From an uncultured bacterium (lineage in GTDB: Bacteria > B130-G9), in the NCBI GenBank assembly GCA_965372715.1, contig CBDVDH010000001.1, positions 1-64,000 on the forward strand: a stretch of 64,000 nt of DNA. Reading direction: 5' to 3'. Under the pieces are notes generated by a model, which saw only the letters and a list, made by a program, of their open reading frames with translations, searched no databases and was not told the DNA's origin. This document shows, one piece after another, positions 1-64,000 of the stretch (the stretch's first letter is position 1; each line of letters starts with the position of its first letter). The position numbers and the translations under genes are program-made.

Positions 1-105
1 GCGCCGCGGGGGTGCGTTCTTGTTCACCCGTCGGGCCTCCCGCTCCACCCCCCCGCCCCTACCAGCCCCATCCAGCTGCCAACCGCCAACCGCCGCATGG
101 CGCCG

Positions 106-1392
106 CTACACCTGCTTGGGCTTTTCTACTATCAGCGTCTGCGTGGGGTAGGCGAACTCGATGCCTTCCGTCTCGAACAGCTCGACGATGGCCAGGTTTA
201 TCCGCTGCTGGATGTCCATATAGATCGTGTAGTCGTTGGTGCTGATGTAATAGACGATCTCGAAGTCGAGGCTGTAGGCGCCGAAGTTGAAGAAGTGCGC
301 CCGGTCGGCGCTCGCAAGGGGAACCTCGTCGATGAGGCGCTTGATCATCTCCGGGATTCTTTTGAGCTTCTCCGCCGGCGTCCCATACGTTACGCCTATC
401 TCGAATGCCACGCGGCGGCGCGCCATCTTCTTGAAGTTCTGGACTGTCTTGCTCCTGAGCACTTTGTTGGAGACGATTATCTCCTCGCCTCGCAGCGCCC
501 GAAGTCGTGTGCTGTAGAAGCCGACCTTCTCGATCGTGCCCTTCAGTTCGCCGATATAGACGTAGTCGCCGGTCTCAAACGGCCTGTCGAGGTAGATGGT
601 GAACGAGGTCAGGAGGTCGGCCAGGACGCTCTGAAGCGCTAGTGCGACGATGATACCGGTGATGCCGAGGCTGGTCGCGACTGGGCCGATGTCTATCTCG
701 GAGAGGTGCATGAATAGAAACAGCGCGACAATCCAGACGATGGCCTTGACGACGTTACGGACAGTTCGCACGATCTTCTTTTGGACGTCGGCATCCGCCT
801 TCAGTGAGAGCTTGTCCGAATACCACTTAGCGACGAGGTTGATGACCCTGACCAGGAGCAGCGCGGCGATAATGGTGGTCAGCACGCCGGCGCCCTTACG
901 AACATAGACGTGCAGCGCCTCAATGCTCGGGATGGAGAGCAGGACGTAGTATAGGCCCGCCAGAACCACGAGGAGATAAGCCGGCGCCTTTATTGTCCTG
1001 ACTATCATCCCGTGCAGCTCGGCCTTCTTTGATTTCTTGTCCATGAACCAGGCGGCCACGATGTTGATCACCCTTGCGGCGAACAGCGCGGCGATAACGA
1101 TCGCTATCACGCGCGTGCCCTTGCGGATGTAGATCAGATACTCGCCGATCGAAGGGACGCAGAGCGCGGCGTAATAGATGCCCGCGACCAACACGAGAGC
1201 GAACGCGGGTATCCTGGCCGCCTTGACTATGTTGTCATCGAGCTCTGTCTTTGACTTTTTCGCTAGCTGGGACGCGTATCGTGAGAAGAAAATCAGCACT
1301 AGCAGAGCTGCAACCAAGAACGCGGAGAATACCATGACGGAGACGAAGAGCTCACCCAGCTGTATTGACTGATCAGCAGACATTGTTTTCAT
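106..1392 (-). CDS. mscS: MscS-family mechanosensitive channel with a duplicated N-terminal TM block
   Basis: C-terminal MscS motifs (ALALQSVLADLL, DRPFETGDYV, GTIEKVGFYSTRLR, GIEFAYPTQTL); two similar 65-aa hydrophobic blocks 75 aa apart in the N-terminus. Confidence 0.92.
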   Translation of the reverse strand: MKTMSADQSIQLGELFVSVMVFSAFLVAALLVLIFFSRYASQLAKKSKTELDDNIVKAARIPAFALVLVAGIYYAALCVPSIGEYLIYIRKGTRVIAIVIAALFAARVINIVAAWFMDKKSKKAELHGMIVRTIKAPAYLLVVLAGLYYVLLSIPSIEALHVYVRKGAGVLTTIIAALLLVRVINLVAKWYSDKLSLKADADVQKKIVRTVRNVVKAIVWIVALFLFMHLSEIDIGPVATSLGITGIIVALALQSVLADLLTSFTIYLDRPFETGDYVYIGELKGTIEKVGFYSTRLRALRGEEIIVSNKVLRSKTVQNFKKMARRRVAFEIGVTYGTPAEKLKRIPEMIKRLIDEVPLASADRAHFFNFGAYSLDFEIVYYISTNDYTIYMDIQQRINLAIVELFETEGIEFAYPTQTLIVEKPKQV

Positions 1393-1419
1393 CCTTTTTC
1401 AGCAGTGAATCGCGGATCT

Positions 1420-1711
1420 GTAGGGGCGCGGTCTCAAACCTAACAATTGTACGCATATTCAAGAGGCATGTTCCTCTGAATCACCGCATTTCAATGCGGT
1501 GATATAGATGGTTCTCATTATCATAACACCCGACTTCAGTCGGGTGGCCAGAGAAGCCAGGAGCGCTCCTCCCTTCCTCCCCGGAAGCCTCATCTGGAGA
1601 GGAGAGAGAAGGGTATCAGGCCGCCCCGAATCCCCCATCTGAAGATGGGGGTTAGAACAATGATGGCCCTCTTGCATCGCCTCGGCTGAAGCCGGGCGAT
1701 GACGCCCCTAC
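1420..1711. repeat. GTAG-type REP palindrome split by an insertion
   Basis: GTAGGGGCGCGGTCTCAAACC (1420-1440) and CGCCCCTAC (1703-1711) rejoin into one REP-like hairpin if 1441-1702 is removed. Confidence 0.7.
1441..1702 (+). mobile_element. About 262-bp non-coding multi-hairpin element, copy 1
   Basis: Colinear with the reverse complement of 40166-40426; hairpins CACCGCATTTCAATGCGGTG, CACCCGACTTCAGTCGGGTG, CCCCCATCTGAAGATGGGGG, CGGCTGAAGCCG. Confidence 0.75.
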
Positions 1712-1726
1712 GCGTCCTGCGTACCA

Positions 1727-3286
1727 TCATGCCTTAGCCTTCGAGGCCTGTATTTTCTTAAGATGTAGGAAGGCTCGTTCAGCCTGCGAGGTCAGGACCG
1801 ACGGGCTCTCCCGGCCGCGTGATGGCGGCTTAATCTCGTCAAGCTCCGCTGCAACGCCCTGTGGCGGCTTAGTCAGCAGGCTGACGATCACGATCGCGAT
1901 GAGGCTGAGGAAGAAGCCTGGGACGAGCTCATAGATCATATCTTTCAAGACCTGCACGTTATACCAGACGACGATGGTGGCTGTTCCGACGATCATGCCA
2001 GTCATTGCGCCCGCCTTGGTGACTCTTTTCCAGTAGAGTGAGAGTATCAGAAGTGGCCCAAAGCTGGCCGCAAGCCCACCCCAGGCGTAGAGCACGAAGC
2101 CGAAGACGATGCCACCCTCCGCAAGCGGGTCCTGATTGAGCGCGAAGATGAGCGCAATCAGGGCGATGCACAACGTGCCAACGCGGCTTATTCTCAGGAG
2201 CGTCTTCTGGCTTGCGTCCTTTTTGAGCATCTTTCTGTAGAAGTCCTCTGCAATCGCTGACGTTGCGACCAGAAGCTGTGAGTCGGCAGTGGACATGATT
2301 GCGGCCATGGCGGCGGCTATCATCAGTCCCGCGAGCCAGGGCGGCATCAGTGCCATTGCCATCTTGACCGTAACCGTCTCGGGGTCCTTCAGGTCGGGTC
2401 CGAGAATGCCCAGACCCGTCAGACCTATGAATAGCGCTCCATAGCCCGCAAGTATCACCCAGACCATCGCGATCAGCGTCGATTGCCGAAGCCTCTTTGG
2501 GTCTTTGATCGCCATGAAGCGTGTTATTATGTGTGGCTGGCCAGGGTAGCCGAGACCAATGGCGAAATGACCCGCGATTAGCGCAAATGCGGCCAAACCT
2601 ACCTCCCCGGACGTGAAGTTGAGGAATCCCGGGCTCTTGGCGCTCATGTGTTTCAGCAGCTCGCCGAAGCCGCCAAGGTTGAAAAGCCCAACGATCGGCA
2701 AGATCACGAGCATTGTAACCATCAGAAGGCCCTGGAAGAGGTCGGTGTATGCGACCGCGAAGAAGCCACCCATCATCGTGTAGAAAACGATGACAGCAGC
2801 GCCTATCAGGATCGCATTAGCATAACCTGTCCCGAAAGTGGCGTTTAGCGCCTTGCCAGACGCTACGAACTGCGCTGAGACGTAGAACATCAAGAACACG
2901 ATGATTATCACGCCGGAAAGCACCCTGATGTGTTTCTTATCCTGGTCCCTGAACCGCGCCTCGAAGAAATCAGGCAGTGTGATCGCGTTCAGCTTCTCCG
3001 TATAGCGCCTCAGGCGTTTGGCGAGCACTGTCCAGTTGAAGAATATCCCCACAATGCTGCCGATGATCGCCCAGAATGCCCCGAAGCCCTGGGTGTAGGC
3101 CTTGCCGGGGACGCCCAGTAGCAACCAGCCGCTCATGTCGCTCGCCTGCGCGGAGATAGCCGTAACCCACGCCCCGAGCTTCCGACCCGCGATAATGAAG
3201 TCCTCTATGCTCTTGTTCAGCCTATAGGTGAGTGCCCCGATTACTATCAGGGCAACCAGATATGCGACGAAACTTCCTGCAAGCAT
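1727..3286 (-). CDS. putP: Sodium/proline symporter (SSS family)
   Basis: Motifs SAQASDMSGWLLLGVPG, GLGYPGQPHIITRF, AAIMSTADSQLL, YAWGGLAASFGP, YELVPGF. Confidence 0.93.
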   Translation of the reverse strand: MLAGSFVAYLVALIVIGALTYRLNKSIEDFIIAGRKLGAWVTAISAQASDMSGWLLLGVPGKAYTQGFGAFWAIIGSIVGIFFNWTVLAKRLRRYTEKLNAITLPDFFEARFRDQDKKHIRVLSGVIIIVFLMFYVSAQFVASGKALNATFGTGYANAILIGAAVIVFYTMMGGFFAVAYTDLFQGLLMVTMLVILPIVGLFNLGGFGELLKHMSAKSPGFLNFTSGEVGLAAFALIAGHFAIGLGYPGQPHIITRFMAIKDPKRLRQSTLIAMVWVILAGYGALFIGLTGLGILGPDLKDPETVTVKMAMALMPPWLAGLMIAAAMAAIMSTADSQLLVATSAIAEDFYRKMLKKDASQKTLLRISRVGTLCIALIALIFALNQDPLAEGGIVFGFVLYAWGGLAASFGPLLILSLYWKRVTKAGAMTGMIVGTATIVVWYNVQVLKDMIYELVPGFFLSLIAIVIVSLLTKPPQGVAAELDEIKPPSRGRESPSVLTSQAERAFLHLKKIQASKAKA

Positions 3287-3292
3287 GGTCAG

Positions 3293-3406
3293 TTATTCCC
3301 CCCTCTCTTTGCCAAATACGAAGTAGTAGAGAAACGAAATGACAAGGAAGACCACCGGCGGCGCGATCAGCCAGAACCAACTCGCGCCCGACATCAAAGA
3401 GCTCAT
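3293..3406 (-). CDS. Small single-TM protein (37 aa), probable symporter accessory peptide
   Basis: MSSLMSGASWFWLIAPPVVFLVISFLYYFVFGKERGE; GGAGG 7 nt upstream; ATGA overlap with lysS stop; ends 6 nt before putP; too short for the ORF track. Confidence 0.7.
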   Translation of the reverse strand: MSSLMSGASWFWLIAPPVVFLVISFLYYFVFGKERGE

Positions 3407-5037
3407 TGTGTCGCCTCCAGGAGTTTTGTTAGGGACGCCTCTATCCTCTCTGCTGTCCTTTCTTGGCCCAGGATCGAGATGAACTCTCCGAGGCGCGGAC
3501 CCTGTAGTTGCTGCAATATAAGTATGTAAAGAATCTGGAAGATTCTGGGTTGGGCGATTGCCTTCTCCCTTGCGAGGTCAAATACCTTAGTCTGAATCTC
3601 ATCGCCAGTGAACTCGCCAGACCTGAGATAATCCACAAAATCCCTGACCGCCTGCTCCTCATTGTCCAAAAGCTCAAGCTCCGGCGCGGGCTGCGCAGTC
3701 AAAACCTCATCGGCAAACCTCATCGCCTTTTGGACGAGCTCGTCAATCAATTCTGAATTCGGAACTTGAGATTCGCCGCTCGGCGAATCTTCGACTTGGG
3801 ACTTAGAACTCCGAACTGCCGGCTCGTCCTCATTTCCGAGCTTCATAGCATACTCCTTGATCACGGCTGGGTCCCGCTCCCCAAGCGCGGCCACGAGATT
3901 GCACAGCGTCGCATAGTCTATTCTTCCAGGATCGGAACCAGGAGGCGCAAGCAGCGTCAGGAATTGGTAGGGATGCCGCTTGCCAGGTTCACCGAACTCC
4001 TTGCGCCGTTGGTAGTAGTCAGTGGCTGTGTCAAACGCCTCGTCCACGTAGCTAGGCATTTTTGACAGGTCGAGGCGCTTGGCCTGCTTCGGTTTTCTAT
4101 AAAGCATCAGGTGCAAGGAGTCCCGCGTGCCGTACTTGAGCCACAACGTGGGGTCTATGCCAAATCCTTTTGACTTTGATATTCTGGAACCGTCCGCGGA
4201 CAGGAAGAGCTCATAGACCATCGTCTGAGGCGGCGGTCTTTTGAATATCTTGCCCATGATGAGCTTGCCCAGAGACGCTGATTCGATAAGGTCCTTGCCG
4301 TGTATCTCATAATCGACGTTTAGCGCGACCCACCGGGCCGGCCAATCGACTCGCCAGGGCAGCTTGCCTGCGCCGTTGAGGTAGGTTGTTGTCCCACGGT
4401 GTCCACATCCAGAGACGGCGCCGAACTCGCCGTCGCAGACGTAATCGACCGTTTCATGATCGATCTTTGCCGAGATGACCCGCGTAGTATAGAGCTTGCC
4501 ACAGTTCTCGCACTTGGCGAAATAAGGGAACCACTTGGCGCCGACCTCCTCGGACAACATCGGGATGACCAGCTTCCTCAGCACATCAACGTTATTCATG
4601 ACGCTCTCGATGGTGGAATTGAACGTCCCTCGGTTGTATTCCTCTGAAGCGAAGACGTATTCACAGCTAATGCCCGTCTCTTCGATCATCTCCACAAGCA
4701 TTCTGTGCATGTGCTTGGAGAAGCTCTCGCAGCACCCGAACGGGTCCGGTATCTCCGAAACTGGGCGGCCTAAGAAGTCGCAAAGCCATTCGGGGAAGCC
4801 GCCAGGGACCTTTCTCAGCCCGTCCAGGTCGTCCAGAAAGGAGATAATGCGAGGTCTGTAGCCGAGGTCCCTGAGTGCAAGAGCAACGAACTCCGTGCGT
4901 ACGATCTCGCCGTAGGTGCCGATGTGGGGAAGGCCAGATGGCCCGAAACCCGTCTCGAGAATCACGTCCCTTCTATCACCCAGCGAACCGATGATCCGCC
5001 TCGCCTCGCGGAAAGGCCATAACATTTCTGCGCACAT
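3403..5037 (-). CDS. lysS: Lysine--tRNA ligase, class I
   Basis: ETGFGPSGLPHIGT (HIGH), GKLPWRVDW, HGKDL, ISKSKG (KMSK-like), C-terminal QGPRLG. Confidence 0.93.
   Translation of the reverse strand: MCAEMLWPFREARRIIGSLGDRRDVILETGFGPSGLPHIGTYGEIVRTEFVALALRDLGYRPRIISFLDDLDGLRKVPGGFPEWLCDFLGRPVSEIPDPFGCCESFSKHMHRMLVEMIEETGISCEYVFASEEYNRGTFNSTIESVMNNVDVLRKLVIPMLSEEVGAKWFPYFAKCENCGKLYTTRVISAKIDHETVDYVCDGEFGAVSGCGHRGTTTYLNGAGKLPWRVDWPARWVALNVDYEIHGKDLIESASLGKLIMGKIFKRPPPQTMVYELFLSADGSRISKSKGFGIDPTLWLKYGTRDSLHLMLYRKPKQAKRLDLSKMPSYVDEAFDTATDYYQRRKEFGEPGKRHPYQFLTLLAPPGSDPGRIDYATLCNLVAALGERDPAVIKEYAMKLGNEDEPAVRSSKSQVEDSPSGESQVPNSELIDELVQKAMRFADEVLTAQPAPELELLDNEEQAVRDFVDYLRSGEFTGDEIQTKVFDLAREKAIAQPRIFQILYILILQQLQGPRLGEFISILGQERTAERIEASLTKLLEATQ
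3751..3814. repeat. Heptamer repeats flanking a 10-bp palindrome, in frame inside lysS
   Basis: ttctgaa ttcggaa cttgaga, then AGATTCGCCG-ct-CGGCGAATCT, then cttggga cttagaa ctccgaa; encodes VRSSKSQVEDSPSGESQVPNSE. Confidence 0.65.
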
Positions 5038-5109
5038 AGGAAATCCCAGTCAGAATTCTAGTCGAGCGCCAGCTGTTAGTAGGTCGATGTTACAGCGGAT
5101 CGGCGTCGG

Positions 5110-5167
5110 GTTTCAAGTTCCGAGTTTCAAGCGGCAAGCCCTAAGTTCAGAGTTAGGAGTTCATCGT
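5110..5167. repeat. Degenerate heptamer tandem repeat
   Basis: tttcaag ttccgag tttcaag ... ttcagag ttaggag ttcatcg. Confidence 0.6.
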
Positions 5168-5361
5168 TGGCCATAATCCTTCACGTCGCTCATCCGTCCG
5201 GTCGCGTCGAATCAGCATCCTGAAGGCAAGATACTGGGGTCGTTTGGCTCAGGAATCGAGGCGCAGGGCTGTCTTCGGGAAAAAGGCAGACTCATCCACA
5301 GAGGGTTCCTTTTGCAGGCTTCTGGGTCAGTGAGTTGTCGTGGCGGGGTCTGACTAGGTGT

Positions 5362-5622
5362 CTATTTGAGCATGGAAGGCAGGCCCTTCGCCACGTTCTG
5401 GTATGCCTCGATTGCCAGCTTCGTTTGCAGCATCGAACCGGAGATGCCTTTGCTGGTGTCGGGAGTCAAGATCGACTTTCTGGCGGCCTTTGAGATATGA
5501 ACCGTATCCTTTGGGGGCTGCTTTTTGGCCTGGCGCTCAGCCTTATGAGGTTTGGCGCTTTGTTCGATCTTGCGCAGTTTGTCGCCGTATATCCTGTGGA
5601 TATACTGCAAGGAAACAGTCAT
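5362..5622 (-). CDS. Small basic protein, FlgM-like or flagellar-regulon associated
   Basis: 86 aa from ATG 5622 with AAGGAGG RBS; KDTVHISKAAR resembles the D-x-V-x-I-S-x-x-A motif of FlgM-like proteins; sigma28 promoter upstream. Confidence 0.6.
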   Translation of the reverse strand: MTVSLQYIHRIYGDKLRKIEQSAKPHKAERQAKKQPPKDTVHISKAARKSILTPDTSKGISGSMLQTKLAIEAYQNVAKGLPSMLK

Positions 5623-5690
5623 AGTTCCCTCCTTCTCGACAGCAAAAACAGCCACACAACAGGTGTGCGTTTACACAACCTCGTGCTACC

Positions 5691-5717
5691 TTATCGGAAC
5701 TTTTCGCTTGACCTTTA
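5691..5717 (-). promoter_or_regulatory. Sigma28 (FliA)-type promoter
   Basis: Minus strand TAAA-N15-TCCGATAA versus consensus TAAA-N15-GCCGATAA. Confidence 0.75.
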
Positions 5718-5775
5718 GCTGTTATTTGCCTAGTTTTGAACGCTCGCAAGAGGGGCTTCTATCCCCCTTGTCCGG

Positions 5776-7260
5776 GTGCCACTTAAGGCTCTCAAATACT
5801 GTCTTGGTGAACTATTGCTAGGTTTGGCTTTCAGTTTGGCGGCGCAGCTACAGGATTCGCGAGGCTTTCGGCTGCCGGAGCATGAAACATTCAAGGCCAG
5901 ATGGAGTCAATTCTGTGGTCAGCTTGATGACGGCTTGGATTATGAGTCCATACTTGGCTCGGACGACAAACTGCGTCGCGTATTCTTGCTGGCTGTCCTG
6001 TGCTCTGAGCCTAGGCTGTGTCCTTTGACCATCTGCCCGACGCTTGATGAGCATATCATCACCCGGCTTTTCGACTCCCTCTTCGGGAAGGACGCTCCCC
6101 CGCCGGTCTCGTTGATTTTTTTCTGGATGGACGACGCTTGGGACTACCTGTGTGAACCAGCCTCCCTGGACGCCATCCTGGGCGGCGCGGAGCTATTAAG
6201 AGGCGCCACATCTCTGGACCAGCCTCTTGGGCGGCTTGCTAGACATTGCCATTTGCGCGCCTCGGCCAAGAACTCGTTCCTGGCTGCTGCGCGTCTTCTG
6301 GAGGACTGCCTGGTCTTGAACAGCTGCAGGCGCGGTTTGGTGGTCGCGCCGGCCGCGGCGGCTCCTGCGATTTCGGATGCCATTGCAAGGTTCGTTGCTG
6401 TGGCGACGCTGTCGTCATCCGTCCGGTGCAAGGTTATGAACGTGTATCCGATTGAGATAGCGTTCGGCTATCGTGCGAATGAGCGATGGTTCGACGATTT
6501 CGCTTCGGATGTAAAGCGACACGGAAGCGACGGTTTTGAGATGCTCGGCTTCGAGCTCGCGCACAGCTCGATTCAGGACCGAGATAGTCTTTGGAAAGCG
6601 TTTACGGCCAGGAAACAGTTCACAGAACTTGTCAATCTCGCCATCTCTGATGATGTTCCGGGCAGATCGATTTCGCCGATTCAGAATCGGTATGAGGCGT
6701 TTGGTCTGATTGCTCACTGCACGGAATGCTATGAGCGTCCTGCGAGCTTCAGTTTGCCGGGCGAGCGTCTGCTGTGCGAGCCGTGCAACTGGAAGGCGTC
6801 AGTTGGCGCAAAAGCTCTTCAAAAGGCGCGCAAAATCGCCGGTCAGTCTTTCTTGGGCGATGCCGACCATCTAGCGGTAATCGCCCTAGCCTGCGATCCG
6901 TTCTGTTCCACGCTTGCTCAGCCATCCTCGCTTAGCGCTGCCGCGTCCGCCGCGCGGAAGGCGTCAAATGCGATCGGGAAGGCTTTGGAGGATGTGCGAA
7001 GCGCTCTGCCCAGAACCTGCCTGGTGAGCAGACTGTCGCCATCCGAGGCGCTGTTGATTGTCAGAAGTGATGACACCGGTCAATGTTCTGAGGTACTTAA
7101 GAACGCCTTGAGGCAGGAGCTGAAGACGGAGGGAGCAAGTGTGAACGCGGAAGTGCGGGTGGGTTCTTCAGGAGCCGAACATGTTGTCCCAATTTGCGTC
7201 GTTGCTCGCGAGGCGGTCTCGAGCGTGCTGACCGGCAATTGCGAGGCGATTTGCGCATGA
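5776..7260 (+). CDS. cas10: Degenerate, truncated Cas10 (type III-D-like large subunit), catalytic motifs lost
   Basis: Palm1-like DYLCEPASLDAILGGAELL (cf. YVFES.KL.EIRGAS.LL); Zn finger CTECYERPA...LCEPCNWK; Palm2 IALACDPF in place of YADGN; RLSPSEALLIV in place of GGDDLLLIV; first gene of a RAMP operon. Confidence 0.72.
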   Translation: MPLKALKYCLGELLLGLAFSLAAQLQDSRGFRLPEHETFKARWSQFCGQLDDGLDYESILGSDDKLRRVFLLAVLCSEPRLCPLTICPTLDEHIITRLFDSLFGKDAPPPVSLIFFWMDDAWDYLCEPASLDAILGGAELLRGATSLDQPLGRLARHCHLRASAKNSFLAAARLLEDCLVLNSCRRGLVVAPAAAAPAISDAIARFVAVATLSSSVRCKVMNVYPIEIAFGYRANERWFDDFASDVKRHGSDGFEMLGFELAHSSIQDRDSLWKAFTARKQFTELVNLAISDDVPGRSISPIQNRYEAFGLIAHCTECYERPASFSLPGERLLCEPCNWKASVGAKALQKARKIAGQSFLGDADHLAVIALACDPFCSTLAQPSSLSAAASAARKASNAIGKALEDVRSALPRTCLVSRLSPSEALLIVRSDDTGQCSEVLKNALRQELKTEGASVNAEVRVGSSGAEHVVPICVVAREAVSSVLTGNCEAICA

Positions 7261-9059
7261 GTCGCAGGCCCGCTCTTGAGCTGGCTCTCAACATAAGCTT
7301 TGCGTCAGCGGCTTCGCTCCCCGCGCTCGGACGGCCGGACGGGGGCGCGCTGCCCTACGTCTCGGGTTCCACGCTTAAGGGCGCCATGAAAGCGGTTGCG
7401 GAGAGGATACTGGACCTCAACGGGATAGCTCATTGCTCTGGGGGCCAGCGCCTGGACTCGTGCGAGAGCAAACCTTGTCTTATTTGCTCTCTTTTTGGCC
7501 AGCGTCTTTGCCCCGGCAAGATCGTTTTCGAGGGTGGAACCCTCCTAGAAGCCTGGGGGCCTGACATAGCCCAGCTACGGCGGAAGGGCAGGATGCGAAA
7601 TGGGACCATTCGCGCATTCGCTCCGCAGACTTTCGCGGCAAGGATTGTTGCCCTGTCTCCACTAACCACAGACGAGGAACAGCTTCTGGTCTCGGCTGCG
7701 GGGAGCGTCAGGACGCTGGGCGGTGGAAAAACGCAGGGGCTGGGCTTTTGCTCAATTGAGGTAGAAAGAAAGGAATCCACCCAGGCTGAAGCACTTCCGA
7801 GGATGGAAGCCCTCGAAGGCGAGGGTAATGAGGTCGGCATTATTCTCTTTGCAGAAGGGCCGATCTGCATAGCCAGGTCGCCCGTCGGGCAATGGTATCG
7901 TGAGAGCCTCGATTACGTGCCCGGCGCAGCGATTAAGGCCGCGTTTCACGACCAATTAAGGCGGCTGGAACAGCTGGACGTCATCGGGACGGAAACGGCC
8001 AACGCGTTTCTCGCCCCATCTGTGTCCTTCTCTGATTGCTTGCCTGTGGGCCGTTCCGATTCCGCGCCCTTGCAGTCAGACAGCGATCCGCTCGAGCTGC
8101 CATTTGTTCTGCCGTTTTCCGCGACAACTCCTGGTCTGCGCCTCGACAATCAGAAAGACATGGCCGTCGAACCGCCGGACACGCTTATCCGACGTTTCGT
8201 GCTGCGTGAATGTTATCACAATGGTTTCCCCTACGTGGCTGGGCGAGGTTGTCCCCAAAGGGCTTTCGATCAGATGGTCAGCGGCGGTTGCGATACGTCA
8301 TGGAGGGGTCAATTGGTTTCCGTCTCAAGTGACGTGGCCTCATTCTGTCCCGTTGAGCGAGTCAGCACAAGGTCTGTGCCTGAGCGTCGTCATTGCGTTT
8401 CTTTCGTGCATCCTCACACTTTGTTCGCGGGTACCATCAGACGACTGCGACCGGCCGCAAAACAGGCGCTCAGACAGCTCGTAACTGAGAAGTTGAGCGT
8501 CGGCGCCTTGCGTAGCCGGGGCTTTGGAAGGCTATCGTTGAGAATCGTTCATCCTCCCGCCAGAGCGGACGTTGGCGAGGCGGTCGGACGTTTCAATGTG
8601 GCAATTGGGACCGAGCTCAACAGGTGGGGCAGAGTTTGGGACGGCGCATCGTCTATCGCCCAGGGGATCGAGAAGGACGGCCGGCTATTCTTCTCGATAG
8701 GGTTGTTGTCAGACCTGATGCTGCCAAAATGGTCGTTCTGGGATGGCGGCCAGGCCACGCCGTTTGAGCAGCTGTTGTCTGAGGCTGGAACCTCCGCTCA
8801 GGAGGTGCTGTCACTCGTGAAGTTCGGGACAAAAGGTGGCTGGAATGCGGTCTGCCAGGCGCCTCGTGGATTGACGCCCATCATTCGGCGGGGGAGCGTT
8901 TGCCTGTTTGAGACTAGAGTGGCCGGGGCGGCAAGGCAAGAGCTGTATGCGAAGCTCGATGACATTCAGGATGCGGGTCTAGGCCTGCGCACGAGCGACG
9001 GGTTTGGCGCCATAGCGGTTTGCAGCAGTTTTCATACCATAGGATACCTTGAGTCATAA
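7257..9059 (+). CDS. csx10: Cas7-Csx10 (Cas5 group) RAMP fusion
   Basis: N-terminal Cas7 (PYVSGSTLKGAMK, PCLICSLFG, GGGKTQGLG); C-terminal Csx10 (SLDYVPGAAIKAA, VGALRSRGFG, GGWN, GSVCLF, GLGLRTSDGFG..VC..FH); ATGA overlap with cas10. Confidence 0.85.
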   Translation: MSRRPALELALNISFASAASLPALGRPDGGALPYVSGSTLKGAMKAVAERILDLNGIAHCSGGQRLDSCESKPCLICSLFGQRLCPGKIVFEGGTLLEAWGPDIAQLRRKGRMRNGTIRAFAPQTFAARIVALSPLTTDEEQLLVSAAGSVRTLGGGKTQGLGFCSIEVERKESTQAEALPRMEALEGEGNEVGIILFAEGPICIARSPVGQWYRESLDYVPGAAIKAAFHDQLRRLEQLDVIGTETANAFLAPSVSFSDCLPVGRSDSAPLQSDSDPLELPFVLPFSATTPGLRLDNQKDMAVEPPDTLIRRFVLRECYHNGFPYVAGRGCPQRAFDQMVSGGCDTSWRGQLVSVSSDVASFCPVERVSTRSVPERRHCVSFVHPHTLFAGTIRRLRPAAKQALRQLVTEKLSVGALRSRGFGRLSLRIVHPPARADVGEAVGRFNVAIGTELNRWGRVWDGASSIAQGIEKDGRLFFSIGLLSDLMLPKWSFWDGGQATPFEQLLSEAGTSAQEVLSLVKFGTKGGWNAVCQAPRGLTPIIRRGSVCLFETRVAGAARQELYAKLDDIQDAGLGLRTSDGFGAIAVCSSFHTIGYLES

Positions 9060-9523
9060 TGGATAGCGGCTTCCGGGTTTTGCACGCGATCGATTCTTTA
9101 AGAAAGAATCTGAAGAAACTAGCGGACGCCGCTGTTCGAGAGCGCATTGGCTCAGATGAGTTCCTGTTTTTCAAGGATGGGCTTCGGGTTCTTTGGCTTT
9201 ACGCAATGCAGGCGAGCTCAGTCGATGCGGTGATGCTGTATCTTATGTCATTGATCGGCGGTTCACCGCGCAACCAGCGATGGCGTCGAAACAACATTGG
9301 GCAGAAGGTCCTCGATGACTTGAGGTCTTTTGTCCTTCAGATTTCACAGGAGATCGCTCGCGTCTCCGAAGTTGATTGGGTGCCCGGATTCTGGCTGGTT
9401 GCGGGGCGGATCTACTTGTCATATTTATGGCAATCCCATACTTTTGAGAGGCCAGAATTATCGGGGCCGGTGAAAGGTCCGGGGCCGACCGAGATTGAAA
9501 GCGACGGTGCAAGTGGATCATAA
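9059..9523 (+). CDS. cas11: Cas11-like small subunit
   Basis: Helical 154 aa; SSVDAVMLYLMSLIGG...W...IGQKVLDDL resembles the S...V..FI.YQIGR...W...G..L pattern of III-D small subunits; TAATG overlap; position after csx10. Confidence 0.62.
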   Translation: MDSGFRVLHAIDSLRKNLKKLADAAVRERIGSDEFLFFKDGLRVLWLYAMQASSVDAVMLYLMSLIGGSPRNQRWRRNNIGQKVLDDLRSFVLQISQEIARVSEVDWVPGFWLVAGRIYLSYLWQSHTFERPELSGPVKGPGPTEIESDGASGS

Positions 9524-10661
9524 ATGGATACAGGGCAGTCTTAGCGGAACGCTTCGGGTTGTTTCCGGACTGCACGTTGGCGGGAATTGTGGGAAAAAAG
9601 GCGGAGCGCAAGTCACCTCCTTTGTTCGTGACGAGAAGGGCCGACCTTTTGTGCCCGGCTCGACCCTGAAAGGCGCAATACGGTCACAGGCGCAGATGGG
9701 CATAAAAACCTACACGGACGGGGCAAATGGCGTGATATGGGCCTGTGATTTTCCCGAATCGCTCGACCGCGAATCGCTCTCGTTCTGTCTCCGGGCCGAT
9801 GATGCCTCAGGGCCGTGCGCCGTGTGCAGCCTCTTTGGGTCAACAGTCAATCCCTCACGAGTCTTTGCTCGTGACCTTGAGCTCTGCGATGAGTGGTCGG
9901 AATCGCTTATGCAGCACAGAGCTACGTTGGGCATCTCAAGGGGCTTTCGCCGCGGCATCGAAGGTACCGGGCGAATGATCGAGGTGGTTCCTCCGGGGCT
10001 CGATTTTCGGTTTGAGATTCTCGTCTCTGAGCCACTGGATTGGGAGCTCGGGCTGCTGTTCTGGGTCGTTGGGAGACTGGATGAGGGGTTTGGCCGGCTC
10101 GGAGGTGGCCGGAGACTCGGCCTGGGTCATGTGAGTATGCAAGTCACACAGGTCCTGATGCAGCGCCTGGGCCAGGGACTGGACAGCGTGTCGGAGGTTT
10201 ATCTGCCGCGGTCCGGGATTGAAACTCCCGATAAGAGCGAGCGCCCCGAAATCGATAAGCTGATTGGCATTCCCAAGCCCGACATCGACGATATAGGCGC
10301 GGTTCTGTGTTATTGCCTAAAAGTTATGGAGATGAAAGATATGCAGGCCGACGCTGGGGAGATCGGGAAGCTTCTGTTATCGGAGTTTGGACTAAGCAAG
10401 CGTCGTCGAGAGGAGCTCGGTCTGCCGGAGAAGGTCTCAGAGCTGCTCGACAAAATGGTCCTCGAGAGTAAGCTGGCGAAGAGTTACCTGGGGCACTACA
10501 GCATCTCGCCGGATTACGTTCAAGAAAAAGCTCCGCAAAAGGAGAAGAAAGCGGGGGGTGTCGAGCTGAGGCGCCTCGATCTGGACGATTTCCGGGCGCA
10601 GTGTGAGGAGGCGCTGCGTCGGATGCTCTTCAAGGATGCCGAGGCGGCAAGCGATGCATAG
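9495..10661 (+). CDS. cas7: Cas7-group RAMP (Csm3/Csx7-like) with an extra helical domain near the C-terminus
   Basis: SGLHVGG, VRDEKGRPFVPGSTLKGAIRS, PCAVCSLFGS, EVVPPG..F, LGGGRRLGLG; exact start uncertain (9495, 9507 or 9513). Confidence 0.88.
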   Translation: MKATVQVDHKWIQGSLSGTLRVVSGLHVGGNCGKKGGAQVTSFVRDEKGRPFVPGSTLKGAIRSQAQMGIKTYTDGANGVIWACDFPESLDRESLSFCLRADDASGPCAVCSLFGSTVNPSRVFARDLELCDEWSESLMQHRATLGISRGFRRGIEGTGRMIEVVPPGLDFRFEILVSEPLDWELGLLFWVVGRLDEGFGRLGGGRRLGLGHVSMQVTQVLMQRLGQGLDSVSEVYLPRSGIETPDKSERPEIDKLIGIPKPDIDDIGAVLCYCLKVMEMKDMQADAGEIGKLLLSEFGLSKRRREELGLPEKVSELLDKMVLESKLAKSYLGHYSISPDYVQEKAPQKEKKAGGVELRRLDLDDFRAQCEEALRRMLFKDAEAASDA

Positions 10662-11634
10662 CAGGCTCTATAATAGGGCTGTCTTGGGCCTGAACATCAA
10701 GCCGCGCGGGCCGCTGCTTGTCCGGGCGAGTCGAACTATGTCCGACGCTTCGTTGATGTTTGAGCACAACGTTGAGATGCCGCACGGCGTCTCAGCAGCT
10801 GTCCCTTTCATTCCGGGTTCTTCACTGAAGGGAGTAATCCGAAGCCATTTCGAGCGCGTCGCAGCGTCTTGCGGCATTGGAGCTTGTGACCCGTTTTCGC
10901 GCTCGGCCTGCGGGCGCCGCGACTCGTCCCAAGAATCCGCGGAGATGTCCGAGGCCAAGGTCTATTCGGAGGTCCTGTGCGCATCGTGCAAGGTCTTTGG
11001 TTGCGAGGCGGCAGCCGGGAGATTCTGCATAAGAGATGCAATGGCCTCCACGAGCAATCCGCCGACTCGTCAGTTAAGAGCAACACTTCCGATCGATCGC
11101 TTCCTGGGCAGCGGCAGGTCTGCCTCGGCGACGGATTTCGAGGCCGTAGTGGGCGGCGAGTTTGAGACGCAAATCGTGCTCGAGAACTTCGAGCTTTGGC
11201 AGCTCGCGATGATCGGCATTGTGTTGATGGACCTTGACGACGGGTATGCGCAGATAGGCGGTCTTCGGTCGAAGGGCTACGGTCTTGTGGCGGTCGAGTT
11301 CAGCAATTGTGAACTTTTCTTTGCCAAGTCCGGGCTCTCTACCGAAAGAGTTTACGGAATCGGCAGTCTGGTGAGTGAACAGCAGCGGAGCGAGTTCCGC
11401 TATATGAGCGAGGATTGGCTGCTTTTGCGGTGGCCTTCCACCACAGACGCAGATGTAAGGCGCGGGCCCCGAATCGATTACGACGTCGTCTCTGACGTTT
11501 TTGGCCTCAAATATGTCATCAAGTCGCACGATGCCATCAGATTGCTCCTTGCGATGCTGCCCAAAAGCCTTCTCGACTATGCTTCTCACCACAGGACATC
11601 GCCCGGAAAGGGCATCGAAGAAGGAGGAGAGTAG
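10654..11634 (+). CDS. cas7: Cas7-group RAMP
   Basis: MHSRLYN, GPLLV, PFIPGSSLKGVIRSHFER, CASCKVFG, IDRF.G, LENFELWQL, IGGLRSKGYG. Confidence 0.9.
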   Translation: MHSRLYNRAVLGLNIKPRGPLLVRASRTMSDASLMFEHNVEMPHGVSAAVPFIPGSSLKGVIRSHFERVAASCGIGACDPFSRSACGRRDSSQESAEMSEAKVYSEVLCASCKVFGCEAAAGRFCIRDAMASTSNPPTRQLRATLPIDRFLGSGRSASATDFEAVVGGEFETQIVLENFELWQLAMIGIVLMDLDDGYAQIGGLRSKGYGLVAVEFSNCELFFAKSGLSTERVYGIGSLVSEQQRSEFRYMSEDWLLLRWPSTTDADVRRGPRIDYDVVSDVFGLKYVIKSHDAIRLLLAMLPKSLLDYASHHRTSPGKGIEEGGE

Positions 11635-11642
11635 GTCGCGCG

Positions 11643-12041
11643 ATGCCTAAATATGGCCTATGCAGGACGATCGACGGCGACGAGTTCTATCGAAAGGTAT
11701 TTGAGCTGGAGAAGGCATTTTGCATTCAGGAACGGCTGGACCGGATGGAGCTTTCTGAGGGGACGCCATCGAACTTGCTGAGCCGAGGCAGGGTGTTCAA
11801 CAGCGAGGTGGAATTGCGTTGGGATAACGGGCATTTTGCCATGTTATGGGAAGCAGAGAGCGTTGACGACATTCCGCAAGGCGCGTTGGTGTTTCACTGC
11901 GATGATAAGCCATTTCCTCTACTCTTATGGCGGGACCCCATGTCCAACGCCCAACATCCCAGAGGCGCCGCTCAAATCGTTACCGTCAAATACACCAAAG
12001 ACGGCGTCGTGCGGTTCATAAGATTCAAAGGTGTCAAGTGA
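11643..12041 (+). CDS. csx19: Csx19 (type III-D signature subunit)
   Basis: GRVFNSEVELRW, LLLW, and C-terminal Y...G.VRFIRFKGV; GGAG-containing RBS; lies between Cas7 genes. Confidence 0.75.
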   Translation: MPKYGLCRTIDGDEFYRKVFELEKAFCIQERLDRMELSEGTPSNLLSRGRVFNSEVELRWDNGHFAMLWEAESVDDIPQGALVFHCDDKPFPLLLWRDPMSNAQHPRGAAQIVTVKYTKDGVVRFIRFKGVK

Positions 12042-13171
12042 GATCGCAGGAGGAACGGGTGAGGCGGGGTTCCTGGTTACCCAGGGAACCTGAAGGATAT
12101 GATTTCGTACAGCTTCCCTATGCAAAGAGCAGCATCCCATCCTATCACGTCCGAAAGACCGCGGCCGGTGCATCGTTCTCGGGCAAGATGTCGATCAAGA
12201 TCGAGGCCCTGTCGCCGGTTCACATATCTGACGGCACGCTGAGGCTTTCGGAGGAGCTGGGCTTTGAGAAAGGGTTCGTAGTTAAGTCGATACTCTGTCC
12301 CGAAGAGCCGATAATCCCGGGGACGACCCTCAAAGGCGCCGCTAGGACCTATTATGAGGCCATTACCAGAAGCTGCGTGAGCCAACACCTCAAACACATG
12401 CGCACGCGGTATGTCGCCCGAAACAGGGGCGCATCGAATCTGCCTCAACAGCTTGTGAAGCAGATCGTCGCGGCGGGCGGTGATGAGGAAGGATTTGCTG
12501 AAATCGCGATTTTACCGGAATGCTATGAACGCCGAGACCGATGCCCGCCGGCCAAGAGGAAGTCATCGAAGCTGTGCCCCGCCTGTCTGCTCTTTGGCGT
12601 GAGAGGGTTTGCAGGACGGGTCTCGTTTGCCGATGCGAAGCTTGTGGATGCTCCCAAGAAGGGTGAGCTTCTTTATGTTCCGCCGCGCGGGGCGCCTCAT
12701 CTTCACAGGCTCGGCCGTGCATCTGTTGCGCCGGGTCTGAGCTCTGCGAAGTTGTATATTGACAACTTGAAGGGTCGGAAAATCTATACAGCGGAGTACG
12801 AGCCTCGTGGGCCCTCTCAGGAAATGGAGCTCTGGGACTACGTCCCGGCTGGGGCGGTTTTCTCTGGTCTGATGGTCTTCCATGGTCTTTCGATGGCCGA
12901 GATGGGGGGCCTTTTTGCTTGCTTGGGTCTCGATAGCAAGATGGCGATCAGGGTTGGGGCCGGCAAGGCATCGGGCCTGGGCAAGATAAGCATCTCTTCA
13001 AAGGAGCTTGTTGCCTTTCCATCGGGACTCATGCAGCGCGTGTCTGAGGATTCGAGAAGGCCGATCGATGACCTGTCCGGTCTCATAAAACAGTGCAAGA
13101 CGTCCTTTTTCAAGTCTTCGTTTGTATATCCTAAATCCTTCGATATGCTGAAGAAGATATGTGCGGTGTGA
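12038..13171 (+). CDS. cas7: Cas7-group RAMP (terminal III-D type, YDFV/GRKFY family)
   Basis: GYDFV, FSGKM, LSPVHISDG, IIPGTTLKGAARTYYEAITRSC, LCPACLLFG, GRVSFADA, GRKIY, VGAGKASGLG; GTGA overlap with csx19. Confidence 0.88.
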   Translation: MRSQEERVRRGSWLPREPEGYDFVQLPYAKSSIPSYHVRKTAAGASFSGKMSIKIEALSPVHISDGTLRLSEELGFEKGFVVKSILCPEEPIIPGTTLKGAARTYYEAITRSCVSQHLKHMRTRYVARNRGASNLPQQLVKQIVAAGGDEEGFAEIAILPECYERRDRCPPAKRKSSKLCPACLLFGVRGFAGRVSFADAKLVDAPKKGELLYVPPRGAPHLHRLGRASVAPGLSSAKLYIDNLKGRKIYTAEYEPRGPSQEMELWDYVPAGAVFSGLMVFHGLSMAEMGGLFACLGLDSKMAIRVGAGKASGLGKISISSKELVAFPSGLMQRVSEDSRRPIDDLSGLIKQCKTSFFKSSFVYPKSFDMLKKICAV

Positions 13172-13512
13172 GGGCAGAGCTGGCTGACGAGGCGTCGCCA
13201 GAAAGGAAGGTCGAGCTGACGAAGGAGGTCGCCATGCGGCTTTCAAACGCGAAGATCGATCCGAATGAAGTAGCAAGGACGATTCGCAACTTGCATTGGA
13301 CCGGGAACCTACAAAACGCAAGGGAGGTCTTAAGGCGCTTCTCACGGGACCGGAGACATTATGGTCGCAGTCTGTCGATGAAACGCCAGCACGCCGCCAT
13401 AGAGAGGGAGTTCTTCGCGATTCTCTCGGTTTGCAGTGACGTCAATGAACTTCTGGTCTTGGGCATGCGGATTGTTCGGCTTATGCCATATTATCTTCAA
13501 GGCTATGAATAA
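13168..13512 (+). CDS. Second small helical protein, Cas11-like
   Basis: IDPNEV, GRS, LGMRIVRLMPY resembles the D.NE..K ... LGW.VRLM.Y small proteins of type III operons; GTGA overlap with upstream cas7. Confidence 0.55.
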   Translation: MRAELADEASPERKVELTKEVAMRLSNAKIDPNEVARTIRNLHWTGNLQNAREVLRRFSRDRRHYGRSLSMKRQHAAIEREFFAILSVCSDVNELLVLGMRIVRLMPYYLQGYE

Positions 13513-13529
13513 CTAGTGGGGAAGAAGCA

Positions 13530-14153
13530 ATGAGTACCGTAATACCTTTGCCTGAGGTCAGCTATGCCGGGGGGCTCGACCTTAACACCGCTATTTATGA
13601 ACGTATCAGTGTGAGGCGCTTTGAGAGCAGGCCAATCGGGCTCGGCGCCGTGGCGAATCTCTTGTGGTCAACGCAGGGGTATATCCGCTCAGGGAAACGG
13701 GCTGTTCCCTCCGCCGGGGCGACCTATCCGCTCCTGATATACTTGGCGGTGGCCGAGGACGGCGTCGAGGACCTGTCGGCTGGGCTCTACTGCTACAATC
13801 ATCACTACGACGCTGACAGGCACAGTCTCCAGCTCAATCACGATGCTTCGGTCGTGAGTGAACTGGCCGAGGCGTGTTACGGTCAAGGCTGTGTTGAGCA
13901 GGCGATGGCAGTGATTGCGGTCGTCGTCGACAATTCGAGGACGGAAAAAAGATACGGCGGCCGGGCCGAGAGATACGTCGCTATGGAAGCGGGGCACGTT
14001 GGACAGAACGTCTCGCTTATGGCTGTCTCGCTTGGCCTGGGAACCGTGATGGTCGGCGCTTTCAAAGACGACGAAGTGGCAGCCGCCCTTCGCCTCGAGA
14101 AAGGCCTCAAGCCGTACTACGTGATGCCGATCGGCTATCCGTACGCGGGCTAG
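13530..14153 (+). CDS. SagB/ThcOx-like nitroreductase-fold FMN dehydrogenase
   Basis: RISVRRF, LLWSTQG, RAVPSAGATYPL, MEAGHVGQNVSL, GLGTVMVGAFKDDEV. Confidence 0.9.
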   Translation: MSTVIPLPEVSYAGGLDLNTAIYERISVRRFESRPIGLGAVANLLWSTQGYIRSGKRAVPSAGATYPLLIYLAVAEDGVEDLSAGLYCYNHHYDADRHSLQLNHDASVVSELAEACYGQGCVEQAMAVIAVVVDNSRTEKRYGGRAERYVAMEAGHVGQNVSLMAVSLGLGTVMVGAFKDDEVAAALRLEKGLKPYYVMPIGYPYAG

Positions 14154-14199
14154 ACGGCGACTCAGTAAGGCCTTTTCGCCGACATTGATGAGAAGAGGT

Positions 14200-14366
14200 A
14201 ACCACGAATGGACACGAATAGACACGAATAAAGGGAGGCTTATTCTCTCTTCGTGGTTCTTAGTGTCCTTCGTGGACGCCTGATTGAATGCAGCTTTCAT
14301 CCACGAAGAGCACGAAGGCACACCAAGAAATAGCTTTTCTTATGTCATTCGTGTTCATTCGTGGTT
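14200..14366. repeat. Nested inverted nonamer repeats (CACGAA family) between convergent genes
   Basis: aaccacgaatggacacgaatagacacgaat ... cattcgtgttcattcgtggtt, with an inner ttcgtgg/ccacgaa pair. Confidence 0.75.
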
Positions 14367-14370
14367 TCGC

Positions 14371-15462
14371 TTACAATAAATGCTTGAGGCCGCGCGATTC
14401 GAGCTCCCGCACTACCTTGCGGACATCCTCCGCCTTGTCCTTCTTGCAGACGAGGATTGCATCGTCCGAATCGACGACGACCACGTCCTCCAGCCCGACT
14501 ATGGCGACGAGCCTTTTGGGCGAGAAGGCCACGCAGTTTCTTGCCTCGACCGTTATGAGCTCGCAATTTGAAGCGCAGCCGGTCTCATCGGCGGGCCAGA
14601 TGTTAGAAAGCGATGCCCAGCTGCCGACATCGTCCCAGCCGATGTCGGTTTCGATGACCAGGACCTGTTCGGCCTTCTGCATGACGCCGTAGTCGATCGA
14701 GATCGGCGTGATCTTCTCATAGAGATCGGCGAGCAGTTCGTCGAAGCTCTCGCTTCCCAGTTGCTTGCTCAACGTCGTAAGTGCGGAACCGAGCTCGGGA
14801 AGGTGGCGCTCTATCACCCGAAGGATCGTGTCCGCGCGCCAGAAGAAGACCCCCGCGTTCCAGAGATACCCGCCGTCAGCGAGCATCTCGCGCGCCCTCG
14901 AAAGAGGCGGTTTTTCCACGAATCTCGTAGCCTCAAAGCAGGTGAGACCATCCAGGCACCGTTCTGTGCAGGGCTGGCCCTTCTTTATGTAGCCGAACCC
15001 GGTCGCTGGCTGTTTTGGCGTGATACCGATTGTGATGAGCGATTCTGGGCGAGCGTCGAGCGTGCGTGCCGCAAGCCTTATGACGTGCTCGAACTTCTGC
15101 TTGTCAGAGACGACGTGGTCGGCGGGCATTACCGCCATCGAGGCGTCGGGGCGTCGGTCCCGGACGATGAGCGCGGCCAGGCCGATGCAGGGCGCGGTGT
15201 TTCTGCCGACTGGCTCGGCGATGACGTTCTCGGCCGGAATCGTAGGGACGCATTCTCTGATCGCGGCGACCTGCTCGGCGAGCGTAACGACGAGTATGTT
15301 GGAGGGGGCTATGACGCCCGCGATTCGGTCGAAAGTCATCTCGAGCATCGTCTTGCCGCTGACGAGTGGCAGAAGGTGCTTTGGCGTCTGCCTTCGGCTT
15401 TGCGGCCAGAGTCTGGTTCCCGAGCCGCCGGCCATTATCACGCCGAACATGGGTGTGCTCAT
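14371..15462 (-). CDS. manC: Mannose-1-phosphate guanylyltransferase
   Basis: IMAGGSGTRLWPQSR..PK, EPVGRNTAP, MPADH, FVEKP, WNAGVF, SIDYGVMQK, GWDDVGSW. Confidence 0.93.
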   Translation of the reverse strand: MSTPMFGVIMAGGSGTRLWPQSRRQTPKHLLPLVSGKTMLEMTFDRIAGVIAPSNILVVTLAEQVAAIRECVPTIPAENVIAEPVGRNTAPCIGLAALIVRDRRPDASMAVMPADHVVSDKQKFEHVIRLAARTLDARPESLITIGITPKQPATGFGYIKKGQPCTERCLDGLTCFEATRFVEKPPLSRAREMLADGGYLWNAGVFFWRADTILRVIERHLPELGSALTTLSKQLGSESFDELLADLYEKITPISIDYGVMQKAEQVLVIETDIGWDDVGSWASLSNIWPADETGCASNCELITVEARNCVAFSPKRLVAIVGLEDVVVVDSDDAILVCKKDKAEDVRKVVRELESRGLKHLL

Positions 15463-16214
15463 CTAGAAGCTCCTTTGCCAAGCGTCGAATGGATTATGCG
15501 TATCTTGATGAGGCCGATCGCCATCTTTAGCGGGTCGCTCATGACGCGGACCTTGGTCTCTCTGTCGTCAGCCCAGAAAACAGGGACCTCCGCAACCTTG
15601 AAGCCGAGCCTCTTGGCGATGAATAGCTGCTCCACGTCGAAGACGAAGCCGGGCATGACCTGCCGCGACGCGATAGCCTTCGCCGCCTCACGTGTGAACA
15701 TTTTGAAGCCGCACTGTGTGTCGCGAAAGCCCTTGACGACGATAAGCGACGTCAGCAAGCCAAAAAAAAGCCCCATGAGGCGCCGATAGAACGGCTGCGG
15801 CTCCACCTGTGAATCGGGCAGGCGTCTGGAGCCGATGGCCATGTCGTAGCCCTTGTCGAGCCACGAAGCGAGTTCGTCCGCCTGGCCAATGGGCGCGGAG
15901 AGGTCAACGTCCGTGAACAGGACTCGTTCGCCCCGAGCGATGTCCATGCCGCGAGCCACTGAGTAGCCTTTGCCCACGTTCTTGATGTTCGTAACCGCCT
16001 CAAATGACACCTTTCCGGAACGACCGGCAGTCGTCTCACCGAACTTCTTGGCAAGCGAGAACGTCCTGTCGGTGCTGCCGTCATCGACAACGATTATCTC
16101 GCTGGTGAATTCCTGAGATTCGAGATAGTCCAGCACCGAGTGCAGGCCCCTTGTGAGCCGTTTCTCCTCGTTATAGGCCGGAATCACTACGGAAAGACGC
16201 CGTCCCTTACTCAT
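15459..16214 (-). CDS. GT2 glycosyltransferase (dolichyl-phosphate beta-glucosyltransferase-like)
   Basis: SVVIPAYNEE, VVDDGSTD, GKGYSV, FTDVDLS, DTQCGFK, FDVE. Confidence 0.9.
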   Translation of the reverse strand: MSKGRRLSVVIPAYNEEKRLTRGLHSVLDYLESQEFTSEIIVVDDGSTDRTFSLAKKFGETTAGRSGKVSFEAVTNIKNVGKGYSVARGMDIARGERVLFTDVDLSAPIGQADELASWLDKGYDMAIGSRRLPDSQVEPQPFYRRLMGLFFGLLTSLIVVKGFRDTQCGFKMFTREAAKAIASRQVMPGFVFDVEQLFIAKRLGFKVAEVPVFWADDRETKVRVMSDPLKMAIGLIKIRIIHSTLGKGASR

Positions 16215-16224
16215 GTCGCTCTTG

Positions 16225-17742
16225 TCAGATCGTTACTACGTCGAAGCGCTCGGGATGCAGCGCGGAGTCTGCGTTTATGAGCACCCGCTTGTTGAACGTC
16301 TTCTCAAACTCGATGATTATGTCTTTGGATTTGGTTTGCAGCACGTTGGTGACAGACGGGTGCGCCCGGACGAGTATCTCTTTGTGAACCGAGAACTCCG
16401 CAACGCGGCGTATCTCGCGCTGGACCTCATAGCATATCGTTGCTCTGGACCTTATACGACCGGTGCCAGCGCAGAGAGGGCACTTCTCACAGAGCATTCT
16501 CTCGAGGCTCTCGCGAACTCGCTTGCGAGTCATCTCCACAAGGCCCAGGCTCGAAATCTCCGTGATCGTTGTCTTGCTGCGGTCTTTCTTCAACTCGTCA
16601 GCGAGCGCGGCAAGGACGTGTTCCTTGTTCTTTTCGCTTTCCATGTCAATGAAGTCGATGATGATAATGCCGCCCAGGTCGCGAACCCTGAGCTGCCTCG
16701 CCAGTTCTTTGGTCGCTTCCATGTTGATATTCAGCAACGTCTCCTCGAGGCTTTCCTTACCAACGTATTTGCCAGTATTTACATCGATCGAGACCAGCGC
16801 CTCGGTCTGGTCGATTACGAGGAACCCCCCCGAACGCAGCCAGACCTTGGGGCGCAGAGCTCGTTGTATCTCGCTTTCTATCCCGTATTCGTCGAAAATA
16901 GGCGTATCCTTGACGAAGAGCTTGACCCGATGAGCCATTCCCGGGAGCATATTGTCCATGTATTCCACACATCGTTGGTAGGCCTCCTCAGAATCGACGA
17001 CCACCCGCTCCACGTCTGGTGTGAAGAAGTCCCGAATCGTTCTCAGGATTGGGTCTGGTTCTTTGTAGATCAGGGTCGGCGCCGGAGCGGACTCGCTCCT
17101 CTTGTAGATCCGTTGCCAGAGCTTTACCAGGAATTCTATATCGGAGCGGAACTCCTCTTTTCCCTTGCCAATCGCGAGCGTGCGAACGATCAGCCCAATA
17201 CCGTCGGGCTTGAGCGCGCTGACAAGTTCCTTGAGCCGGTCCCGTTCTTCTTCGTCCTCAATTCGACGCGAGATACCTATATGAGGCATCGATGGTTGTA
17301 GAACGAGGAACCTCCCGGCCAGTGAGATGAATGATGAGGCGCGGGCGCCTTTGGCGCCAATAGGGTCTTTCGTGATCTGCACGACGATGGTCTGTCCGGG
17401 CACGAGAAGCTGCTCGATTGAGTGGTTGCTTTTGGGCTTTGTACGGAGCAGTTGCGCATTCGACGCCTCCTCGTCCGTGGGAGCCATCATCAGTCGCTCA
17501 TACTCATCCATCGTGTCATAGACATCCGCTACGTAAAGAAACACATCGCGCTCCAGACCAACATCCACGAAAGCCGCCTGCATCCCCGGTAGAACGCGGG
17601 TGACCCTACCCTTATAGACGTTGCCGACGAGCGTCATGTTCTCGCGCCGCGCAACGTAAAGCTCTACCAGCATGTCATTCTCCAAGATGCCGATACGAGT
17701 CTCGCCAGTCTCCTCGTTGATGATGATCTTCTTGCTCATCAC
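16225..17742 (-). CDS. rng: Rne/Rng-family ribonuclease (RNase G)
   Basis: GNVYKGRVTRVLPGMQAAFVD, KDPIGAKGA, IDVNTG, DLGGIIIIDFIDM, GLVEMTRKR, CPLCAGTG. Confidence 0.95.
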   Translation of the reverse strand: MMSKKIIINEETGETRIGILENDMLVELYVARRENMTLVGNVYKGRVTRVLPGMQAAFVDVGLERDVFLYVADVYDTMDEYERLMMAPTDEEASNAQLLRTKPKSNHSIEQLLVPGQTIVVQITKDPIGAKGARASSFISLAGRFLVLQPSMPHIGISRRIEDEEERDRLKELVSALKPDGIGLIVRTLAIGKGKEEFRSDIEFLVKLWQRIYKRSESAPAPTLIYKEPDPILRTIRDFFTPDVERVVVDSEEAYQRCVEYMDNMLPGMAHRVKLFVKDTPIFDEYGIESEIQRALRPKVWLRSGGFLVIDQTEALVSIDVNTGKYVGKESLEETLLNINMEATKELARQLRVRDLGGIIIIDFIDMESEKNKEHVLAALADELKKDRSKTTITEISSLGLVEMTRKRVRESLERMLCEKCPLCAGTGRIRSRATICYEVQREIRRVAEFSVHKEILVRAHPSVTNVLQTKSKDIIIEFEKTFNKRVLINADSALHPERFDVVTI

Positions 17743-20702
17743 TCCGCCCTCTCACTTTTGGCGCTGGCTCTGAGCTGCCTTATCCGGTCGATCCTCGCCT
17801 GAGCCTGCTTGCTCCAGAGCGACTGGGGATACTTCTCGACGATCTTCTCATATACCCTGATTGCCTCGTCAAGATCGCCCTTCGCCTCATAGCACTCGCC
17901 CACGTTCGCTCTCGCGCTTGCAACCCACGGAATTGTCTTTTCCTGAGTAAAGGTGTAGGATAGATCAAGGTATTTGAGAATCGCCTCGTCAAACCGCTTC
18001 TGCTCTTGAAGAGTGTGCGCAAACCAAAACTGCGCCTCGACTGTGTATCGAGCCTCGCAGCTGTCATCTGCGATCACGATACCAAGCGCAGAGCGGGCCA
18101 GCTGGAATCTGCCCATTTTGCGGAGGTCGTCACCAACTGCGATGAGCTCCTTACACATCCCCTTTTCACTCCCGTAGTCGATGACCATCGTCCTGTAATA
18201 CTCGAATGCGCGTTCCAGTTCCCCAAGCCGGCGATATGCTCCGCCAATTCTGAAGAGCAGCAAGGCCTCATCCTGACGCGCCTCGTGAACCGGATGGTTG
18301 AGTTTCTTGTAGTGTTCAACCGCATTCCTGGGCTTCTGCCGCTCATACCATATATTGCCCATCAGAGCGAGACTTTGCTGCCTGATGTGTGGGGTTGTGT
18401 TCTGATCCGAAAGAATCGGTGAAAGTGCGTCCTCGGCCGCTCCGAGCTTTTTTCTAGCCAAATACACTCGGGCAAGCAGGAGCCTGGAGCTGTAAAGGAG
18501 CTCATTGCCCGGATACGCTCTGATAAGCTTCTGAAGCAGGCGCGAGGCCGTCTTGAGCTTGCCCTCATCATAGGCCGCCTCCGCTCGCTTGTGAGTCCGC
18601 TCGATCTCCAAGAACGCGCCAGGCTCGTGCTCACGGAACTCTGCGATTGCGCTCACCGACTTCTTTGGCTCGCCCTGCTCAAGCAGGGCCTTGCGCAAGC
18701 CCTCCTCGCCGAGTGAAACGAACGGCCAATCGGGCTCCAGAGAAATCAGTTCGGAGAGATAGCCCGCGGTGTCCGCCGGTCTCTGCGCAGAGCCGCTGCA
18801 CCGCGAGGCCTCGACGTAGCAGAGCGAGGCAAACTCCGGCTCATCGTACTCGCGGGCTAGCGCCGAGAAGCATTCGCCCGCTTTTTTCGCGCTTCCACGC
18901 TCCTTTTTGATGTAGCAGTTCCAGAAATCGAGCATCCTTGAGAGCCCAGCGTCAAGCGCATAGGACTTACGGATGTCCGTGATGTAAGACCCGCATCTCC
19001 CGAACTGCCCGAGCGAGCGGTAACTCAAGAGCGTCCCAACAATCGTGTCCCAGTGCGGCGGCCTCCTGAGAAGCGCCTCGCGGGATGCATCCAGGCTCTT
19101 CAGCGCCTCCACGCTGCTCCCAATCGCCTGGAGTGAGAGTCCTCTGAGCATTAGCGCCTCACTCAGATAGCAGGACCTGGGGTAGCGCTTGAGGAAGTCC
19201 TCCGCGCTCGCCTCGCAGTTCTCAAACGCTTTGATTGCGTAAAACCCTCTGCAAAGCGCAATCTGCGCCCTTTCTGTAAGCTCAGGCGTTTGCGAGGCGC
19301 CGGACCGCAGCGAATTCAACAGCGGCAACGCCTCCATAGGTTGCCCGCAGTCAAGCAGCATCTCGGCACATTCGAGCGCGGCCTCCGCCGCAACGGGGCT
19401 TTCAGGGAACGAATGCGAGACTGACTTGTAGCGCTCGACAGCTTGGTCAAATGCCATCCGCATTCGGCTCGTTCTGGCGAGCATTAGGTGGCATTGCTCA
19501 ATGTGGGGGCCAAACGGGTCCTCCTCGATAAGCTCCCGAAAGAGCGTTTCTGCCCGGGCGAGCTGCTTGGCCTGAAGGAGATTGTGGGCGAGGCGGAACC
19601 GGCTCTCATATCGCCCCTCGCTCCCCATATTTAGGGCAAGCATTTCCTCGAGGGTCGATGCAGCCGTTAGATTATCGTCCTTCGCCTCGAGCCACGTTGC
19701 GACGAGCCGCAGTATGTCCAGCCTGTTTCTTGTGCTGATAGAACTCTTGTCCTCGAGAACTCCCCTGAGCCTGGAAATAGCCTGGTCGTAGTCGCCAAGC
19801 GCGGCGTCCTGGTACGCGTCAATAGCGCTCTTTGCAGGCTGGACGTCGGCTTCCTTCAAAGACTGGTGCTCGCCCAGCAGAGCAGCGGCACGCTGATAGT
19901 CCTTCTGCCTGTATGCTGACCAGATCATTCCGAGCGATGCCGAGGTCGCGTGCTCTGTATTTGGGAACTCCTGAAGGAGCGACGAGAAGAGCTCCTCAGC
20001 CTTCTTGAAGTCACTTGAAAGGTAATCTGTGACCGCGAGGTTGAACAGGGAACGGGCCCTTGTCGCGTCGTCCTTAGCCTTCTTGCTCAGCGTTTTGAAC
20101 GCCTTTCGGGCCCGATCAAGCTCCGATACAGCAAGGAGGGATTGCGCATAATGCTCATAAACCGGCGCCCCAAGCTGCTCGCTGAAGCCTTTTAGGAAAA
20201 GCTCGCCGTAGTACTCGATTGCCTCTTTGAAGCGGTACTGGATGAACAGAAGCTCGCCCAGCTTCGCGGTTGCCTCCTCGTGCTGCTTCTCACATTGGTT
20301 CTTCTCAAGCAAGTCCTTGAACGTCTCCTCGGCCATCGGATAGTGCCCCATCCGCCGCTGATTGGTTCCCAGAAGAACCATCGCCTCGCAGAGTCTTTCT
20401 CCGGACGGGAACTCGGCTACGTATTTGCGGAGGCAACGTGCAGCTTCCTTGTAGTTGCCCAGGTTGTCCTGGGCGCAGCCGTTGAGGAAAATAGCGTCGG
20501 CAACGAACTCGCCCGAGGGGTATTGCGACATGAGCTGCTCAAGCTGCTTCGCGGCCAGCTGGTATTCACCGTCCTCAAAGAGACGAAGCGCGAACTGATA
20601 CATCGACGCCTCGTCCCGCGAATACGCATACGTAGTCATCAGCGCAACTGCGAGGACGCATCCTAGTAGGCGAAAGATGCGCGCACTCGGAAGATTGCTC
20701 AT
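17739..20702 (-). CDS. Exported tetratricopeptide-repeat protein
   Basis: N-terminal signal peptide; many TPR_6-like repeats (A..Y..L...YP.S) over 987 aa. Confidence 0.85.
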   Translation of the reverse strand: MSNLPSARIFRLLGCVLAVALMTTYAYSRDEASMYQFALRLFEDGEYQLAAKQLEQLMSQYPSGEFVADAIFLNGCAQDNLGNYKEAARCLRKYVAEFPSGERLCEAMVLLGTNQRRMGHYPMAEETFKDLLEKNQCEKQHEEATAKLGELLFIQYRFKEAIEYYGELFLKGFSEQLGAPVYEHYAQSLLAVSELDRARKAFKTLSKKAKDDATRARSLFNLAVTDYLSSDFKKAEELFSSLLQEFPNTEHATSASLGMIWSAYRQKDYQRAAALLGEHQSLKEADVQPAKSAIDAYQDAALGDYDQAISRLRGVLEDKSSISTRNRLDILRLVATWLEAKDDNLTAASTLEEMLALNMGSEGRYESRFRLAHNLLQAKQLARAETLFRELIEEDPFGPHIEQCHLMLARTSRMRMAFDQAVERYKSVSHSFPESPVAAEAALECAEMLLDCGQPMEALPLLNSLRSGASQTPELTERAQIALCRGFYAIKAFENCEASAEDFLKRYPRSCYLSEALMLRGLSLQAIGSSVEALKSLDASREALLRRPPHWDTIVGTLLSYRSLGQFGRCGSYITDIRKSYALDAGLSRMLDFWNCYIKKERGSAKKAGECFSALAREYDEPEFASLCYVEASRCSGSAQRPADTAGYLSELISLEPDWPFVSLGEEGLRKALLEQGEPKKSVSAIAEFREHEPGAFLEIERTHKRAEAAYDEGKLKTASRLLQKLIRAYPGNELLYSSRLLLARVYLARKKLGAAEDALSPILSDQNTTPHIRQQSLALMGNIWYERQKPRNAVEHYKKLNHPVHEARQDEALLLFRIGGAYRRLGELERAFEYYRTMVIDYGSEKGMCKELIAVGDDLRKMGRFQLARSALGIVIADDSCEARYTVEAQFWFAHTLQEQKRFDEAILKYLDLSYTFTQEKTIPWVASARANVGECYEAKGDLDEAIRVYEKIVEKYPQSLWSKQAQARIDRIRQLRASAKSERAE

Positions 20703-20914
20703 TTACAGGCCGCCCATCGTGGATGTGCCCAGAATTGATTACTCGCTGTCTCCCGCAATCGGGTTCAATCGAGAGTTTATCAAGCTGTGGCCCTCAGTCA
20801 AGAAGAGGTGGTTTGCCGACGGAAACAGCTCAAGTTCGGTAGTCGAACGTCGAAAGTCACCGGTCGGGCCAGGTTTATCTTCGTCCAGAGGAGTCGTCGA
20901 GCCAAGCCGCGGAA

Positions 20915-21358
20915 CTAGACGGGCTTGACAACCAGGCGCTGCCCTCTGAGCGAGACCACCTCGACCTCGTCGCCCTGGGCTAGCTCCACGCCTCTTTCTG
21001 CTTCTGCGACCCACTTCTCTCCAGAGAAGTTGACGAGGCCCCGCTTTGTGCTCCCGTGGACGCTGATCACGACGATCCCCTGTCTCCCAATGAGCTCGTC
21101 CGGGTTGGCTCTAATTGTCTGTGTCTCCCTCAACGGCCGGAGACTCGCGAAGGCTAGCCTCTTGGATAAGAAGCAAAACAGAACCCCGAGAACCACCGCT
21201 GTGATAACCTGGGCGATAGGCGAGGCGCCCGCAAAGGCGATGATCATCACGATGAAAGCGTCAATCGCCAGCCAGAAAGTGATCTCGTATGGCAGAGTAA
21301 GCCCGAGAGCCAGTAGCAACACGCTCAAACCGAGCCAGAGATAGGGCAAAAAAGACAA
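20915..21358 (-). CDS. NfeD-family protein (short form)
   Basis: Hydrophobic N-terminus, then LIGRQGIV, GLVNFSGEKWVA, GDEVEVV..RGQRLVV. Confidence 0.85.
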   Translation of the reverse strand: MSFLPYLWLGLSVLLLALGLTLPYEITFWLAIDAFIVMIIAFAGASPIAQVITAVVLGVLFCFLSKRLAFASLRPLRETQTIRANPDELIGRQGIVVISVHGSTKRGLVNFSGEKWVAEAERGVELAQGDEVEVVSLRGQRLVVKPV

Positions 21359-21803
21359 TGTATCAGCCGCCTTTCACATATCGATTCAGCTTTTTGTGAT
21401 TCTGAAACCAGCAATCCCGTAACTCGGCGCCAGCCAAACGACGCAGCCCCGACGACAGTCTGTCATCCCGAGCAGCCCACCAAACCTGGCCGGGCGTTTT
21501 TCGAGAAATCCTTGCGCATGATCCGTCAAGCCCATCCTCGCGGCAGATGGCCCGCTTCTTTTAGCACGAGCCTCGTTGTTCTGTCAACGCAGATTCGGCG
21601 GGCTTCTGCAGAGGAAAAGGGCGAGTCCTCTCTCTTTCGCCGCGCGGCGAACTACGGCGGACAAGAAGGCGAAAGGGAAAGCAACTAGCTTGGATTCGAT
21701 TTGTTGCACCCGCTCGCCAACATCGTGTCTTTAGCTCGCTTGAGGCATTCACGGGGCCTTCTTGCTGCATACATAGGCGACGCGTCTTGCACCCGTTGCG
21801 TGA

Positions 21804-21978
21804 TTTGGAGTGCGGTGAGCTCTCACCGCTTTCACTCGCCGCGGCCTGACGCGGCATCTGATCCAATCAATGATTCCGCGTTCTGCAAATCACCCACCTG
21901 ACTGCTCATAACGCAGTCTTGAGAAGGCGGTGCCAGGTCACCGCTAAGAAAAGCGGCGTCAAGCCGCCGCACTCCAAA
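21804..21978. repeat. REP/MITE-like element with TTTGGAGTGCGG terminal inverted repeats, copy 1
   Basis: TTTGGAGTGCGG...CCGCACTCCAAA ends with internal hairpins; homologous to the reverse complement of 63433-63611 (shared CTCGCCGCGGCCTGACGCGGCATC). Confidence 0.8.
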
Positions 21979-22114
21979 ACGGCCCGTCTCTAAGCTCACG
22001 CCCTGCAATCTGATTTTTCGGGTTTGGGTGCCCGCCTGTTGACATAGTGCCGCCGTGTGGCAAGATTGGCCGCGTGAATTGACCCTCGGATGTAAGCTAA
22101 AGCAGGTGTTTGAG

Positions 22115-23467
22115 ATGGCGAAGAATCCCAAAGTATTGCTGATGACCGCAAAGACGGTTCGGCCCAAGTATCAATGCATGCCTCTCATCGGCGTGGCATA
22201 CATAGCGGCCTATCTGAGGGAGCGGGGCATAGACGTCGATATCCTGGACGCGACGGCGCTCGAGGTGAGCTACGAGGGCGTCGTCGAATACGTCTCCTAT
22301 CACGACTTCGATTTCGTCGGCGTTACTTCCATTGCTGCGACCCATCAGAGTGCTCTTCGCCACCTTCGGGAGATCAAGGAGGCGCATCCGGACATAGTTA
22401 CGATCATCGGCGGGCCACACGCGACTGCGCTCGACACGGAGCTCGTCAGGGAGCACGACTTTGTGGACTACCTCGTTCGCGGCGAGGGCGAGGTCACGGC
22501 GCATGAGCTCATTGACACCGTCTGGAAAGGCGGCGACGTGTCGCAAGTCAAAGGCGTTACCTACAGGAGAGATGGCGAGGTTGTCTCGACTCCTCCGAGA
22601 CCTTTCATAAAGGACCTCGACATCCTGCCGTATCCCGCGTTGGACCTCATGCCGCTTCACGAGTATTACTTCGAGATGAGGGGATTGGCGACGAAGAAGG
22701 ACCTGATATTGCCGTTTTGCGCAGGTAGGGGTTGCTTTAGCAACTGCGGCTTCTGCGCCTCAAAGATGATGTGGGGCGGGCCTAGGCTGCGGGTCGTTGA
22801 CAAGGTCATCGAGGAGCTCGTCTGGATGCGTGACAAATACGATATGAAGGTCCTCTTCTCGTATGACGACATCTTGAGTTCCAGTCGGAAGTGGCTAGTC
22901 GAGTTCTGCCAGAAGTTCGTTGATGCGGGGCTTAACGACATCCGTTGGTCTTGCGACGCGCGGGCGGACACGTTGAATGACGAGATGCTCAAGTGGCTGA
23001 AACGGGCCAACTGCGCCTACGTCCTGCTGGGACTGGAGTTCGGGACGCAGCGCCTGTTGGACTTCTCCAACAAGAAGCTGAACCTGTCAAAGGTCAAAGA
23101 AGCCATCAAGATGATAAGAAGGCATGGCATCAATTCCTGTGGTTCGTTCATAATTGGCTACCCCACCGAGACCAGGGAGGAGATACTCCAGACAGGCAAG
23201 TTCGGAAGGAGCCTCAACCTGGACGCCGTGCTGACGAACCTTGCAGTGCCATACCCCGGCACGAAGATGTATGATTACTGTGTCGAGCACGACCTTTTGC
23301 TCGGCAACCTCAACGACGAGGCGTATGGGTCGCCCCTGGTCCCGATGGTCAAGCTCGACGGGATAAGCCCTGAGGAGACTGTCGAGCTGCTGGGCAAGGT
23401 TCACCGGACCATAAAGTTCTCCCCGCGATACGTCCTCAACAAAATCCGCAACCGGCTGACGACCTGA
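22115..23467 (+). CDS. Cobalamin-binding radical SAM protein
   Basis: PLIGVAYIAAYL, IIGGPHAT, VRGEGE, GRGCFSNCGFC (CxxxCxxC), FIIGYPTET, PYPGT. Confidence 0.92.
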   Translation: MAKNPKVLLMTAKTVRPKYQCMPLIGVAYIAAYLRERGIDVDILDATALEVSYEGVVEYVSYHDFDFVGVTSIAATHQSALRHLREIKEAHPDIVTIIGGPHATALDTELVREHDFVDYLVRGEGEVTAHELIDTVWKGGDVSQVKGVTYRRDGEVVSTPPRPFIKDLDILPYPALDLMPLHEYYFEMRGLATKKDLILPFCAGRGCFSNCGFCASKMMWGGPRLRVVDKVIEELVWMRDKYDMKVLFSYDDILSSSRKWLVEFCQKFVDAGLNDIRWSCDARADTLNDEMLKWLKRANCAYVLLGLEFGTQRLLDFSNKKLNLSKVKEAIKMIRRHGINSCGSFIIGYPTETREEILQTGKFGRSLNLDAVLTNLAVPYPGTKMYDYCVEHDLLLGNLNDEAYGSPLVPMVKLDGISPEETVELLGKVHRTIKFSPRYVLNKIRNRLTT

Positions 23468-23510
23468 TCCCCGGGTCAGCCGGAAAGGGCTCTTGCGCGA
23501 CATGGAAGTG

Positions 23511-23657
23511 TCCACAGATTACGCAGATTTCACAGATTAGGCGCGAGATACCAAAGAGGGCACAATGCGTTGCTGCGGCAACTCAGCTTCCAACGGCTGT
23601 TACGCTCTGCTTGCATTTTGGACTTGCCCAATCTGCGTAATCTGCGTAATCTGTGGA
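23511..23657. repeat. Inverted nonamer repeat arms (CAGATT family)
   Basis: tccacagattacgcagatttcacagatt (23511-23538) pairs with aatctgcgtaatctgcgtaatctgtgga (23630-23657). Confidence 0.8.
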
Positions 23658-23674
23658 CAGAAGAGGAGATCAGC

Positions 23675-23767
23675 ATGATGTGGAAAGTCGCTACTGTGCA
23701 CGTCCCGAGGTTAATCAAAGCGCTTGAGCCGTTGGTCCCGTCGCCCCCGCCGGAGGAATCAACCTGA
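23675..23767 (+). pseudogene. Possible C-terminal remnant of a HepT/DUF86 (HEPN) toxin
   Basis: MMWKVATVHVPRLIKALEPLVP resembles the IVW......IP.LI..LEPLVP ending of DUF86 proteins; the rest of the gene is absent. Confidence 0.45.
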
Positions 23768-23815
23768 GCCCGGCCGCGCTCGGAAGGTTGACCCTATCAT
23801 CTCGGCCCGAGAGCG

Positions 23816-23845
23816 TTGACACGCTCTCCGTCGGAACGGTATAGT
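23816..23845 (+). promoter_or_regulatory. Sigma70-like promoter
   Basis: TTGACA-N18-TATAGT about 70 nt upstream of the 23918 start (AAGGAG RBS). Confidence 0.6.
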
Positions 23846-23917
23846 GAGGCGGCTTGTTTCATTTGTGTACCGGTCGGTGATCTAGCAAGAGCCTTGTGTT
23901 GAACTAAGGAGAATAAG

Positions 23918-26161
23918 ATGCGCTCTTCATTTACAGAACTTCTGATTACTCTTTGTTTTCTAGCTTTTACGCTGCTCTCACTTTCTATCTCGGGGCATTG
24001 CGATCCAGGCATCCCTGTAACCGCAGAGGAAGCGTCGCGCGCCGCCTCAACGTACAGGGCCATTGGCGAGGCACAGTATCCGGGGTGGGGCGGGGCAGAG
24101 GTTGCCCTTGCGCGAACCTACTACGATCTAGCGTTTGATGCGAGCGCGTTTGAGTTTGCCGTTCAGAAAGGCGGCCAGCGCCTCGGACACATCGTGATAG
24201 GCGGCAATCGCGATTTCCCGCCGTTAATCGAGTATTCAAATGGGCCTTCAGCTGTTGATTTGGGCGTTGACCGCGGTTTTGTCCCGGCTGAGTCGCTGCG
24301 GGCCATAGAGTCCGGCGGGGAATGGGTCCCCGTCTATGTTGGCGGCTTCGACTATTACGTAGTCGGGCCTGATGCCCTGTCCGAGCTGGTTGATGTCGTT
24401 CAGGGCTGCCGGATTGAGCTTAGCGCTCTTCAGCGGTTTTCGGACGACTTCTCGGCTCGGCTCCAGTCGTTATCAGGGACATTCTCGAGTATGTGGGACG
24501 CAGCGCTTTCGGGCGAGGCGGTAAAGTCGCAGGATGACTATAACGTTCTGGTCGAGGCGCAGGGCTATACTTGGTATCGCGGCTGCGGCCCGACGTCCGG
24601 CGCGATGGTGCTCGGCTACTACGGCAAGGCGGGCTATCGGGAGCTTGACTACAATGCCGAATCGTTCATCTGGGATGGTCCATACACAATGACGCCCTAC
24701 ATCCCGCGTGACCTGGCCGATATGGTTGCGGACATCTGCAACGTCCCGCGTTCGGGCGGCAGGATTGATGATTATGGTGTCTATACTGAGAACTTGGCTG
24801 GCGCGATCGTCAGAGTAGCTCAGGCGCATGGTTACAAAGGCTTTCAGTGTTATCTCTACCACGACGAGCGAGATTACGACATCTATAAGGATAAGATCGA
24901 CGAGGGCGATCCGTCTGTGTTCGGCATAACAAAGATGGACCCGGGTTCTTACGATCGGCACGCGATCATGGGCTGTGGCTACAACTACAGGAATCCCGAG
25001 GCGGGACACCTCGCGATCGTTTATGACACATGGGGAACCAACCAGCGAACGGCCACTCAGGAGTACTTCATCACATATCGTCTGCTGACGGTCTATAGCC
25101 CGCTCGTTTCTGAGCAGGACTTGGACCTCTCGGCCCTGAGCTACGATTACGGCTACGTCAGCGTCGGCTGCCACAGCGACTGGGTGCTTCGCATAAGCAA
25201 TATCGGCGCCCTGCCTTTGCTCGTGAACGACCTGACGTGCGACGATCCGAGTTTCTACGTTACTACTCCGGCCTTTCCTCACACGATTGCGGCTGGCGAG
25301 AGCGTGTTCGTGAACATTCGATTTGCGCCGACGCGCAGCGCCCGCATTTCGGCCATAATGACGATTGAGACAGACGATCCCGATCCCAACGAGGAGTTCT
25401 GCGAGGTCGCGCTTACTGGGCGAGGAATTGCCAACAGCGCCCCGATGGTGAGATGTGCCGGTTTCGTCGGCGATCATCTCGCGGCGGGCGCGGCGGGAGA
25501 TGTTACGGTTCGAGCCGAGGTCTATGACCCGGACGGCGCCTCCGACGTTGCTTCGGTCCTTCTATTCATCGGCACGCTTGAGGGCGGCCAGATCAGCTCA
25601 CTGGAGCTCTTCGACGATGCTCAGCACGGCGATGCCGAGGCAGATGACGGCCTGTTCGGCAATCAATTCTGGGTCGATGCAGCGCCTGCGGGTGTCTATG
25701 TATTCGAGATCGTCGCGGAAGACGCGCGCGGCGCCTCGAGCAACGTCTGGCCCTATATGAGAATTGACGGCTCCTCGTCCTCCTCCAACGACGTTCTCTG
25801 GGGTGTGTATCCCGGGATGGGCGAGTCGGGCGACCCATACGTGGCTAACATCTACATGGCGGGCTTCGATACGACATCGATTTCGCAGGATGGAGGCGGC
25901 AAGCTCGTGTGCGTCGCGGACATCGACGATTTTCTGGACGGCTCGAGCCTCGCAAGGGCGGAGCTTCGCTTCCAGGGCGGCGGCGTCTTGAACCTGTTTG
26001 ACGACGGCCAGGGCGACGATGAGGTCGCAGGTGACGAGCGTTTCACGGGCAGCATAATGCTCACTCCCGGATACCCCACGGGCGATTACCTCCTCGAAAT
26101 AGTGGCGATCAACGAAGCCGGCCGCGAGAGTGTGCCATTCCCGTTCTACGTCGTGCGGTAA
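23918..26161 (+). CDS. Secreted papain-fold cysteine peptidase (C10/C39-like) with Ig-like choice-of-anchor domains
   Basis: Signal peptide; WYRGCGPTSGAMVLGYY (Cys), HAIMGCGY (His), VYDTWG; DYG.V...W.L.I.N.G domain; two LFDDG.HGD..A.DG-like domains. Confidence 0.75.
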   Translation: MRSSFTELLITLCFLAFTLLSLSISGHCDPGIPVTAEEASRAASTYRAIGEAQYPGWGGAEVALARTYYDLAFDASAFEFAVQKGGQRLGHIVIGGNRDFPPLIEYSNGPSAVDLGVDRGFVPAESLRAIESGGEWVPVYVGGFDYYVVGPDALSELVDVVQGCRIELSALQRFSDDFSARLQSLSGTFSSMWDAALSGEAVKSQDDYNVLVEAQGYTWYRGCGPTSGAMVLGYYGKAGYRELDYNAESFIWDGPYTMTPYIPRDLADMVADICNVPRSGGRIDDYGVYTENLAGAIVRVAQAHGYKGFQCYLYHDERDYDIYKDKIDEGDPSVFGITKMDPGSYDRHAIMGCGYNYRNPEAGHLAIVYDTWGTNQRTATQEYFITYRLLTVYSPLVSEQDLDLSALSYDYGYVSVGCHSDWVLRISNIGALPLLVNDLTCDDPSFYVTTPAFPHTIAAGESVFVNIRFAPTRSARISAIMTIETDDPDPNEEFCEVALTGRGIANSAPMVRCAGFVGDHLAAGAAGDVTVRAEVYDPDGASDVASVLLFIGTLEGGQISSLELFDDAQHGDAEADDGLFGNQFWVDAAPAGVYVFEIVAEDARGASSNVWPYMRIDGSSSSSNDVLWGVYPGMGESGDPYVANIYMAGFDTTSISQDGGGKLVCVADIDDFLDGSSLARAELRFQGGGVLNLFDDGQGDDEVAGDERFTGSIMLTPGYPTGDYLLEIVAINEAGRESVPFPFYVVR

Positions 26162-26394
26162 GACCGCGCAGAATCTGAATGTAAGCGGCATGTTTTCGGT
26201 CGGAATGTGGCCTGATGACGCAGCATTTGGCGGCGGTTGAGCGATTGCGCCTTCTCTAACCAGCCCAGCAGACCTCTGCTCAATGTTCGTCGGACGATCA
26301 ACAGGTTGGTGAGCATGCGAGATGTTTGCCTGTTCGGTGCTTTGTGTGTATAACACCCCTGAGCGTTGACATGAATTAGGTTAGGAGATGCGTC

Positions 26395-27480
26395 ATGTAC
26401 ACGTCATTTGAGATCAAGAACTTCAAGTGCTTTGAGCACCTCGAGTTAGAGGATCTTGCTCGCGTCAACCTGATATCAGGCAAGAACAACGTGGGCAAGA
26501 CCACTTTGTTGGAGGCACTCTATCATCATTCCGGCGCATATAACCCCCGATTGCTCCTTGACTTGATGCGGCTTCGGGGATGGACACAGTTTAAGGTAGA
26601 ATTATCCTCAAGCTCGACAGCGCCTTGGGATTCGTTTTTCAGAGATTTTGATACTCAAAGGCAAATCGTGCTGACAAACCGCGATAGCGTGCGGCGAGGC
26701 GCAATCACCAGATTGAGGTTCGTTCCCGAGCCTGATGACGCAGCGATACCGGCCGGAGAGCAGCGCTCTCTTATCGAAGGAATGGAGAGTGATATAACGT
26801 CGAATGAGGCTCCCTTAGCTCTGGAGCAAGTTCGCGAGGAGGGGGAGAAGATTGACAGATGTTGGCTTATGTTTAGAGATGGTGAGTTCCGCGTCAAGCC
26901 ATCCCCTCCAAGACCTCCATTTACGGCTGTTTTCGTCGGCGCTCGCATTCGCGTTGTTCATAAGTACCTTGCGGAGCGTTTCAGTAGGATCGAGGTTGAG
27001 GGCCGCCATGAGTCATTCGTGCGTTCGCTGAGAAGCATAGAACCAACCCTCCAGCGTCTCGCGGTTGTCGTATCTGGTGAAGTCGCGATGATCCACGGTG
27101 ACGTTGGTCTGGGGAGACTTGTTCCTTTGGCTGATATGGGGGGAGGTATCGTCGGATTGACGGATCTTCTGCTCGCGATTTCCCAAGCAGAGAACGGTAT
27201 GGTTCTAGTGGATGAGATCGAGAATGGCCTACACCACTCAGTTATGGGGAAGGTCTGGAAGGCAATTGGGGATGCGGCCCGGGAGTTCAGTGTGCAGGTT
27301 TTCGCCACGACCCACAGCGATGAATGCATCAAAGCGGCGATGGAAGCCTACAAAGCGGAGCAAGCAGACGATTTGTTTAGATTCCATCGGCTTGAGCGCG
27401 TTAAGGGTGAGATTCGGGCTCTGAGCTATGACCAAGAGGCTTTAAGCGGCGCGTTGGACATAGGCTTGGAGGTCCGGTGA
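26395..27480 (+). CDS. ABC-type ATPase (AAA_15/AAA_21-like)
   Basis: IKNFKCF, Walker A GKNNVGKT, signature MGGG, Walker B VLVDEIENGLH, ATTHS. Confidence 0.9.
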   Translation: MYTSFEIKNFKCFEHLELEDLARVNLISGKNNVGKTTLLEALYHHSGAYNPRLLLDLMRLRGWTQFKVELSSSSTAPWDSFFRDFDTQRQIVLTNRDSVRRGAITRLRFVPEPDDAAIPAGEQRSLIEGMESDITSNEAPLALEQVREEGEKIDRCWLMFRDGEFRVKPSPPRPPFTAVFVGARIRVVHKYLAERFSRIEVEGRHESFVRSLRSIEPTLQRLAVVVSGEVAMIHGDVGLGRLVPLADMGGGIVGLTDLLLAISQAENGMVLVDEIENGLHHSVMGKVWKAIGDAAREFSVQVFATTHSDECIKAAMEAYKAEQADDLFRFHRLERVKGEIRALSYDQEALSGALDIGLEVR

Positions 27481-28124
27481 TTGTGGACGGCAGCGCTCTC
27501 GATTGTAAGAGGATCCATGAACCCAACCTATTGGTTGTTGAGGGAAGGGAAGAAGAGCTGTTCTTCACGGAACTGATTGAACATCTGGGCCTAAGATGTC
27601 TGCAGGTTCTGGAAATAGGAGGCAAGACGCGGCTAAGAGGGCGCTTGAAAGGCCTGTTCCCTCAGAACAGGGATGACGAGCAAGTTATCTCGCTGGGAGT
27701 GGTCAGAGATGCTGACGACAGCCCGGAAGGCGCTTTGGACAGCGTGAAGAGCGCTCTAGGTGCTGCCGGCCTGGCCGTTCCAGATGCAACCTTGATCCCG
27801 GCCGGACGTAACCCTCGGGTAAGCATCATGATCCTTCCTGGGCCGGGACAGAAGGGCAAGCTAGAGGACCTTTGCCTCAAATCGGTGAAAGACACTTGCC
27901 CCATGACCTGTGTGGAGGAGCATTTTCAGCGTCTGCAGGACCAATGCGAGTTGATCCCGAAGGACATATCCAAGGCGAAGGTTGAGGTTTACCTCGGCTC
28001 CCAGGAAATCCCAGACCTACGTCTGGGTCACGCGGCGGCCAAGGGCTACTGGCCGTTCGATCACGACGCCTTTGACCAGCTGAGGGATTTCTTGAGCCAG
28101 GTCTGTGAAGTCGGGGGTGAATAG
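27477..28124 (+). CDS. DUF3226-like TOPRIM-fold protein
   Basis: LLVVEG, GVVRDAD, ILPG...GKLEDLCL, KAKV; GTGA overlap with the ATPase. Confidence 0.8.
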   Translation: MIVDGSALDCKRIHEPNLLVVEGREEELFFTELIEHLGLRCLQVLEIGGKTRLRGRLKGLFPQNRDDEQVISLGVVRDADDSPEGALDSVKSALGAAGLAVPDATLIPAGRNPRVSIMILPGPGQKGKLEDLCLKSVKDTCPMTCVEEHFQRLQDQCELIPKDISKAKVEVYLGSQEIPDLRLGHAAAKGYWPFDHDAFDQLRDFLSQVCEVGGE

Positions 28125-28224
28125 AGCCATAACCCTTACTGAGACGTACCTTTGGGCTGAGAACAAGCTGGCCCCGGGGACGCGCCGGGCGGCACGGTCC
28201 CCGACCTATCTCAATGCGTAGTTG

Positions 28225-31200
28225 TCAGTTCTTATCGTCGGGCTTTGGGAAGCGGGCAAAGCTCATCGAGGGCGAGCGTCTGCCGCTTCTGGTTGCAGTG
28301 AACGTCCAGGCGCACGATGGGATGTTGCTGAACGAGTCGAACTCTCCCGCCGGCGTCAGGACCGCAAGCCAATAGTAGGTGCCTGGCATGATTCCAGGCA
28401 GCGTGACGGAGAAGACCTCTTCCGGCCCAGTTGTCTCACCTTGCTGCAACGGGACGCTCGTCGTGAACGGCTCCGGTGTATCCGAAAGCGACGGGTAGAA
28501 TAAAGTCTCACCTGTCGGGTAGGTTACCCCGACGTAGAGGTCAACCGACTTTGCGAGCCCAGGATTTGCTATCGTCCTTGAGAGCGACATCAAGTCACCT
28601 TCTGAGAAGGAAGACCCATTGAGTGATAGGCTGAGGGTTGGCATTCCGTCGATCACAAACGCCTCAATCGCCGGGTCGCCCATGGCCGTAAGCGTTCCTT
28701 CAGCGCAGAACCCCGCCACAAAGGCATAGTCTCCCGGAGCCAGCTTAGGAAGGACGAGGTCGATGATCGTGGTTTTGCCAAGTCTGTAGCCCGGATAGAG
28801 CTGGATCGACGCAATAAACGTCCGGGGTGTCGTGGACAAGTTAGGGAAGAAGAGATGCCAGTCTTCCGGCAGAAACACCGAGACGTAGAGGTCAGCGGCT
28901 GTGCTCGGCCCCAGATACTCCGCCTCGACCTGAGCCGTCAGCCTGTCGCCCTCTTTGAACGTTGACGAGTTGAGAACGAGGCTGGGCTCGGGCTGCGCGT
29001 TCTCCTCAAAGCCCATGCCCGTTAGACTTACGTTGCAGTTGGGGGTGTTTGCGTCGTTCGAGGTTACCGTCAGCCACCCGTCGCGGGCGCCGACTTGCTG
29101 CGGTGTGAACCTGACGCTGAGCTGATAGGTCCCACGCGACTGAATCGTAATCGGAGTCATCGCGCTGCAGGAGAAGTCGCCCGATGTTCGCAGCTCGCTG
29201 ATCACCAAGGCGCTTCCGCCGGAGTTTTGTATTCTCAGAACCCAATCTTCGTATCTGCCCTGGGCGACCTCGCCGTAGTCGTGCGAAGTGTCAGAGGGGG
29301 AGATGATGGGGATTGCTGATTCGTAGCAGACGTGGCAGAGCGCCGTGTCTCCCGGCTGGCCTTGATTATTAAGAGAATCGATACCAGCCGCGCTGAACTC
29401 GTATATGCCAAATCCGTGCGCGGGTATGAACGTGAAGGTTCCTGAGGAAGAACTAGCGTATGCGTAGGACTTCCACTCGCCGCTCTTGGTACCCCCGTCG
29501 GCCCGGAATCGGTAATACAACGTTACCTGTGAGACATCTGACAGCGCGTCATACGCCTCGAACTGCACCGGAATCGGCGAGGTGGTCGTTGCCTCTGGGC
29601 ACGCCAGAGAAACCTCGGGAGGCGTCGTGTCAAAAACTGTCTTATCGGTGCCGCCGCCGCCTACTGCGCTCTCGTTGCCGGCATTGTCTTCGGCGACCGC
29701 ACAGAAGCGGTATTCACCATCGCCATCTGGCGGTGTGAATCCCCAGGCGCCGCTCTGGGAAGTGCTCGTCTCGCCAGAATCTCTCCACGAAGAGCTATAG
29801 TGGCGAAAGTAGAGTTTCACCTGCTTGACGCCGGAGCCCGTGTCGATAGTGCTGAAGTTGACTGCAATCGGGGAGCTCTTGGTCGCGGTTGGCGAGTCAC
29901 AGTAGGTTTGCGGTGGGGTAGTGTCGTAGAGGATGTTTATCTCTGGAACTGTCGGTGCGGTCTCGAGATTGCCCGCGGCATCCTCAGCCTGCGCCGCGAA
30001 ATGATACGAGCCTTCGCTCTCGGAGAATGTGTAGCTGAATGAGCCAGAGGATCGGCCTCGAAGGGCGTCAACAGGCGCCAATGAGGCTCCTTGGAAAGAT
30101 GCCCAGAGTGTGACTTTGGCGATGCCTGAATGCACATCGGAGGCCTCGAAGCTTATCTCGGTTGAGGTATCCCGCGCATACTGGGCTGCTGAGCAGTGGG
30201 CGACAGGGGGCAGGACGTCATAAACAACGTAGCATTCCGGCTGTTCGGACATTGACTCGTGGTTGCCGGCGCGATCGATGGCCCTGGCTCGGAATTCGTA
30301 TCTGCCTTGTCCCTGTGTTAGCGAGACTGTTATTGAGGCGCTGGTCGCGTGTGTTGGGGCGCCGGCTTCGGTCCAGGACTCCTCTGGCCTTCTCGTGAAC
30401 AGTTGAACCGAATCTATGCCAGACAGAGCATCGGAGGAGTGAATGTTGACTCTAACCTCTGGGGTCCGCACGTATTGTGGACACGTGCTCATCGAGGTCG
30501 GCTGGAGAAAGTCGAGGACAAATGAGGCGTCCGGCTCGCTCGTGGCGCCGCTTGTGTTGCCGGCCAGGTCGGACACGATGGCGGCAAGGTCATAGTAGCC
30601 TTCACCAAGATCAACGGTCAGGGTGGTGGCGCCTTGCGCCCCGTAGCCCTTCGTGGGATGAAGCTGCCAATCCCCGCCCTGCTTTCTGAGCCAGAAGTCT
30701 ATCTCACCCACTCCAGAGCCAAGCGGCCCGTCATCGCACAGATACTCGACGGGAACCGTGCTGCTGTTGCAGTATGGCGGGACACTGATCGAGCAGACAG
30801 GCGCGGTGGAGTCATAGACTGTGGAACAGTCGGCGATTCCGGGGCCAAGTTCCAGGTTACCGCACACGTCCTCGGCCAGAGTGTAGAACTCGTAGGTCCC
30901 GTCGCCAAGAACAGGTAAGAACGAGATGCTGGCGCTTGTGCCGCCGTCGGAAGCGCCTGAATCGGCCCACTCTGTCCAACCAAGACCATCGAAGTACCGA
31001 TACCAGAGCGCAACGTTCGCGAGGCCGCACATGCCGGTTGTCGCGACATAGGGAATATCTATGGGCGATTCGGCGTAACACGGCTCGCACGAGGCAAAAG
31101 AGTCCGGTCGCTCGCTGTCGATGAGCATCTGAGAATCGGCCTCGGTCTTCATTGGTTCCCTGTTGCCGGCGGCGTCGATTGCGAGGCTGAAGAACTGATA

Positions 31201-34200
31201 AGAGCCGTTGCCGCAGTCAGAATCGAATACGAATGTGGCCTGGGTGCTAGCCTCTTGCGACCGCCCCGAGAACTCCCAATCCTGTTCGCCGAAGCGGTAG
31301 TAGAGCTCGACCTTTGAGACGCCGGTCCCGACGGTGCCGTCCGTCGCGGAACAGCTTATCTCGGTTGGCAGATGATTCGCGAATCTCGGCGCCTTGGCCG
31401 AAGAGCAGGGGGCATCGAGGTCAACGTGAACCGTTACCGTGTTGTCGGTCGCTGGTATCTCTTCGTTGCCGGCGAGGTCTGCGCCGAGACACACAAAGGT
31501 GTAGATTTCCTGCTGGTCGATGCCTTCGACGCTGAAGGACCCTGTCGTTGACGTCGTGGAAAGCCCCGTCGGCTGCAAGTCGCTTCCCTCAAACGCGTAG
31601 AGGAGCTCAACGAAGCTGAGCCCGCTCAGAGTGTCGGCTGACGTGAATTCTAGGTGTATTGTCCCTGAACTCGCAGCCGACGGCCCACTTAGCAGCGATA
31701 CAGGCGGCGCGGTATCGAAGATGCAGTCGGCGGCTCGCCCGGCCTCGACCTGCTCAGCGTTACCGCATACATCCCGGCTTGTGGCGCAGAACTCGTAGAT
31801 GCCCTGTCCATGCACGGGCTCGAAGTGCAAGATGCCCGCGTCGCCCTCGACCACCTGGCCACTTTCGGTCCAGTTAGGAGCCCACGTGCTGTCGGGCTGT
31901 CTGAAACGATAGTGAAGCGCGATGTCCACGGGTTCAGTTGTGGCGTCGTTGGCTTGAAGCTCGATCTCGACGGGCGAGTCTGACACGTAAGGTTCGACGA
32001 GGCATATTGATTGTGGTGGCGTCGTGTCGAACGTTACCTCGATCTGGGCGCTGCCGGGCGTCTCAAGGTTGCCGGCCACATCCTCGGCCTGTGAGTAGAA
32101 CTTATACCAGCCTTCGCCGTCGGGTGGAACGAAATCAATTGTTCCTTCGCTGCCCTGGCCGCCATCGTCGGCCTCTTGCCAGTCCGAGACGGCGGAACTG
32201 AAGAACAGATACACACCAACGATGCCCGAGCTGCATCCTGCGTCCGACGCGACGAAGTCAATGGCAATCGTCTCAGAGGACGCACAATCCGGCGCCTCAA
32301 TCAGCGATGTTGGCCGCGTGGAGTCGAGCACCGTGTCCACGTCGGCATCTTCCTTTTGCTCGACGTTGCCGGTTGTGTCCTCCGCAATCGACTTGAACTG
32401 ATACAGACCCTCGCCGTGCTGCATCTCGAAGGCAAAATCACCATTCGCTTCGGTCGCTGTCTGGCCGCTTTCGGTCCAGTCGATGTCCCACGTCTCGCCG
32501 CAGTTGGAGCTGAATCTATAGAGCAGCGACACCAAATGTAGGTCGTCCGTCCCTGAAACGCCGTAGTGCAGCTGAATTGGGCCCTCGTTGACGGCTGTAG
32601 GCCCTTCAAGCGTTGACGACGGGGCCGCGTTGTCGAAACGTGTGCTCGTTTTGACGTCAAAAGAACCGGCAGTGGAGTTGCCTGCGCGGTCGGTTACAAG
32701 CGCGCAGAAGTCATAGGTCCCGTCGCCGTCTTGAGGCGTAAAGGAAAAGGCGCCTGTTATCTCATCTGAGTTCAGACCCGAGGACTGCCAATCTCCGTCT
32801 TCAAAGCGGAAGTAGAGCTCGATTGCGTCAGGCCCACTTCCTGCCTCGCCGTCATTGACCTCAAAGCTCACGTCGATGAGCGAGCCGTTAGCAAACTCTG
32901 GTGATGAGAGCTGATAGGATGGCACAGTCTCATCATATATACGCCACGCGTCCGCAGAACTCGGCGGCGACTCGATCGTGCCGGCGTTGTTCTCGGTAAT
33001 TGTGTAGAACTCGTATTTGCCTTCTCCGTGGCTCGCCACGAAGTCAAAGCTTCCGAACGGCGTGTCGCGCGTCTCACCCAGGTCAGTCCAATCCGTGGAC
33101 CAGCTCGAACCGCCGTCGGAGCTGAACCGGTAGAAAAGTGACACACTCGCAATGCCGCTTTCGCGGCCTGTTGCCTCGTATCCTACCGTAATCTCCGTCG
33201 ATGCGCCGTAGTTTGTGCAGAAAGCGAACGATATCGGGACCTGGTCGTCAAAGACGAGCGTGGCCTCGGGTTCGTAAACCAATGATTCCGCGTTGCCCGC
33301 AAAGTCCTTTGAGGCGGCGAAGAACTGGTATTCCCCGTTGCCCTCTGTCGGCGAGAACCAGACTGTGCCTGATGTGCCCTCAGCCTGCAGGCCCGTTAGC
33401 GTCCAGGCTCCACCGTCGAATTGATACCAGAACACAAGCGATGCAATGCCCGAGCCGATAGTGCCGTCGGTGGCCGCGAAGTCCAGGCCCAACGGGAGCT
33501 CAGTCGCGAATTCCGCGCAGGAGACGGTCGCAACGGGAAGACCCGTGTCCAGAATAACCTGCTGGTCGGCTGCTTCCTTGGCCTCCTGATTGCCGGCGTT
33601 GTCTGTCGAAAGCGTCATTAGCTCATATAGGCCGTCCCCATGCCCGGCGCCGAACGTCAGGACACCGGTGCTGGCCTGGGAGTAAGTGCCGCTGTCGGTC
33701 CAGTCGGAGGTGAAGGTCTCGCCGTTGTCGTCGGAGTAGTGGAACCACAGCCTCACGATGGCGATGCCTGACAGGTCGTCATCGGTTTCGAAGACCGAGT
33801 TGATCGATGCTGTTGAGGCGTATTCTGGCGAGAAGAGATACGAAATGGGCAGCGTTAGGTCGTAGATCGTCTGACAGTCGCTCTCCGAGGGCGGGTCCTC
33901 GACGTTGTCCATAGTGTCGATGCCTATCGTGTAGAACTGATAGATACCCTCGCCGTGGTAGCTTAGTGGAGCGAAATCGAACGTCCCTTCGTCGGTGTAT
34001 GCCCTTAGCCCGCTGTCAGCATAGTCGGTCCAGTCGCACGGATCCTGCTCGGTGTAGCGATAGTAGAGCTGAACCTCCTTGATGCCGCTTGAATCGTGCG
34101 CCTCGAACGAGACTGGTATTGGGTCTGTGTTCTGATATTCGGGGGACGAGGCGCTGGATGTGGGCTTCTCGGTGATGAAGTCGGTTGCACTGTCCGCCGC

Positions 34201-37200
34201 CGATGGCGCCTCTTCAACGTTGTCGGCCTCATCCGTGGCTATGGTGTAGAACTCGTATGTCCCCTGGCCGTGGTCGGGATTGTATGAGAATGTGCCGGAG
34301 AGCTCTTCAGATGACATCCCAGTTGATGCCCAGCCTGGGTCCCAGGTTTGGCCCTGGTCATCTGAAAACCTGAACCACAGGGCTGTCGAAACCACCCCTG
34401 AGCCTCCGCCATCGTCCGAATCGAAGCTGACATCGAACGGATCAGTTGCAGTTTGGGGCGAGCTACACGCTGAAACGGGTGAAGATTGATCTGAGAGAAC
34501 CGTTGCGTCGGCCTGATCTGGCGGCGACTCAGTATTGCCGGCAGCGTCCGTGGCGGCGGTATAGAACTCATACAGGCCATCTCCGTCGCCGAACGAGAAG
34601 ATGAAGTTCCCTGACTGGGCTGACCCGTATTGGCCCGTGTATTGCCATTCGCCTGCCGCAAAGCGGTAGTAAAGCTTGACCTGGGACAGGCCGCTCAACT
34701 CGTCGCTTGCGCTGTATGAGACCTCGACCGAGCTCGCGTTAGTCATGCTGATGCAATCGCAGCTGGAGCTTGGGGACTGCGTGTCCCGGACCGTGCTGGT
34801 CTCCGCCGATTTCTCTCCCTCGGTGTTGCCGGCCCTGTCCGTGGCGACGGAGTAGAATTGATACGTGCCGTCGCCCTGCGTAGGCTCGAACTCGAACGTT
34901 CCTGAGCTGCCATTCTCGCGAAGTCCGCTGGAGGTCCATTGGCCTTCGCCGAATTTATAATAGAGGTCGCAGAACGAGACCCCACTCAGCGCGTCCTCGC
35001 CTGTGAAGCTGACCGAAATGTCGCCGGCGGCGGAGTAGTCCGGCGATGAGCAGGACGAGCTGGGCAGCGTTGTGTCATAGATGATCGCACAATCGGCTGA
35101 CTGAGGCGCTTGTTCTTCGTTGGAGGCGGCGTCGGTGGCGATTGTGTAGAAATTGTATGTGCCCTCGCCTTGCGGAGCGTTGAACTCGAAGTTACCGCTC
35201 GTGCCGTCGCTTTCCAGCTCAGAATCGACGAAGCTTCCACCATCGAAACTGTAGTATAGCTGCACAGAATCGATTCCGCTGCCACCGTCCTGCGCCTCGA
35301 ACTCGACGACGAAGGGCAACGAATTGCCGAACTGTCCACAGGAGCAGCTCGACTCGGGCTTGGTCGTGTCATAGACCGCCGAGGCGTCTGGCGCTTCCTT
35401 GGCCGATTCGGAGTTGTCGGCGTAATCCGTGGCCAGTGTGTAGAAGTGATACGTTCCCTCTCCGTGGGCGAACGTGAACTCAAACGCGCCCGACGTACCG
35501 GATGCCTCGTGGCCTGAGTCCGTCCAGCTGCCGCTGTTGAACTTGTAGTAGAGCTTGGTGTTGGCGACGCCGCTTGTCTCGTCTTGAGCGGAGAAGGAGA
35601 TTGAGATAGTGCTGGAGTTCACGTCGGAGGCACACGAGCATCCTGAGGCCGGCGCCGTCTCGTCATAGACGGTAACCGCGTCGGGCTCATCCGGCGGGAG
35701 CTCGACGTTCCCGGCGTTATCCGTCGCTATCGTGTATAAGGCATACGTGCCCTCGCCCTCGGGCGGCGTGAAAGATGACGAAGAGAGCACGAAACACTTG
35801 AACTCCTGATCCACCATTGGAATCTGCAACGGGCCGCCGTCATAGAACCCCTCCAGAACTGGCGCCTCAAAGTAGTCCTCGACGTCCAGCAGCCGGTAGT
35901 AGTCCCCATCCGAGAGAACAGATGAGACATCCACGTTGACCGTGGTCAGCGTCTCCCAGTTATAGATGGCTATATGGGCGCGCTTGATCTTATAGTCATT
36001 GGGCAGGATTACGACCTTGTTCTCAGAGGGTATCTGTTTGTCTTCGTGCACCGTCGCGTTTTCATCAGACCCCGTTAGGGCAACCCAGTCTTCAATGGTA
36101 TAGCTGTCTGAGCCTCCTTTTGGGTATCGAATGTGAGGCGAGCCATCCGGGGCCACGAAGACCTGACGGAGCGGCGGAGAGAGGAAATAGAGGCCATGCC
36201 CATCCCAAGTTACACCAGAGTCCTTATACTCGCCGCCGTTGAAGCTGTAGTAGAGCCTCGTTTCTGCAACGCCGCTTTCGTCGTCAGATGCGAAGGCTTC
36301 CACGTCTATTGGCGCTGAGTTCGCATATTCAGGCGCCGTGCAATAGGATTCGGGCCTCGTGTTGTCGGTTGAGTCGTATATGGTGGAGTCGTCGGGCGAT
36401 TCTGGGGCCTGCTCGGTGTTGCCGGCGTTGTCGGTCGCCAGAGTGTAGAAATCATAAGTCCCTTCGCCATCTGGTGGGGAGAATGAGAACTCTCCGGACG
36501 TGCCGCTTTCTGAAAGCCCCGAGCTGGAATACTCGCCGCCGTCCTTGCGATAGTAGAGCTTCGTCGTGGAAACCCCGCTGAGCGAGTCGGACGACGAAAA
36601 CGTGATCGCAATCGGGCTCGAATACGCGTATTCCGGCGAAGAACATGAGGATTCCGGCCTACTGGAGTCATAGATGGTTGTGTCGTCCGCGCTCTGAGGC
36701 GCGTCCTCCTCGTTCCCGGCGTTATCGTAGGCGATCGTGTAGAACTTGTAGGTCCCGTCGCCATCGGTTGGCGAAAACGTGAAGTCTCCGGATGTTCCGC
36801 TCTTTGTCTGACCTGAATACGAATAGCTGCCCGAGTTGTAGCTGTAATAGAGCTCTGTCGAGGCGATTCCTGAGCTGCTGTCGGAGGCCGTGAACGCAAT
36901 GGTCATCGGGAGAGAAGTAGCGTAGGTGGGAGACGATGCCGATGACGTCGGCTTCGTGTCGTCGTGGATAGTCGTGCTGTCAGCGGAGCCTGGCGCATCT
37001 TCCGCGTTCCCGGCGTTGTCGGTCGCGATTGTGTAAAACGCGTAGGTTCCTTCCCCGTCGGTCGGCGCGAAGGAGAATGACCCCGATCCGCCGCTCGCTT
37101 GGTCTCCAGAATAGGTGTAACTTCCGCCGCTGTAGCTGTAATAGAGCTTCGTGTTTGCGAGCCCGCTTCCGCCGTCCGAGGCGCTGAACGTCACATTTAT

Positions 37201-39960
37201 CGGCGAGGACCCATACGTGGGCGAGGAGCATGACGATACTGGCTTCGTCGAATCATAGATGGTGGTGTCGTCCGCCGAACCAGGAGCATCTTCCGTGTTG
37301 CCGGCCTTATCGATGGCGATTGTGTAGAAATAATACGTGCCTTGACCGTCCGGCAGCGTGAACGAGAATGAGCCTGAGGTCCCTGATTCTGACTCGCCCG
37401 AATAGCTGTAGCTGCCGCCGCTGGGTTTGTAGTAGAGCTTGGTCTCATAGAGCCCACACCCACTGCCATCGGACGACGTGAAGCTAATCGACACGCTCTG
37501 TGACGTTGAATAGGTCGGACTTGAGCAGCTCGAAGATGGTTTGGTGTCGTCCACGAACGGGCCATCGTAATCGCCCGAGTCGGGGAGCCTGTCGCTGTTG
37601 CTGTTTCCGTCCTCGAAGTAGAAGTAATAGGAATGATTGCCAGCGGAAAGCGCTGCGGTCTCATACTCATAATCGCCATTCGCCGCCAGCCCTGAGGCCA
37701 AGGACATCGTGTGAGGCGTGGCGTCTATATAAACGTAGGCAATCGCTGGCGCCTCCCCGTCCGCGTGGTAGTAGTGGACACGATACGTGAATGTGTCGCT
37801 CGATTGCCCGTCTTCTGGCGAGACTGAGCCGTCGCTCAACTCTGGCTCCGAGCCGCCGCCTTCTTCCTGAACCTCCGCCGTGCCTCTATCCGGAAGATAG
37901 TTATGCTTGGTGACCGTCACATGCATTGTGCCGGTCGATGTCGGCGGAGGCGAGAGTGTGATGTACGCCCAACCGCTCGCGTCGGTCTCGGCCGTCTCAA
38001 AGACCTCGTCTTCCTTGTAGAGGCATACCAGCGCCGACTCAAGGGCGCCTCCACTCTGCACCTGAACGTCAAACTGCGTCTGGCCCACCGTGAGCGTGCT
38101 GTCGTAGCTTGCGCTCATCGACGACGGCGTATCAGTCCAAACCCGCGTCGTCGGCGAACCTAACAGATTCAGTTCATAAAGCACCCAACGGTAATACTGA
38201 CTGCCGCCGTAGGTCCCCTTGCAATAACTGACAAAAACCTGCTTGGAGTCGGACAGCGCCTCGCCCAGTTCGTAGGTACCGTAGTCAAAAACAGCGGAGA
38301 AGAACTCTTGGTCGAACGCATCGGACGGCCCGTAGCCTGGGTCACCTGGGCTATACCATCCAAACCGGCTGTTTCCAATAAATGCGACGCCGCCGCCGCT
38401 TGGGGAGAGAACGAACCGCTCGCCCATGCAGTCGTAGTCTATTGCTGCGGCCCAGCAGCCGATTGTGTATAGAATCGAGTAGCGCGGGCCATTAGTGAGT
38501 CCTGTCATATCATTTCGATAGAGATACTCTTTGGTGCCCGTGTATTTGGCGCTCATAACCGAGTAGTTGGCGTGGCCTACGTTGTTGACGAGGTTGTAGC
38601 CGGCGTTGAGCGAGTTGATGACGTTCGTCTTGCCGGACGTGCCGTCCCGGTCATATCGCTTCGTTATGGTGTAGTCGCCCGGTATGCCAACGTAGCTCTC
38701 GAGCTCGTCCTTACAGTCGCCGCCGGAGGTGTATGCGTCTAGCAGGCAGGCAAACATCAGCAGCTTTTTCTGGTAATCGGTTGGCAGTTGCGTTGAGCCA
38801 ACGCCCTCATAGACCAGCGTCTTCTCAACCACTGTCTCCGCCTCGCTAGTAGTATCGAACGGGAGCCGCCCAACCAGAACGTCGGCATACATGTCTATGT
38901 TGTCCTGGCTGACCTCGCCCCAAAGCGAGTCGCCGTCGTCGTTCCACGTGCCGTCCAGGTCAGCATAGTAGTAATCGCAATAAAGATAGTCGTCGTAGGT
39001 GTAGCCGTCGCCTTCCACGTCAAAGGAGTAGGCCGCTCTCGCGGGAACCACGCTCGTGTCGCCGCCCAGGATCACCCAGCCCAGGCCCTTGCTGGTGTAG
39101 TAATCCTTCAAGAAGTTCCTGATCTTCTCCTGAGTGTCCGTCCCGCCGTAAGAGCTGCTTATCGACGTTGTGGTGTGAATCTCCGTCCTGTAGCCCTTCT
39201 TGATCATCCAGTCGGCCAAAGGCTCCACCTGTGATGTGTATGAACTGCCCGTGACGATCACGCAGTCAACGGTGTCGAACGTCGCCGAGGCGCTGGGAGA
39301 GTAGGCTGGCGGGCTGACGTGGTCGCTGTTGATGACTAGCCTGGCGACGCGTTTTTCGCACGACTGCCGAACAAGGTTGCTTCGGCGTGTTACGGCGAGC
39401 GCCTGCGGCGTGCTCGGGACAAGATGCAGTGTGAGCGAGACCGATGAGATAGCCGATAGCGTCTTTGATGCTGGCTTATACTCAAAAGGCGTAACGAGCA
39501 GGCCGGCGACGTTGTAGCCTGCAAGGTAGCCTGATTGTGTCTGGTGAACAATGTTGGATGGATACGGAGTGTCAACTTCGTAGATGGCCGGGTCCGGGCC
39601 GACGAAGCCTGGCGCCTCGTCCCTGTTAGCTGGCATTGGGGGCTGCGCCGGATAAACGGTGAATTGCCCTACTAACACCTCCTTGGAGATAGCGGCGACC
39701 TCGATGTGATCGACGCTCCTATCATAAGGAATCGATACATAGACGCTTTTTTGAGGCAGCGCCGGAGCGCCAAATTCTGAGACAACGTAACAGCCGGGCA
39801 GTTCAATCTGGTCGTAATCACCCCTCGGCTTGATCTTCAGCTGGTCAATTGGAAAATCGACAACGACGTTTATGGTCTCGGCGAAAGCGCACGATGATAC
39901 GGCTACCGTAAGGAAAGTCAGCAATAACAAGGACTTTCGGGGCGTCGAGAGTGCAGACAT
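28225..39960 (-). CDS. Giant secreted gingipain-like (C25) protease with 26 tandem Ig-like repeats, about 3911 aa
   Basis: AAGGAGG RBS before ATG 39960; signal peptide; C25 propeptide (GAPALP, VYPAQ); VILGGD, DYYYADLDG, VGRLP, NVGHAN (His), IGCW (Cys), LNLLG; 26 counted Y.F...A.D.AGN.E repeats. Confidence 0.9.
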   Translation of the reverse strand: MSALSTPRKSLLLLTFLTVAVSSCAFAETINVVVDFPIDQLKIKPRGDYDQIELPGCYVVSEFGAPALPQKSVYVSIPYDRSVDHIEVAAISKEVLVGQFTVYPAQPPMPANRDEAPGFVGPDPAIYEVDTPYPSNIVHQTQSGYLAGYNVAGLLVTPFEYKPASKTLSAISSVSLTLHLVPSTPQALAVTRRSNLVRQSCEKRVARLVINSDHVSPPAYSPSASATFDTVDCVIVTGSSYTSQVEPLADWMIKKGYRTEIHTTTSISSSYGGTDTQEKIRNFLKDYYTSKGLGWVILGGDTSVVPARAAYSFDVEGDGYTYDDYLYCDYYYADLDGTWNDDGDSLWGEVSQDNIDMYADVLVGRLPFDTTSEAETVVEKTLVYEGVGSTQLPTDYQKKLLMFACLLDAYTSGGDCKDELESYVGIPGDYTITKRYDRDGTSGKTNVINSLNAGYNLVNNVGHANYSVMSAKYTGTKEYLYRNDMTGLTNGPRYSILYTIGCWAAAIDYDCMGERFVLSPSGGGVAFIGNSRFGWYSPGDPGYGPSDAFDQEFFSAVFDYGTYELGEALSDSKQVFVSYCKGTYGGSQYYRWVLYELNLLGSPTTRVWTDTPSSMSASYDSTLTVGQTQFDVQVQSGGALESALVCLYKEDEVFETAETDASGWAYITLSPPPTSTGTMHVTVTKHNYLPDRGTAEVQEEGGGSEPELSDGSVSPEDGQSSDTFTYRVHYYHADGEAPAIAYVYIDATPHTMSLASGLAANGDYEYETAALSAGNHSYYFYFEDGNSNSDRLPDSGDYDGPFVDDTKPSSSCSSPTYSTSQSVSISFTSSDGSGCGLYETKLYYKPSGGSYSYSGESESGTSGSFSFTLPDGQGTYYFYTIAIDKAGNTEDAPGSADDTTIYDSTKPVSSCSSPTYGSSPINVTFSASDGGSGLANTKLYYSYSGGSYTYSGDQASGGSGSFSFAPTDGEGTYAFYTIATDNAGNAEDAPGSADSTTIHDDTKPTSSASSPTYATSLPMTIAFTASDSSSGIASTELYYSYNSGSYSYSGQTKSGTSGDFTFSPTDGDGTYKFYTIAYDNAGNEEDAPQSADDTTIYDSSRPESSCSSPEYAYSSPIAITFSSSDSLSGVSTTKLYYRKDGGEYSSSGLSESGTSGEFSFSPPDGEGTYDFYTLATDNAGNTEQAPESPDDSTIYDSTDNTRPESYCTAPEYANSAPIDVEAFASDDESGVAETRLYYSFNGGEYKDSGVTWDGHGLYFLSPPLRQVFVAPDGSPHIRYPKGGSDSYTIEDWVALTGSDENATVHEDKQIPSENKVVILPNDYKIKRAHIAIYNWETLTTVNVDVSSVLSDGDYYRLLDVEDYFEAPVLEGFYDGGPLQIPMVDQEFKCFVLSSSSFTPPEGEGTYALYTIATDNAGNVELPPDEPDAVTVYDETAPASGCSCASDVNSSTISISFSAQDETSGVANTKLYYKFNSGSWTDSGHEASGTSGAFEFTFAHGEGTYHFYTLATDYADNSESAKEAPDASAVYDTTKPESSCSCGQFGNSLPFVVEFEAQDGGSGIDSVQLYYSFDGGSFVDSELESDGTSGNFEFNAPQGEGTYNFYTIATDAASNEEQAPQSADCAIIYDTTLPSSSCSSPDYSAAGDISVSFTGEDALSGVSFCDLYYKFGEGQWTSSGLRENGSSGTFEFEPTQGDGTYQFYSVATDRAGNTEGEKSAETSTVRDTQSPSSSCDCISMTNASSVEVSYSASDELSGLSQVKLYYRFAAGEWQYTGQYGSAQSGNFIFSFGDGDGLYEFYTAATDAAGNTESPPDQADATVLSDQSSPVSACSSPQTATDPFDVSFDSDDGGGSGVVSTALWFRFSDDQGQTWDPGWASTGMSSEELSGTFSYNPDHGQGTYEFYTIATDEADNVEEAPSAADSATDFITEKPTSSASSPEYQNTDPIPVSFEAHDSSGIKEVQLYYRYTEQDPCDWTDYADSGLRAYTDEGTFDFAPLSYHGEGIYQFYTIGIDTMDNVEDPPSESDCQTIYDLTLPISYLFSPEYASTASINSVFETDDDLSGIAIVRLWFHYSDDNGETFTSDWTDSGTYSQASTGVLTFGAGHGDGLYELMTLSTDNAGNQEAKEAADQQVILDTGLPVATVSCAEFATELPLGLDFAATDGTIGSGIASLVFWYQFDGGAWTLTGLQAEGTSGTVWFSPTEGNGEYQFFAASKDFAGNAESLVYEPEATLVFDDQVPISFAFCTNYGASTEITVGYEATGRESGIASVSLFYRFSSDGGSSWSTDWTDLGETRDTPFGSFDFVASHGEGKYEFYTITENNAGTIESPPSSADAWRIYDETVPSYQLSSPEFANGSLIDVSFEVNDGEAGSGPDAIELYFRFEDGDWQSSGLNSDEITGAFSFTPQDGDGTYDFCALVTDRAGNSTAGSFDVKTSTRFDNAAPSSTLEGPTAVNEGPIQLHYGVSGTDDLHLVSLLYRFSSNCGETWDIDWTESGQTATEANGDFAFEMQHGEGLYQFKSIAEDTTGNVEQKEDADVDTVLDSTRPTSLIEAPDCASSETIAIDFVASDAGCSSGIVGVYLFFSSAVSDWQEADDGGQGSEGTIDFVPPDGEGWYKFYSQAEDVAGNLETPGSAQIEVTFDTTPPQSICLVEPYVSDSPVEIELQANDATTEPVDIALHYRFRQPDSTWAPNWTESGQVVEGDAGILHFEPVHGQGIYEFCATSRDVCGNAEQVEAGRAADCIFDTAPPVSLLSGPSAASSGTIHLEFTSADTLSGLSFVELLYAFEGSDLQPTGLSTTSTTGSFSVEGIDQQEIYTFVCLGADLAGNEEIPATDNTVTVHVDLDAPCSSAKAPRFANHLPTEISCSATDGTVGTGVSKVELYYRFGEQDWEFSGRSQEASTQATFVFDSDCGNGSYQFFSLAIDAAGNREPMKTEADSQMLIDSERPDSFASCEPCYAESPIDIPYVATTGMCGLANVALWYRYFDGLGWTEWADSGASDGGTSASISFLPVLGDGTYEFYTLAEDVCGNLELGPGIADCSTVYDSTAPVCSISVPPYCNSSTVPVEYLCDDGPLGSGVGEIDFWLRKQGGDWQLHPTKGYGAQGATTLTVDLGEGYYDLAAIVSDLAGNTSGATSEPDASFVLDFLQPTSMSTCPQYVRTPEVRVNIHSSDALSGIDSVQLFTRRPEESWTEAGAPTHATSASITVSLTQGQGRYEFRARAIDRAGNHESMSEQPECYVVYDVLPPVAHCSAAQYARDTSTEISFEASDVHSGIAKVTLWASFQGASLAPVDALRGRSSGSFSYTFSESEGSYHFAAQAEDAAGNLETAPTVPEINILYDTTPPQTYCDSPTATKSSPIAVNFSTIDTGSGVKQVKLYFRHYSSSWRDSGETSTSQSGAWGFTPPDGDGEYRFCAVAEDNAGNESAVGGGGTDKTVFDTTPPEVSLACPEATTTSPIPVQFEAYDALSDVSQVTLYYRFRADGGTKSGEWKSYAYASSSSGTFTFIPAHGFGIYEFSAAGIDSLNNQGQPGDTALCHVCYESAIPIISPSDTSHDYGEVAQGRYEDWVLRIQNSGGSALVISELRTSGDFSCSAMTPITIQSRGTYQLSVRFTPQQVGARDGWLTVTSNDANTPNCNVSLTGMGFEENAQPEPSLVLNSSTFKEGDRLTAQVEAEYLGPSTAADLYVSVFLPEDWHLFFPNLSTTPRTFIASIQLYPGYRLGKTTIIDLVLPKLAPGDYAFVAGFCAEGTLTAMGDPAIEAFVIDGMPTLSLSLNGSSFSEGDLMSLSRTIANPGLAKSVDLYVGVTYPTGETLFYPSLSDTPEPFTTSVPLQQGETTGPEEVFSVTLPGIMPGTYYWLAVLTPAGEFDSFSNIPSCAWTFTATRSGRRSPSMSFARFPKPDDKN

Positions 39961-40165
39961 ACTATCCCTCCTTATGTCAAGCTCAGTGACATCACCAAAT
40001 CCGACAAGCAGACTATTCATCGAACTGGAGCCGAGAATCTTTAGCTCAGTTGGCCAACAGATAATGTGTCGCTCATGAGGTCTAGGGCGCAGGATTCTAC
40101 CGCCTTCAGGCGGTTCTCCATCGGCATAAGAATCCGGTTACAACCGGCAGTTGCCAGAGTCAGAT

Positions 40166-40426
40166 TCATCACGCCACCGGCTTCAGCCGAGGGGCGAATC
40201 AGGCCACCATTGCATTAACCCCCAGTTTCAACTGGGGGATTCCGGGCGGCCCACCCCCCCCCACTCTCTCCTCATCAGATGCCGATCCCGGGGAGTAGAG
40301 GGGCGCCGAGGCCTCAGATTCACCTGACTTCAGTCAGGTGCTAATATCATTAGAGCCATCAATATCACTAGAGCAAAACACGGTGATTGTCATTGACAGC
40401 ATCGAACCCTGTAACAGCAATTGCTA
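40166..40426 (-). mobile_element. About 261-bp non-coding multi-hairpin element, copy 2
   Basis: Reverse complement is colinear with 1441-1702, including TA(A/G)CAATTG left end and GATGA right end. Confidence 0.75.
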
Positions 40427-40555
40427 ACCGCTCCTCTCGTCCGGCTTGCCAAATATCGGACAGACCGATACGATCACGACGATCTTCATGTAACCGAATA
40501 TAGAGGCGTTTTTGCTCGCACGCAGGATATGCGGAAGACCGTCTGGGAGTAGCTA

Positions 40556-41341
40556 ATGTTACACGGTAAGAAAGTAGTTGTGGTCATGCCGGCGTTCAAC
40601 GCCGAGAAGACCTTGATGGCTACATACCAGGACGTCCCGAAGGACATTGTTGACCACATAATACTCGTCGATGACGCCAGCTCGGACGCAACGGCGGAGA
40701 TTGCCGAGCGGCTCGGGCTATCTTTGTTTGTCCACGACCACAACCTGGGATACGGAGGCAATCAGAAGACCTGCTACAAGGAGGCGATTGAGGCGGGCGC
40801 AGACATAGTTGTCATGACGCATCCCGACTACCAATACACGCCCAAGCTCATCACCGCGATGTCCGCGATGATAGCCAGCGGCGAGTTCGACGTCGTTCTG
40901 GGCTCGAGGATACTCGGCGTCGGCGCCCTTGCCGGAGGGATGCCGCGCCACAAATACATCGCGAACAGGCTCCTGACCTTTGTCCAGAATGTGTTCTTGA
41001 ACTACAAGCTTTCCGAATACCACACCGGCTTCAGGGCATTCTCGCGCGAGGCGCTCTTGAGGCTGCCGCTGCTTGAGAACTCCGACGATTTTGTGTTCGA
41101 CAACGAGATACTCGCCCAAGCGATCTACTTCGGCCTCAGAATCGGCGAGATTTCCTGCCCAACCAAATACTTCCCCGAGGCCTCATCCATCAGCTTCAAG
41201 CGAAGCGTCAGATACGGCCTCGGCGTCCTCTGGACCTGCGTCCGCTTCGTCCTCCACAAATGGCGCCTCGCCCGCTTCCGCATCTTCGCCGAAGATGGAT
41301 TGACAATTGGATCTAGGGATGCCCACCGCGCTCAACGGTAA
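40556..41341 (+). CDS. GT2 glycosyltransferase (DPM1-like)
   Basis: VVVMPAFNAEKTL, LVDDASSD, NLGYGGNQK, HPDYQY, LSEYHTGFRAF. Confidence 0.92.
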   Translation: MLHGKKVVVVMPAFNAEKTLMATYQDVPKDIVDHIILVDDASSDATAEIAERLGLSLFVHDHNLGYGGNQKTCYKEAIEAGADIVVMTHPDYQYTPKLITAMSAMIASGEFDVVLGSRILGVGALAGGMPRHKYIANRLLTFVQNVFLNYKLSEYHTGFRAFSREALLRLPLLENSDDFVFDNEILAQAIYFGLRIGEISCPTKYFPEASSISFKRSVRYGLGVLWTCVRFVLHKWRLARFRIFAEDGLTIGSRDAHRAQR

Positions 41342-41354
41342 TCTGCGTAACGTG

Positions 41355-43862
41355 CTACGTGCCTTGTTCACTCATTCTCTGAACCGTTCGCAGCTCGTGT
41401 TGTGAAAGGCCGAAGCAAGCTCCAGCCAATCGGTCGAGATTGAGCTTGGCTGCGGATGACAGCTCGAGGTGCCCCTGCTCAGCGGCGCGGTGGCACTCCT
41501 CAGAAAGCCTCGCCAGCTTGGCGTGAGATTGATCTCTCGCGTCGTAGCGGGGGATTTTGACGTATTCCATAATGTGGGGTGGGGCGAAGCTTTTGCCGCC
41601 GGCGACTGAGTAGCTGCGCACGAGGAAGTTGACGAGCGAGGAGTTGAGCATTGCGCAGAGGTAGTGCGCCTCGTCCTCAGTCTCGCAGGAGATGAAGGCG
41701 TGTGTGTTCTGGGGGAGGACTGGCCTTTCACCCTCAAACGGTAGGACCGCGGCTGCCATCTTTGAGCCCATGATGCGCCAGCCGACCCGCCATCGCTCAA
41801 GCGTGTAGGTTCCGACGTTGAACATCGACCAGAACGGGTGGCGCTTCGGGTTGAAGTATTTTTTGAATGCGGCTCGTTCCCTCAGCTGCTGCTCGAACGC
41901 GCTGATGTATTTCAGCGTTTTCGGGTATTTTGCCTTCATCGTCTCCTCGGCGATGCCTCTTCGCGTTTCGGGGTCTTGCGCCAGGATCACGTGCACTGAC
42001 GGGCGGGCGTTCCACTTCTTCAGGTCGCGGCCCAGAAGTTGCGGATAGACGAGATCGGACTCGATGACGGCGCTGACCTTTTTGACCTTGATCTTGCCGA
42101 TGTCATGGATGTTCTCGATGACGAGATCGCCGCTTGGCAGCGCCTCAATGATCCTGACGATGAAGCAGCCGGAAAGGCCGGCGCAGTTGACGCCCTCCCA
42201 GGCCTTGTAGGGCGACGGGCCGATCATCTTGCGGATTGGCCCCATCAGACCGTATGGCACAGTCAGCCACGACGAACTCAACGAGTCCTTGTCAATCGGC
42301 GAGGCCAGGAGCTCGGTTCGCTCGGCAAGGTCGATGGGCGAGGCGCGCTCCGTGAACAACGTCCGTTGGCCATCTCGTCTTCTTCTCCAGACGGTGTAGG
42401 GCACGGGATATCGCGTTGGAGTGTCGGAGCGTTCACATATCAGCAGTGCTGTGCGGTTCGAGGCGCCGGGGAAAGGGGAGAGCGCCGTCAGATCGTGGAC
42501 AGATTTCACGCAAATAAATGCCCAGGTTGAGTATCGATTGAACCAGAAACGTCGGAAGCCCTCGCCCGCGCCTCTTGTCTTGAAAACGCTCTGTGTGATC
42601 AGGAAGCCGAGCTTGCCGCCATTCTTCAGGAGGCGGTCGATTGAACGATAGACGAAGAGCATGGAGAGGTCCTTCTTGCCGCCCCCCATGCGGCCTTTGC
42701 TGCCAGAAAGCGAGAAGAGGCCATAATCACGCCAGAGCGGCTTCGTTGCCTCCCGATAGTCCGGCGAAAGGTTGTCCCAAAGCACCCAGGGCGGATTGCC
42801 AACGACCAAGTCAAATCGGCCCGGTTTAACTTTGGTCGCGACCTTTGATGAGCCTTGTTTCTTCTGCTCGTCGCTGGCGCCTGTTATCAGGTCGAACGTG
42901 TGAACGGGAATATCGACGCGGTGACCGAACGGAAGTAGCGAGCGGAGTGTTATGATGTAATTGGCCTTTGCGGCGAGCACAGCCAGAGGGTTGACGTCCA
43001 CTCCGACGATGCTGGGCAATTGACGCTTTCTCGACGAGGCTTCGCGTGGTCCAGTCGGTGCTGCGCTCATCTTGCTCAGTGTGCGCCCGAGAGCGCGCGT
43101 CAGAAACGCGCCCGAGCCGCACGACGGGTCGATCAGTCTGACGGATGGGTCGCCGTCGTATCCAACGCTGTCCAGAACGAAATCCACGAGCCATTCTGGC
43201 GTGTAGTACTCGCCGAGGGAGTGTCGGAGCGCACATGGGATGAGCGAGGCGTAAAGGTCACCGAAGAGCTCGTGGGATTCACTCCCTGAGCTGATGTATG
43301 CGGTAAAGTCGTAGCCCGCCAAACACTCGCTCATCTCCCGAACCGAACCGGCGATTTCGTCGCCGCACGCTTCCGCATACCACCCGTAGCACTCGTCTTG
43401 GGGGAAGGCGCCTATCCCGATCTGGCGGAATGCCTCGCCGTTCTCAATTTCGGCGAGCGCCTCGGCAGAGCAGGAAAGAGGCTCATTTGGCGAGATGGCT
43501 TCGTCCCGGCTTTGGCCCAACACAGCATAAGCGGCGACGACCTTCACGACGAGCGCGAAGTAGGTTTGAACAGCGAAGAGGAGGACATCCGGCCTGGGGG
43601 TCACCTTTGCGAGAGACTTGTTGAATGGCGAAGTGCCGCTGCACTCCAGCAGCTGCCTGGCCTTCTCCGGCAATGCCTGAGTCGCCTTCCAGCTGGCTAA
43701 GAAGTCCGCGGATCGGCCGTCTGCGGCGATGGCTCGGCACAGGCCCCCGATCGCGCGCTTGGCCATTGGCCGTTTTAGCCCGAAATCTGCTCGGACCTCC
43801 GCGCCATCGAGCCGCTTCCTTCTGGGCTTGGATTGGTCGCCAGTTTCTGATCTAACCGCCAT
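41355..43862 (-). CDS. N6-adenine DNA methyltransferase, type IIG/Eco57I-like, apparently lacking the nuclease domain
   Basis: RHSLGEYYTP, DPSCGSGAF (motif I), VGNPPW (motif IV), C-terminal target-recognition region (EAHYLCAMLNS). Confidence 0.85.
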   Translation of the reverse strand: MAVRSETGDQSKPRRKRLDGAEVRADFGLKRPMAKRAIGGLCRAIAADGRSADFLASWKATQALPEKARQLLECSGTSPFNKSLAKVTPRPDVLLFAVQTYFALVVKVVAAYAVLGQSRDEAISPNEPLSCSAEALAEIENGEAFRQIGIGAFPQDECYGWYAEACGDEIAGSVREMSECLAGYDFTAYISSGSESHELFGDLYASLIPCALRHSLGEYYTPEWLVDFVLDSVGYDGDPSVRLIDPSCGSGAFLTRALGRTLSKMSAAPTGPREASSRKRQLPSIVGVDVNPLAVLAAKANYIITLRSLLPFGHRVDIPVHTFDLITGASDEQKKQGSSKVATKVKPGRFDLVVGNPPWVLWDNLSPDYREATKPLWRDYGLFSLSGSKGRMGGGKKDLSMLFVYRSIDRLLKNGGKLGFLITQSVFKTRGAGEGFRRFWFNRYSTWAFICVKSVHDLTALSPFPGASNRTALLICERSDTPTRYPVPYTVWRRRRDGQRTLFTERASPIDLAERTELLASPIDKDSLSSSWLTVPYGLMGPIRKMIGPSPYKAWEGVNCAGLSGCFIVRIIEALPSGDLVIENIHDIGKIKVKKVSAVIESDLVYPQLLGRDLKKWNARPSVHVILAQDPETRRGIAEETMKAKYPKTLKYISAFEQQLRERAAFKKYFNPKRHPFWSMFNVGTYTLERWRVGWRIMGSKMAAAVLPFEGERPVLPQNTHAFISCETEDEAHYLCAMLNSSLVNFLVRSYSVAGGKSFAPPHIMEYVKIPRYDARDQSHAKLARLSEECHRAAEQGHLELSSAAKLNLDRLAGACFGLSQHELRTVQRMSEQGT

Positions 43863-43882
43863 GCTGGCCTTCTTTGCTACCG

Positions 43883-45298
43883 CTACACCTTGCGTTCAAG
43901 CCATCTTCCTCTTTTGAACCACGCAATCATCATTATCGTATCGAAGAGGCTTGCGAGTAGGAATGCGCACCAGATGCTGGTTTCATTCGTCCGGAACACA
44001 TAGATGAAGACCGCGATCAGGGCGAGTCGGACCACCTCAGCCGAAAGGCCAATCAGTGTCGGCGGAAGCGTGTTTCCCGAACCGTTGAAGGCGCTGGCTA
44101 AGACCAACCTGACAGCGAATAGCAAATGACCAAACACCATTATCCTGATCGCGATGATGGCCACCCGTGCCACACCAGTCTCTTCGGTGAACACGTCTAT
44201 GATCTGGGGCGCGAGAATGAAGACCACTGCGCTCAATGACGCGCAGATTAGGACAACCACCGTGGTCGCGACTTTGACCGTCTTGGTTGCCATTTGTTTC
44301 CGACCGGCCCCGAGGCAATGACCGACAATTGCGGACGAACCGAGCGACATTCCGACCGCAGCAATAATTGTGAACCCGAGAATCTGTTGGCTGAATCCGA
44401 AGGCCGCAACGACGGCGGTTCCATGAAGCGCGATGAAATAGGTCGTTGCAAGGCCGGCGAGTGAGCGAGCGACCCCTTCGAGTCCGGGCGGCGTGCCAAT
44501 CTTCAGGATTCTGACCACCACTGATAAGTCTGGTTTCCATCCTCTGGCGAGTCGAAATCGGACGTACCTTTTCTTCGAATGTAGCATGAGAACGCCGAGC
44601 ACGCAGCAAACGAGCAGCGCCAGTCCCTTCGCAATTGCCGCGCCGCTGATGCCCAGGCCGAGGCCTATCGGTGTGTCCTTTGAGATTATCTCAAGCCCGG
44701 CAATGCCCAGCGAAAGAGGCATTCTGTCGAAGATCATAAGGGGCGCAAGCACAATGTTTAGCGCCGTCGTTAGGATCATCAGGTACATCGCTCTATGTGC
44801 GTCGCCCATGCCTCTGAACGCCGTGAACATCGACCACGAGCAGAAGCTGAACGGGAGGCCTATGAAGAACCAGACGCCATACTCGAGGCCCAGCTGGGCT
44901 GCCTCAGGCTCTGCGTTCATCCACGATAGGACTGGGCGGAGCAAAATGAGGCCGACCGTTCCTGAAAGCACGGCCATAGATAGCTTCAGAAGGAGCGTCT
45001 GCTTGATCGCGTTCTCCGTGCCCTCGTAGTCCTTCTCGCCGAAGCGCCTCGAGATGACCGCCACGGACCCCGCGCCAACCAGCGAGTTGGTTGTGCAGAG
45101 AACGCCGGCAAACGCCATCAAGAGCGTCATCCCGGCCACGGCTGAGCTGCCCAGAAGCCCCAGGAAAAACACGTCAAAGAGCGCGCACACGGTCATGGTC
45201 GCGAACCCGATCATCGAGGGAACGCCCATGAAGATGACGTTGCGAAGGACGCTCCCCTCGGTCAGGTCTCTGGGTCTTACTATTCCAACAGGTCGCAT
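43883..45298 (-). CDS. MATE-family efflux transporter
   Basis: DLTEGSV, FRGMGD, LNIVLAP, GLGISGAAIA, ILKIGTP, VGHCLGAG; about 12 TM segments. Confidence 0.92.
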   Translation of the reverse strand: MRPVGIVRPRDLTEGSVLRNVIFMGVPSMIGFATMTVCALFDVFFLGLLGSSAVAGMTLLMAFAGVLCTTNSLVGAGSVAVISRRFGEKDYEGTENAIKQTLLLKLSMAVLSGTVGLILLRPVLSWMNAEPEAAQLGLEYGVWFFIGLPFSFCSWSMFTAFRGMGDAHRAMYLMILTTALNIVLAPLMIFDRMPLSLGIAGLEIISKDTPIGLGLGISGAAIAKGLALLVCCVLGVLMLHSKKRYVRFRLARGWKPDLSVVVRILKIGTPPGLEGVARSLAGLATTYFIALHGTAVVAAFGFSQQILGFTIIAAVGMSLGSSAIVGHCLGAGRKQMATKTVKVATTVVVLICASLSAVVFILAPQIIDVFTEETGVARVAIIAIRIMVFGHLLFAVRLVLASAFNGSGNTLPPTLIGLSAEVVRLALIAVFIYVFRTNETSIWCAFLLASLFDTIMMIAWFKRGRWLERKV

Positions 45299-45326
45299 GA
45301 GTTGTCTCCAAAGAAAGGCGGATGCT

Positions 45327-45464
45327 GCGGAGGTCCTCAGTTACGCAGACTACTGCGAGGCGGGAGCGATGCAATAGGCGAACGCACGAGACCTCGTTCG
45401 ATCAAAAGGCGGAGATTATGTCGTTCAGGACGGGGACGCAATCCATTTTCGGTTCAATGTGTAG
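45327..45464 (+). pseudogene. ychF: Degenerate 3' fragment of ychF
   Basis: Translates AEVLSYADYCEAGAMQ*ANARDLVRSKGGDYVVQDGDAIHFRFNV*, matching the YchF ending AEV.SY.D....G....K...LR.EGK.Y.VQDGD..HFRFNV; internal stop. Confidence 0.85.
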
Positions 45465-45485
45465 TAACTTGGGCACAGAGCGGCT

Positions 45486-45731
45486 TCAGAGGCCGCGCTG
45501 CTCACGCACTTCACTAACCGGGATGTCCCCAGTCTCTTCTGACCTCTTATCGAGGAAAGATGCGAACTTCTCACTGGTTCCCAATGCCGCGACCTCCCGA
45601 TCAAACTCATCCGCCCGTTCGAGAACAAAGTCCTCGCCGGACCTCGAACGAATGAGAATCGTCTCGGACATCGCCAGTCCAAGCACCTCGCTCAGCGTGT
45701 GCCGCCCTTTCGTTAGGTCTATGGTCTTCAT
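45486..45731 (-). CDS. Putative type II antitoxin
   Basis: 81 aa MKTIDL...LSEVL.LA..E..L...G..FVL...DEFDREV..L; directly downstream of a RelE-like remnant. Confidence 0.6.
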   Translation of the reverse strand: MKTIDLTKGRHTLSEVLGLAMSETILIRSRSGEDFVLERADEFDREVAALGTSEKFASFLDKRSEETGDIPVSEVREQRGL

Positions 45732-45810
45732 ATCTTAACACTCCGTCCTCGGCCTTGTAGTAGCCCAAGTCATCAATGGCACTTGGGACGAACTTCACTT
45801 CGAATTTCAC
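45732..45810 (-). pseudogene. RelE/ParE-like toxin with a large internal deletion
   Basis: MKFEVKFVPSAIDDLGYY is a typical RelE N-terminus, but only about 25 codons precede the antitoxin start. Confidence 0.6.
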
Positions 45811-45993
45811 GTCGGTAACCTACCACACTTCCGTCGTATTGGCAAGACACCGCGCTCGGTGAGGCAGTTCGGCCAAGTCAGGCGATTCTTTCTCGGCATG
45901 TTGGCGGAACCGTGGCGGCCACTACCGCTCCAGAATGCACCCTAACGACGCTCTGCGGCGACTGCCCAAGCGAAATACTTGACTCGCAGATAT

Positions 45994-46040
45994 CTTGGGG
46001 GCCCCTTTAGTCTGGCCAAGGAGTAGCCGGGGCCCCCAAG
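45994..46040. terminator. Inverted repeat downstream of the feo-linked gene cluster, possible terminator
   Basis: CTTGGGGGCCCC ... GGGGCCCCCAAG 12-bp stem; large loop and no clear U tract. Confidence 0.4.
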
Positions 46041-46104
46041 GAGCAATGACCAAGACCCTAACCAGGTCTAGGACTGCCGAATTCAGATCGGTTGCTGGGC
46101 TTGA

Positions 46105-47094
46105 TCAACCGCTTTCTCCGCCGAACGTCCACATCATTCCAAGCACGGGGATGATGTGCGCCTCGAAATCCTTCCTATATTTGTAGGGGCATTTGACACC
46201 AATGAATATCTTGTGGTGCTCCTTCGCGGGACCCTGGGGCAGCCACACGAGCTTCGGGAATACCGAGTGCTCGTATCGATCGCTGCGGTCGATAGAAACG
46301 CCTTTGCGGTCTTGGTCCTCGAACTTGTGCCAGCCTATTAGACCCAGGTGAGCCCAGATGGTTGCGTCCTTGCTAATGGAGTATTCGACGTTGAACTTGT
46401 AGCCAATCTTGTCCCCGATGTTCTGGCCTGATTTCTCCCACTTGACCATCTCGCCCTTCTCGTTCATGACGTCGATGCCGCGCCTGTCGTCTTGCCACTC
46501 GTAGTACAAGTGGTTGCAGAAGTGAAACTGGCCGAAGTGCTCATGCGATAGAAGCACGACTCGGAAGGCCTTGGCGCCGGAACCGATACCCTTGGTTACG
46601 TCGCAATTGTCCGAGGCGTCCAATCTGAAGCCCGCGCCGAGGGCTATCGCCTCGATGTGCTGCTTGTCCGCGACGATTTTGTATTTTGCAGAAAGCCAGA
46701 TATCGCCGAACCCCTGGCCTTCTTTATCATTTCCTTTGATGAACCATGTGCCGTTCGGCCTTTGCGCGTGCTTGCCCTTCCGTGTATGTTTGTCGAAGTA
46801 GGTCAGAACCAGACCGATGTCGAGCCTATCAGTGATGCCGTAACCGAGGCGGAAGTTGCTCTTGGTCAACCTCTGGTGCCAGTTCTCCGGCATGTCCATC
46901 ATGAACGTTTTCTCGCCCGGTTCAAAGCTCCAAAGCGCCCGTTCCGAGTATTCATACTCTGTCTGGGACTTAACCCAGAACGTGCCCTTGTGCAGCCCAA
47001 GCGGGCATCCTGTTACACCTTCGGCCAGTGCCTGCGCCCCCAAAAGCGCCGCAATCAGTGCCGCCACAAGACCAATCGCTCCTGCGTTTCTCAT
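46105..47094 (-). CDS. Exported, probably outer-membrane beta-barrel protein
   Basis: Signal peptide (AQALA); alternating beta strands, LGYGITDRLDIG, GFGDIWLSAKY, terminal LGMMWTF; AGGAG RBS. Confidence 0.6.
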   Translation of the reverse strand: MRNAGAIGLVAALIAALLGAQALAEGVTGCPLGLHKGTFWVKSQTEYEYSERALWSFEPGEKTFMMDMPENWHQRLTKSNFRLGYGITDRLDIGLVLTYFDKHTRKGKHAQRPNGTWFIKGNDKEGQGFGDIWLSAKYKIVADKQHIEAIALGAGFRLDASDNCDVTKGIGSGAKAFRVVLLSHEHFGQFHFCNHLYYEWQDDRRGIDVMNEKGEMVKWEKSGQNIGDKIGYKFNVEYSISKDATIWAHLGLIGWHKFEDQDRKGVSIDRSDRYEHSVFPKLVWLPQGPAKEHHKIFIGVKCPYKYRKDFEAHIIPVLGMMWTFGGESG

Positions 47095-47227
47095 GCTTGC
47101 TCTCCTGTTCGTTGTTTCTTGACAATAAAAAAGGGCGTGATCAGACACTTACACAGCATTCTGATACACGCCCTCACTTCCCGGTTCCAAAGTGCCGGGC
47201 CGTAGGACAATTCTTCTTACGCGCCTC

Positions 47228-47512
47228 TTACAGAAGCGCCTTCGTCAACTTCTTTCTCAGTTCCTCCAATTGCCTCGACTTGAAGCACTTTCTTGTGCCA
47301 TCCAAGACCGAGATGGCCTCCACTATCACGGCCTTCAGCTTTTGCGAGTTGGGGCAGTCGCACGTCCGAGGCCGATTAAGCTCGGTCCGAGGCTCGCGTT
47401 CACCTCCTTTCCCGTGTTGCGCAAGCATTCTACAGTGCGCCTCAACGCGCTGCCGCAGCTCCTCAGCGCTGCGGCGAACAGCTTCCGTATTGACGTTTCT
47501 ATCCAACACCAA
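47228..47512 (-). CDS. Small hypothetical protein overlapping the feoB 3' end
   Basis: 94 aa with His/Cys residues (HC, CDC, C) and a helical EAISVLDGTRKCFKSRQLEELRKKL tail. Confidence 0.6.
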   Translation of the reverse strand: MVLDRNVNTEAVRRSAEELRQRVEAHCRMLAQHGKGGEREPRTELNRPRTCDCPNSQKLKAVIVEAISVLDGTRKCFKSRQLEELRKKLTKALL

Positions 47513-49658
47513 TCCCCAACGCGCTTCCGACCTGATAGACGATTAACGAGATAACCCACGCGACGGCCGTGGTATAGGCGAGAACGAACAGCGGCCACTT
47601 CCAGGTCCCGGTCTCTTTCTTGACGACCGCAAGTGCCGCGAAGCACGGCAAATACAGCAGCGAGAAGACCATCAGCGTGAATGCGACAAGCGGTGTATAG
47701 ACCTTCCTTCCGTCTGGCCATCTCGCGTTCTGGAGCCGTCCCCTGAGCGACTGCGATTCCTCGTCCGCCTCAGAAACGGAATAGAGCGTGCCGAGGGTTG
47801 AGACGACGACCTCTTTCGCCACCAGGCCGCCGATAAGTGCGACGCCGATCTTCCAGTCGAATCCAAGTGGTCTAATCAGTGGCTCCAACGCCCTCCCGAG
47901 CCTGCCGGCGTAGCTTTTGTGGAGCTTCTCGGCGTGCATTCTTACCTCGATGCGCTTGACGGCCGCCTCCAGATTCTCAGAATCGCCCTGATGGGCCTCC
48001 TGCGCTCTCGCGGTCTGGGCCTCGTAGTCAGTGGTGTAGTCGGGCTCCCAGGGGAAGCTGCTCAGGAACCATATCAGGACCGAACCAAAGAGGATGATCG
48101 TCCCGGCCTTCTTGAGATACATCCGCACCTGCTCCCACGTCTGAAGCAGAACGCCGCGAACCGTCGGGACCCGATATGGCGGGAGCTCCATCACGAGTGG
48201 TGAGGTGTCGCCCTTCAAGACGAATTTGCGAAGCAGTTTTGCCGAGAGAAGCGCGACGAGTATCCCCAGCGCGTAGAGCGAGAAAAGAACCGTACCCCCG
48301 TTCGCCGCGAAGAACGCTCCGATAAACAGGCCGTAAATCGGCAGACGTGCCCCGCAAGACATGAATGGGGTAACGAGTATCGTAACGAGCCTGTCTCTTC
48401 TGTCGGGGATGACGCGGCAAGCCATGATGCCGGGCACGGTGCAGCCGAAGCCGAGTATCATCGGGATGAACGACTGCCCGTGTAGGCCGACCTTGTGCAT
48501 GTATCTATCCATGATAAAGGCAGCTCTCGCCATGTAGCCCGTCGCCTCGAGCACCGCCATGACAAGGAACAGAAGCCCAATGATGGGCACGAAGACCAGG
48601 ACGCCCCCGACGCCGCCGATGACGCCGTCAACAACGAGGCTATGAATCGCTCCCTCCTCCGGTAGAAACTGGCCAATTGACTCGCCCAGGAAGGCAAAGG
48701 CGTTCTCAATCCAGCCCATGAACGGCTCGCTCGCCACGAACGTGAACTTGAACATCAGCCACATAAGAGCCAAGAATATCGGCAGACCAAGCACCTTGTT
48801 CGTCAAGACAGCATCGATTCTATCTGACCAGTCGTGCCTCGACTCAACGGATGTCCGAACCGCCTCTTGACACGCCCCAGAGATGAACCCATAGCGCCGC
48901 TCCGCAATGACCGTCTCTGGGCTATCTCCGGCAATCTTTTGAATGTGCGCCATGCCCGCTCGCACAGATTCCGCCAACGCCGCTGATTTCACGTCCGCAA
49001 AAACTCTGCCGTCATTCTCCAGCAGCTTAAGCGCCACCCAACGCGCCGGCCTACGCCCAGTGAAACCCGGATCCGCCTCAACAAGCGCCTCAATGCTGTC
49101 GAGCTGTTGGTTGATGCGCTTGCCGTAGCTGATCTTGACCGGTGGGTACGTGATCTCCCCGCGTGCGACCTTCATCGCTATTTCCAGGAGCTTGTCTTGG
49201 CCCTTTCTCTTATGCCCGATGGTCAGAACGATCGGCGCGCCCAAGAGCTTCGACAAGAGCTCAAGCTCGAACTTCATCCCGCGCTGCTCGGCAACGTCGC
49301 TCATGTTGAAGGCCAAAACCAGCGGCGCACCAAGCTCAATCAGTTGCACCGCCAGGTAGAGGTTTCGTTCGAGGTTCGAGGCGTCAACCACGTCGATGAC
49401 CACGTCGGGCTTCTCGTTGATTATGAAATCCCTCGCGACGAGCTCCTCGATCGAATAGGCCGTCAGGCTGTATGTTCCCGGAAGATCGACGACGCTTAGT
49501 TGATGGCCTTCATAAGTTGCCGAGCCCTCTTTCTTCTCGACCGTTACGCCTGGGTAGTTGCCGACCCGCTGGCGGGCGCCCGTGATGTTGTTGAATATCG
49601 TCGTTTTTCCGGAGTTTGGGTTTCCGGCGAGTGCGATTCTTATCTTCTCTTTTTGCAT
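47499..49658 (-). CDS. feoB: Ferrous iron transporter B
   Basis: GNPNSGKTT, VGNYPGVTVE, DLPGTYSL, GYMARAAF, GFGCTVP, PFMSCGARLP, MELPPY. Confidence 0.97.
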   Translation of the reverse strand: MQKEKIRIALAGNPNSGKTTIFNNITGARQRVGNYPGVTVEKKEGSATYEGHQLSVVDLPGTYSLTAYSIEELVARDFIINEKPDVVIDVVDASNLERNLYLAVQLIELGAPLVLAFNMSDVAEQRGMKFELELLSKLLGAPIVLTIGHKRKGQDKLLEIAMKVARGEITYPPVKISYGKRINQQLDSIEALVEADPGFTGRRPARWVALKLLENDGRVFADVKSAALAESVRAGMAHIQKIAGDSPETVIAERRYGFISGACQEAVRTSVESRHDWSDRIDAVLTNKVLGLPIFLALMWLMFKFTFVASEPFMGWIENAFAFLGESIGQFLPEEGAIHSLVVDGVIGGVGGVLVFVPIIGLLFLVMAVLEATGYMARAAFIMDRYMHKVGLHGQSFIPMILGFGCTVPGIMACRVIPDRRDRLVTILVTPFMSCGARLPIYGLFIGAFFAANGGTVLFSLYALGILVALLSAKLLRKFVLKGDTSPLVMELPPYRVPTVRGVLLQTWEQVRMYLKKAGTIILFGSVLIWFLSSFPWEPDYTTDYEAQTARAQEAHQGDSENLEAAVKRIEVRMHAEKLHKSYAGRLGRALEPLIRPLGFDWKIGVALIGGLVAKEVVVSTLGTLYSVSEADEESQSLRGRLQNARWPDGRKVYTPLVAFTLMVFSLLYLPCFAALAVVKKETGTWKWPLFVLAYTTAVAWVISLIVYQVGSALGIGVG

Positions 49659-49713
49659 ACGTGTTTCTCAATATGATGAGGACGTCTAATTATACTAGGC
49701 ATAGGAAATAGTT

Positions 49714-49727
49714 TTAGGTATAGCTAA
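49714..49727. promoter_or_regulatory. Candidate DtxR/MntR operator upstream of feoB
   Basis: TTAGGTATAGCTAA near-palindrome (TTAG-N6-CTAA) in an AT-rich gap. Confidence 0.6.
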
Positions 49728-49750
49728 CATCGCCGGCAAAAAAATGACCG

Positions 49751-49978
49751 CTATTCGACCATCATCTTCATAGTTATGCCGCGACCCAAGATCACCTTGC
49801 TGCCTTTGACCATGACCACCATCGGCCCTGCGAACGTCGTGTTCACCACAACAAGCTCAACCCCGGGAACGATGCCCATCGCGCTCAGCCTGCTTCTCAG
49901 GCCGCGCCCAGCGCTGATGCTCTTGAGCCTGACCTTCTGGCCCAGCTTCGCTGTTGTCAGAGGCATCACTTCTCCCAC
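49751..49978 (-). CDS. feoA: Ferrous iron transport protein A
   Basis: RLSAMGIVPG, GPMVVMVKGSKVILGRG; upstream of feoB. Confidence 0.92.
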   Translation of the reverse strand: MGEVMPLTTAKLGQKVRLKSISAGRGLRSRLSAMGIVPGVELVVVNTTFAGPMVVMVKGSKVILGRGITMKMMVE

Positions 49979-50065
49979 GTTATGTTCATAGGTAGCTGGC
50001 CGCGTCGGGACGACTACCCTTACAGCAGCCTCTCATTAGGTCATTTGCCTTCACCTTATGACGTC

Positions 50066-50665
50066 TCATTGCTCTGTTGGTCGTCCCGACCGCTCGTTTG
50101 TGTCAGGTCTTTCAGATTCAGAGCCCTTGGCCGTCGAACCATCGGCATCATACGTTTTCCGTCTCTCCCTCGTCTTCTCGAGAAGGTTCAGCAGGCATTT
50201 GACGCACATTTCCGCGTTGGTTCCGTTTTCGCAGTAGCTCGAGAAATCTCGTATCCAGTCGGTCCCTGCGCGGGGACAGACCTCGACAAACTCCGCGAAG
50301 CGCAGAAGGCGCTCCAGAACCTCCCCGGTTATTGCGTGCTCCATCTTGCACGCGGCCTCCTCGGCCTCCGGCCCTGCCACAGAGAGGACGTTGACGAGAA
50401 ATGACTTCAGGATTGTGTGCCGACGCACAATCTCAGCTGCGACCTTGCGCCCATCCTCAGTCAAGGTTATGTATTCGTAGGGATCGTAATTGACCAGGCC
50501 GTGCTGGGCGAGGTGCCTCAGCGCGCCGGTCACGGACGACATGGCCACCTCCATCCGGCTGGCAATCTGCTTCGCACGAGCGACCTTGTGCTCCCGAGAG
50601 ATATGGTAGATGGCCTCGAGGTAATCCTCCATCGAGGCGGTAATATCCTCCGCGGTCATAGCCAT
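50066..50665 (-). CDS. DtxR/MntR-family metal-dependent regulator with Cys-containing tail
   Basis: SMEDYLEAIY, IASRMEV..SSVT, VNYDPY..ITLT..G, RRH, ACKMEH. Confidence 0.93.
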   Translation of the reverse strand: MAMTAEDITASMEDYLEAIYHISREHKVARAKQIASRMEVAMSSVTGALRHLAQHGLVNYDPYEYITLTEDGRKVAAEIVRRHTILKSFLVNVLSVAGPEAEEAACKMEHAITGEVLERLLRFAEFVEVCPRAGTDWIRDFSSYCENGTNAEMCVKCLLNLLEKTRERRKTYDADGSTAKGSESERPDTNERSGRPTEQ

Positions 50666-50698
50666 GTTTTCACCTGTCTAGTTATCTCCTGCATAACT

Positions 50699-50727
50699 AA
50701 TATAGTTTGCCAGTCCTAACTTGTCAA
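50699..50727 (-). promoter_or_regulatory. Sigma70 promoter of the dtxR-feo cluster with an operator-like site in the spacer
   Basis: TTGACA-N17-TATATT; the spacer contains TTAGGACTGGCAAA, similar to the site at 49714. Confidence 0.7.
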
Positions 50728-50821
50728 GTTGTTTTTTCCGCATTCGCGGAAAGGGGGATAAACGGAAAAAGGGGGGAAAGGAGAAAAGGGAAGGAGGGGC
50801 AATGGATGACAGGGGCAAGGT

Positions 50822-51020
50822 GTGGGGCGGGCTTTCCAGCCTGCCCATTGTCGATTTGGGATTTGGGATTTGGGATTTGGGATTGCGGATTATCCGCGCC
50901 TCGGAACACCCATCTTCAGATGGGGGAATGGGTGAGCGTCCAGAGAATCCTGAATCCCTCTTCGGCCCTGAAGGGGCGTCACGTGAGTAGCCCCAGGCAA
51001 GCCAGCGGCGCAGCCTGGGG
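50822..51020. repeat. Cluster of REP-like hairpins and a (GATTTGG)n heptamer tract
   Basis: GTGGGGCGGGCTTTCCAGCCTGCCC; GATTTGG x4 plus variants (50853-50894); CCCATCTTCAGATGGG; GCCCTGAAGGGGC; CCCAGGC...GCCTGGG. Confidence 0.7.
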
Positions 51021-51133
51021 ATCCAATGGGCGAATCTATATCAATGGGTGGTGGGTGGGGAACGATCGCCTAGAATTGATCGCGAAGGGCAATACTGACC
51101 TGGCGCCCGGCTGGGGCCACCGATTCCCGGTTC

Positions 51134-51352
51134 TCACGCTATCACGGCCTCGACCTCAGCGGGAATCTTGCTGAGAATCACTTCTTTCAGGTCAATCTTG
51201 TGGCTTGCATTGTCGATGTCGATCCCAACCAGCTTGCCCTCGGCATCATAGTCCAAGACGATGCCCTCCGAGACCTCTCGGCTGTCCACGCTCGGCTTAG
51301 ACGAAAGGTCAATGTAGAGAGAGTCGGTCTCCCGGTAGTAGTTCAGCTTCAT
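51134..51352 (-). CDS. DUF2283 protein (putative antitoxin)
   Basis: MKLNYY.ETDSLYI, SREVSEGIVLDYD.EGKLVGIDI. Confidence 0.88.
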   Translation of the reverse strand: MKLNYYRETDSLYIDLSSKPSVDSREVSEGIVLDYDAEGKLVGIDIDNASHKIDLKEVILSKIPAEVEAVIA

Positions 51353-51591
51353 CGTTTGAATCTCCTGTCTAAAAACGCGTTGTGTATCGTCCCTTTATCC
51401 TCCAGTGTAATCACGCGGAGTATTCGGCCCTCAAGCTCCTCGATCTCGCCCCAGAACCGAAATCGGTTGTGCTCCTGGGGCTCGACCTTCAGCGGATTCT
51501 CGCACACCCGGATACACCACTCCTTCTTCAGGTGCGGTCGTTTCCGCATGACCTCCCTTTCGAAATAGTCTGTGAATTTGTACTCACTCAT
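51349..51591 (-). CDS. Putative RelE-fold (DUF4258-like) toxin partner of DUF2283
   Basis: KFTDYF, R.RFWG.I.E...RILRVITLED..TIHNAF.DR; ATGA coupling to DUF2283. Confidence 0.7.
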   Translation of the reverse strand: MSEYKFTDYFEREVMRKRPHLKKEWCIRVCENPLKVEPQEHNRFRFWGEIEELEGRILRVITLEDKGTIHNAFLDRRFKR

Positions 51592-51690
51592 CGCTGGCAT
51601 AATACGCGAGACCGGCAGGGAAGGTAACCATTTCTGTTCCTGGCTTTGGCCTGCTCCGTTAAGCGCGTCAGACTCCGGGGTAAACTCGTG

Positions 51691-51897
51691 TTACGCGATG
51701 CCTTTTGCCATTTGTAGGAATGAAACTTCAGAGATATTCGCCTTCTCTTTCGCATGCTCTATTGTCATGCTAACGAGGTTGCCCTGCTCATCCAAATCGA
51801 TATAGAGGTTCTCGGATATTTCTCTTGTTTCCTCAATAGATTCCTTAGAAAACTCAATAAGCGCCGTATCTGTATCTGTAAAATACCGTATTTTCAT
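51691..51897 (-). CDS. DUF2283 protein (putative antitoxin), second copy
   Basis: MKIRYF.DTDTALI, TREISENLYIDLD..GNLVSMTIE. Confidence 0.88.
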   Translation of the reverse strand: MKIRYFTDTDTALIEFSKESIEETREISENLYIDLDEQGNLVSMTIEHAKEKANISEVSFLQMAKGIA

Positions 51898-52136
51898 GGT
51901 GTGTCCTCCCTGAAGCTCCTATCGAAAAAGGCGTTGTGAAGGGTTTCCCCATCTTCTAATAGAATCACTCTCAGATACTTCCCGGATTCCTTCACATAGC
52001 TCCATTTCCTTATCCTTTCGTCAGACTGAGTCTCTGTCCTCAAGGGATTATTGATTGTTCTCGCTATCCACTCTTCATTGATAAGTGCCCTGTCTCGCCG
52101 CTGCCTGGTGTATAGGAAGTACTGACTGAACTTCAT
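51894..52136 (-). CDS. Putative RelE-fold (DUF4258-like) toxin, second copy
   Basis: MKFSQYF, RIRKW, KYLRVILLEDGETLHNAFFDR; ATGA coupling to DUF2283. Confidence 0.7.
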   Translation of the reverse strand: MKFSQYFLYTRQRRDRALINEEWIARTINNPLRTETQSDERIRKWSYVKESGKYLRVILLEDGETLHNAFFDRSFREDTP

Positions 52137-52414
52137 AATCGCAACTTCGTTGCTCTTATATCGCTGAACGCTATCGAATGACCATAGAGAGATTACATGA
52201 TCGGCTTGATTTGGATAGTCGTGCTCTCAAGTAACTGAATCTTGAATGTCTGGGCTGATCTTTACGATGTCTGTAATCCTCAAGAGTTGACCTCCGGATC
52301 TTTCCCAATGATGATACCTCAGAGTAACGATTCGGGCAAGATGCTATCGCGGAACCACGCGCGTCAGGTTCAGCGGGCCGTGGCGTCTCCTGAAATTGGG
52401 GATCACCCTTTCTC

Positions 52415-53233
52415 TCACGGCTTCCGGCCTTCATTGACGTCATCGCCTTCTGAGGTGGGAACAGCTGGCTTGAATTCAGGGACGTTCTTCGCCAGCTTCG
52501 CTACCACTGCCCCTAGCGGAGTGAGTAGGTATCCAGCCCCGCCCTCGGAGAACTTGCCCATGAAGCTAATCAGGCCCTTATCCAGTAATCGCGGTATAAA
52601 GGTGATTTCGAATAGGTTAGGCGGAGAGGTGCCGCTGCGTCCGCTAATAGTCCCCGATGGGTCGTCTGCGCGCCCCTTGAGATAATTGAATTCCGCCTCG
52701 CACAATCCTGCTGTCGCAAGTTGTACCCGGGCATCATTCACGTAATTCCTTTCTTTAAGCCTGGCTATGAGCTCCTCCCTCAATCGGTTCTGCGCCTCTT
52801 CGGTCCGACCGAAGTCAATTTTCATATGAGGTATTGTGCTGACATCAAAGAGGAATCTGTCATTGTCGTCGCGAATGAGCAGCACCTCCTCAGATTGACG
52901 GCAGGCCAAGGCGATACCAACCTCATACATCACGTTACCATTGCGATATGGTTGGCCTGTAACAGAATCGATGCCCGCCGATGATACGTCTGCGAGGACC
53001 ATCTCTGAATGGGCGATCCCATCCATGATGTCCGTGAGGATAGAGTCTCCTGACTTTGAGGCGTCCACGCGGTATGCCTTGAGTGGAACCTGGTTGACGA
53101 TAATGCCTTCGATGGCAGGGGCGATAACGGTCTTGTATCTGGCATCAAACTTCGGTGAGAAGCTCATTGCCACGAATATCTGCGGCTTAAATTCCATTCG
53201 CCAGAAGGTTTTCAGGAAGACGTTCGGGTGCAT
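52415..53233 (-). CDS. Nucleoside 2-deoxyribosyltransferase/TIR-like domain protein
   Basis: IFVAMSF, VIAPAI, AYRVD, VLADVS, NGNVMYEVGIALA, FDVS. Confidence 0.7.
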   Translation of the reverse strand: MHPNVFLKTFWRMEFKPQIFVAMSFSPKFDARYKTVIAPAIEGIIVNQVPLKAYRVDASKSGDSILTDIMDGIAHSEMVLADVSSAGIDSVTGQPYRNGNVMYEVGIALACRQSEEVLLIRDDNDRFLFDVSTIPHMKIDFGRTEEAQNRLREELIARLKERNYVNDARVQLATAGLCEAEFNYLKGRADDPSGTISGRSGTSPPNLFEITFIPRLLDKGLISFMGKFSEGGAGYLLTPLGAVVAKLAKNVPEFKPAVPTSEGDDVNEGRKP

Positions 53234-53403
53234 TTGCCCTCAAGTTCGACCGGCTAACATTGACTGGATTACTCCCTATAGCACCCGGTGCAGTCGCGTT
53301 CTTCCTCTATGACACACCTTCTTGATAAGGAAGGGGATGCGCATACGTACCTCCGTAGTTGTCCATCCCAAGCCCCTTAGAATATAACGTCGCGTCAATT
53401 GTC

Positions 53404-53511
53404 TCATAATAGACTGTTCAGCCACGATAGCTCAATAGTGTTTTCGTGTTCTTTCAACAGCTCCATATTCAGGTATCGGTTCGCCTCGATCCAGTCTTTG
53501 TGAATCTCCAC
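53404..53511 (-). pseudogene. IS256-family transposase C-terminal remnant
   Basis: VEIHKDWIEANRYLNMELLKEH matches the E.HE.W.E..RYLNM..L.EH terminus of IS256 transposases. Confidence 0.7.
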
Positions 53512-53716
53512 GATTCTTGTCTTCTTGCAGAACTATTGAAACGCGGTCCTTTTGATGCCAGACACCTCACATCCCCCTCTTGCCTTTTCGCCCTCGTGGG
53601 TCTCGCCCCGAATGCGGCCCCTACTCCAGGCCGAGGGCGATGCGCTTCTCTGTGAGGGTCTCTTTGATCTTCTGGTATGCGAACGCGGGGGCAGGCGCTG
53701 ATATGGGGCCGCTGTC

Positions 53717-53744
53717 CATTGCGGATTTCGGATTGTGGATTGTC
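53717..53744. repeat. Heptamer tract
   Basis: cattgcg gatttcg gattgtg gattgtc. Confidence 0.6.
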
Positions 53745-53873
53745 CGAGGAATGGGGGGACGACTTCCGAATCTGAATCATTTGAGTCGAGGCGGCAATCA
53801 ATTGGAACGGGCGGGTCTGAGACCACGCCGATACGCGACGCTGCAAGTCAATCAAGACACACTTGCGTAATCC

Positions 53874-55667
53874 CTACTTCATCTCCAGAATGCCGTACGT
53901 ATCTGGGTCATAGCTGATCGGAATCTGCCAGTCGGAGGTAGTATTCAGGCGCTTTTGCTTGCGGCGAAAGTTCAGCGCGAACGTGTTGCCAGCAGCTCCC
54001 TGAGCCCCCAACTGCTTCAGTGGAATGCGGACCTCGATGCTCCAAGAATCGTCGCCACGAACGGTCTTCACCTCGTAGTTACCATTCCAGGCCTTGTCGG
54101 CGTCCCAGCCGCCATCATCCTCGATGATGATCTTCTGATCGAAGGCCGTTCCCAGCGGATTGAAGTAGATCTGATAGACCGGACCGTCCTCAAGGGCCTG
54201 GAAAAAATAGCCGACGCAATCCTCAGCGTATATTGGGCCGTCGTGATCCTTTATGTCCGCCTTCAACTCGCTCATCTTGCTCTCGGTGCATTTGGCCGCC
54301 AGATACAGGTTGTCGTTGTCATAGGCGAAATAGAACTCAACCGGCTCTGCTTCCGTCTTCACATAATCGGGCCTGAAGAACCTGGTTGTCGGCTTGACCC
54401 AAACCTTCTCTGTCAAGTCCCCGTCGATCACCGGCGGCGTCTCGGCCTTGCGGGCTATGGCCGTTCTAAACACGCCAAGATCCCTTTCCACCTTCATGGT
54501 CCTACCTTCTCGATAGGGGCAATTGAGGGTGAAGGATGGGACGGGGTATAGCGGCCCCTTGCACCTTACCGTGAAATCTGCACGGAGGCTTTCGCCCGTA
54601 CCGACCTTGACCTGCATCCCCTTTGGCTTGACCTCCCAGCCCTTGGAGACCTCCCATTTAAGAACGTCCTCAATCGGCGCCTCGCCACAGAGATTCTCGA
54701 CCCTCATGGTAATCCTTGTTTTCGAGACCTTCAGGTCGTCGCGCACAGCAACCTTCGGAATCGTGATTCCCTTGTTCTGTATCTTTGCGACAAACAGGAA
54801 GTCGTTGGCGCTCATCTGGTCCCACGGCAGGACAGCATCCTTCTTGATCGGCGCAAGCGAAAGCTCCTGGCCATCGAAAGTCGCCCACACGAAGTGATAC
54901 ATCAACCCCGTTGGGTCCGCCTCAGTGCCGCCGCCTGAGCTGCCGACGCTTGTGTATTTGATGCCGTCGAACTCCCCGGCGAAATACTCGTGATAGTGTC
55001 CCGTGAATACCGCATCGACGCCATTTGCGACGAATATGTCGTGCAGTATGTCCGGCTTGCCCCTGGCGATAGTCTCGATCCAATATGGTTTGTGCAAGAT
55101 AGCGACCGTGTAGTAGGCGTCCTTGTTGTCCTGAAGGTCCTTTTTCACCCACTGGATCTGGTCATCCCGCAGCTCCTCGGGCTTCTCGTAGCGGCCCGTA
55201 TCGAGCACGATGAAATGGACCCCGCGCACGTCGAACGAGTAGTCCGGCTCGCCGATGTATTCCCTGTATAGATCAACCGCGCTGTCGGCCCAGATATCGT
55301 GATTGCCGGGCACCAAGTAGATGGGCATCGAAAGTGGCTCGAGCAGCTTCTTATACTCCTCGTATTGCTCTCTGATTACATTCTCGTCCTCGGTGTATCC
55401 CTCGATCATGTCCCCAACGCTCACGACGAAGTCCGGCTTGAGGCGCTCGATCTCTTTGACTATCGCGCCGTAAATCCCGGGCACGTGACCACCCGTCCGA
55501 TCGCCAATCACGGCGAACCGCATGGGGAAGACCTTCAGCGAATGCTTACACGGCTTTGGGCAGCACTTTTCGCCCGCCTGGGCAATCGGCGCAAGGAGTG
55601 CTGTAGCCAGAATCAAGATCGCGATCATCGCTGCCAGCTTTGAGTGCTGGCCTGTCTTCCTCGTCAT
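53874..55667 (-). CDS. Secreted metallophosphoesterase with a C-terminal CBM9-like domain
   Basis: Signal peptide; IGD, VGDMIEG, PGNHD, HKP, FTGHYH; PVIDGDL.E..W, YDNDNLYLA, WSIEVRIPL. Confidence 0.85.
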   Translation of the reverse strand: MTRKTGQHSKLAAMIAILILATALLAPIAQAGEKCCPKPCKHSLKVFPMRFAVIGDRTGGHVPGIYGAIVKEIERLKPDFVVSVGDMIEGYTEDENVIREQYEEYKKLLEPLSMPIYLVPGNHDIWADSAVDLYREYIGEPDYSFDVRGVHFIVLDTGRYEKPEELRDDQIQWVKKDLQDNKDAYYTVAILHKPYWIETIARGKPDILHDIFVANGVDAVFTGHYHEYFAGEFDGIKYTSVGSSGGGTEADPTGLMYHFVWATFDGQELSLAPIKKDAVLPWDQMSANDFLFVAKIQNKGITIPKVAVRDDLKVSKTRITMRVENLCGEAPIEDVLKWEVSKGWEVKPKGMQVKVGTGESLRADFTVRCKGPLYPVPSFTLNCPYREGRTMKVERDLGVFRTAIARKAETPPVIDGDLTEKVWVKPTTRFFRPDYVKTEAEPVEFYFAYDNDNLYLAAKCTESKMSELKADIKDHDGPIYAEDCVGYFFQALEDGPVYQIYFNPLGTAFDQKIIIEDDGGWDADKAWNGNYEVKTVRGDDSWSIEVRIPLKQLGAQGAAGNTFALNFRRKQKRLNTTSDWQIPISYDPDTYGILEMK

Positions 55668-55764
55668 TGTTGTCTCCTTTTGACTGTCAGTTTCATCTGG
55701 GATGGGTGTCTGCTCTGACGCCCGATTATGACATGACCATTGAGGTTAATGGAAGCGAAGAGAT

Positions 55765-56325
55765 TTAGGTTCTGAACGGCGTCTTGTCCCGATACTTCTT
55801 CCAGATCACCTTGGTGTTGGCCCACCGGTCTCCCCATCTGTGACCTTTGACCAGTTGAAAAGCGATGATGAAAGGCACAGAAGGCACAAGCAGAGGGAGA
55901 TTCCTTCTGGCTGAGGCCTTGCGGCCTGCTGGTTCACCGGTGGTTTCGTCGATGACGCAAACATCCATTGCGGCTTTTCCAGGCGACATGCCTCTGAAAC
56001 CGTCTTTGATGAGGAAAGTTGCCCCGTGCAACCAGATCAGAACGTTTAGTGCGACACGGATTAGGTCTTGAGGCGCGTGAAAGACTCTTAATGCAGTATC
56101 AATTCCGTATGCGAAAAAGCGAAAAAGAAGGATCCAGAGAATACAATCAATGAGAAAAGCAAACTGTCTGCGATTGGCAAAGCCATGGTAGCATTTCCTG
56201 CACACGTAATGCCCGTATAGCTTCGCGTAATGGGGCTGCCTCTTGATCCTATCGGTGCCGCAGAGCGGACATGTCGGACCCCGGGTTTGCGGATGAGTTT
56301 CTTCCATCTCAGCAATCTCCCTCAT
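55765..56325 (-). CDS. RDD-family protein with an N-terminal Zn ribbon
   Basis: CPLC...CRKC; RRQFAFLID, SPGK, RWGDRWANTKV. Confidence 0.8.
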   Translation of the reverse strand: MREIAEMEETHPQTRGPTCPLCGTDRIKRQPHYAKLYGHYVCRKCYHGFANRRQFAFLIDCILWILLFRFFAYGIDTALRVFHAPQDLIRVALNVLIWLHGATFLIKDGFRGMSPGKAAMDVCVIDETTGEPAGRKASARRNLPLLVPSVPFIIAFQLVKGHRWGDRWANTKVIWKKYRDKTPFRT

Positions 56326-56334
56326 ACAAATTCT

Positions 56335-57318
56335 CTATATCCCCATATTCTCTACAAGCGCTCTGTACCTCCCGCCGAGCAAACCCTCTCCAATCATATA
56401 CGCCCCACAGGCGGCCTCCTTCGCGGTCTTCGAGAGCTTTTGCACCTTAGTTACTGGGGCATACTTGCTCAATCTGCGGACGAGCTCTTTCTTGATAGAT
56501 TCGTAGTTGGTCAGTCGGCCAGAGATGATGATCTCTTTCGGGTGGGGGGCGGAGACTATGATTGAGGCGACGTCCTTTTCGATGCTCTCTCCGAGGAGCG
56601 TCAGGGCTTCGGAGTTCTCTGCGAGGTCTTCTGGCGCAATCTCGCCGCCAGCGAAATCCCTTATGCCGCCCCTGAAGACAACCTCCTGGGTTATCGGTGG
56701 TTTTAGCCTGATCGCGATCTCGGCGTCCATTCCACCACACGCAATGAATCCCAGGCTGCCATTCGTGCCGCCAATCCCATCAACGATTCTGCCATCTTCG
56801 ACCGCCATGACGGCAGTGAAAGCATATCCTACCTCCAGATAGACAAAGGATGCCTCGCTGTATCCAATGCCCAACCGCTCTGATTGGTCCTTGACGCCTA
56901 GCGCAACGCAGCACACCTTGTCCGCGGTTCCCATGTCGAACCTGTTCCATTTCCTGTAACGTGGGACGCTCGGGAGATGAATGACGCCAGGCGTGAAGTA
57001 AACGGGCAGAGCCTTTGCCTTCATCTCTACAAGTAGCTTCTTTATACCCTCGTTCACGGCCAATTGCGTGTCCAGAGGGATCATCTTTGCGATGTCCTCA
57101 TCAGTCATATCCGCGATTCTTTTCAGGGGGATTCCGTAGCCCGATGGGCCCACGACGGCATCCCACGGTCCTAGTCCCTCAAGTCTATCGAGCAGAATTC
57201 TCGGGTTTTCCAGGATATCCGCCGAGTTGATTGCTTCGTCGATTATGACCCGCCGGTCGTCTTCCATTCCGAAGAGGTCAAAGCTGAACGTTCCGGGGTC
57301 TATTCCTACGACTCTCAT
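56335..57318 (-). CDS. DUF1464-family ASKHA-fold protein
   Basis: MRVVGIDPGTFSFD, GPSGYG, PGVIHLPSVP, DMGTADK, GRIVDGIGG; ATGA overlap with the upstream gene. Confidence 0.85.
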   Translation of the reverse strand: MRVVGIDPGTFSFDLFGMEDDRRVIIDEAINSADILENPRILLDRLEGLGPWDAVVGPSGYGIPLKRIADMTDEDIAKMIPLDTQLAVNEGIKKLLVEMKAKALPVYFTPGVIHLPSVPRYRKWNRFDMGTADKVCCVALGVKDQSERLGIGYSEASFVYLEVGYAFTAVMAVEDGRIVDGIGGTNGSLGFIACGGMDAEIAIRLKPPITQEVVFRGGIRDFAGGEIAPEDLAENSEALTLLGESIEKDVASIIVSAPHPKEIIISGRLTNYESIKKELVRRLSKYAPVTKVQKLSKTAKEAACGAYMIGEGLLGGRYRALVENMGI

Positions 57319-58325
57319 GGATGAACTCCCTTCAATGGGCACGAGGGGTCTGAGGCTGTCCAGCTTCCGGTCAGAGCGAACGTCCTTGACCTGCACCCTC
57401 CGCATTCATATAGATAATCGCACTCGCTGCACGGCGATTCTCTGTTCGACAGATCAGTTATCTCCCTTACAAACTCCGAATGTTGCATTTTAGCCCAAAT
57501 CTCGCCGAGTGGTTGCTCCCCTACATTTCCCAGAACAACGGGGGCGAATGTGCAGGGCTTAACGTCGCCGTTTGTTTCAATGAACATATACTCTCCGAAG
57601 ATGCAGCGAGAGATCTCTGGAACAACGATGCCATTCTCAGCGTCTGTCGAGAATCTAATGTTACGTTTCTTCAAGAATGGCTTAAAAAATGGCTCATCGA
57701 CGTAAACATCCATTTCATGCGTTTTCTGGAGCTGAATTATTGAGAAAAAGAGCGCCTCATATTCTCCGCTGCTCAAGGCATGCTCGCCGTAATCCTTGCA
57801 AGGCTTCAATCCTAGAATCGTGATCTTCTCATATCCTATCTCCCTTGCGAATCGGAATAGCTCGCCGATCTGCCGATGGTTGTGCTTCCCGATGGTAACG
57901 GGACAGGAATCGAGGATACGATACTCCGCTGCGAGGGCAACTGATTGCTTCAGCCGGTCAAAGCTCGCTCCCTTTCTGGTTCTCTCATAGCTCTCCTTAT
58001 CCGCGCCGTCTATGCTTATCATGAGATTCACGTCCAGGTCGGCGAGTTTTCGTGCGGTCTGTCTGTCGAGCAACATACCATTGCTGATAAGATAGACCTT
58101 CACGTCATTCCTACGAAGGATGTCAATCACCTGAAGCAGCTCACCGCGCAGGAGCACTTCTCCACCCTCCAGAATAACCCACCTGGGCTTGAGAGAAGGT
58201 ATCTCTTCAGCCACTCTCAAGAGAGTCCTGCCGTCAAGCTCCTCCGCCGCCATGCCTCTGCAATGCAGGCACTCAAGGTTGCATCTATTCGTGATTGCCC
58301 AATCAATGAAATAAGGGCTGTTCAC
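57315..58325 (-). CDS. Radical SAM/SPASM protein
   Basis: CNLECLHC, GGE, SIDG; SPASM C...GDVKPC...C..C....CGGCR...DPSC. Confidence 0.92.
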   Translation of the reverse strand: MNSPYFIDWAITNRCNLECLHCRGMAAEELDGRTLLRVAEEIPSLKPRWVILEGGEVLLRGELLQVIDILRRNDVKVYLISNGMLLDRQTARKLADLDVNLMISIDGADKESYERTRKGASFDRLKQSVALAAEYRILDSCPVTIGKHNHRQIGELFRFAREIGYEKITILGLKPCKDYGEHALSSGEYEALFFSIIQLQKTHEMDVYVDEPFFKPFLKKRNIRFSTDAENGIVVPEISRCIFGEYMFIETNGDVKPCTFAPVVLGNVGEQPLGEIWAKMQHSEFVREITDLSNRESPCSECDYLYECGGCRSRTFALTGSWTASDPSCPLKGVHP

Positions 58326-59119
58326 GCGCGTGCCCGAGCGACGAAGATCATTTCGGGTGAATCGTCGCAGAGTAGCGACCTGTCGAAGTTCCCGAAGAGG
58401 TCAATGATCTCAAAGCCTGCGCGGGCAAGGAGATGTTCCACCTCGTAGCGGAAGAAGTATCGGAACGGAAACGCCTGAACGAGGCGCTCGGTCCGGCCGT
58501 CCGGGTGCGTCACGTAGAAAATCAGCTCCACGTCGTTGCATTGTTCTGCACGATGAAAGGCAACGACGCGACTCGTCCGCCTCAGCTTCCGGCCGTCCGG
58601 CAGCTCAAAGTCGGGCGTGTCCTCTGTTTCCTGCATGAATGCTCGGTTAGTAACCTTTTGGGGGTCGGTCTGAAAGAGCTCAAGGATGAACTTGCCGTAC
58701 GGCGCGAGATGCTGGTGCACACAACGCAGGCAGGCAAGTTGATCTTGAACCGAGATCAGGTGCTGAAACGATCGAAACGGCGTCGTTATCAGTCCGAACT
58801 TCTCGTCAAGGTCGAAGTCAGTCATGTCGCCCAGAAGTAGTGAGGCACGACTTTGTACTCGCTCGGTCTGTTGTCTTAACTTCTCTCGACATGCTCTCAA
58901 CATGTGCCTGGAGATGTCGAGGCCCACAACCTCACAACCCGCGGCAGCGGTAGGGATCAGTATCCTGCCCGTTCCGCAGCCTAATTCCAGAATCTTGCCG
59001 CTCGCCGAGCGGGCCGCGTCGAGATAGAAATCGAGGTCAGCCCTCGCCGCGTAGGCCGGAACCAGATCGTAGTACTCTGAAAGGAAAGGCTCGTATTCGT
59101 AGGCGTCGAATCGGCTCAA
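58322..59119 (-). CDS. Class I SAM-dependent methyltransferase
   Basis: ILELGCGTGR, GLDIS..ML, GDMTDF, PFRSFQHL. Confidence 0.9.
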   Translation of the reverse strand: MSRFDAYEYEPFLSEYYDLVPAYAARADLDFYLDAARSASGKILELGCGTGRILIPTAAAGCEVVGLDISRHMLRACREKLRQQTERVQSRASLLLGDMTDFDLDEKFGLITTPFRSFQHLISVQDQLACLRCVHQHLAPYGKFILELFQTDPQKVTNRAFMQETEDTPDFELPDGRKLRRTSRVVAFHRAEQCNDVELIFYVTHPDGRTERLVQAFPFRYFFRYEVEHLLARAGFEIIDLFGNFDRSLLCDDSPEMIFVARARA

Positions 59120-59458
59120 GAGCTCTCATTTTCAGCATTAACGATTTGGTTTGGTAGCGCACCTTATCGGGGCAAGTCTCGGCCTTAGTGAAACCTGCCC
59201 CGCCCGGTGTTTCGCAGCAATCGATCACGAGTCCCATGGGAGCTTTCTGAGTATCCGCTCCATTGAGCAACAGATCCCATCCCGCAGCCCCGATCGCTTA
59301 GACACAACGTCTCTTGCCCGGCAAGGCGTGCCCTAATTGACCTGGGGTTGACGGAAAGGCACGACCAAGAGCTGTTGTGGCTCATGATCGATGCTCAATC
59401 GGTGCTTCGGGCTTTTCAATCGCTCACGTTTGTTCAATGATTTGACACAAGCTTGCGT

Positions 59459-59662
59459 CTAGGTCTTTTCTAGGCGCATATTCGTTGCGCGTGCGCCCTT
59501 GGGTCCCCGCTCCACGGAGAACTCCACCTTGCTGCCCTCCTCAAGGGAGTCATATTCAACGCCTTCGAGAGCTGATTGATGGAAGAAGACCTCGTTGCCA
59601 TCCTCTGCGCGGATGAACCCGAAGCCTCGGTCTCTGATGAGCTTCTTTATCTCTCCTTTCAA
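59459..59662 (-). CDS. Cold-shock domain protein, copy A
   Basis: RGFGFI (RNP1), VFFHQS (RNP2), GPKG; TTG start after AAAGGAGGT. Confidence 0.93.
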   Translation of the reverse strand: MKGEIKKLIRDRGFGFIRAEDGNEVFFHQSALEGVEYDSLEEGSKVEFSVERGPKGARATNMRLEKT

Positions 59663-59877
59663 GTCTATCACCTCCTTTCATTAGTATTCTGTAGTTATTC
59701 AACTTTTCGCAATAGCGCATTCTGGGCCTGTTCCAGACCATATATGTGAGACAGGTTTGCCGACTCAAACAAGGGGCATGTCAGTTTGGCCTATCCAATT
59801 TCACACGCAGTCCGGATGCGTCCGTCGGTTCGAGGCAGCTTCCCAAACTGCCCCGGACACTTGGCAAGAGCTCGCTT

Positions 59878-60081
59878 CTAGAGCTCTTGTAGGCGCATGT
59901 TCGTGGCGCGCTCGCCCTTGGGTCCCCGCTCCACGGAGAACTCCACCTTGCTGCCCTCCTCAAGGGAGTCATATTCAACGCCTTCGAGAGCTGATTGATG
60001 GAAGAAGACCTCGTTGCCATCCTCTGCGCGGATGAACCCGAAGCCTCGGTCTCTGATGAGCTTCTTTATCTCTCCTTTCAA
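59878..60081 (-). CDS. Cold-shock domain protein, copy B
   Basis: Same motifs and RBS, 419 bp from copy A. Confidence 0.93.
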   Translation of the reverse strand: MKGEIKKLIRDRGFGFIRAEDGNEVFFHQSALEGVEYDSLEEGSKVEFSVERGPKGERATNMRLQEL

Positions 60082-60594
60082 GTCTAGCACCTCCTTTCAT
60101 TAGTAGTCAGTAGCAATGCAATTGCTCGCATTCGCGCATTGTGGGAGGTGTTCCAGGCCATATACATGAGATAGGTTTGCCGATTTAAGCAAGGGGGGAA
60201 GTCAGCTTGGCCTACCCGGTTCCACACTTGGTTCCGGATGCGCCTATCAATTCGGAGCAGTTCAACCTGCCCCGCACACTAAAATCTCTCACTAACGCCT
60301 TCGTCCTGGCCGAAAAACGCATCTCGACCAAACACATCCTTCTCACAGTCTGCTGGCCACACGGCCCAATACACCTAAGGTCTCGCCACCCTCGACCCCA
60401 GACATCCAGCTGTCGAAGGAGGTTCAAGACCAAAACTTCTAAACGGTAAACATAAGGCCTAGTAGATACGATGTCAAGTACTTTCTTTTGAGGGAGAAAG
60501 CGAGAAGATGAGGAAAGGGGATAGGAATCTTCAGCCTAAATGTCGCGCTGCCCGGGAGACACTGCGAAAATCGGTTGGCACGAATCGCATTCCC

Positions 60595-61395
60595 TCATTC
60601 GTTGATGCTGACGCGGATCTCTTCTGCGGTTACGTCTGCGACCACTGTAACAGGTGTGCCATCATCTGCGACCGCCACACTGCACGTTCCCATTATTCCC
60701 ACAGAGCTGCACGATGCACTAAAAATGAGGAAAGTATCGCCGTCCTCATTCTGCGCAGGCCCAACTTCCCACATACCAATACCCGTGAACGATTGACCGC
60801 CTCCACCTTCGCTACAAGGCGTCCAATAATACCTTTGCGCACGAATGCCCATCAAGAGAACCTGCTGAGCTACCGAGCCGATGTTCTGCTCCCTTGGCTG
60901 CTCGACGAGAAATGTCACTGCTTCGATGCTGATGTCACTCCTGAAATCGAGAGTTCCTGGGTCAGTCAATGCGGCGAGGAGATAGCATTCAGCCCTATCG
61001 TCAGTTGGCCAGACCGCACCAGGTATCTTGGGTAGCTGAACAAATACATGACGCATATGTAGTGGATTCGGAAGGAGTACATTGGGCGCCCATGGTGCCG
61101 GGGCACTCGTCCACGTCGTTTCATTCGCAGTGTATATGGTCCCATCCGGTAGCAGCAGACCGAAATACACATCCACATGGATCGCCTCGTTCCGGTTCTT
61201 GATTGTTACCTCAAAAGATGGGGATGTCCATGTCCACCATGTGCTAGGCCATAGCTCATTTATGGATATCGATGGATATGTGCTAGCAGCCAAAGGCAGG
61301 GAGAGACCAAAGAGCCAAATGAGAGCGATCGCGCCCCAAATCAATGTCTTCGGTTTGCAGACTGCATCTAAACCGTAGTGTAATTCTCGCATCAT
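60595..61395 (-). CDS. Exported two-domain hypothetical protein
   Basis: Signal peptide; first domain resembles the C-terminal domains of the giant protease; second domain has AQRYY..P..EGGGGQSFTG. Confidence 0.65.
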   Translation of the reverse strand: MMRELHYGLDAVCKPKTLIWGAIALIWLFGLSLPLAASTYPSISINELWPSTWWTWTSPSFEVTIKNRNEAIHVDVYFGLLLPDGTIYTANETTWTSAPAPWAPNVLLPNPLHMRHVFVQLPKIPGAVWPTDDRAECYLLAALTDPGTLDFRSDISIEAVTFLVEQPREQNIGSVAQQVLLMGIRAQRYYWTPCSEGGGGQSFTGIGMWEVGPAQNEDGDTFLIFSASCSSVGIMGTCSVAVADDGTPVTVVADVTAEEIRVSINE

Positions 61396-61527
61396 ACTTC
61401 CCCTGACTTGGCGATTTCAGGAGCCATATCGTTACATCATGGTCAATTTACCATTGCCTACCATCCTGCCTATCGAGTGAAACGGCGACTTCCATTAGGC
61501 GGAAATGGGTCTTAATCGGCGATTCTC

Positions 61528-61649
61528 AACCACAAGGACACGAAGGCACAAAGGGAAGGAAGTCATCTTGCTGGGTCGATTCGAGACCACATCGGCCGTT
61601 GGCGTCGGCTTTCTTTCGCCTTTCTTGGTGTCTTTGTGCCTTTGTGGTG
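61528..61649. repeat. Inverted 8-9-mer repeat arms
   Basis: accacaaggacacgaaggcacaaag ... cttggtgtctttgtgcctttgtggt. Confidence 0.7.
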
Positions 61650-62107
61650 AAGATCTGTTCTCGGAGTGATAGCGCAGACCAGGTTAGCGACGGAAACTAA
61701 TTGTCCGAAGGGTCCCTACTTCAATCGGAACCTGATTGCCAGCTTCGCTTTTCAGGCGACTGCCTTGCCATCATCAATGCCGGGACTTACCCTCGGTCCG
61801 CGGGAGCAGGTTGACCACTCTGGACCTGGCGGGAGCGGCTGCAAGAGAAGGTCATCAGCAGGACCGTTGAAGCGCAGTGAAAGGCAGAAGACCCAGAACG
61901 AAGATAAGTCTGTCACTCCTCGTTTTCATCTCGAGGCCTCATTGGAGTTACCGGCCGTCAACTGGTAACGTGAATCGAACAGCTCATTCAGTCTCAAGCG
62001 AGGTTACGGCTCGTGAGGCGCCCTTGCAAGGTGTTCTTCGCCGGGGCACTATTCTTGCATCTGCACGTGCCAGGAACCATGACGCAAAGGGGCTTTTAGT
62101 GGCGAAG

Positions 62108-63316
62108 ATGCGTGGGTCGATGTTTATGCTCGTCTTGCTTGCAGCTGCGTTCGCGGCCACGCTGGTCGTTCTTTATCCGGAGTGGCAGAAGCTGGCGGAT
62201 ACAGCGTCCGGGCATCGGGGGGCCTCACCGGTGGTGGTTGGGTCGGACAGACAAGCCAGTCAGACCGCGCGGTCGGCAGGGCAAAGGCCCCATGGGCACC
62301 TCGAGAATGCCTGGTCGTTCCAGACGCAGCACAAGTGGCAGTATCGGGACCCATTCCTGAAGAGGGCGGTTGACCAGCTCGGCGGGATGATCTGCTCGGA
62401 CATCGTGGTCGGCCAGAATAGGGTCTATTTTGGCAGCGAGGGCGGCTTCGTCTATTGCCTGTCGCTCGATGGAGAGCCGATTTGGAGCTTCGAGACGTTG
62501 GGCGCCAGGGTTGCCGCGCCCGTGGTGACTAGGGACAGACTGTTCTGCGGCTCCGAGGACAACTACCTCTATGCGCTCGAGCCTGCGACTGGGCGGCAGG
62601 TCTATCGCTACAACGCCGAGTCCGAGGTCTTGACAACGCCCCTTGTGGTCGGCGACCGGCTGATATTTACCGCGCGAATGGGCCGCGTCTTCGCGCTAAG
62701 GCCCGACTTTGGCGGGGAGCTTTGGACCTATCAGCACGATCACCTAATAAGGTCTTCCCCGGCGAGTGATGGGGAGTTCGTATTCGTCGGGCTCGATTCA
62801 GGGGAGATTCTGGCGCTCCAGCTCGCATCCGGCGAGCTCAAGTGGTCGCTTGATGCAAAGAGTGCAGTCCGTTCGACGCCCATCGTATGGAACGGCAGGC
62901 TGCTCGTCGCATGCTGGGATGGCAGACTGCTCTCGATCTCGATCGCCACTCGTCAATTGCTGTTCGAGGCGCAGCTCAAGGGCTTTGTCAGATCGACGCC
63001 GCAGCTCGTCGGCGACCGCATCTTCATATCGACCCTCGATGGGTTCGTGTTTGCCGTCTCGGCCACGGATGGAAGCGTCATCTGGTCGCGGAAGTGCGGC
63101 GATACGATCGAGGCCTCGTCTCTGGTCTCGCCGGACGGGAAGAGGCTTTATGTGGGCACGTGGAGCGGATTGTTCTGCACTCTTGACGTCGGGACAGGCG
63201 AGATTGTGGCGACGAGGGACCTCGGCTCGATGATCGCAAGGCAAGCCGCATTCACGCCGGACGGGAAGATACTGGTCGGAACCAAGGATGGCCGCCTCTA
63301 TTGCCTGTGGCGATAG
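62108..63316 (+). CDS. PQQ-like beta-propeller repeat protein (BamB-like)
   Basis: N-terminal TM segment; about 8 repeats of S.P.V....V..GS.DG..YAL...G...W. Confidence 0.88.
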   Translation: MRGSMFMLVLLAAAFAATLVVLYPEWQKLADTASGHRGASPVVVGSDRQASQTARSAGQRPHGHLENAWSFQTQHKWQYRDPFLKRAVDQLGGMICSDIVVGQNRVYFGSEGGFVYCLSLDGEPIWSFETLGARVAAPVVTRDRLFCGSEDNYLYALEPATGRQVYRYNAESEVLTTPLVVGDRLIFTARMGRVFALRPDFGGELWTYQHDHLIRSSPASDGEFVFVGLDSGEILALQLASGELKWSLDAKSAVRSTPIVWNGRLLVACWDGRLLSISIATRQLLFEAQLKGFVRSTPQLVGDRIFISTLDGFVFAVSATDGSVIWSRKCGDTIEASSLVSPDGKRLYVGTWSGLFCTLDVGTGEIVATRDLGSMIARQAAFTPDGKILVGTKDGRLYCLWR

Positions 63317-63376
63317 GCGAGCTGGGATGATCTTCTGTCCAACAGCTTCCCCAAAGCAGGGCCGTCAATCGCCTCC

Positions 63377-63410
63377 ATCTGATTATTGGGGTCCCCCCCA
63401 ATAATCAGAT
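63377..63410. terminator. Perfect 15-bp hairpin after the beta-propeller gene
   Basis: ATCTGATTATTGGGG-tccc-CCCCAATAATCAGAT. Confidence 0.5.
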
Positions 63411-63432
63411 TGATACGGACAGGAGGCGAAGA

Positions 63433-63611
63433 TTTGGAGTGCGGCGGCCCGACGCCGCTTTCATTGGTGGTGGCTTGACACCACCCTCAGACAGATTGCT
63501 CTTTCGACCTTTCAGACAGCGGTCTGGAGGCCTGGACGCCAATCGACGTAGGGCCCGATGCCGCGTCAGGCCGCGGCGAGCCAAAGCGGTGCCGGGACAC
63601 CGCACTCCAAA
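63433..63611. repeat. REP/MITE-like element with TTTGGAGTGCGG terminal inverted repeats, copy 2
   Basis: Inverted homologue of 21804-21978. Confidence 0.8.
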
Positions 63612-63807
63612 ATCACCCAATGGGTGCGACTCACACCCCGACCCCCGTCCCACTCATCACCTTTGGGCAGCCGCAAAACGTCTTAGCCCCACCATCTTTC
63701 TTGCCGTCAATGTGATTATTCGCGTCCCAGATTGGGGTTGAAACTTCGTTGGTGGCTGGCGTATTATTACTTTGTCTTCTGCCTGGCCGCAAAATGGAGG
63801 CATCTTC

Positions 63808-64000
63808 ATGCTCAGATATGCGCTGATTCTTCTCACCCTGGTTCTATCAACGTTCGGGCTGGTGTGGGCCGGCAACTATTATGTCGATGTCAATGGGGGC
63901 AGCGATTCCAATTCCGGTAGCTCCGCCCAGGATGCTTGGAAAACGATTACGCACGCACTCGATAGTGTTCAGGACTTGGCCTCGGCCTCGAATCCGGTCA
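63808..64000 (+). CDS. Secreted DUF1565-like protein, partial (runs off the window)
   Basis: GGAGG RBS; MLRYALILLTLVLSTFGLVWAGNYYVDVNGGSDSNSGSSAQDAWKTITHAL. Confidence 0.8.
   Translation, partial: MLRYALILLTLVLSTFGLVWAGNYYVDVNGGSDSNSGSSAQDAWKTITHALDSVQDLASASNPV

Follow-up and report, generated by a model that had tools for sequence, protein, structure and literature searches.

Type III-D complexes are the closest described relatives of the locus examined here. The type III-Dv effector of Synechocystis sp. PCC 6803 is available in the PDB (8S9T-8S9X), and its description (PMC11026444) supplied our reference positions for the Cas7 catalytic Asp. The type III-D2 effector consists of Cas7-5, Cas7x3, and Cas10 (PDB 9WXH), and its published account already describes Cas7.2 and Cas7.3 as naturally lacking the Asp (PMC13294483). 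Type IV-A/IV-B, V-C, V-M, and CAST effectors have been described as acting through binding or through recruitment of further machinery (PMC12669027). In the locus described here, the canonical Cas7 catalytic Asp is absent from three thumb-bearing domains in every ortholog examined. The additional loss in Cas7.1 and in Cas10 is new.

Gene content and inheritance of the operon

Judged by gene content and order, the region 5776..14153 of the window (the whole 64,000-nucleotide stretch of DNA analyzed) is the predicted operon of effector genes for a CRISPR-Cas complex derived from type III-D (Table 1). Its nine genes, Cas10-like through dehydrogenase, are syntenic, and the III-D gene order is colinear with those of Synechocystis III-Dv and the Allocoleopsis III-D locus. 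The Cas11 gene occupies the same slot as in a canonical III-D locus (L017), and the Csx19-like gene the slot of Csx19 in the Synechocystis and Allocoleopsis loci. The fusion protein has a RAMP domain at residues 28-98 and matches Csx10 (TIGR02674, E 3.6e-29, below that model's cut-off) and PADLOC Cas5_IIId (E 9.6e-30); by BLAST, Allocoleopsis Cas7 spans residues 74-181 and csx10 residues 193-595. Csx7a, which may start at GTG 9513 instead of 9495, carries a conserved C-terminal extension of ~135 aa from base 10257. Its predicted model has a helical C-terminal domain plus a strand pair, and the best Foldseek matches of the model are Cas7. The best PDB sequence match of Csx7a (9wxh_D, E 7e-11) is also the second-best PDB match of the Csx7b profile. 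In PADLOC, Csx7b matched Csm3 (III-A/III-D) at E 2.8e-32 versus 4e-13 for Cas7_IIIg.

Table 1. Genes of the predicted effector operon in the window
Feature	Coordinates	Strand	Basis
Cas10-like large subunit, 494 aa	5776..7260	+	Cas10 fold by model, without HD match
Cas7.1-Csx10 (Cas5) fusion, 600 aa	7257..9059	+	RAMP domain and Csx10 matches
Cas11 small subunit, 154 aa	9059..9523	+	PADLOC Csm2 (III-D small subunit) E 3.2e-6
Csx7a (Cas7.2-like), 388 aa by ORF	9495..10661	+	Csx7 TIGR02581 E 8.4e-25
Csx7b (Cas7.3-like, zinc-finger type), 326 aa	10654..11634	+	Csx7 TIGR02581 E 4.7e-28
Csx19-like protein, 132 aa	11643..12041	+	PADLOC Csx19 E 5.5e-5; NCBIfam TIGR03984 E 0.012
Cas7.4-like RAMP (TIGR03986-like), 377 aa	12038..13171	+	TIGR03986 E 2.8e-27
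orf117, small helical protein, weakly Csx21-like	13159..13512	+	PADLOC Csx21 E 1.2e-3, weak
SagB-family (nitroreductase-fold) dehydrogenase, 207 aa	13530..14153	+	Pfam Nitroreductase E 9.6e-23

The Cas7.4-like protein gave PDB matches to the Cas7.4 region of Cas7-11, a domain that is not known to be catalytic in described systems. The GTG start of its gene overlaps the csx19 stop, and in all nine loci the two codons overlap or lie no more than 3 bases apart. orf117 shares 13 nt with the end of the Cas7.4 gene and is syntenic in all loci reaching that far. The dehydrogenase (TIGR03605, 102 bits versus a cut-off of 78) is the final gene of the conserved block, with 64-97% identity in all loci reaching it.

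Csx7b was found in 7/7 genomes of the candidate phylum, across four genera; this is a small, related sample, because the phylum comprises only seven genomes of one family. The ranks of Csx7b identity track those of LysS, bar one genus in which just 234 LysS residues could be compared, and the operon adjoins lysS in the loci of three of the genomes (L004, L013, and L014). Together, these comparisons indicate that the operon is vertically inherited. One reading of the loss of multiple catalytic motifs together, with array and cas1 missing nearby, is a decaying, functionless III-D remnant. This is hardly credible: stops or frameshifts occur in none of the 12 loci, with all nine ORFs intact in every locus covering them, dN/dS is 0.06-0.52 across 23 gene pairs (0.08-0.28 in the more diverged pairs; lysS reference, dN 0.020, dS 0.083, ratio ~0.24), and the operon is retained through the four genera at identities down to 41-56%. 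The PGS(S/T)LKG RNA-binding motifs, zinc fingers, Cas11, and Csx19 are likewise retained, under purifying selection.

Catalytic sites of the three Cas7 domains

In the Cas7.1 domain of the fusion, Pro22 (bases 7320-7322) stands opposite the catalytic D26 of Synechocystis III-Dv, within a gapless alignment of fusion residues 21-51 to residues 25-55 of Synechocystis Cas7-Cas5-Cas11. This column is Pro in 10 and Gln in 1 of the 11 orthologs, none of which has an acidic residue at positions 20-24. D28 of the fusion pairs with the non-catalytic Synechocystis D32 and is D/E in only 6/11 orthologs. A sequence-only reading of this DNA had proposed that the fusion lacks the whole catalytic loop. That was overstated: only the segment preceding residue 21 is shorter, by 7-10 columns, and the rest of the loop aligns. 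The same reading described a shortened thumb, and the string it gave, LRRKGRMRNGTIRAF, is present at residues 107-121 (bases 7575-7619). The shortening is true of the window protein but of just 5/11 orthologs, the window's close clade, the thumb being ~15 residues longer in the other six.

Csx7a does contain GGAQVTSFVRD (residues 36-46, bases 9600-9632) as read. The corresponding motif of T. onnurineus Csm3 is ggidnpvikd, and HMMER pairs its Asp with Csx7a Q39; MAFFT with canonical Csx7 references (SDLPVIKD in L016 and L017, also in P0014 and P0015) pairs the Asp with V40, and BLAST against Synechocystis Cas7-2x places D33 in a gap on the Csx7a side. In none of these registers is an acidic residue found at the Asp site, and across 11/11 full-length orthologs the site columns hold V/T/I/R/S/L and Q/L/V/A/R, none acidic.

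For Csx7b, both strings in the sequence-only reading held: DASLMFEHN lies at residues 31-39 (bases 10744-10770), and PDMxFVRT is the true consensus of relatives. For the column count, we took the best 150 of 2629 matches and kept the 144 relatives that were 240-370 aa long, six being removed on length. Opposite Phe36, these relatives have D in 107, E in 12, and N in 10 (D/E in 119/144), and the Csx7b orthologs have F/L/I in 9/9. The same register was given by hhalign against 60 of the 144 relatives (probability 100, E 8.9e-76), with no gap across residues 1-80, and by HMMER against ToCsm3. HMMER against 8bmw_G placed the Asp at E41 (E in 4, Q in 4, and I in 1 of nine orthologs), and BLAST against Synechocystis placed D246 at S33. 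Two of five alignment methods shift the reference Asp to E41 or S33, and none finds an Asp at the site. Retention of the catalytic residues at displaced positions, in loops beyond the reach of sequence alignment, is very improbable. Loop lengths unlike those of the references and the three Csx7b registers would fit such an artifact, but window Cas7.1 and Csx7a have no acidic residue at the expected site or up to 2-3 positions from it, the ortholog columns above contain none, and the profile-profile alignment of Csx7b is gapless.

The proposal of an Asp loss in three domains, possibly a parallel one, stands as far as the canonical residue is concerned, with two corrections: the fusion loop is not absent, and Csx7b retains Glu37 directly after the lost Asp, which makes residual cutting at one site conceivable. 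Glu37 is found in 8/9 Csx7b orthologs, His38 in 8/9, and Asn39 in 9/9. Position 31 is acidic in 8/9 (D31 in the window) and forms a second column with D in 76/144 relatives; Synechocystis D241 and D246, spaced 5 residues apart, have the same spacing as the relatives' columns 31 and 36, in line with the Phe36 register. A shifted active site could be built from Glu37 with His38, Asn39, and the acidic position 31. With Cas7.1 and Csx7a inert, Csx7b would then cleave alone through Glu37 with His38, Asn39, or Asp31, resembling III-D2, in which one active Cas7 domain among several is a precedent (PMC13294483). A His is also described close to the 2'-OH at two known sites (PMC11026444). Nevertheless, we consider single-site cutting unlikely. 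In L008, the ortholog that diverges most, Gln-Gln-Asn and Asn31 leave neither place acidic. Met fills the +1 column in 101/144 relatives, so in the parent family this residue does not serve as a metal ligand. At +5, the basic residue of the relatives (Arg in 101/144) is replaced by E, Q, or I in Csx7b orthologs, which argues that the whole strand has been remodeled.

Cas10-like subunit, guide supply, and probable function

Pfam and NCBIfam searches gave no match for the Cas10-like protein, HD included. Its AF2 model (pLDDT 77, pTM 0.81) identified the fold: all 50 PDB matches listed by Foldseek are Cas10/Csm1/Cmr2 (best E 6.9e-8; TMq 0.43 against 8s9t_C). S-P-S-E stands at the GGDD site (residues 421-424, which fall within bases 7033-7062), and the column is S-[PAD]-[STC]-[EQ] in 12/12 orthologs. 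The protein also has a CxxC...CxxC zinc finger (residues 315-337) and an invariant HCHLRA (residues 157-162). As far as alignment can tell, every canonical catalytic center is replaced, by Pro22, Gln39/Val40, Phe36, and S-P-S-E, with HD undetected. Because the Cas7 Asp residues and the Cas10 signaling motif are lost, the complex probably binds RNA without cutting it. Asp presence or absence is an imperfect predictor of cleavage, since SsoCsm Cas7b has a plausible Asp and yet is described as not cleaving (PMC9945777).

No CRISPR array was found in the window, its own genome, or five long loci, and no cas1 in the locus or own genome. The assembly of that genome comprises 112 contigs and is 95.9% complete, and arrays are frequently missing from fragmented assemblies of this kind; the fragmentation and the arrays of relatives count against reading the absence as real. 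Cas1 was found in 4/7 genomes of the phylum and was not seen in the other three. Two related genomes have arrays adjoining Cas1 with a 61-nt spacing, which we take to be I-E-like, and their repeat had no match in the own genome with up to 3 mismatches. An orphan cas6 is present in 7/7 genomes, which fits ongoing crRNA use and counts against the reading favored below. Its context is mlaD-cas6-ABC ATPase in all five other genomes with full context, and in one partial locus the ATPase gene adjoins cas6.

Ordinary defense is possible, though doubtful. crRNAs would come in trans from unassembled or distant arrays via the orphan Cas6, binding would sense invader RNA, and cOA signaling would give way to a new effector, for which orf117, the SagB-like enzyme, and the C-terminal domain of Csx7a are candidates. 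The distribution of Cas6, Cas1, and arrays in relatives is consistent with this, as are III-G loci, which also lack an array and for which borrowing of crRNAs has been proposed (PMC12669027), and III-E, in which binding is described as able to trigger an associated enzyme. Against it, the operon is present throughout the phylum, adjoins lysS in the three loci, and evolves near the lysS rate; cas6 sits in a fixed gene order; and Cas1 is missing from view in three genomes. Defense islands usually have a patchy distribution. The arrays observed have the presumed I-E-like spacing, and their repeat is unmatched in the own genome.

We therefore favor, as the probable explanation, an RNA-binding, non-slicing, non-signaling III-D derivative that was probably exapted. 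The earlier suggestion of a backbone that may bind RNA without slicing it, like a natural dead Csm, is partly supported, given the missing slicing residues in all three domains, a Cas10 homolog without GGDD or an HD match, no array, and vertical inheritance; it is qualified in that the nearest comparison is III-D, not Csm, and that Glu37-His38-Asn39 is kept. The complex would still assemble on guide RNA and base-pair with target RNA, which would not be sliced at 6-nt intervals, and neither cyclic oligoadenylate nor SAM-AMP would be produced. Action may be by binding alone or via lineage-specific parts, for which the helix-turn-helix-like Csx7a C-terminal domain, orf117, and the dehydrogenase are candidates, and the role may be non-defense or regulatory.

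Comparison with known systems

Like Synechocystis III-Dv and in the same order, the operon encodes a small HD-less Cas10 (558 aa in Synechocystis) whose model matches 8s9t_C, a Cas7-Cas5 fusion, two thumb-bearing Cas7 domains, Csx19, and a TIGR03986-type terminal Cas7. In contrast, Cas11 and two Cas7 domains are separate genes in the window, and the array, cas6, and cas1-cas2 of pSYSA have no counterpart nearby. In the Synechocystis complex D26, D33, and D246 are each described as cutting, and the Cas10 GGDD as making cOA (PMC11026444), whereas the window operon has Pro, Gln/Val, and Phe, and S-P-S-E, at these places.

As in III-D2, Cas7.1 is fused to Cas5; Cas7.2, Cas7.3, and Cas7.4 are unfused and Csx19 is present, unlike in III-D2. 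In the III-D2 account, a beta-hairpin replaces the Asp of Cas7.2 and Cas7.3, much like the predicted hairpin at Csx7a residues 29-43, but D29 is kept in Cas7.1, where the window has Pro, and the complex cuts once; its Cas10, which produces SAM-AMP, carries a GGDE motif that is missing from the window protein (PMC13294483). The same account places CorA and a toxin-antitoxin pair downstream, in contrast to the Csx21-like ORF and SagB-type dehydrogenase of the window.

The reductive derivatives III-G, III-H, and type VII, as described, share Cas7 without the catalytic Asp and the lack of an adaptation module; III-G and III-H share an inactivated Cas10 cyclase, and III-G the lack of an array. [quoted passage not shown] The predicted loss of target cleavage by an RNA-guided effector resembles that of nuclease-free IV-A/IV-B, V-C, V-M, and CAST effectors. 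[quoted passage not shown]

Gene content and order of the operon

Nine tightly packed and partly overlapping open reading frames (ORFs) occupy bases 5776 to 14153 of the forward strand (see the table). Four RAMP matches in this operon exceeded the Pfam cut-off, and the constituents of a type III module, namely, a Cas10 large subunit, a Cas5/Cas7 backbone, and Cas11, were all present. Also found, in the order canonical for type III-D, were a Csx10-type Cas5, Csx19, and a number of different Cas7 paralogs. The operon is colinear with two annotated III-D reference loci (L017 and L018), one on a plasmid of Allocoleopsis PCC 7113 and the other the III-Dv locus on Synechocystis pSYSA, and reciprocal best matches against annotated III-D loci were one-to-one. 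The Allocoleopsis order is cas10, a Cas7 gene, csx10, a small ORF, csx7, a RAMP gene, a small ORF, and a RAMP gene, followed by cas6 and cas2-cas1. Within its single ORF, the fusion protein matches both the Allocoleopsis Cas7 (residues 74 to 181) and csx10 (residues 193 to 595), and all 11 full-length orthologs have the same fusion of Cas7 and Cas5. Cas7.2, Cas7.3, and Cas7.4 each have a gene of their own, and csx19 separates the last two. The TIGR02674 match of the fusion, at 102 bits, lies below the 177-bit cut-off of that model; phmmer returned no match for the fusion in the PDB, and a fusion profile gave weak matches only. A search of four related genomes added no further full-length Cas10-like or fusion protein, with identities equal to those of the loci already compared. 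Upstream, a 97-aa ORF (window 5362 to 5655, reverse strand) takes up most of the 739 bp that separate lysS from the Cas10-like gene; the remaining 120 bp or so, likely the promoter, could not accommodate a hidden array or a long leader ahead of the operon.

Coordinates and family assignments of the operon genes and the orphan cas6 (G000, the window's own draft genome; C18, one of its contigs; L026, the same locus as extracted for comparison)
Feature	Position	Strand	Length (aa)	Assignment
Cas10-like	5776-7260	+	494	Cas10 fold by Foldseek of AF2 model
Cas7-Csx10 (Cas5) fusion	7257-9059	+	600	Cas5_IIId, E 9.6e-30 (PADLOC); TIGR02674, E 3.6e-29
Cas11	9059-9523	+	154	PADLOC Csm2 (III-D), E 3.2e-6
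Csx7a (Cas7.2-like)	9495-10661	+	388	TIGR02581
Csx7b (Cas7.3-like)	10654-11634	+	326	TIGR02581
Csx19-like	11643-12041	+	132	E 5.5e-5
TIGR03986/Cas7.4-like RAMP	12038-13171	+	377	GTG start overlaps csx19 stop
orf117	13159-13512	+	117	Csx21 match weak, E 1.2e-3
SagB-family dehydrogenase	13530-14153	+	207	TIGR03605, 102 bits (cut-off 78)
Orphan cas6	G000:C18:42582-43346 = L026:2583-3347	-		PADLOC Cas6b, E 7e-54; TIGR01877 above cut-off

Catalytic positions of the large subunit and the Cas7 backbone

Sequence-family searches (Pfam, NCBIfam, and PADLOC) returned no match for the Cas10-like protein. Its AF2 model, built from twelve orthologs (pLDDT 77, pTM 0.81), matched Cas10, Csm1, or Cmr2 in all 50 of the Foldseek matches listed (best E = 6.9e-8), the III-Dv Cas10 included, and its Palm1 region has weak BLAST similarity to the Allocoleopsis Cas10. 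Where the Synechocystis and Allocoleopsis Cas10 proteins have GGDD followed by a hydrophobic strand, the protein reads L-S-P-S-E-A-L-L-I-V, and the columns of the GGDD motif are S-[PAD]-[STC]-[EQ] in 12 of 12 orthologs. An HD-less Cas10 with an active cyclase palm (GGDD/GGDE), as in type III-D, was not found: no HD domain was detected in the Pfam family search, and the palm lacks the motif. The treble-clef CxxC...CxxC is retained. An invariant HCHLRA (residues 157 to 162; window 6244 to 6261), with no counterpart alignable in Cas10, and further invariant Cys residues at positions 178, 184, and 218 lie in low-confidence parts of the model and may together form an extra metal site.

The catalytic residues of III-Dv have been established by experiment as D26 (Cas7-Cas5-Cas11), D33 (Cas7-2x.1), and D246 (Cas7-2x.2), according to the available text of PMC11026444, and we located them on the pSYSA translation. 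In type III-D, at least one Cas7 domain carries a catalytic Asp; here, the three positions are P22 in the fusion, Q39/V40 in Csx7a, and F36 in Csx7b, and reference alignments (BLAST, HMMER, and MAFFT/hhalign) yielded no Asp at any of them, in agreement with an earlier sequence-only reading that the canonical Asp is missing from three Cas7 domains. The sole acidic residue left beside the three lost positions is Glu37 of Csx7b.

Residues 21 to 51 of the fusion align without gaps to Synechocystis residues 25 to 55 by both BLAST and HMMER, so that D28 pairs with the noncatalytic D32 and the catalytic D26 lands on Pro22. This column holds P in 10 and Q in 1 of the 11 full-length orthologs, none of which has an acidic residue at positions 20 to 24. 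D28 as the catalytic Asp was considered and rejected, given its pairing with D32 and the presence of D/E at this column in only 6 of 11 orthologs. The separate, canonical Cas7 of Allocoleopsis has "LADKP" at this site, aligned to the "DxP" of the M. jannaschii and S. epidermidis Csm3 proteins. Two further claims of the sequence-only reading, that the fusion lacks the whole catalytic loop and has a short thumb, hold in part. The half of the loop adjoining "SGSTLKG" is of full length, whereas the half after strand 1 is 7 to 10 columns shorter than in the references; the thumb is short in 5 of 11 orthologs, which form the clade of the window, but the other 6 carry about 15 residues more.

In Csx7a, the alignment methods differ on where the Asp of the references (T. 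onnurineus Csm3, canonical Csx7, and D33 of Synechocystis) belongs: opposite Q39, opposite V40, or in a gap. No acidic residue occupies the Q39 or V40 column in any of 11 orthologs. The AF2 model of Csx7a (pLDDT 68) places a beta-hairpin at residues 29 to 43; a hairpin of this kind is reported for the Asp-less Cas7.2 and Cas7.3 of III-D2 in the available text of PMC13294483. The proposal that the Asp was lost in parallel in the three domains is not established. Asp-less Cas7.2 and Cas7.3 are already known from III-D2 (same source), and few solved proteins are closer to Csx7a and Csx7b than Cas7x3 of III-D2; part of the Asp-less state may have been inherited.

Searching 1.84 billion representatives with a Csx7b profile returned 2,629 relatives, among which its own family is one cluster only (next match, E = 5.7e-48). 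The loop was compared across the 144 relatives of 240 to 370 aa among the best 150 of these 2,629; their consensus is d-p-t-x-P-D-M-x-F-V-R-T, and the column facing Phe36 holds D in 107, E in 12, and N in 10. Within the Csx7b family, the same column is F, L, or I in 9 of 9. An hhalign comparison with 60 of the 144 relatives again gave the Phe36 register, gapless over residues 1 to 80 (probability 100, E = 8.9e-76), as did HMMER against ToCsm3. The 5-residue spacing of Synechocystis D241 and D246 equals that of two Asp columns in the relatives, which identifies the Asp of "PDM" as the catalytic one. Two alignments were discordant: the Csx7b profile against SsoCsm chain G places the Asp on E41 (column E 4, Q 4, I 1; n = 9), and BLAST against Synechocystis, by opening a gap of 5 residues, pairs D246 with S33. 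No alignment register gives an Asp in Csx7b. Glu37, directly after the lost Asp, is kept in 8 of 9 orthologs, and His38 (8/9), Asn39 (9/9), and an acidic residue at position 31 (8/9) lie nearby; the most divergent ortholog has none of these acidic residues. Residual or shifted catalysis in Csx7b alone, as these neighbors might permit, would be the main point left against full loss.

Conservation of the locus, CRISPR arrays, and cas6

Csx7a, the Cas10-like protein, and the fusion belong to small, closed families of 12 to 15 clusters, down to 40 to 46% identity, whose sources, where named, are "Candidatus Coatesbacteria" or unclassified bacterial MAGs; full-length orthologs numbered 12 for the Cas10-like protein and 11 for the fusion. 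In twelve related loci, taken from collections of genomes and metagenomes, the genes follow one another in the same order, starting with the Cas10-like gene where it is covered and ending with the SagB-like gene, and lysS lies upstream of the operon in three of them (L004, L013, and L014). In the collection, the phylum comprises 7 species genomes of one family and four genera, all draft MAGs, and Csx7b was present in 7 of 7. By genus, Csx7b identity to the window was 96, 68 to 70, 69, and 56%, and LysS identity, in the same order, was 96, 75 to 76, 80 (partial, 234 residues), and 66%. For the nine operon genes, dN/dS by the Nei-Gojobori method ranged from 0.06 to 0.52 (23 comparisons); for lysS, dN was 0.020 and dS 0.083. 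These ratios, together with the intact ORFs, led us to reject a pseudogene remnant. Between a defense and a housekeeping role, universal vertical retention beside lysS argues for a possible exaptation. The closest relative (L004), whose operon is approximately 96% identical, has between its SagB-like gene and manC a 1,171-aa gene (L004:13169-16684) that is absent from the window; its product reads as an adenylate/guanylate-cyclase-like N terminus followed by a STAND/TPR region.

No CRISPR array was detected in the window (TRF and direct-repeat scans), in the window's own 3.56-Mb assembly, a draft of 112 contigs estimated to be 95.9% complete (k-mer chain and two-copy scans), or in five long related loci (repeat scans); the repeats that the scans did yield were either protein coding or palindromic elements. 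Of the two-copy candidates, the best (C72) was rejected as a dispersed 27-nt GC-rich REP-like palindrome with one copy at window 50819 to 50846. This element has 124 BLAST matches in the genome, many at contig ends, occurs in tandem without spacers in one relative, and has been conserved in four genera. At C18:38017-38613 lies an ORF that, by reading of its sequence only, is RAYT-like (IS200-type). No Rfam family reached its gathering score in the window, and no RNA data set was among the 19 sequencing runs listed for expression, which include salt-marsh, cold-seep, and marine-sediment metagenomes; a 419-bp unit is repeated in tandem (2 copies, 86% identical) at window 59450 to 60280, in a stretch without ORFs of at least 100 aa.

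Cas1 was absent from the window's own genome and present in 4 of the 7 genomes of the phylum. Beside Cas1 in two of the seven genomes lie arrays of 10 and 9 repeats (L037:8-588 and L038:2330-2846) with a 61-nt spacing, and we take these arrays to be I-E-like; a pattern search for their repeat in the window's own genome gave 0 matches. The orphan cas6 lies on a different contig from the operon with no array nearby, and cas6 was present in 7 of 7 genomes. It is flanked by an MlaD/MCE-like gene on one side and an ABC ATPase gene on the other in 5 of 5 relatives with full context, and in one partial locus the ATPase gene adjoins cas6.

Proposed role and relation to known type III systems

The RNA-handling parts of the complex, comprising the P-G-S-[ST]-L-K-G motifs, zinc fingers, thumbs, Cas11, and Csx19, are conserved. 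The three slicing residues, the cyclase motif, and any HD domain are gone. The simplest reading of the sequences is a complex that would assemble on a guide, pair with RNA, and stay bound, with neither slicing nor signaling. Any downstream effect would come from occupancy itself or from lineage-specific additions, namely, the Csx7a C-terminal domain, orf117, and the SagB-type dehydrogenase. The first is a highly conserved extension of about 135 residues (255 to 388; window 10257 to 10661) that is confined to this Csx7 family and for which four helices and a short strand pair are predicted. We read an HTH-like basic stretch in it, "GLSKRRRKELGL"; the ESM Atlas gave no usable match, and Pfam gave only a winged-helix match below threshold (E = 0.097). 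Complex prediction for this domain with orf117 and the SagB-like protein, run without controls, scored 0.00 and gave no verdict.

A further possibility, which we regard as rather unlikely, is that the operon is a domesticated III-D system: a nuclease- and signal-free RNA-guided ribonucleoprotein serving as a Coatesbacteria-wide housekeeping or regulatory device, with a host-encoded guide, and acting on host transcripts. The guide would be a non-CRISPR host RNA cut by the equally conserved orphan Cas6, host transcripts would be acted on by binding, and output would pass via the HTH-like domain fused to Csx7a and/or the cotranscribed SagB-type oxidoreductase. If true, this would be the first type III effector exapted for a chromosomal, nondefense function.

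What defines type III systems is that the binding of target RNA has two outputs, slicing by Cas7 and signaling or DNase activity by Cas10. To our knowledge, every known reduced form keeps at least one nuclease, and III-E retains two Cas7 sites and a protease. A III-D derivative with none of these activities left, but under purifying selection and fixed throughout the genomes of a phylum, would show that a type III scaffold can be retained for RNA binding alone. The operon would also be a lead on class 1 RNA-targeting complexes outside defense, and its nine genes with cas6 offer a test system for the guide of such a complex and for the role of the SagB-type enzyme or the HTH-bearing Cas7. The literature searched held no description of it, and the supplementary data of the 2025 classification (PMC12669027) may list it.

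Among these reduced forms, III-G and III-H keep HD and type VII has Cas14, as given in the available text of PMC12669027. [quoted passage not shown] Type VII has the beta-CASP nuclease Cas14, whereas family searches of the nine ORFs found no beta-CASP or metallo-beta-lactamase match, and the type VII Cas7 is only a structural or sequence neighbor. Reductive loss of the Cas7 Asp is common to III-G, III-H, type VII, and the operon, and the replacement nucleases of the former, as far as the same text describes them, are absent here.

Like III-D2, the operon has Cas7 fused to Cas5 and no catalytic Asp in Cas7.2 and Cas7.3; III-D2 differs in carrying Cas7.2, Cas7.3, and Cas7.4 in one protein (Cas7x3) rather than in three genes and, in the available text of PMC13294483, retains one Cas7 site and SAM-AMP. 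Family searches of the nine ORFs gave no CorA or toxin-antitoxin match. With III-Dv, it has Csx19 and a small Cas10 in common. The operon descends from type III-D and is predicted to work like type III-D, but it lacks two functional hallmarks of that type, since neither its palm nor any of its Cas7 sites has kept the active motif, and would be the natural counterpart of an engineered dead Csm or Cas7-11.
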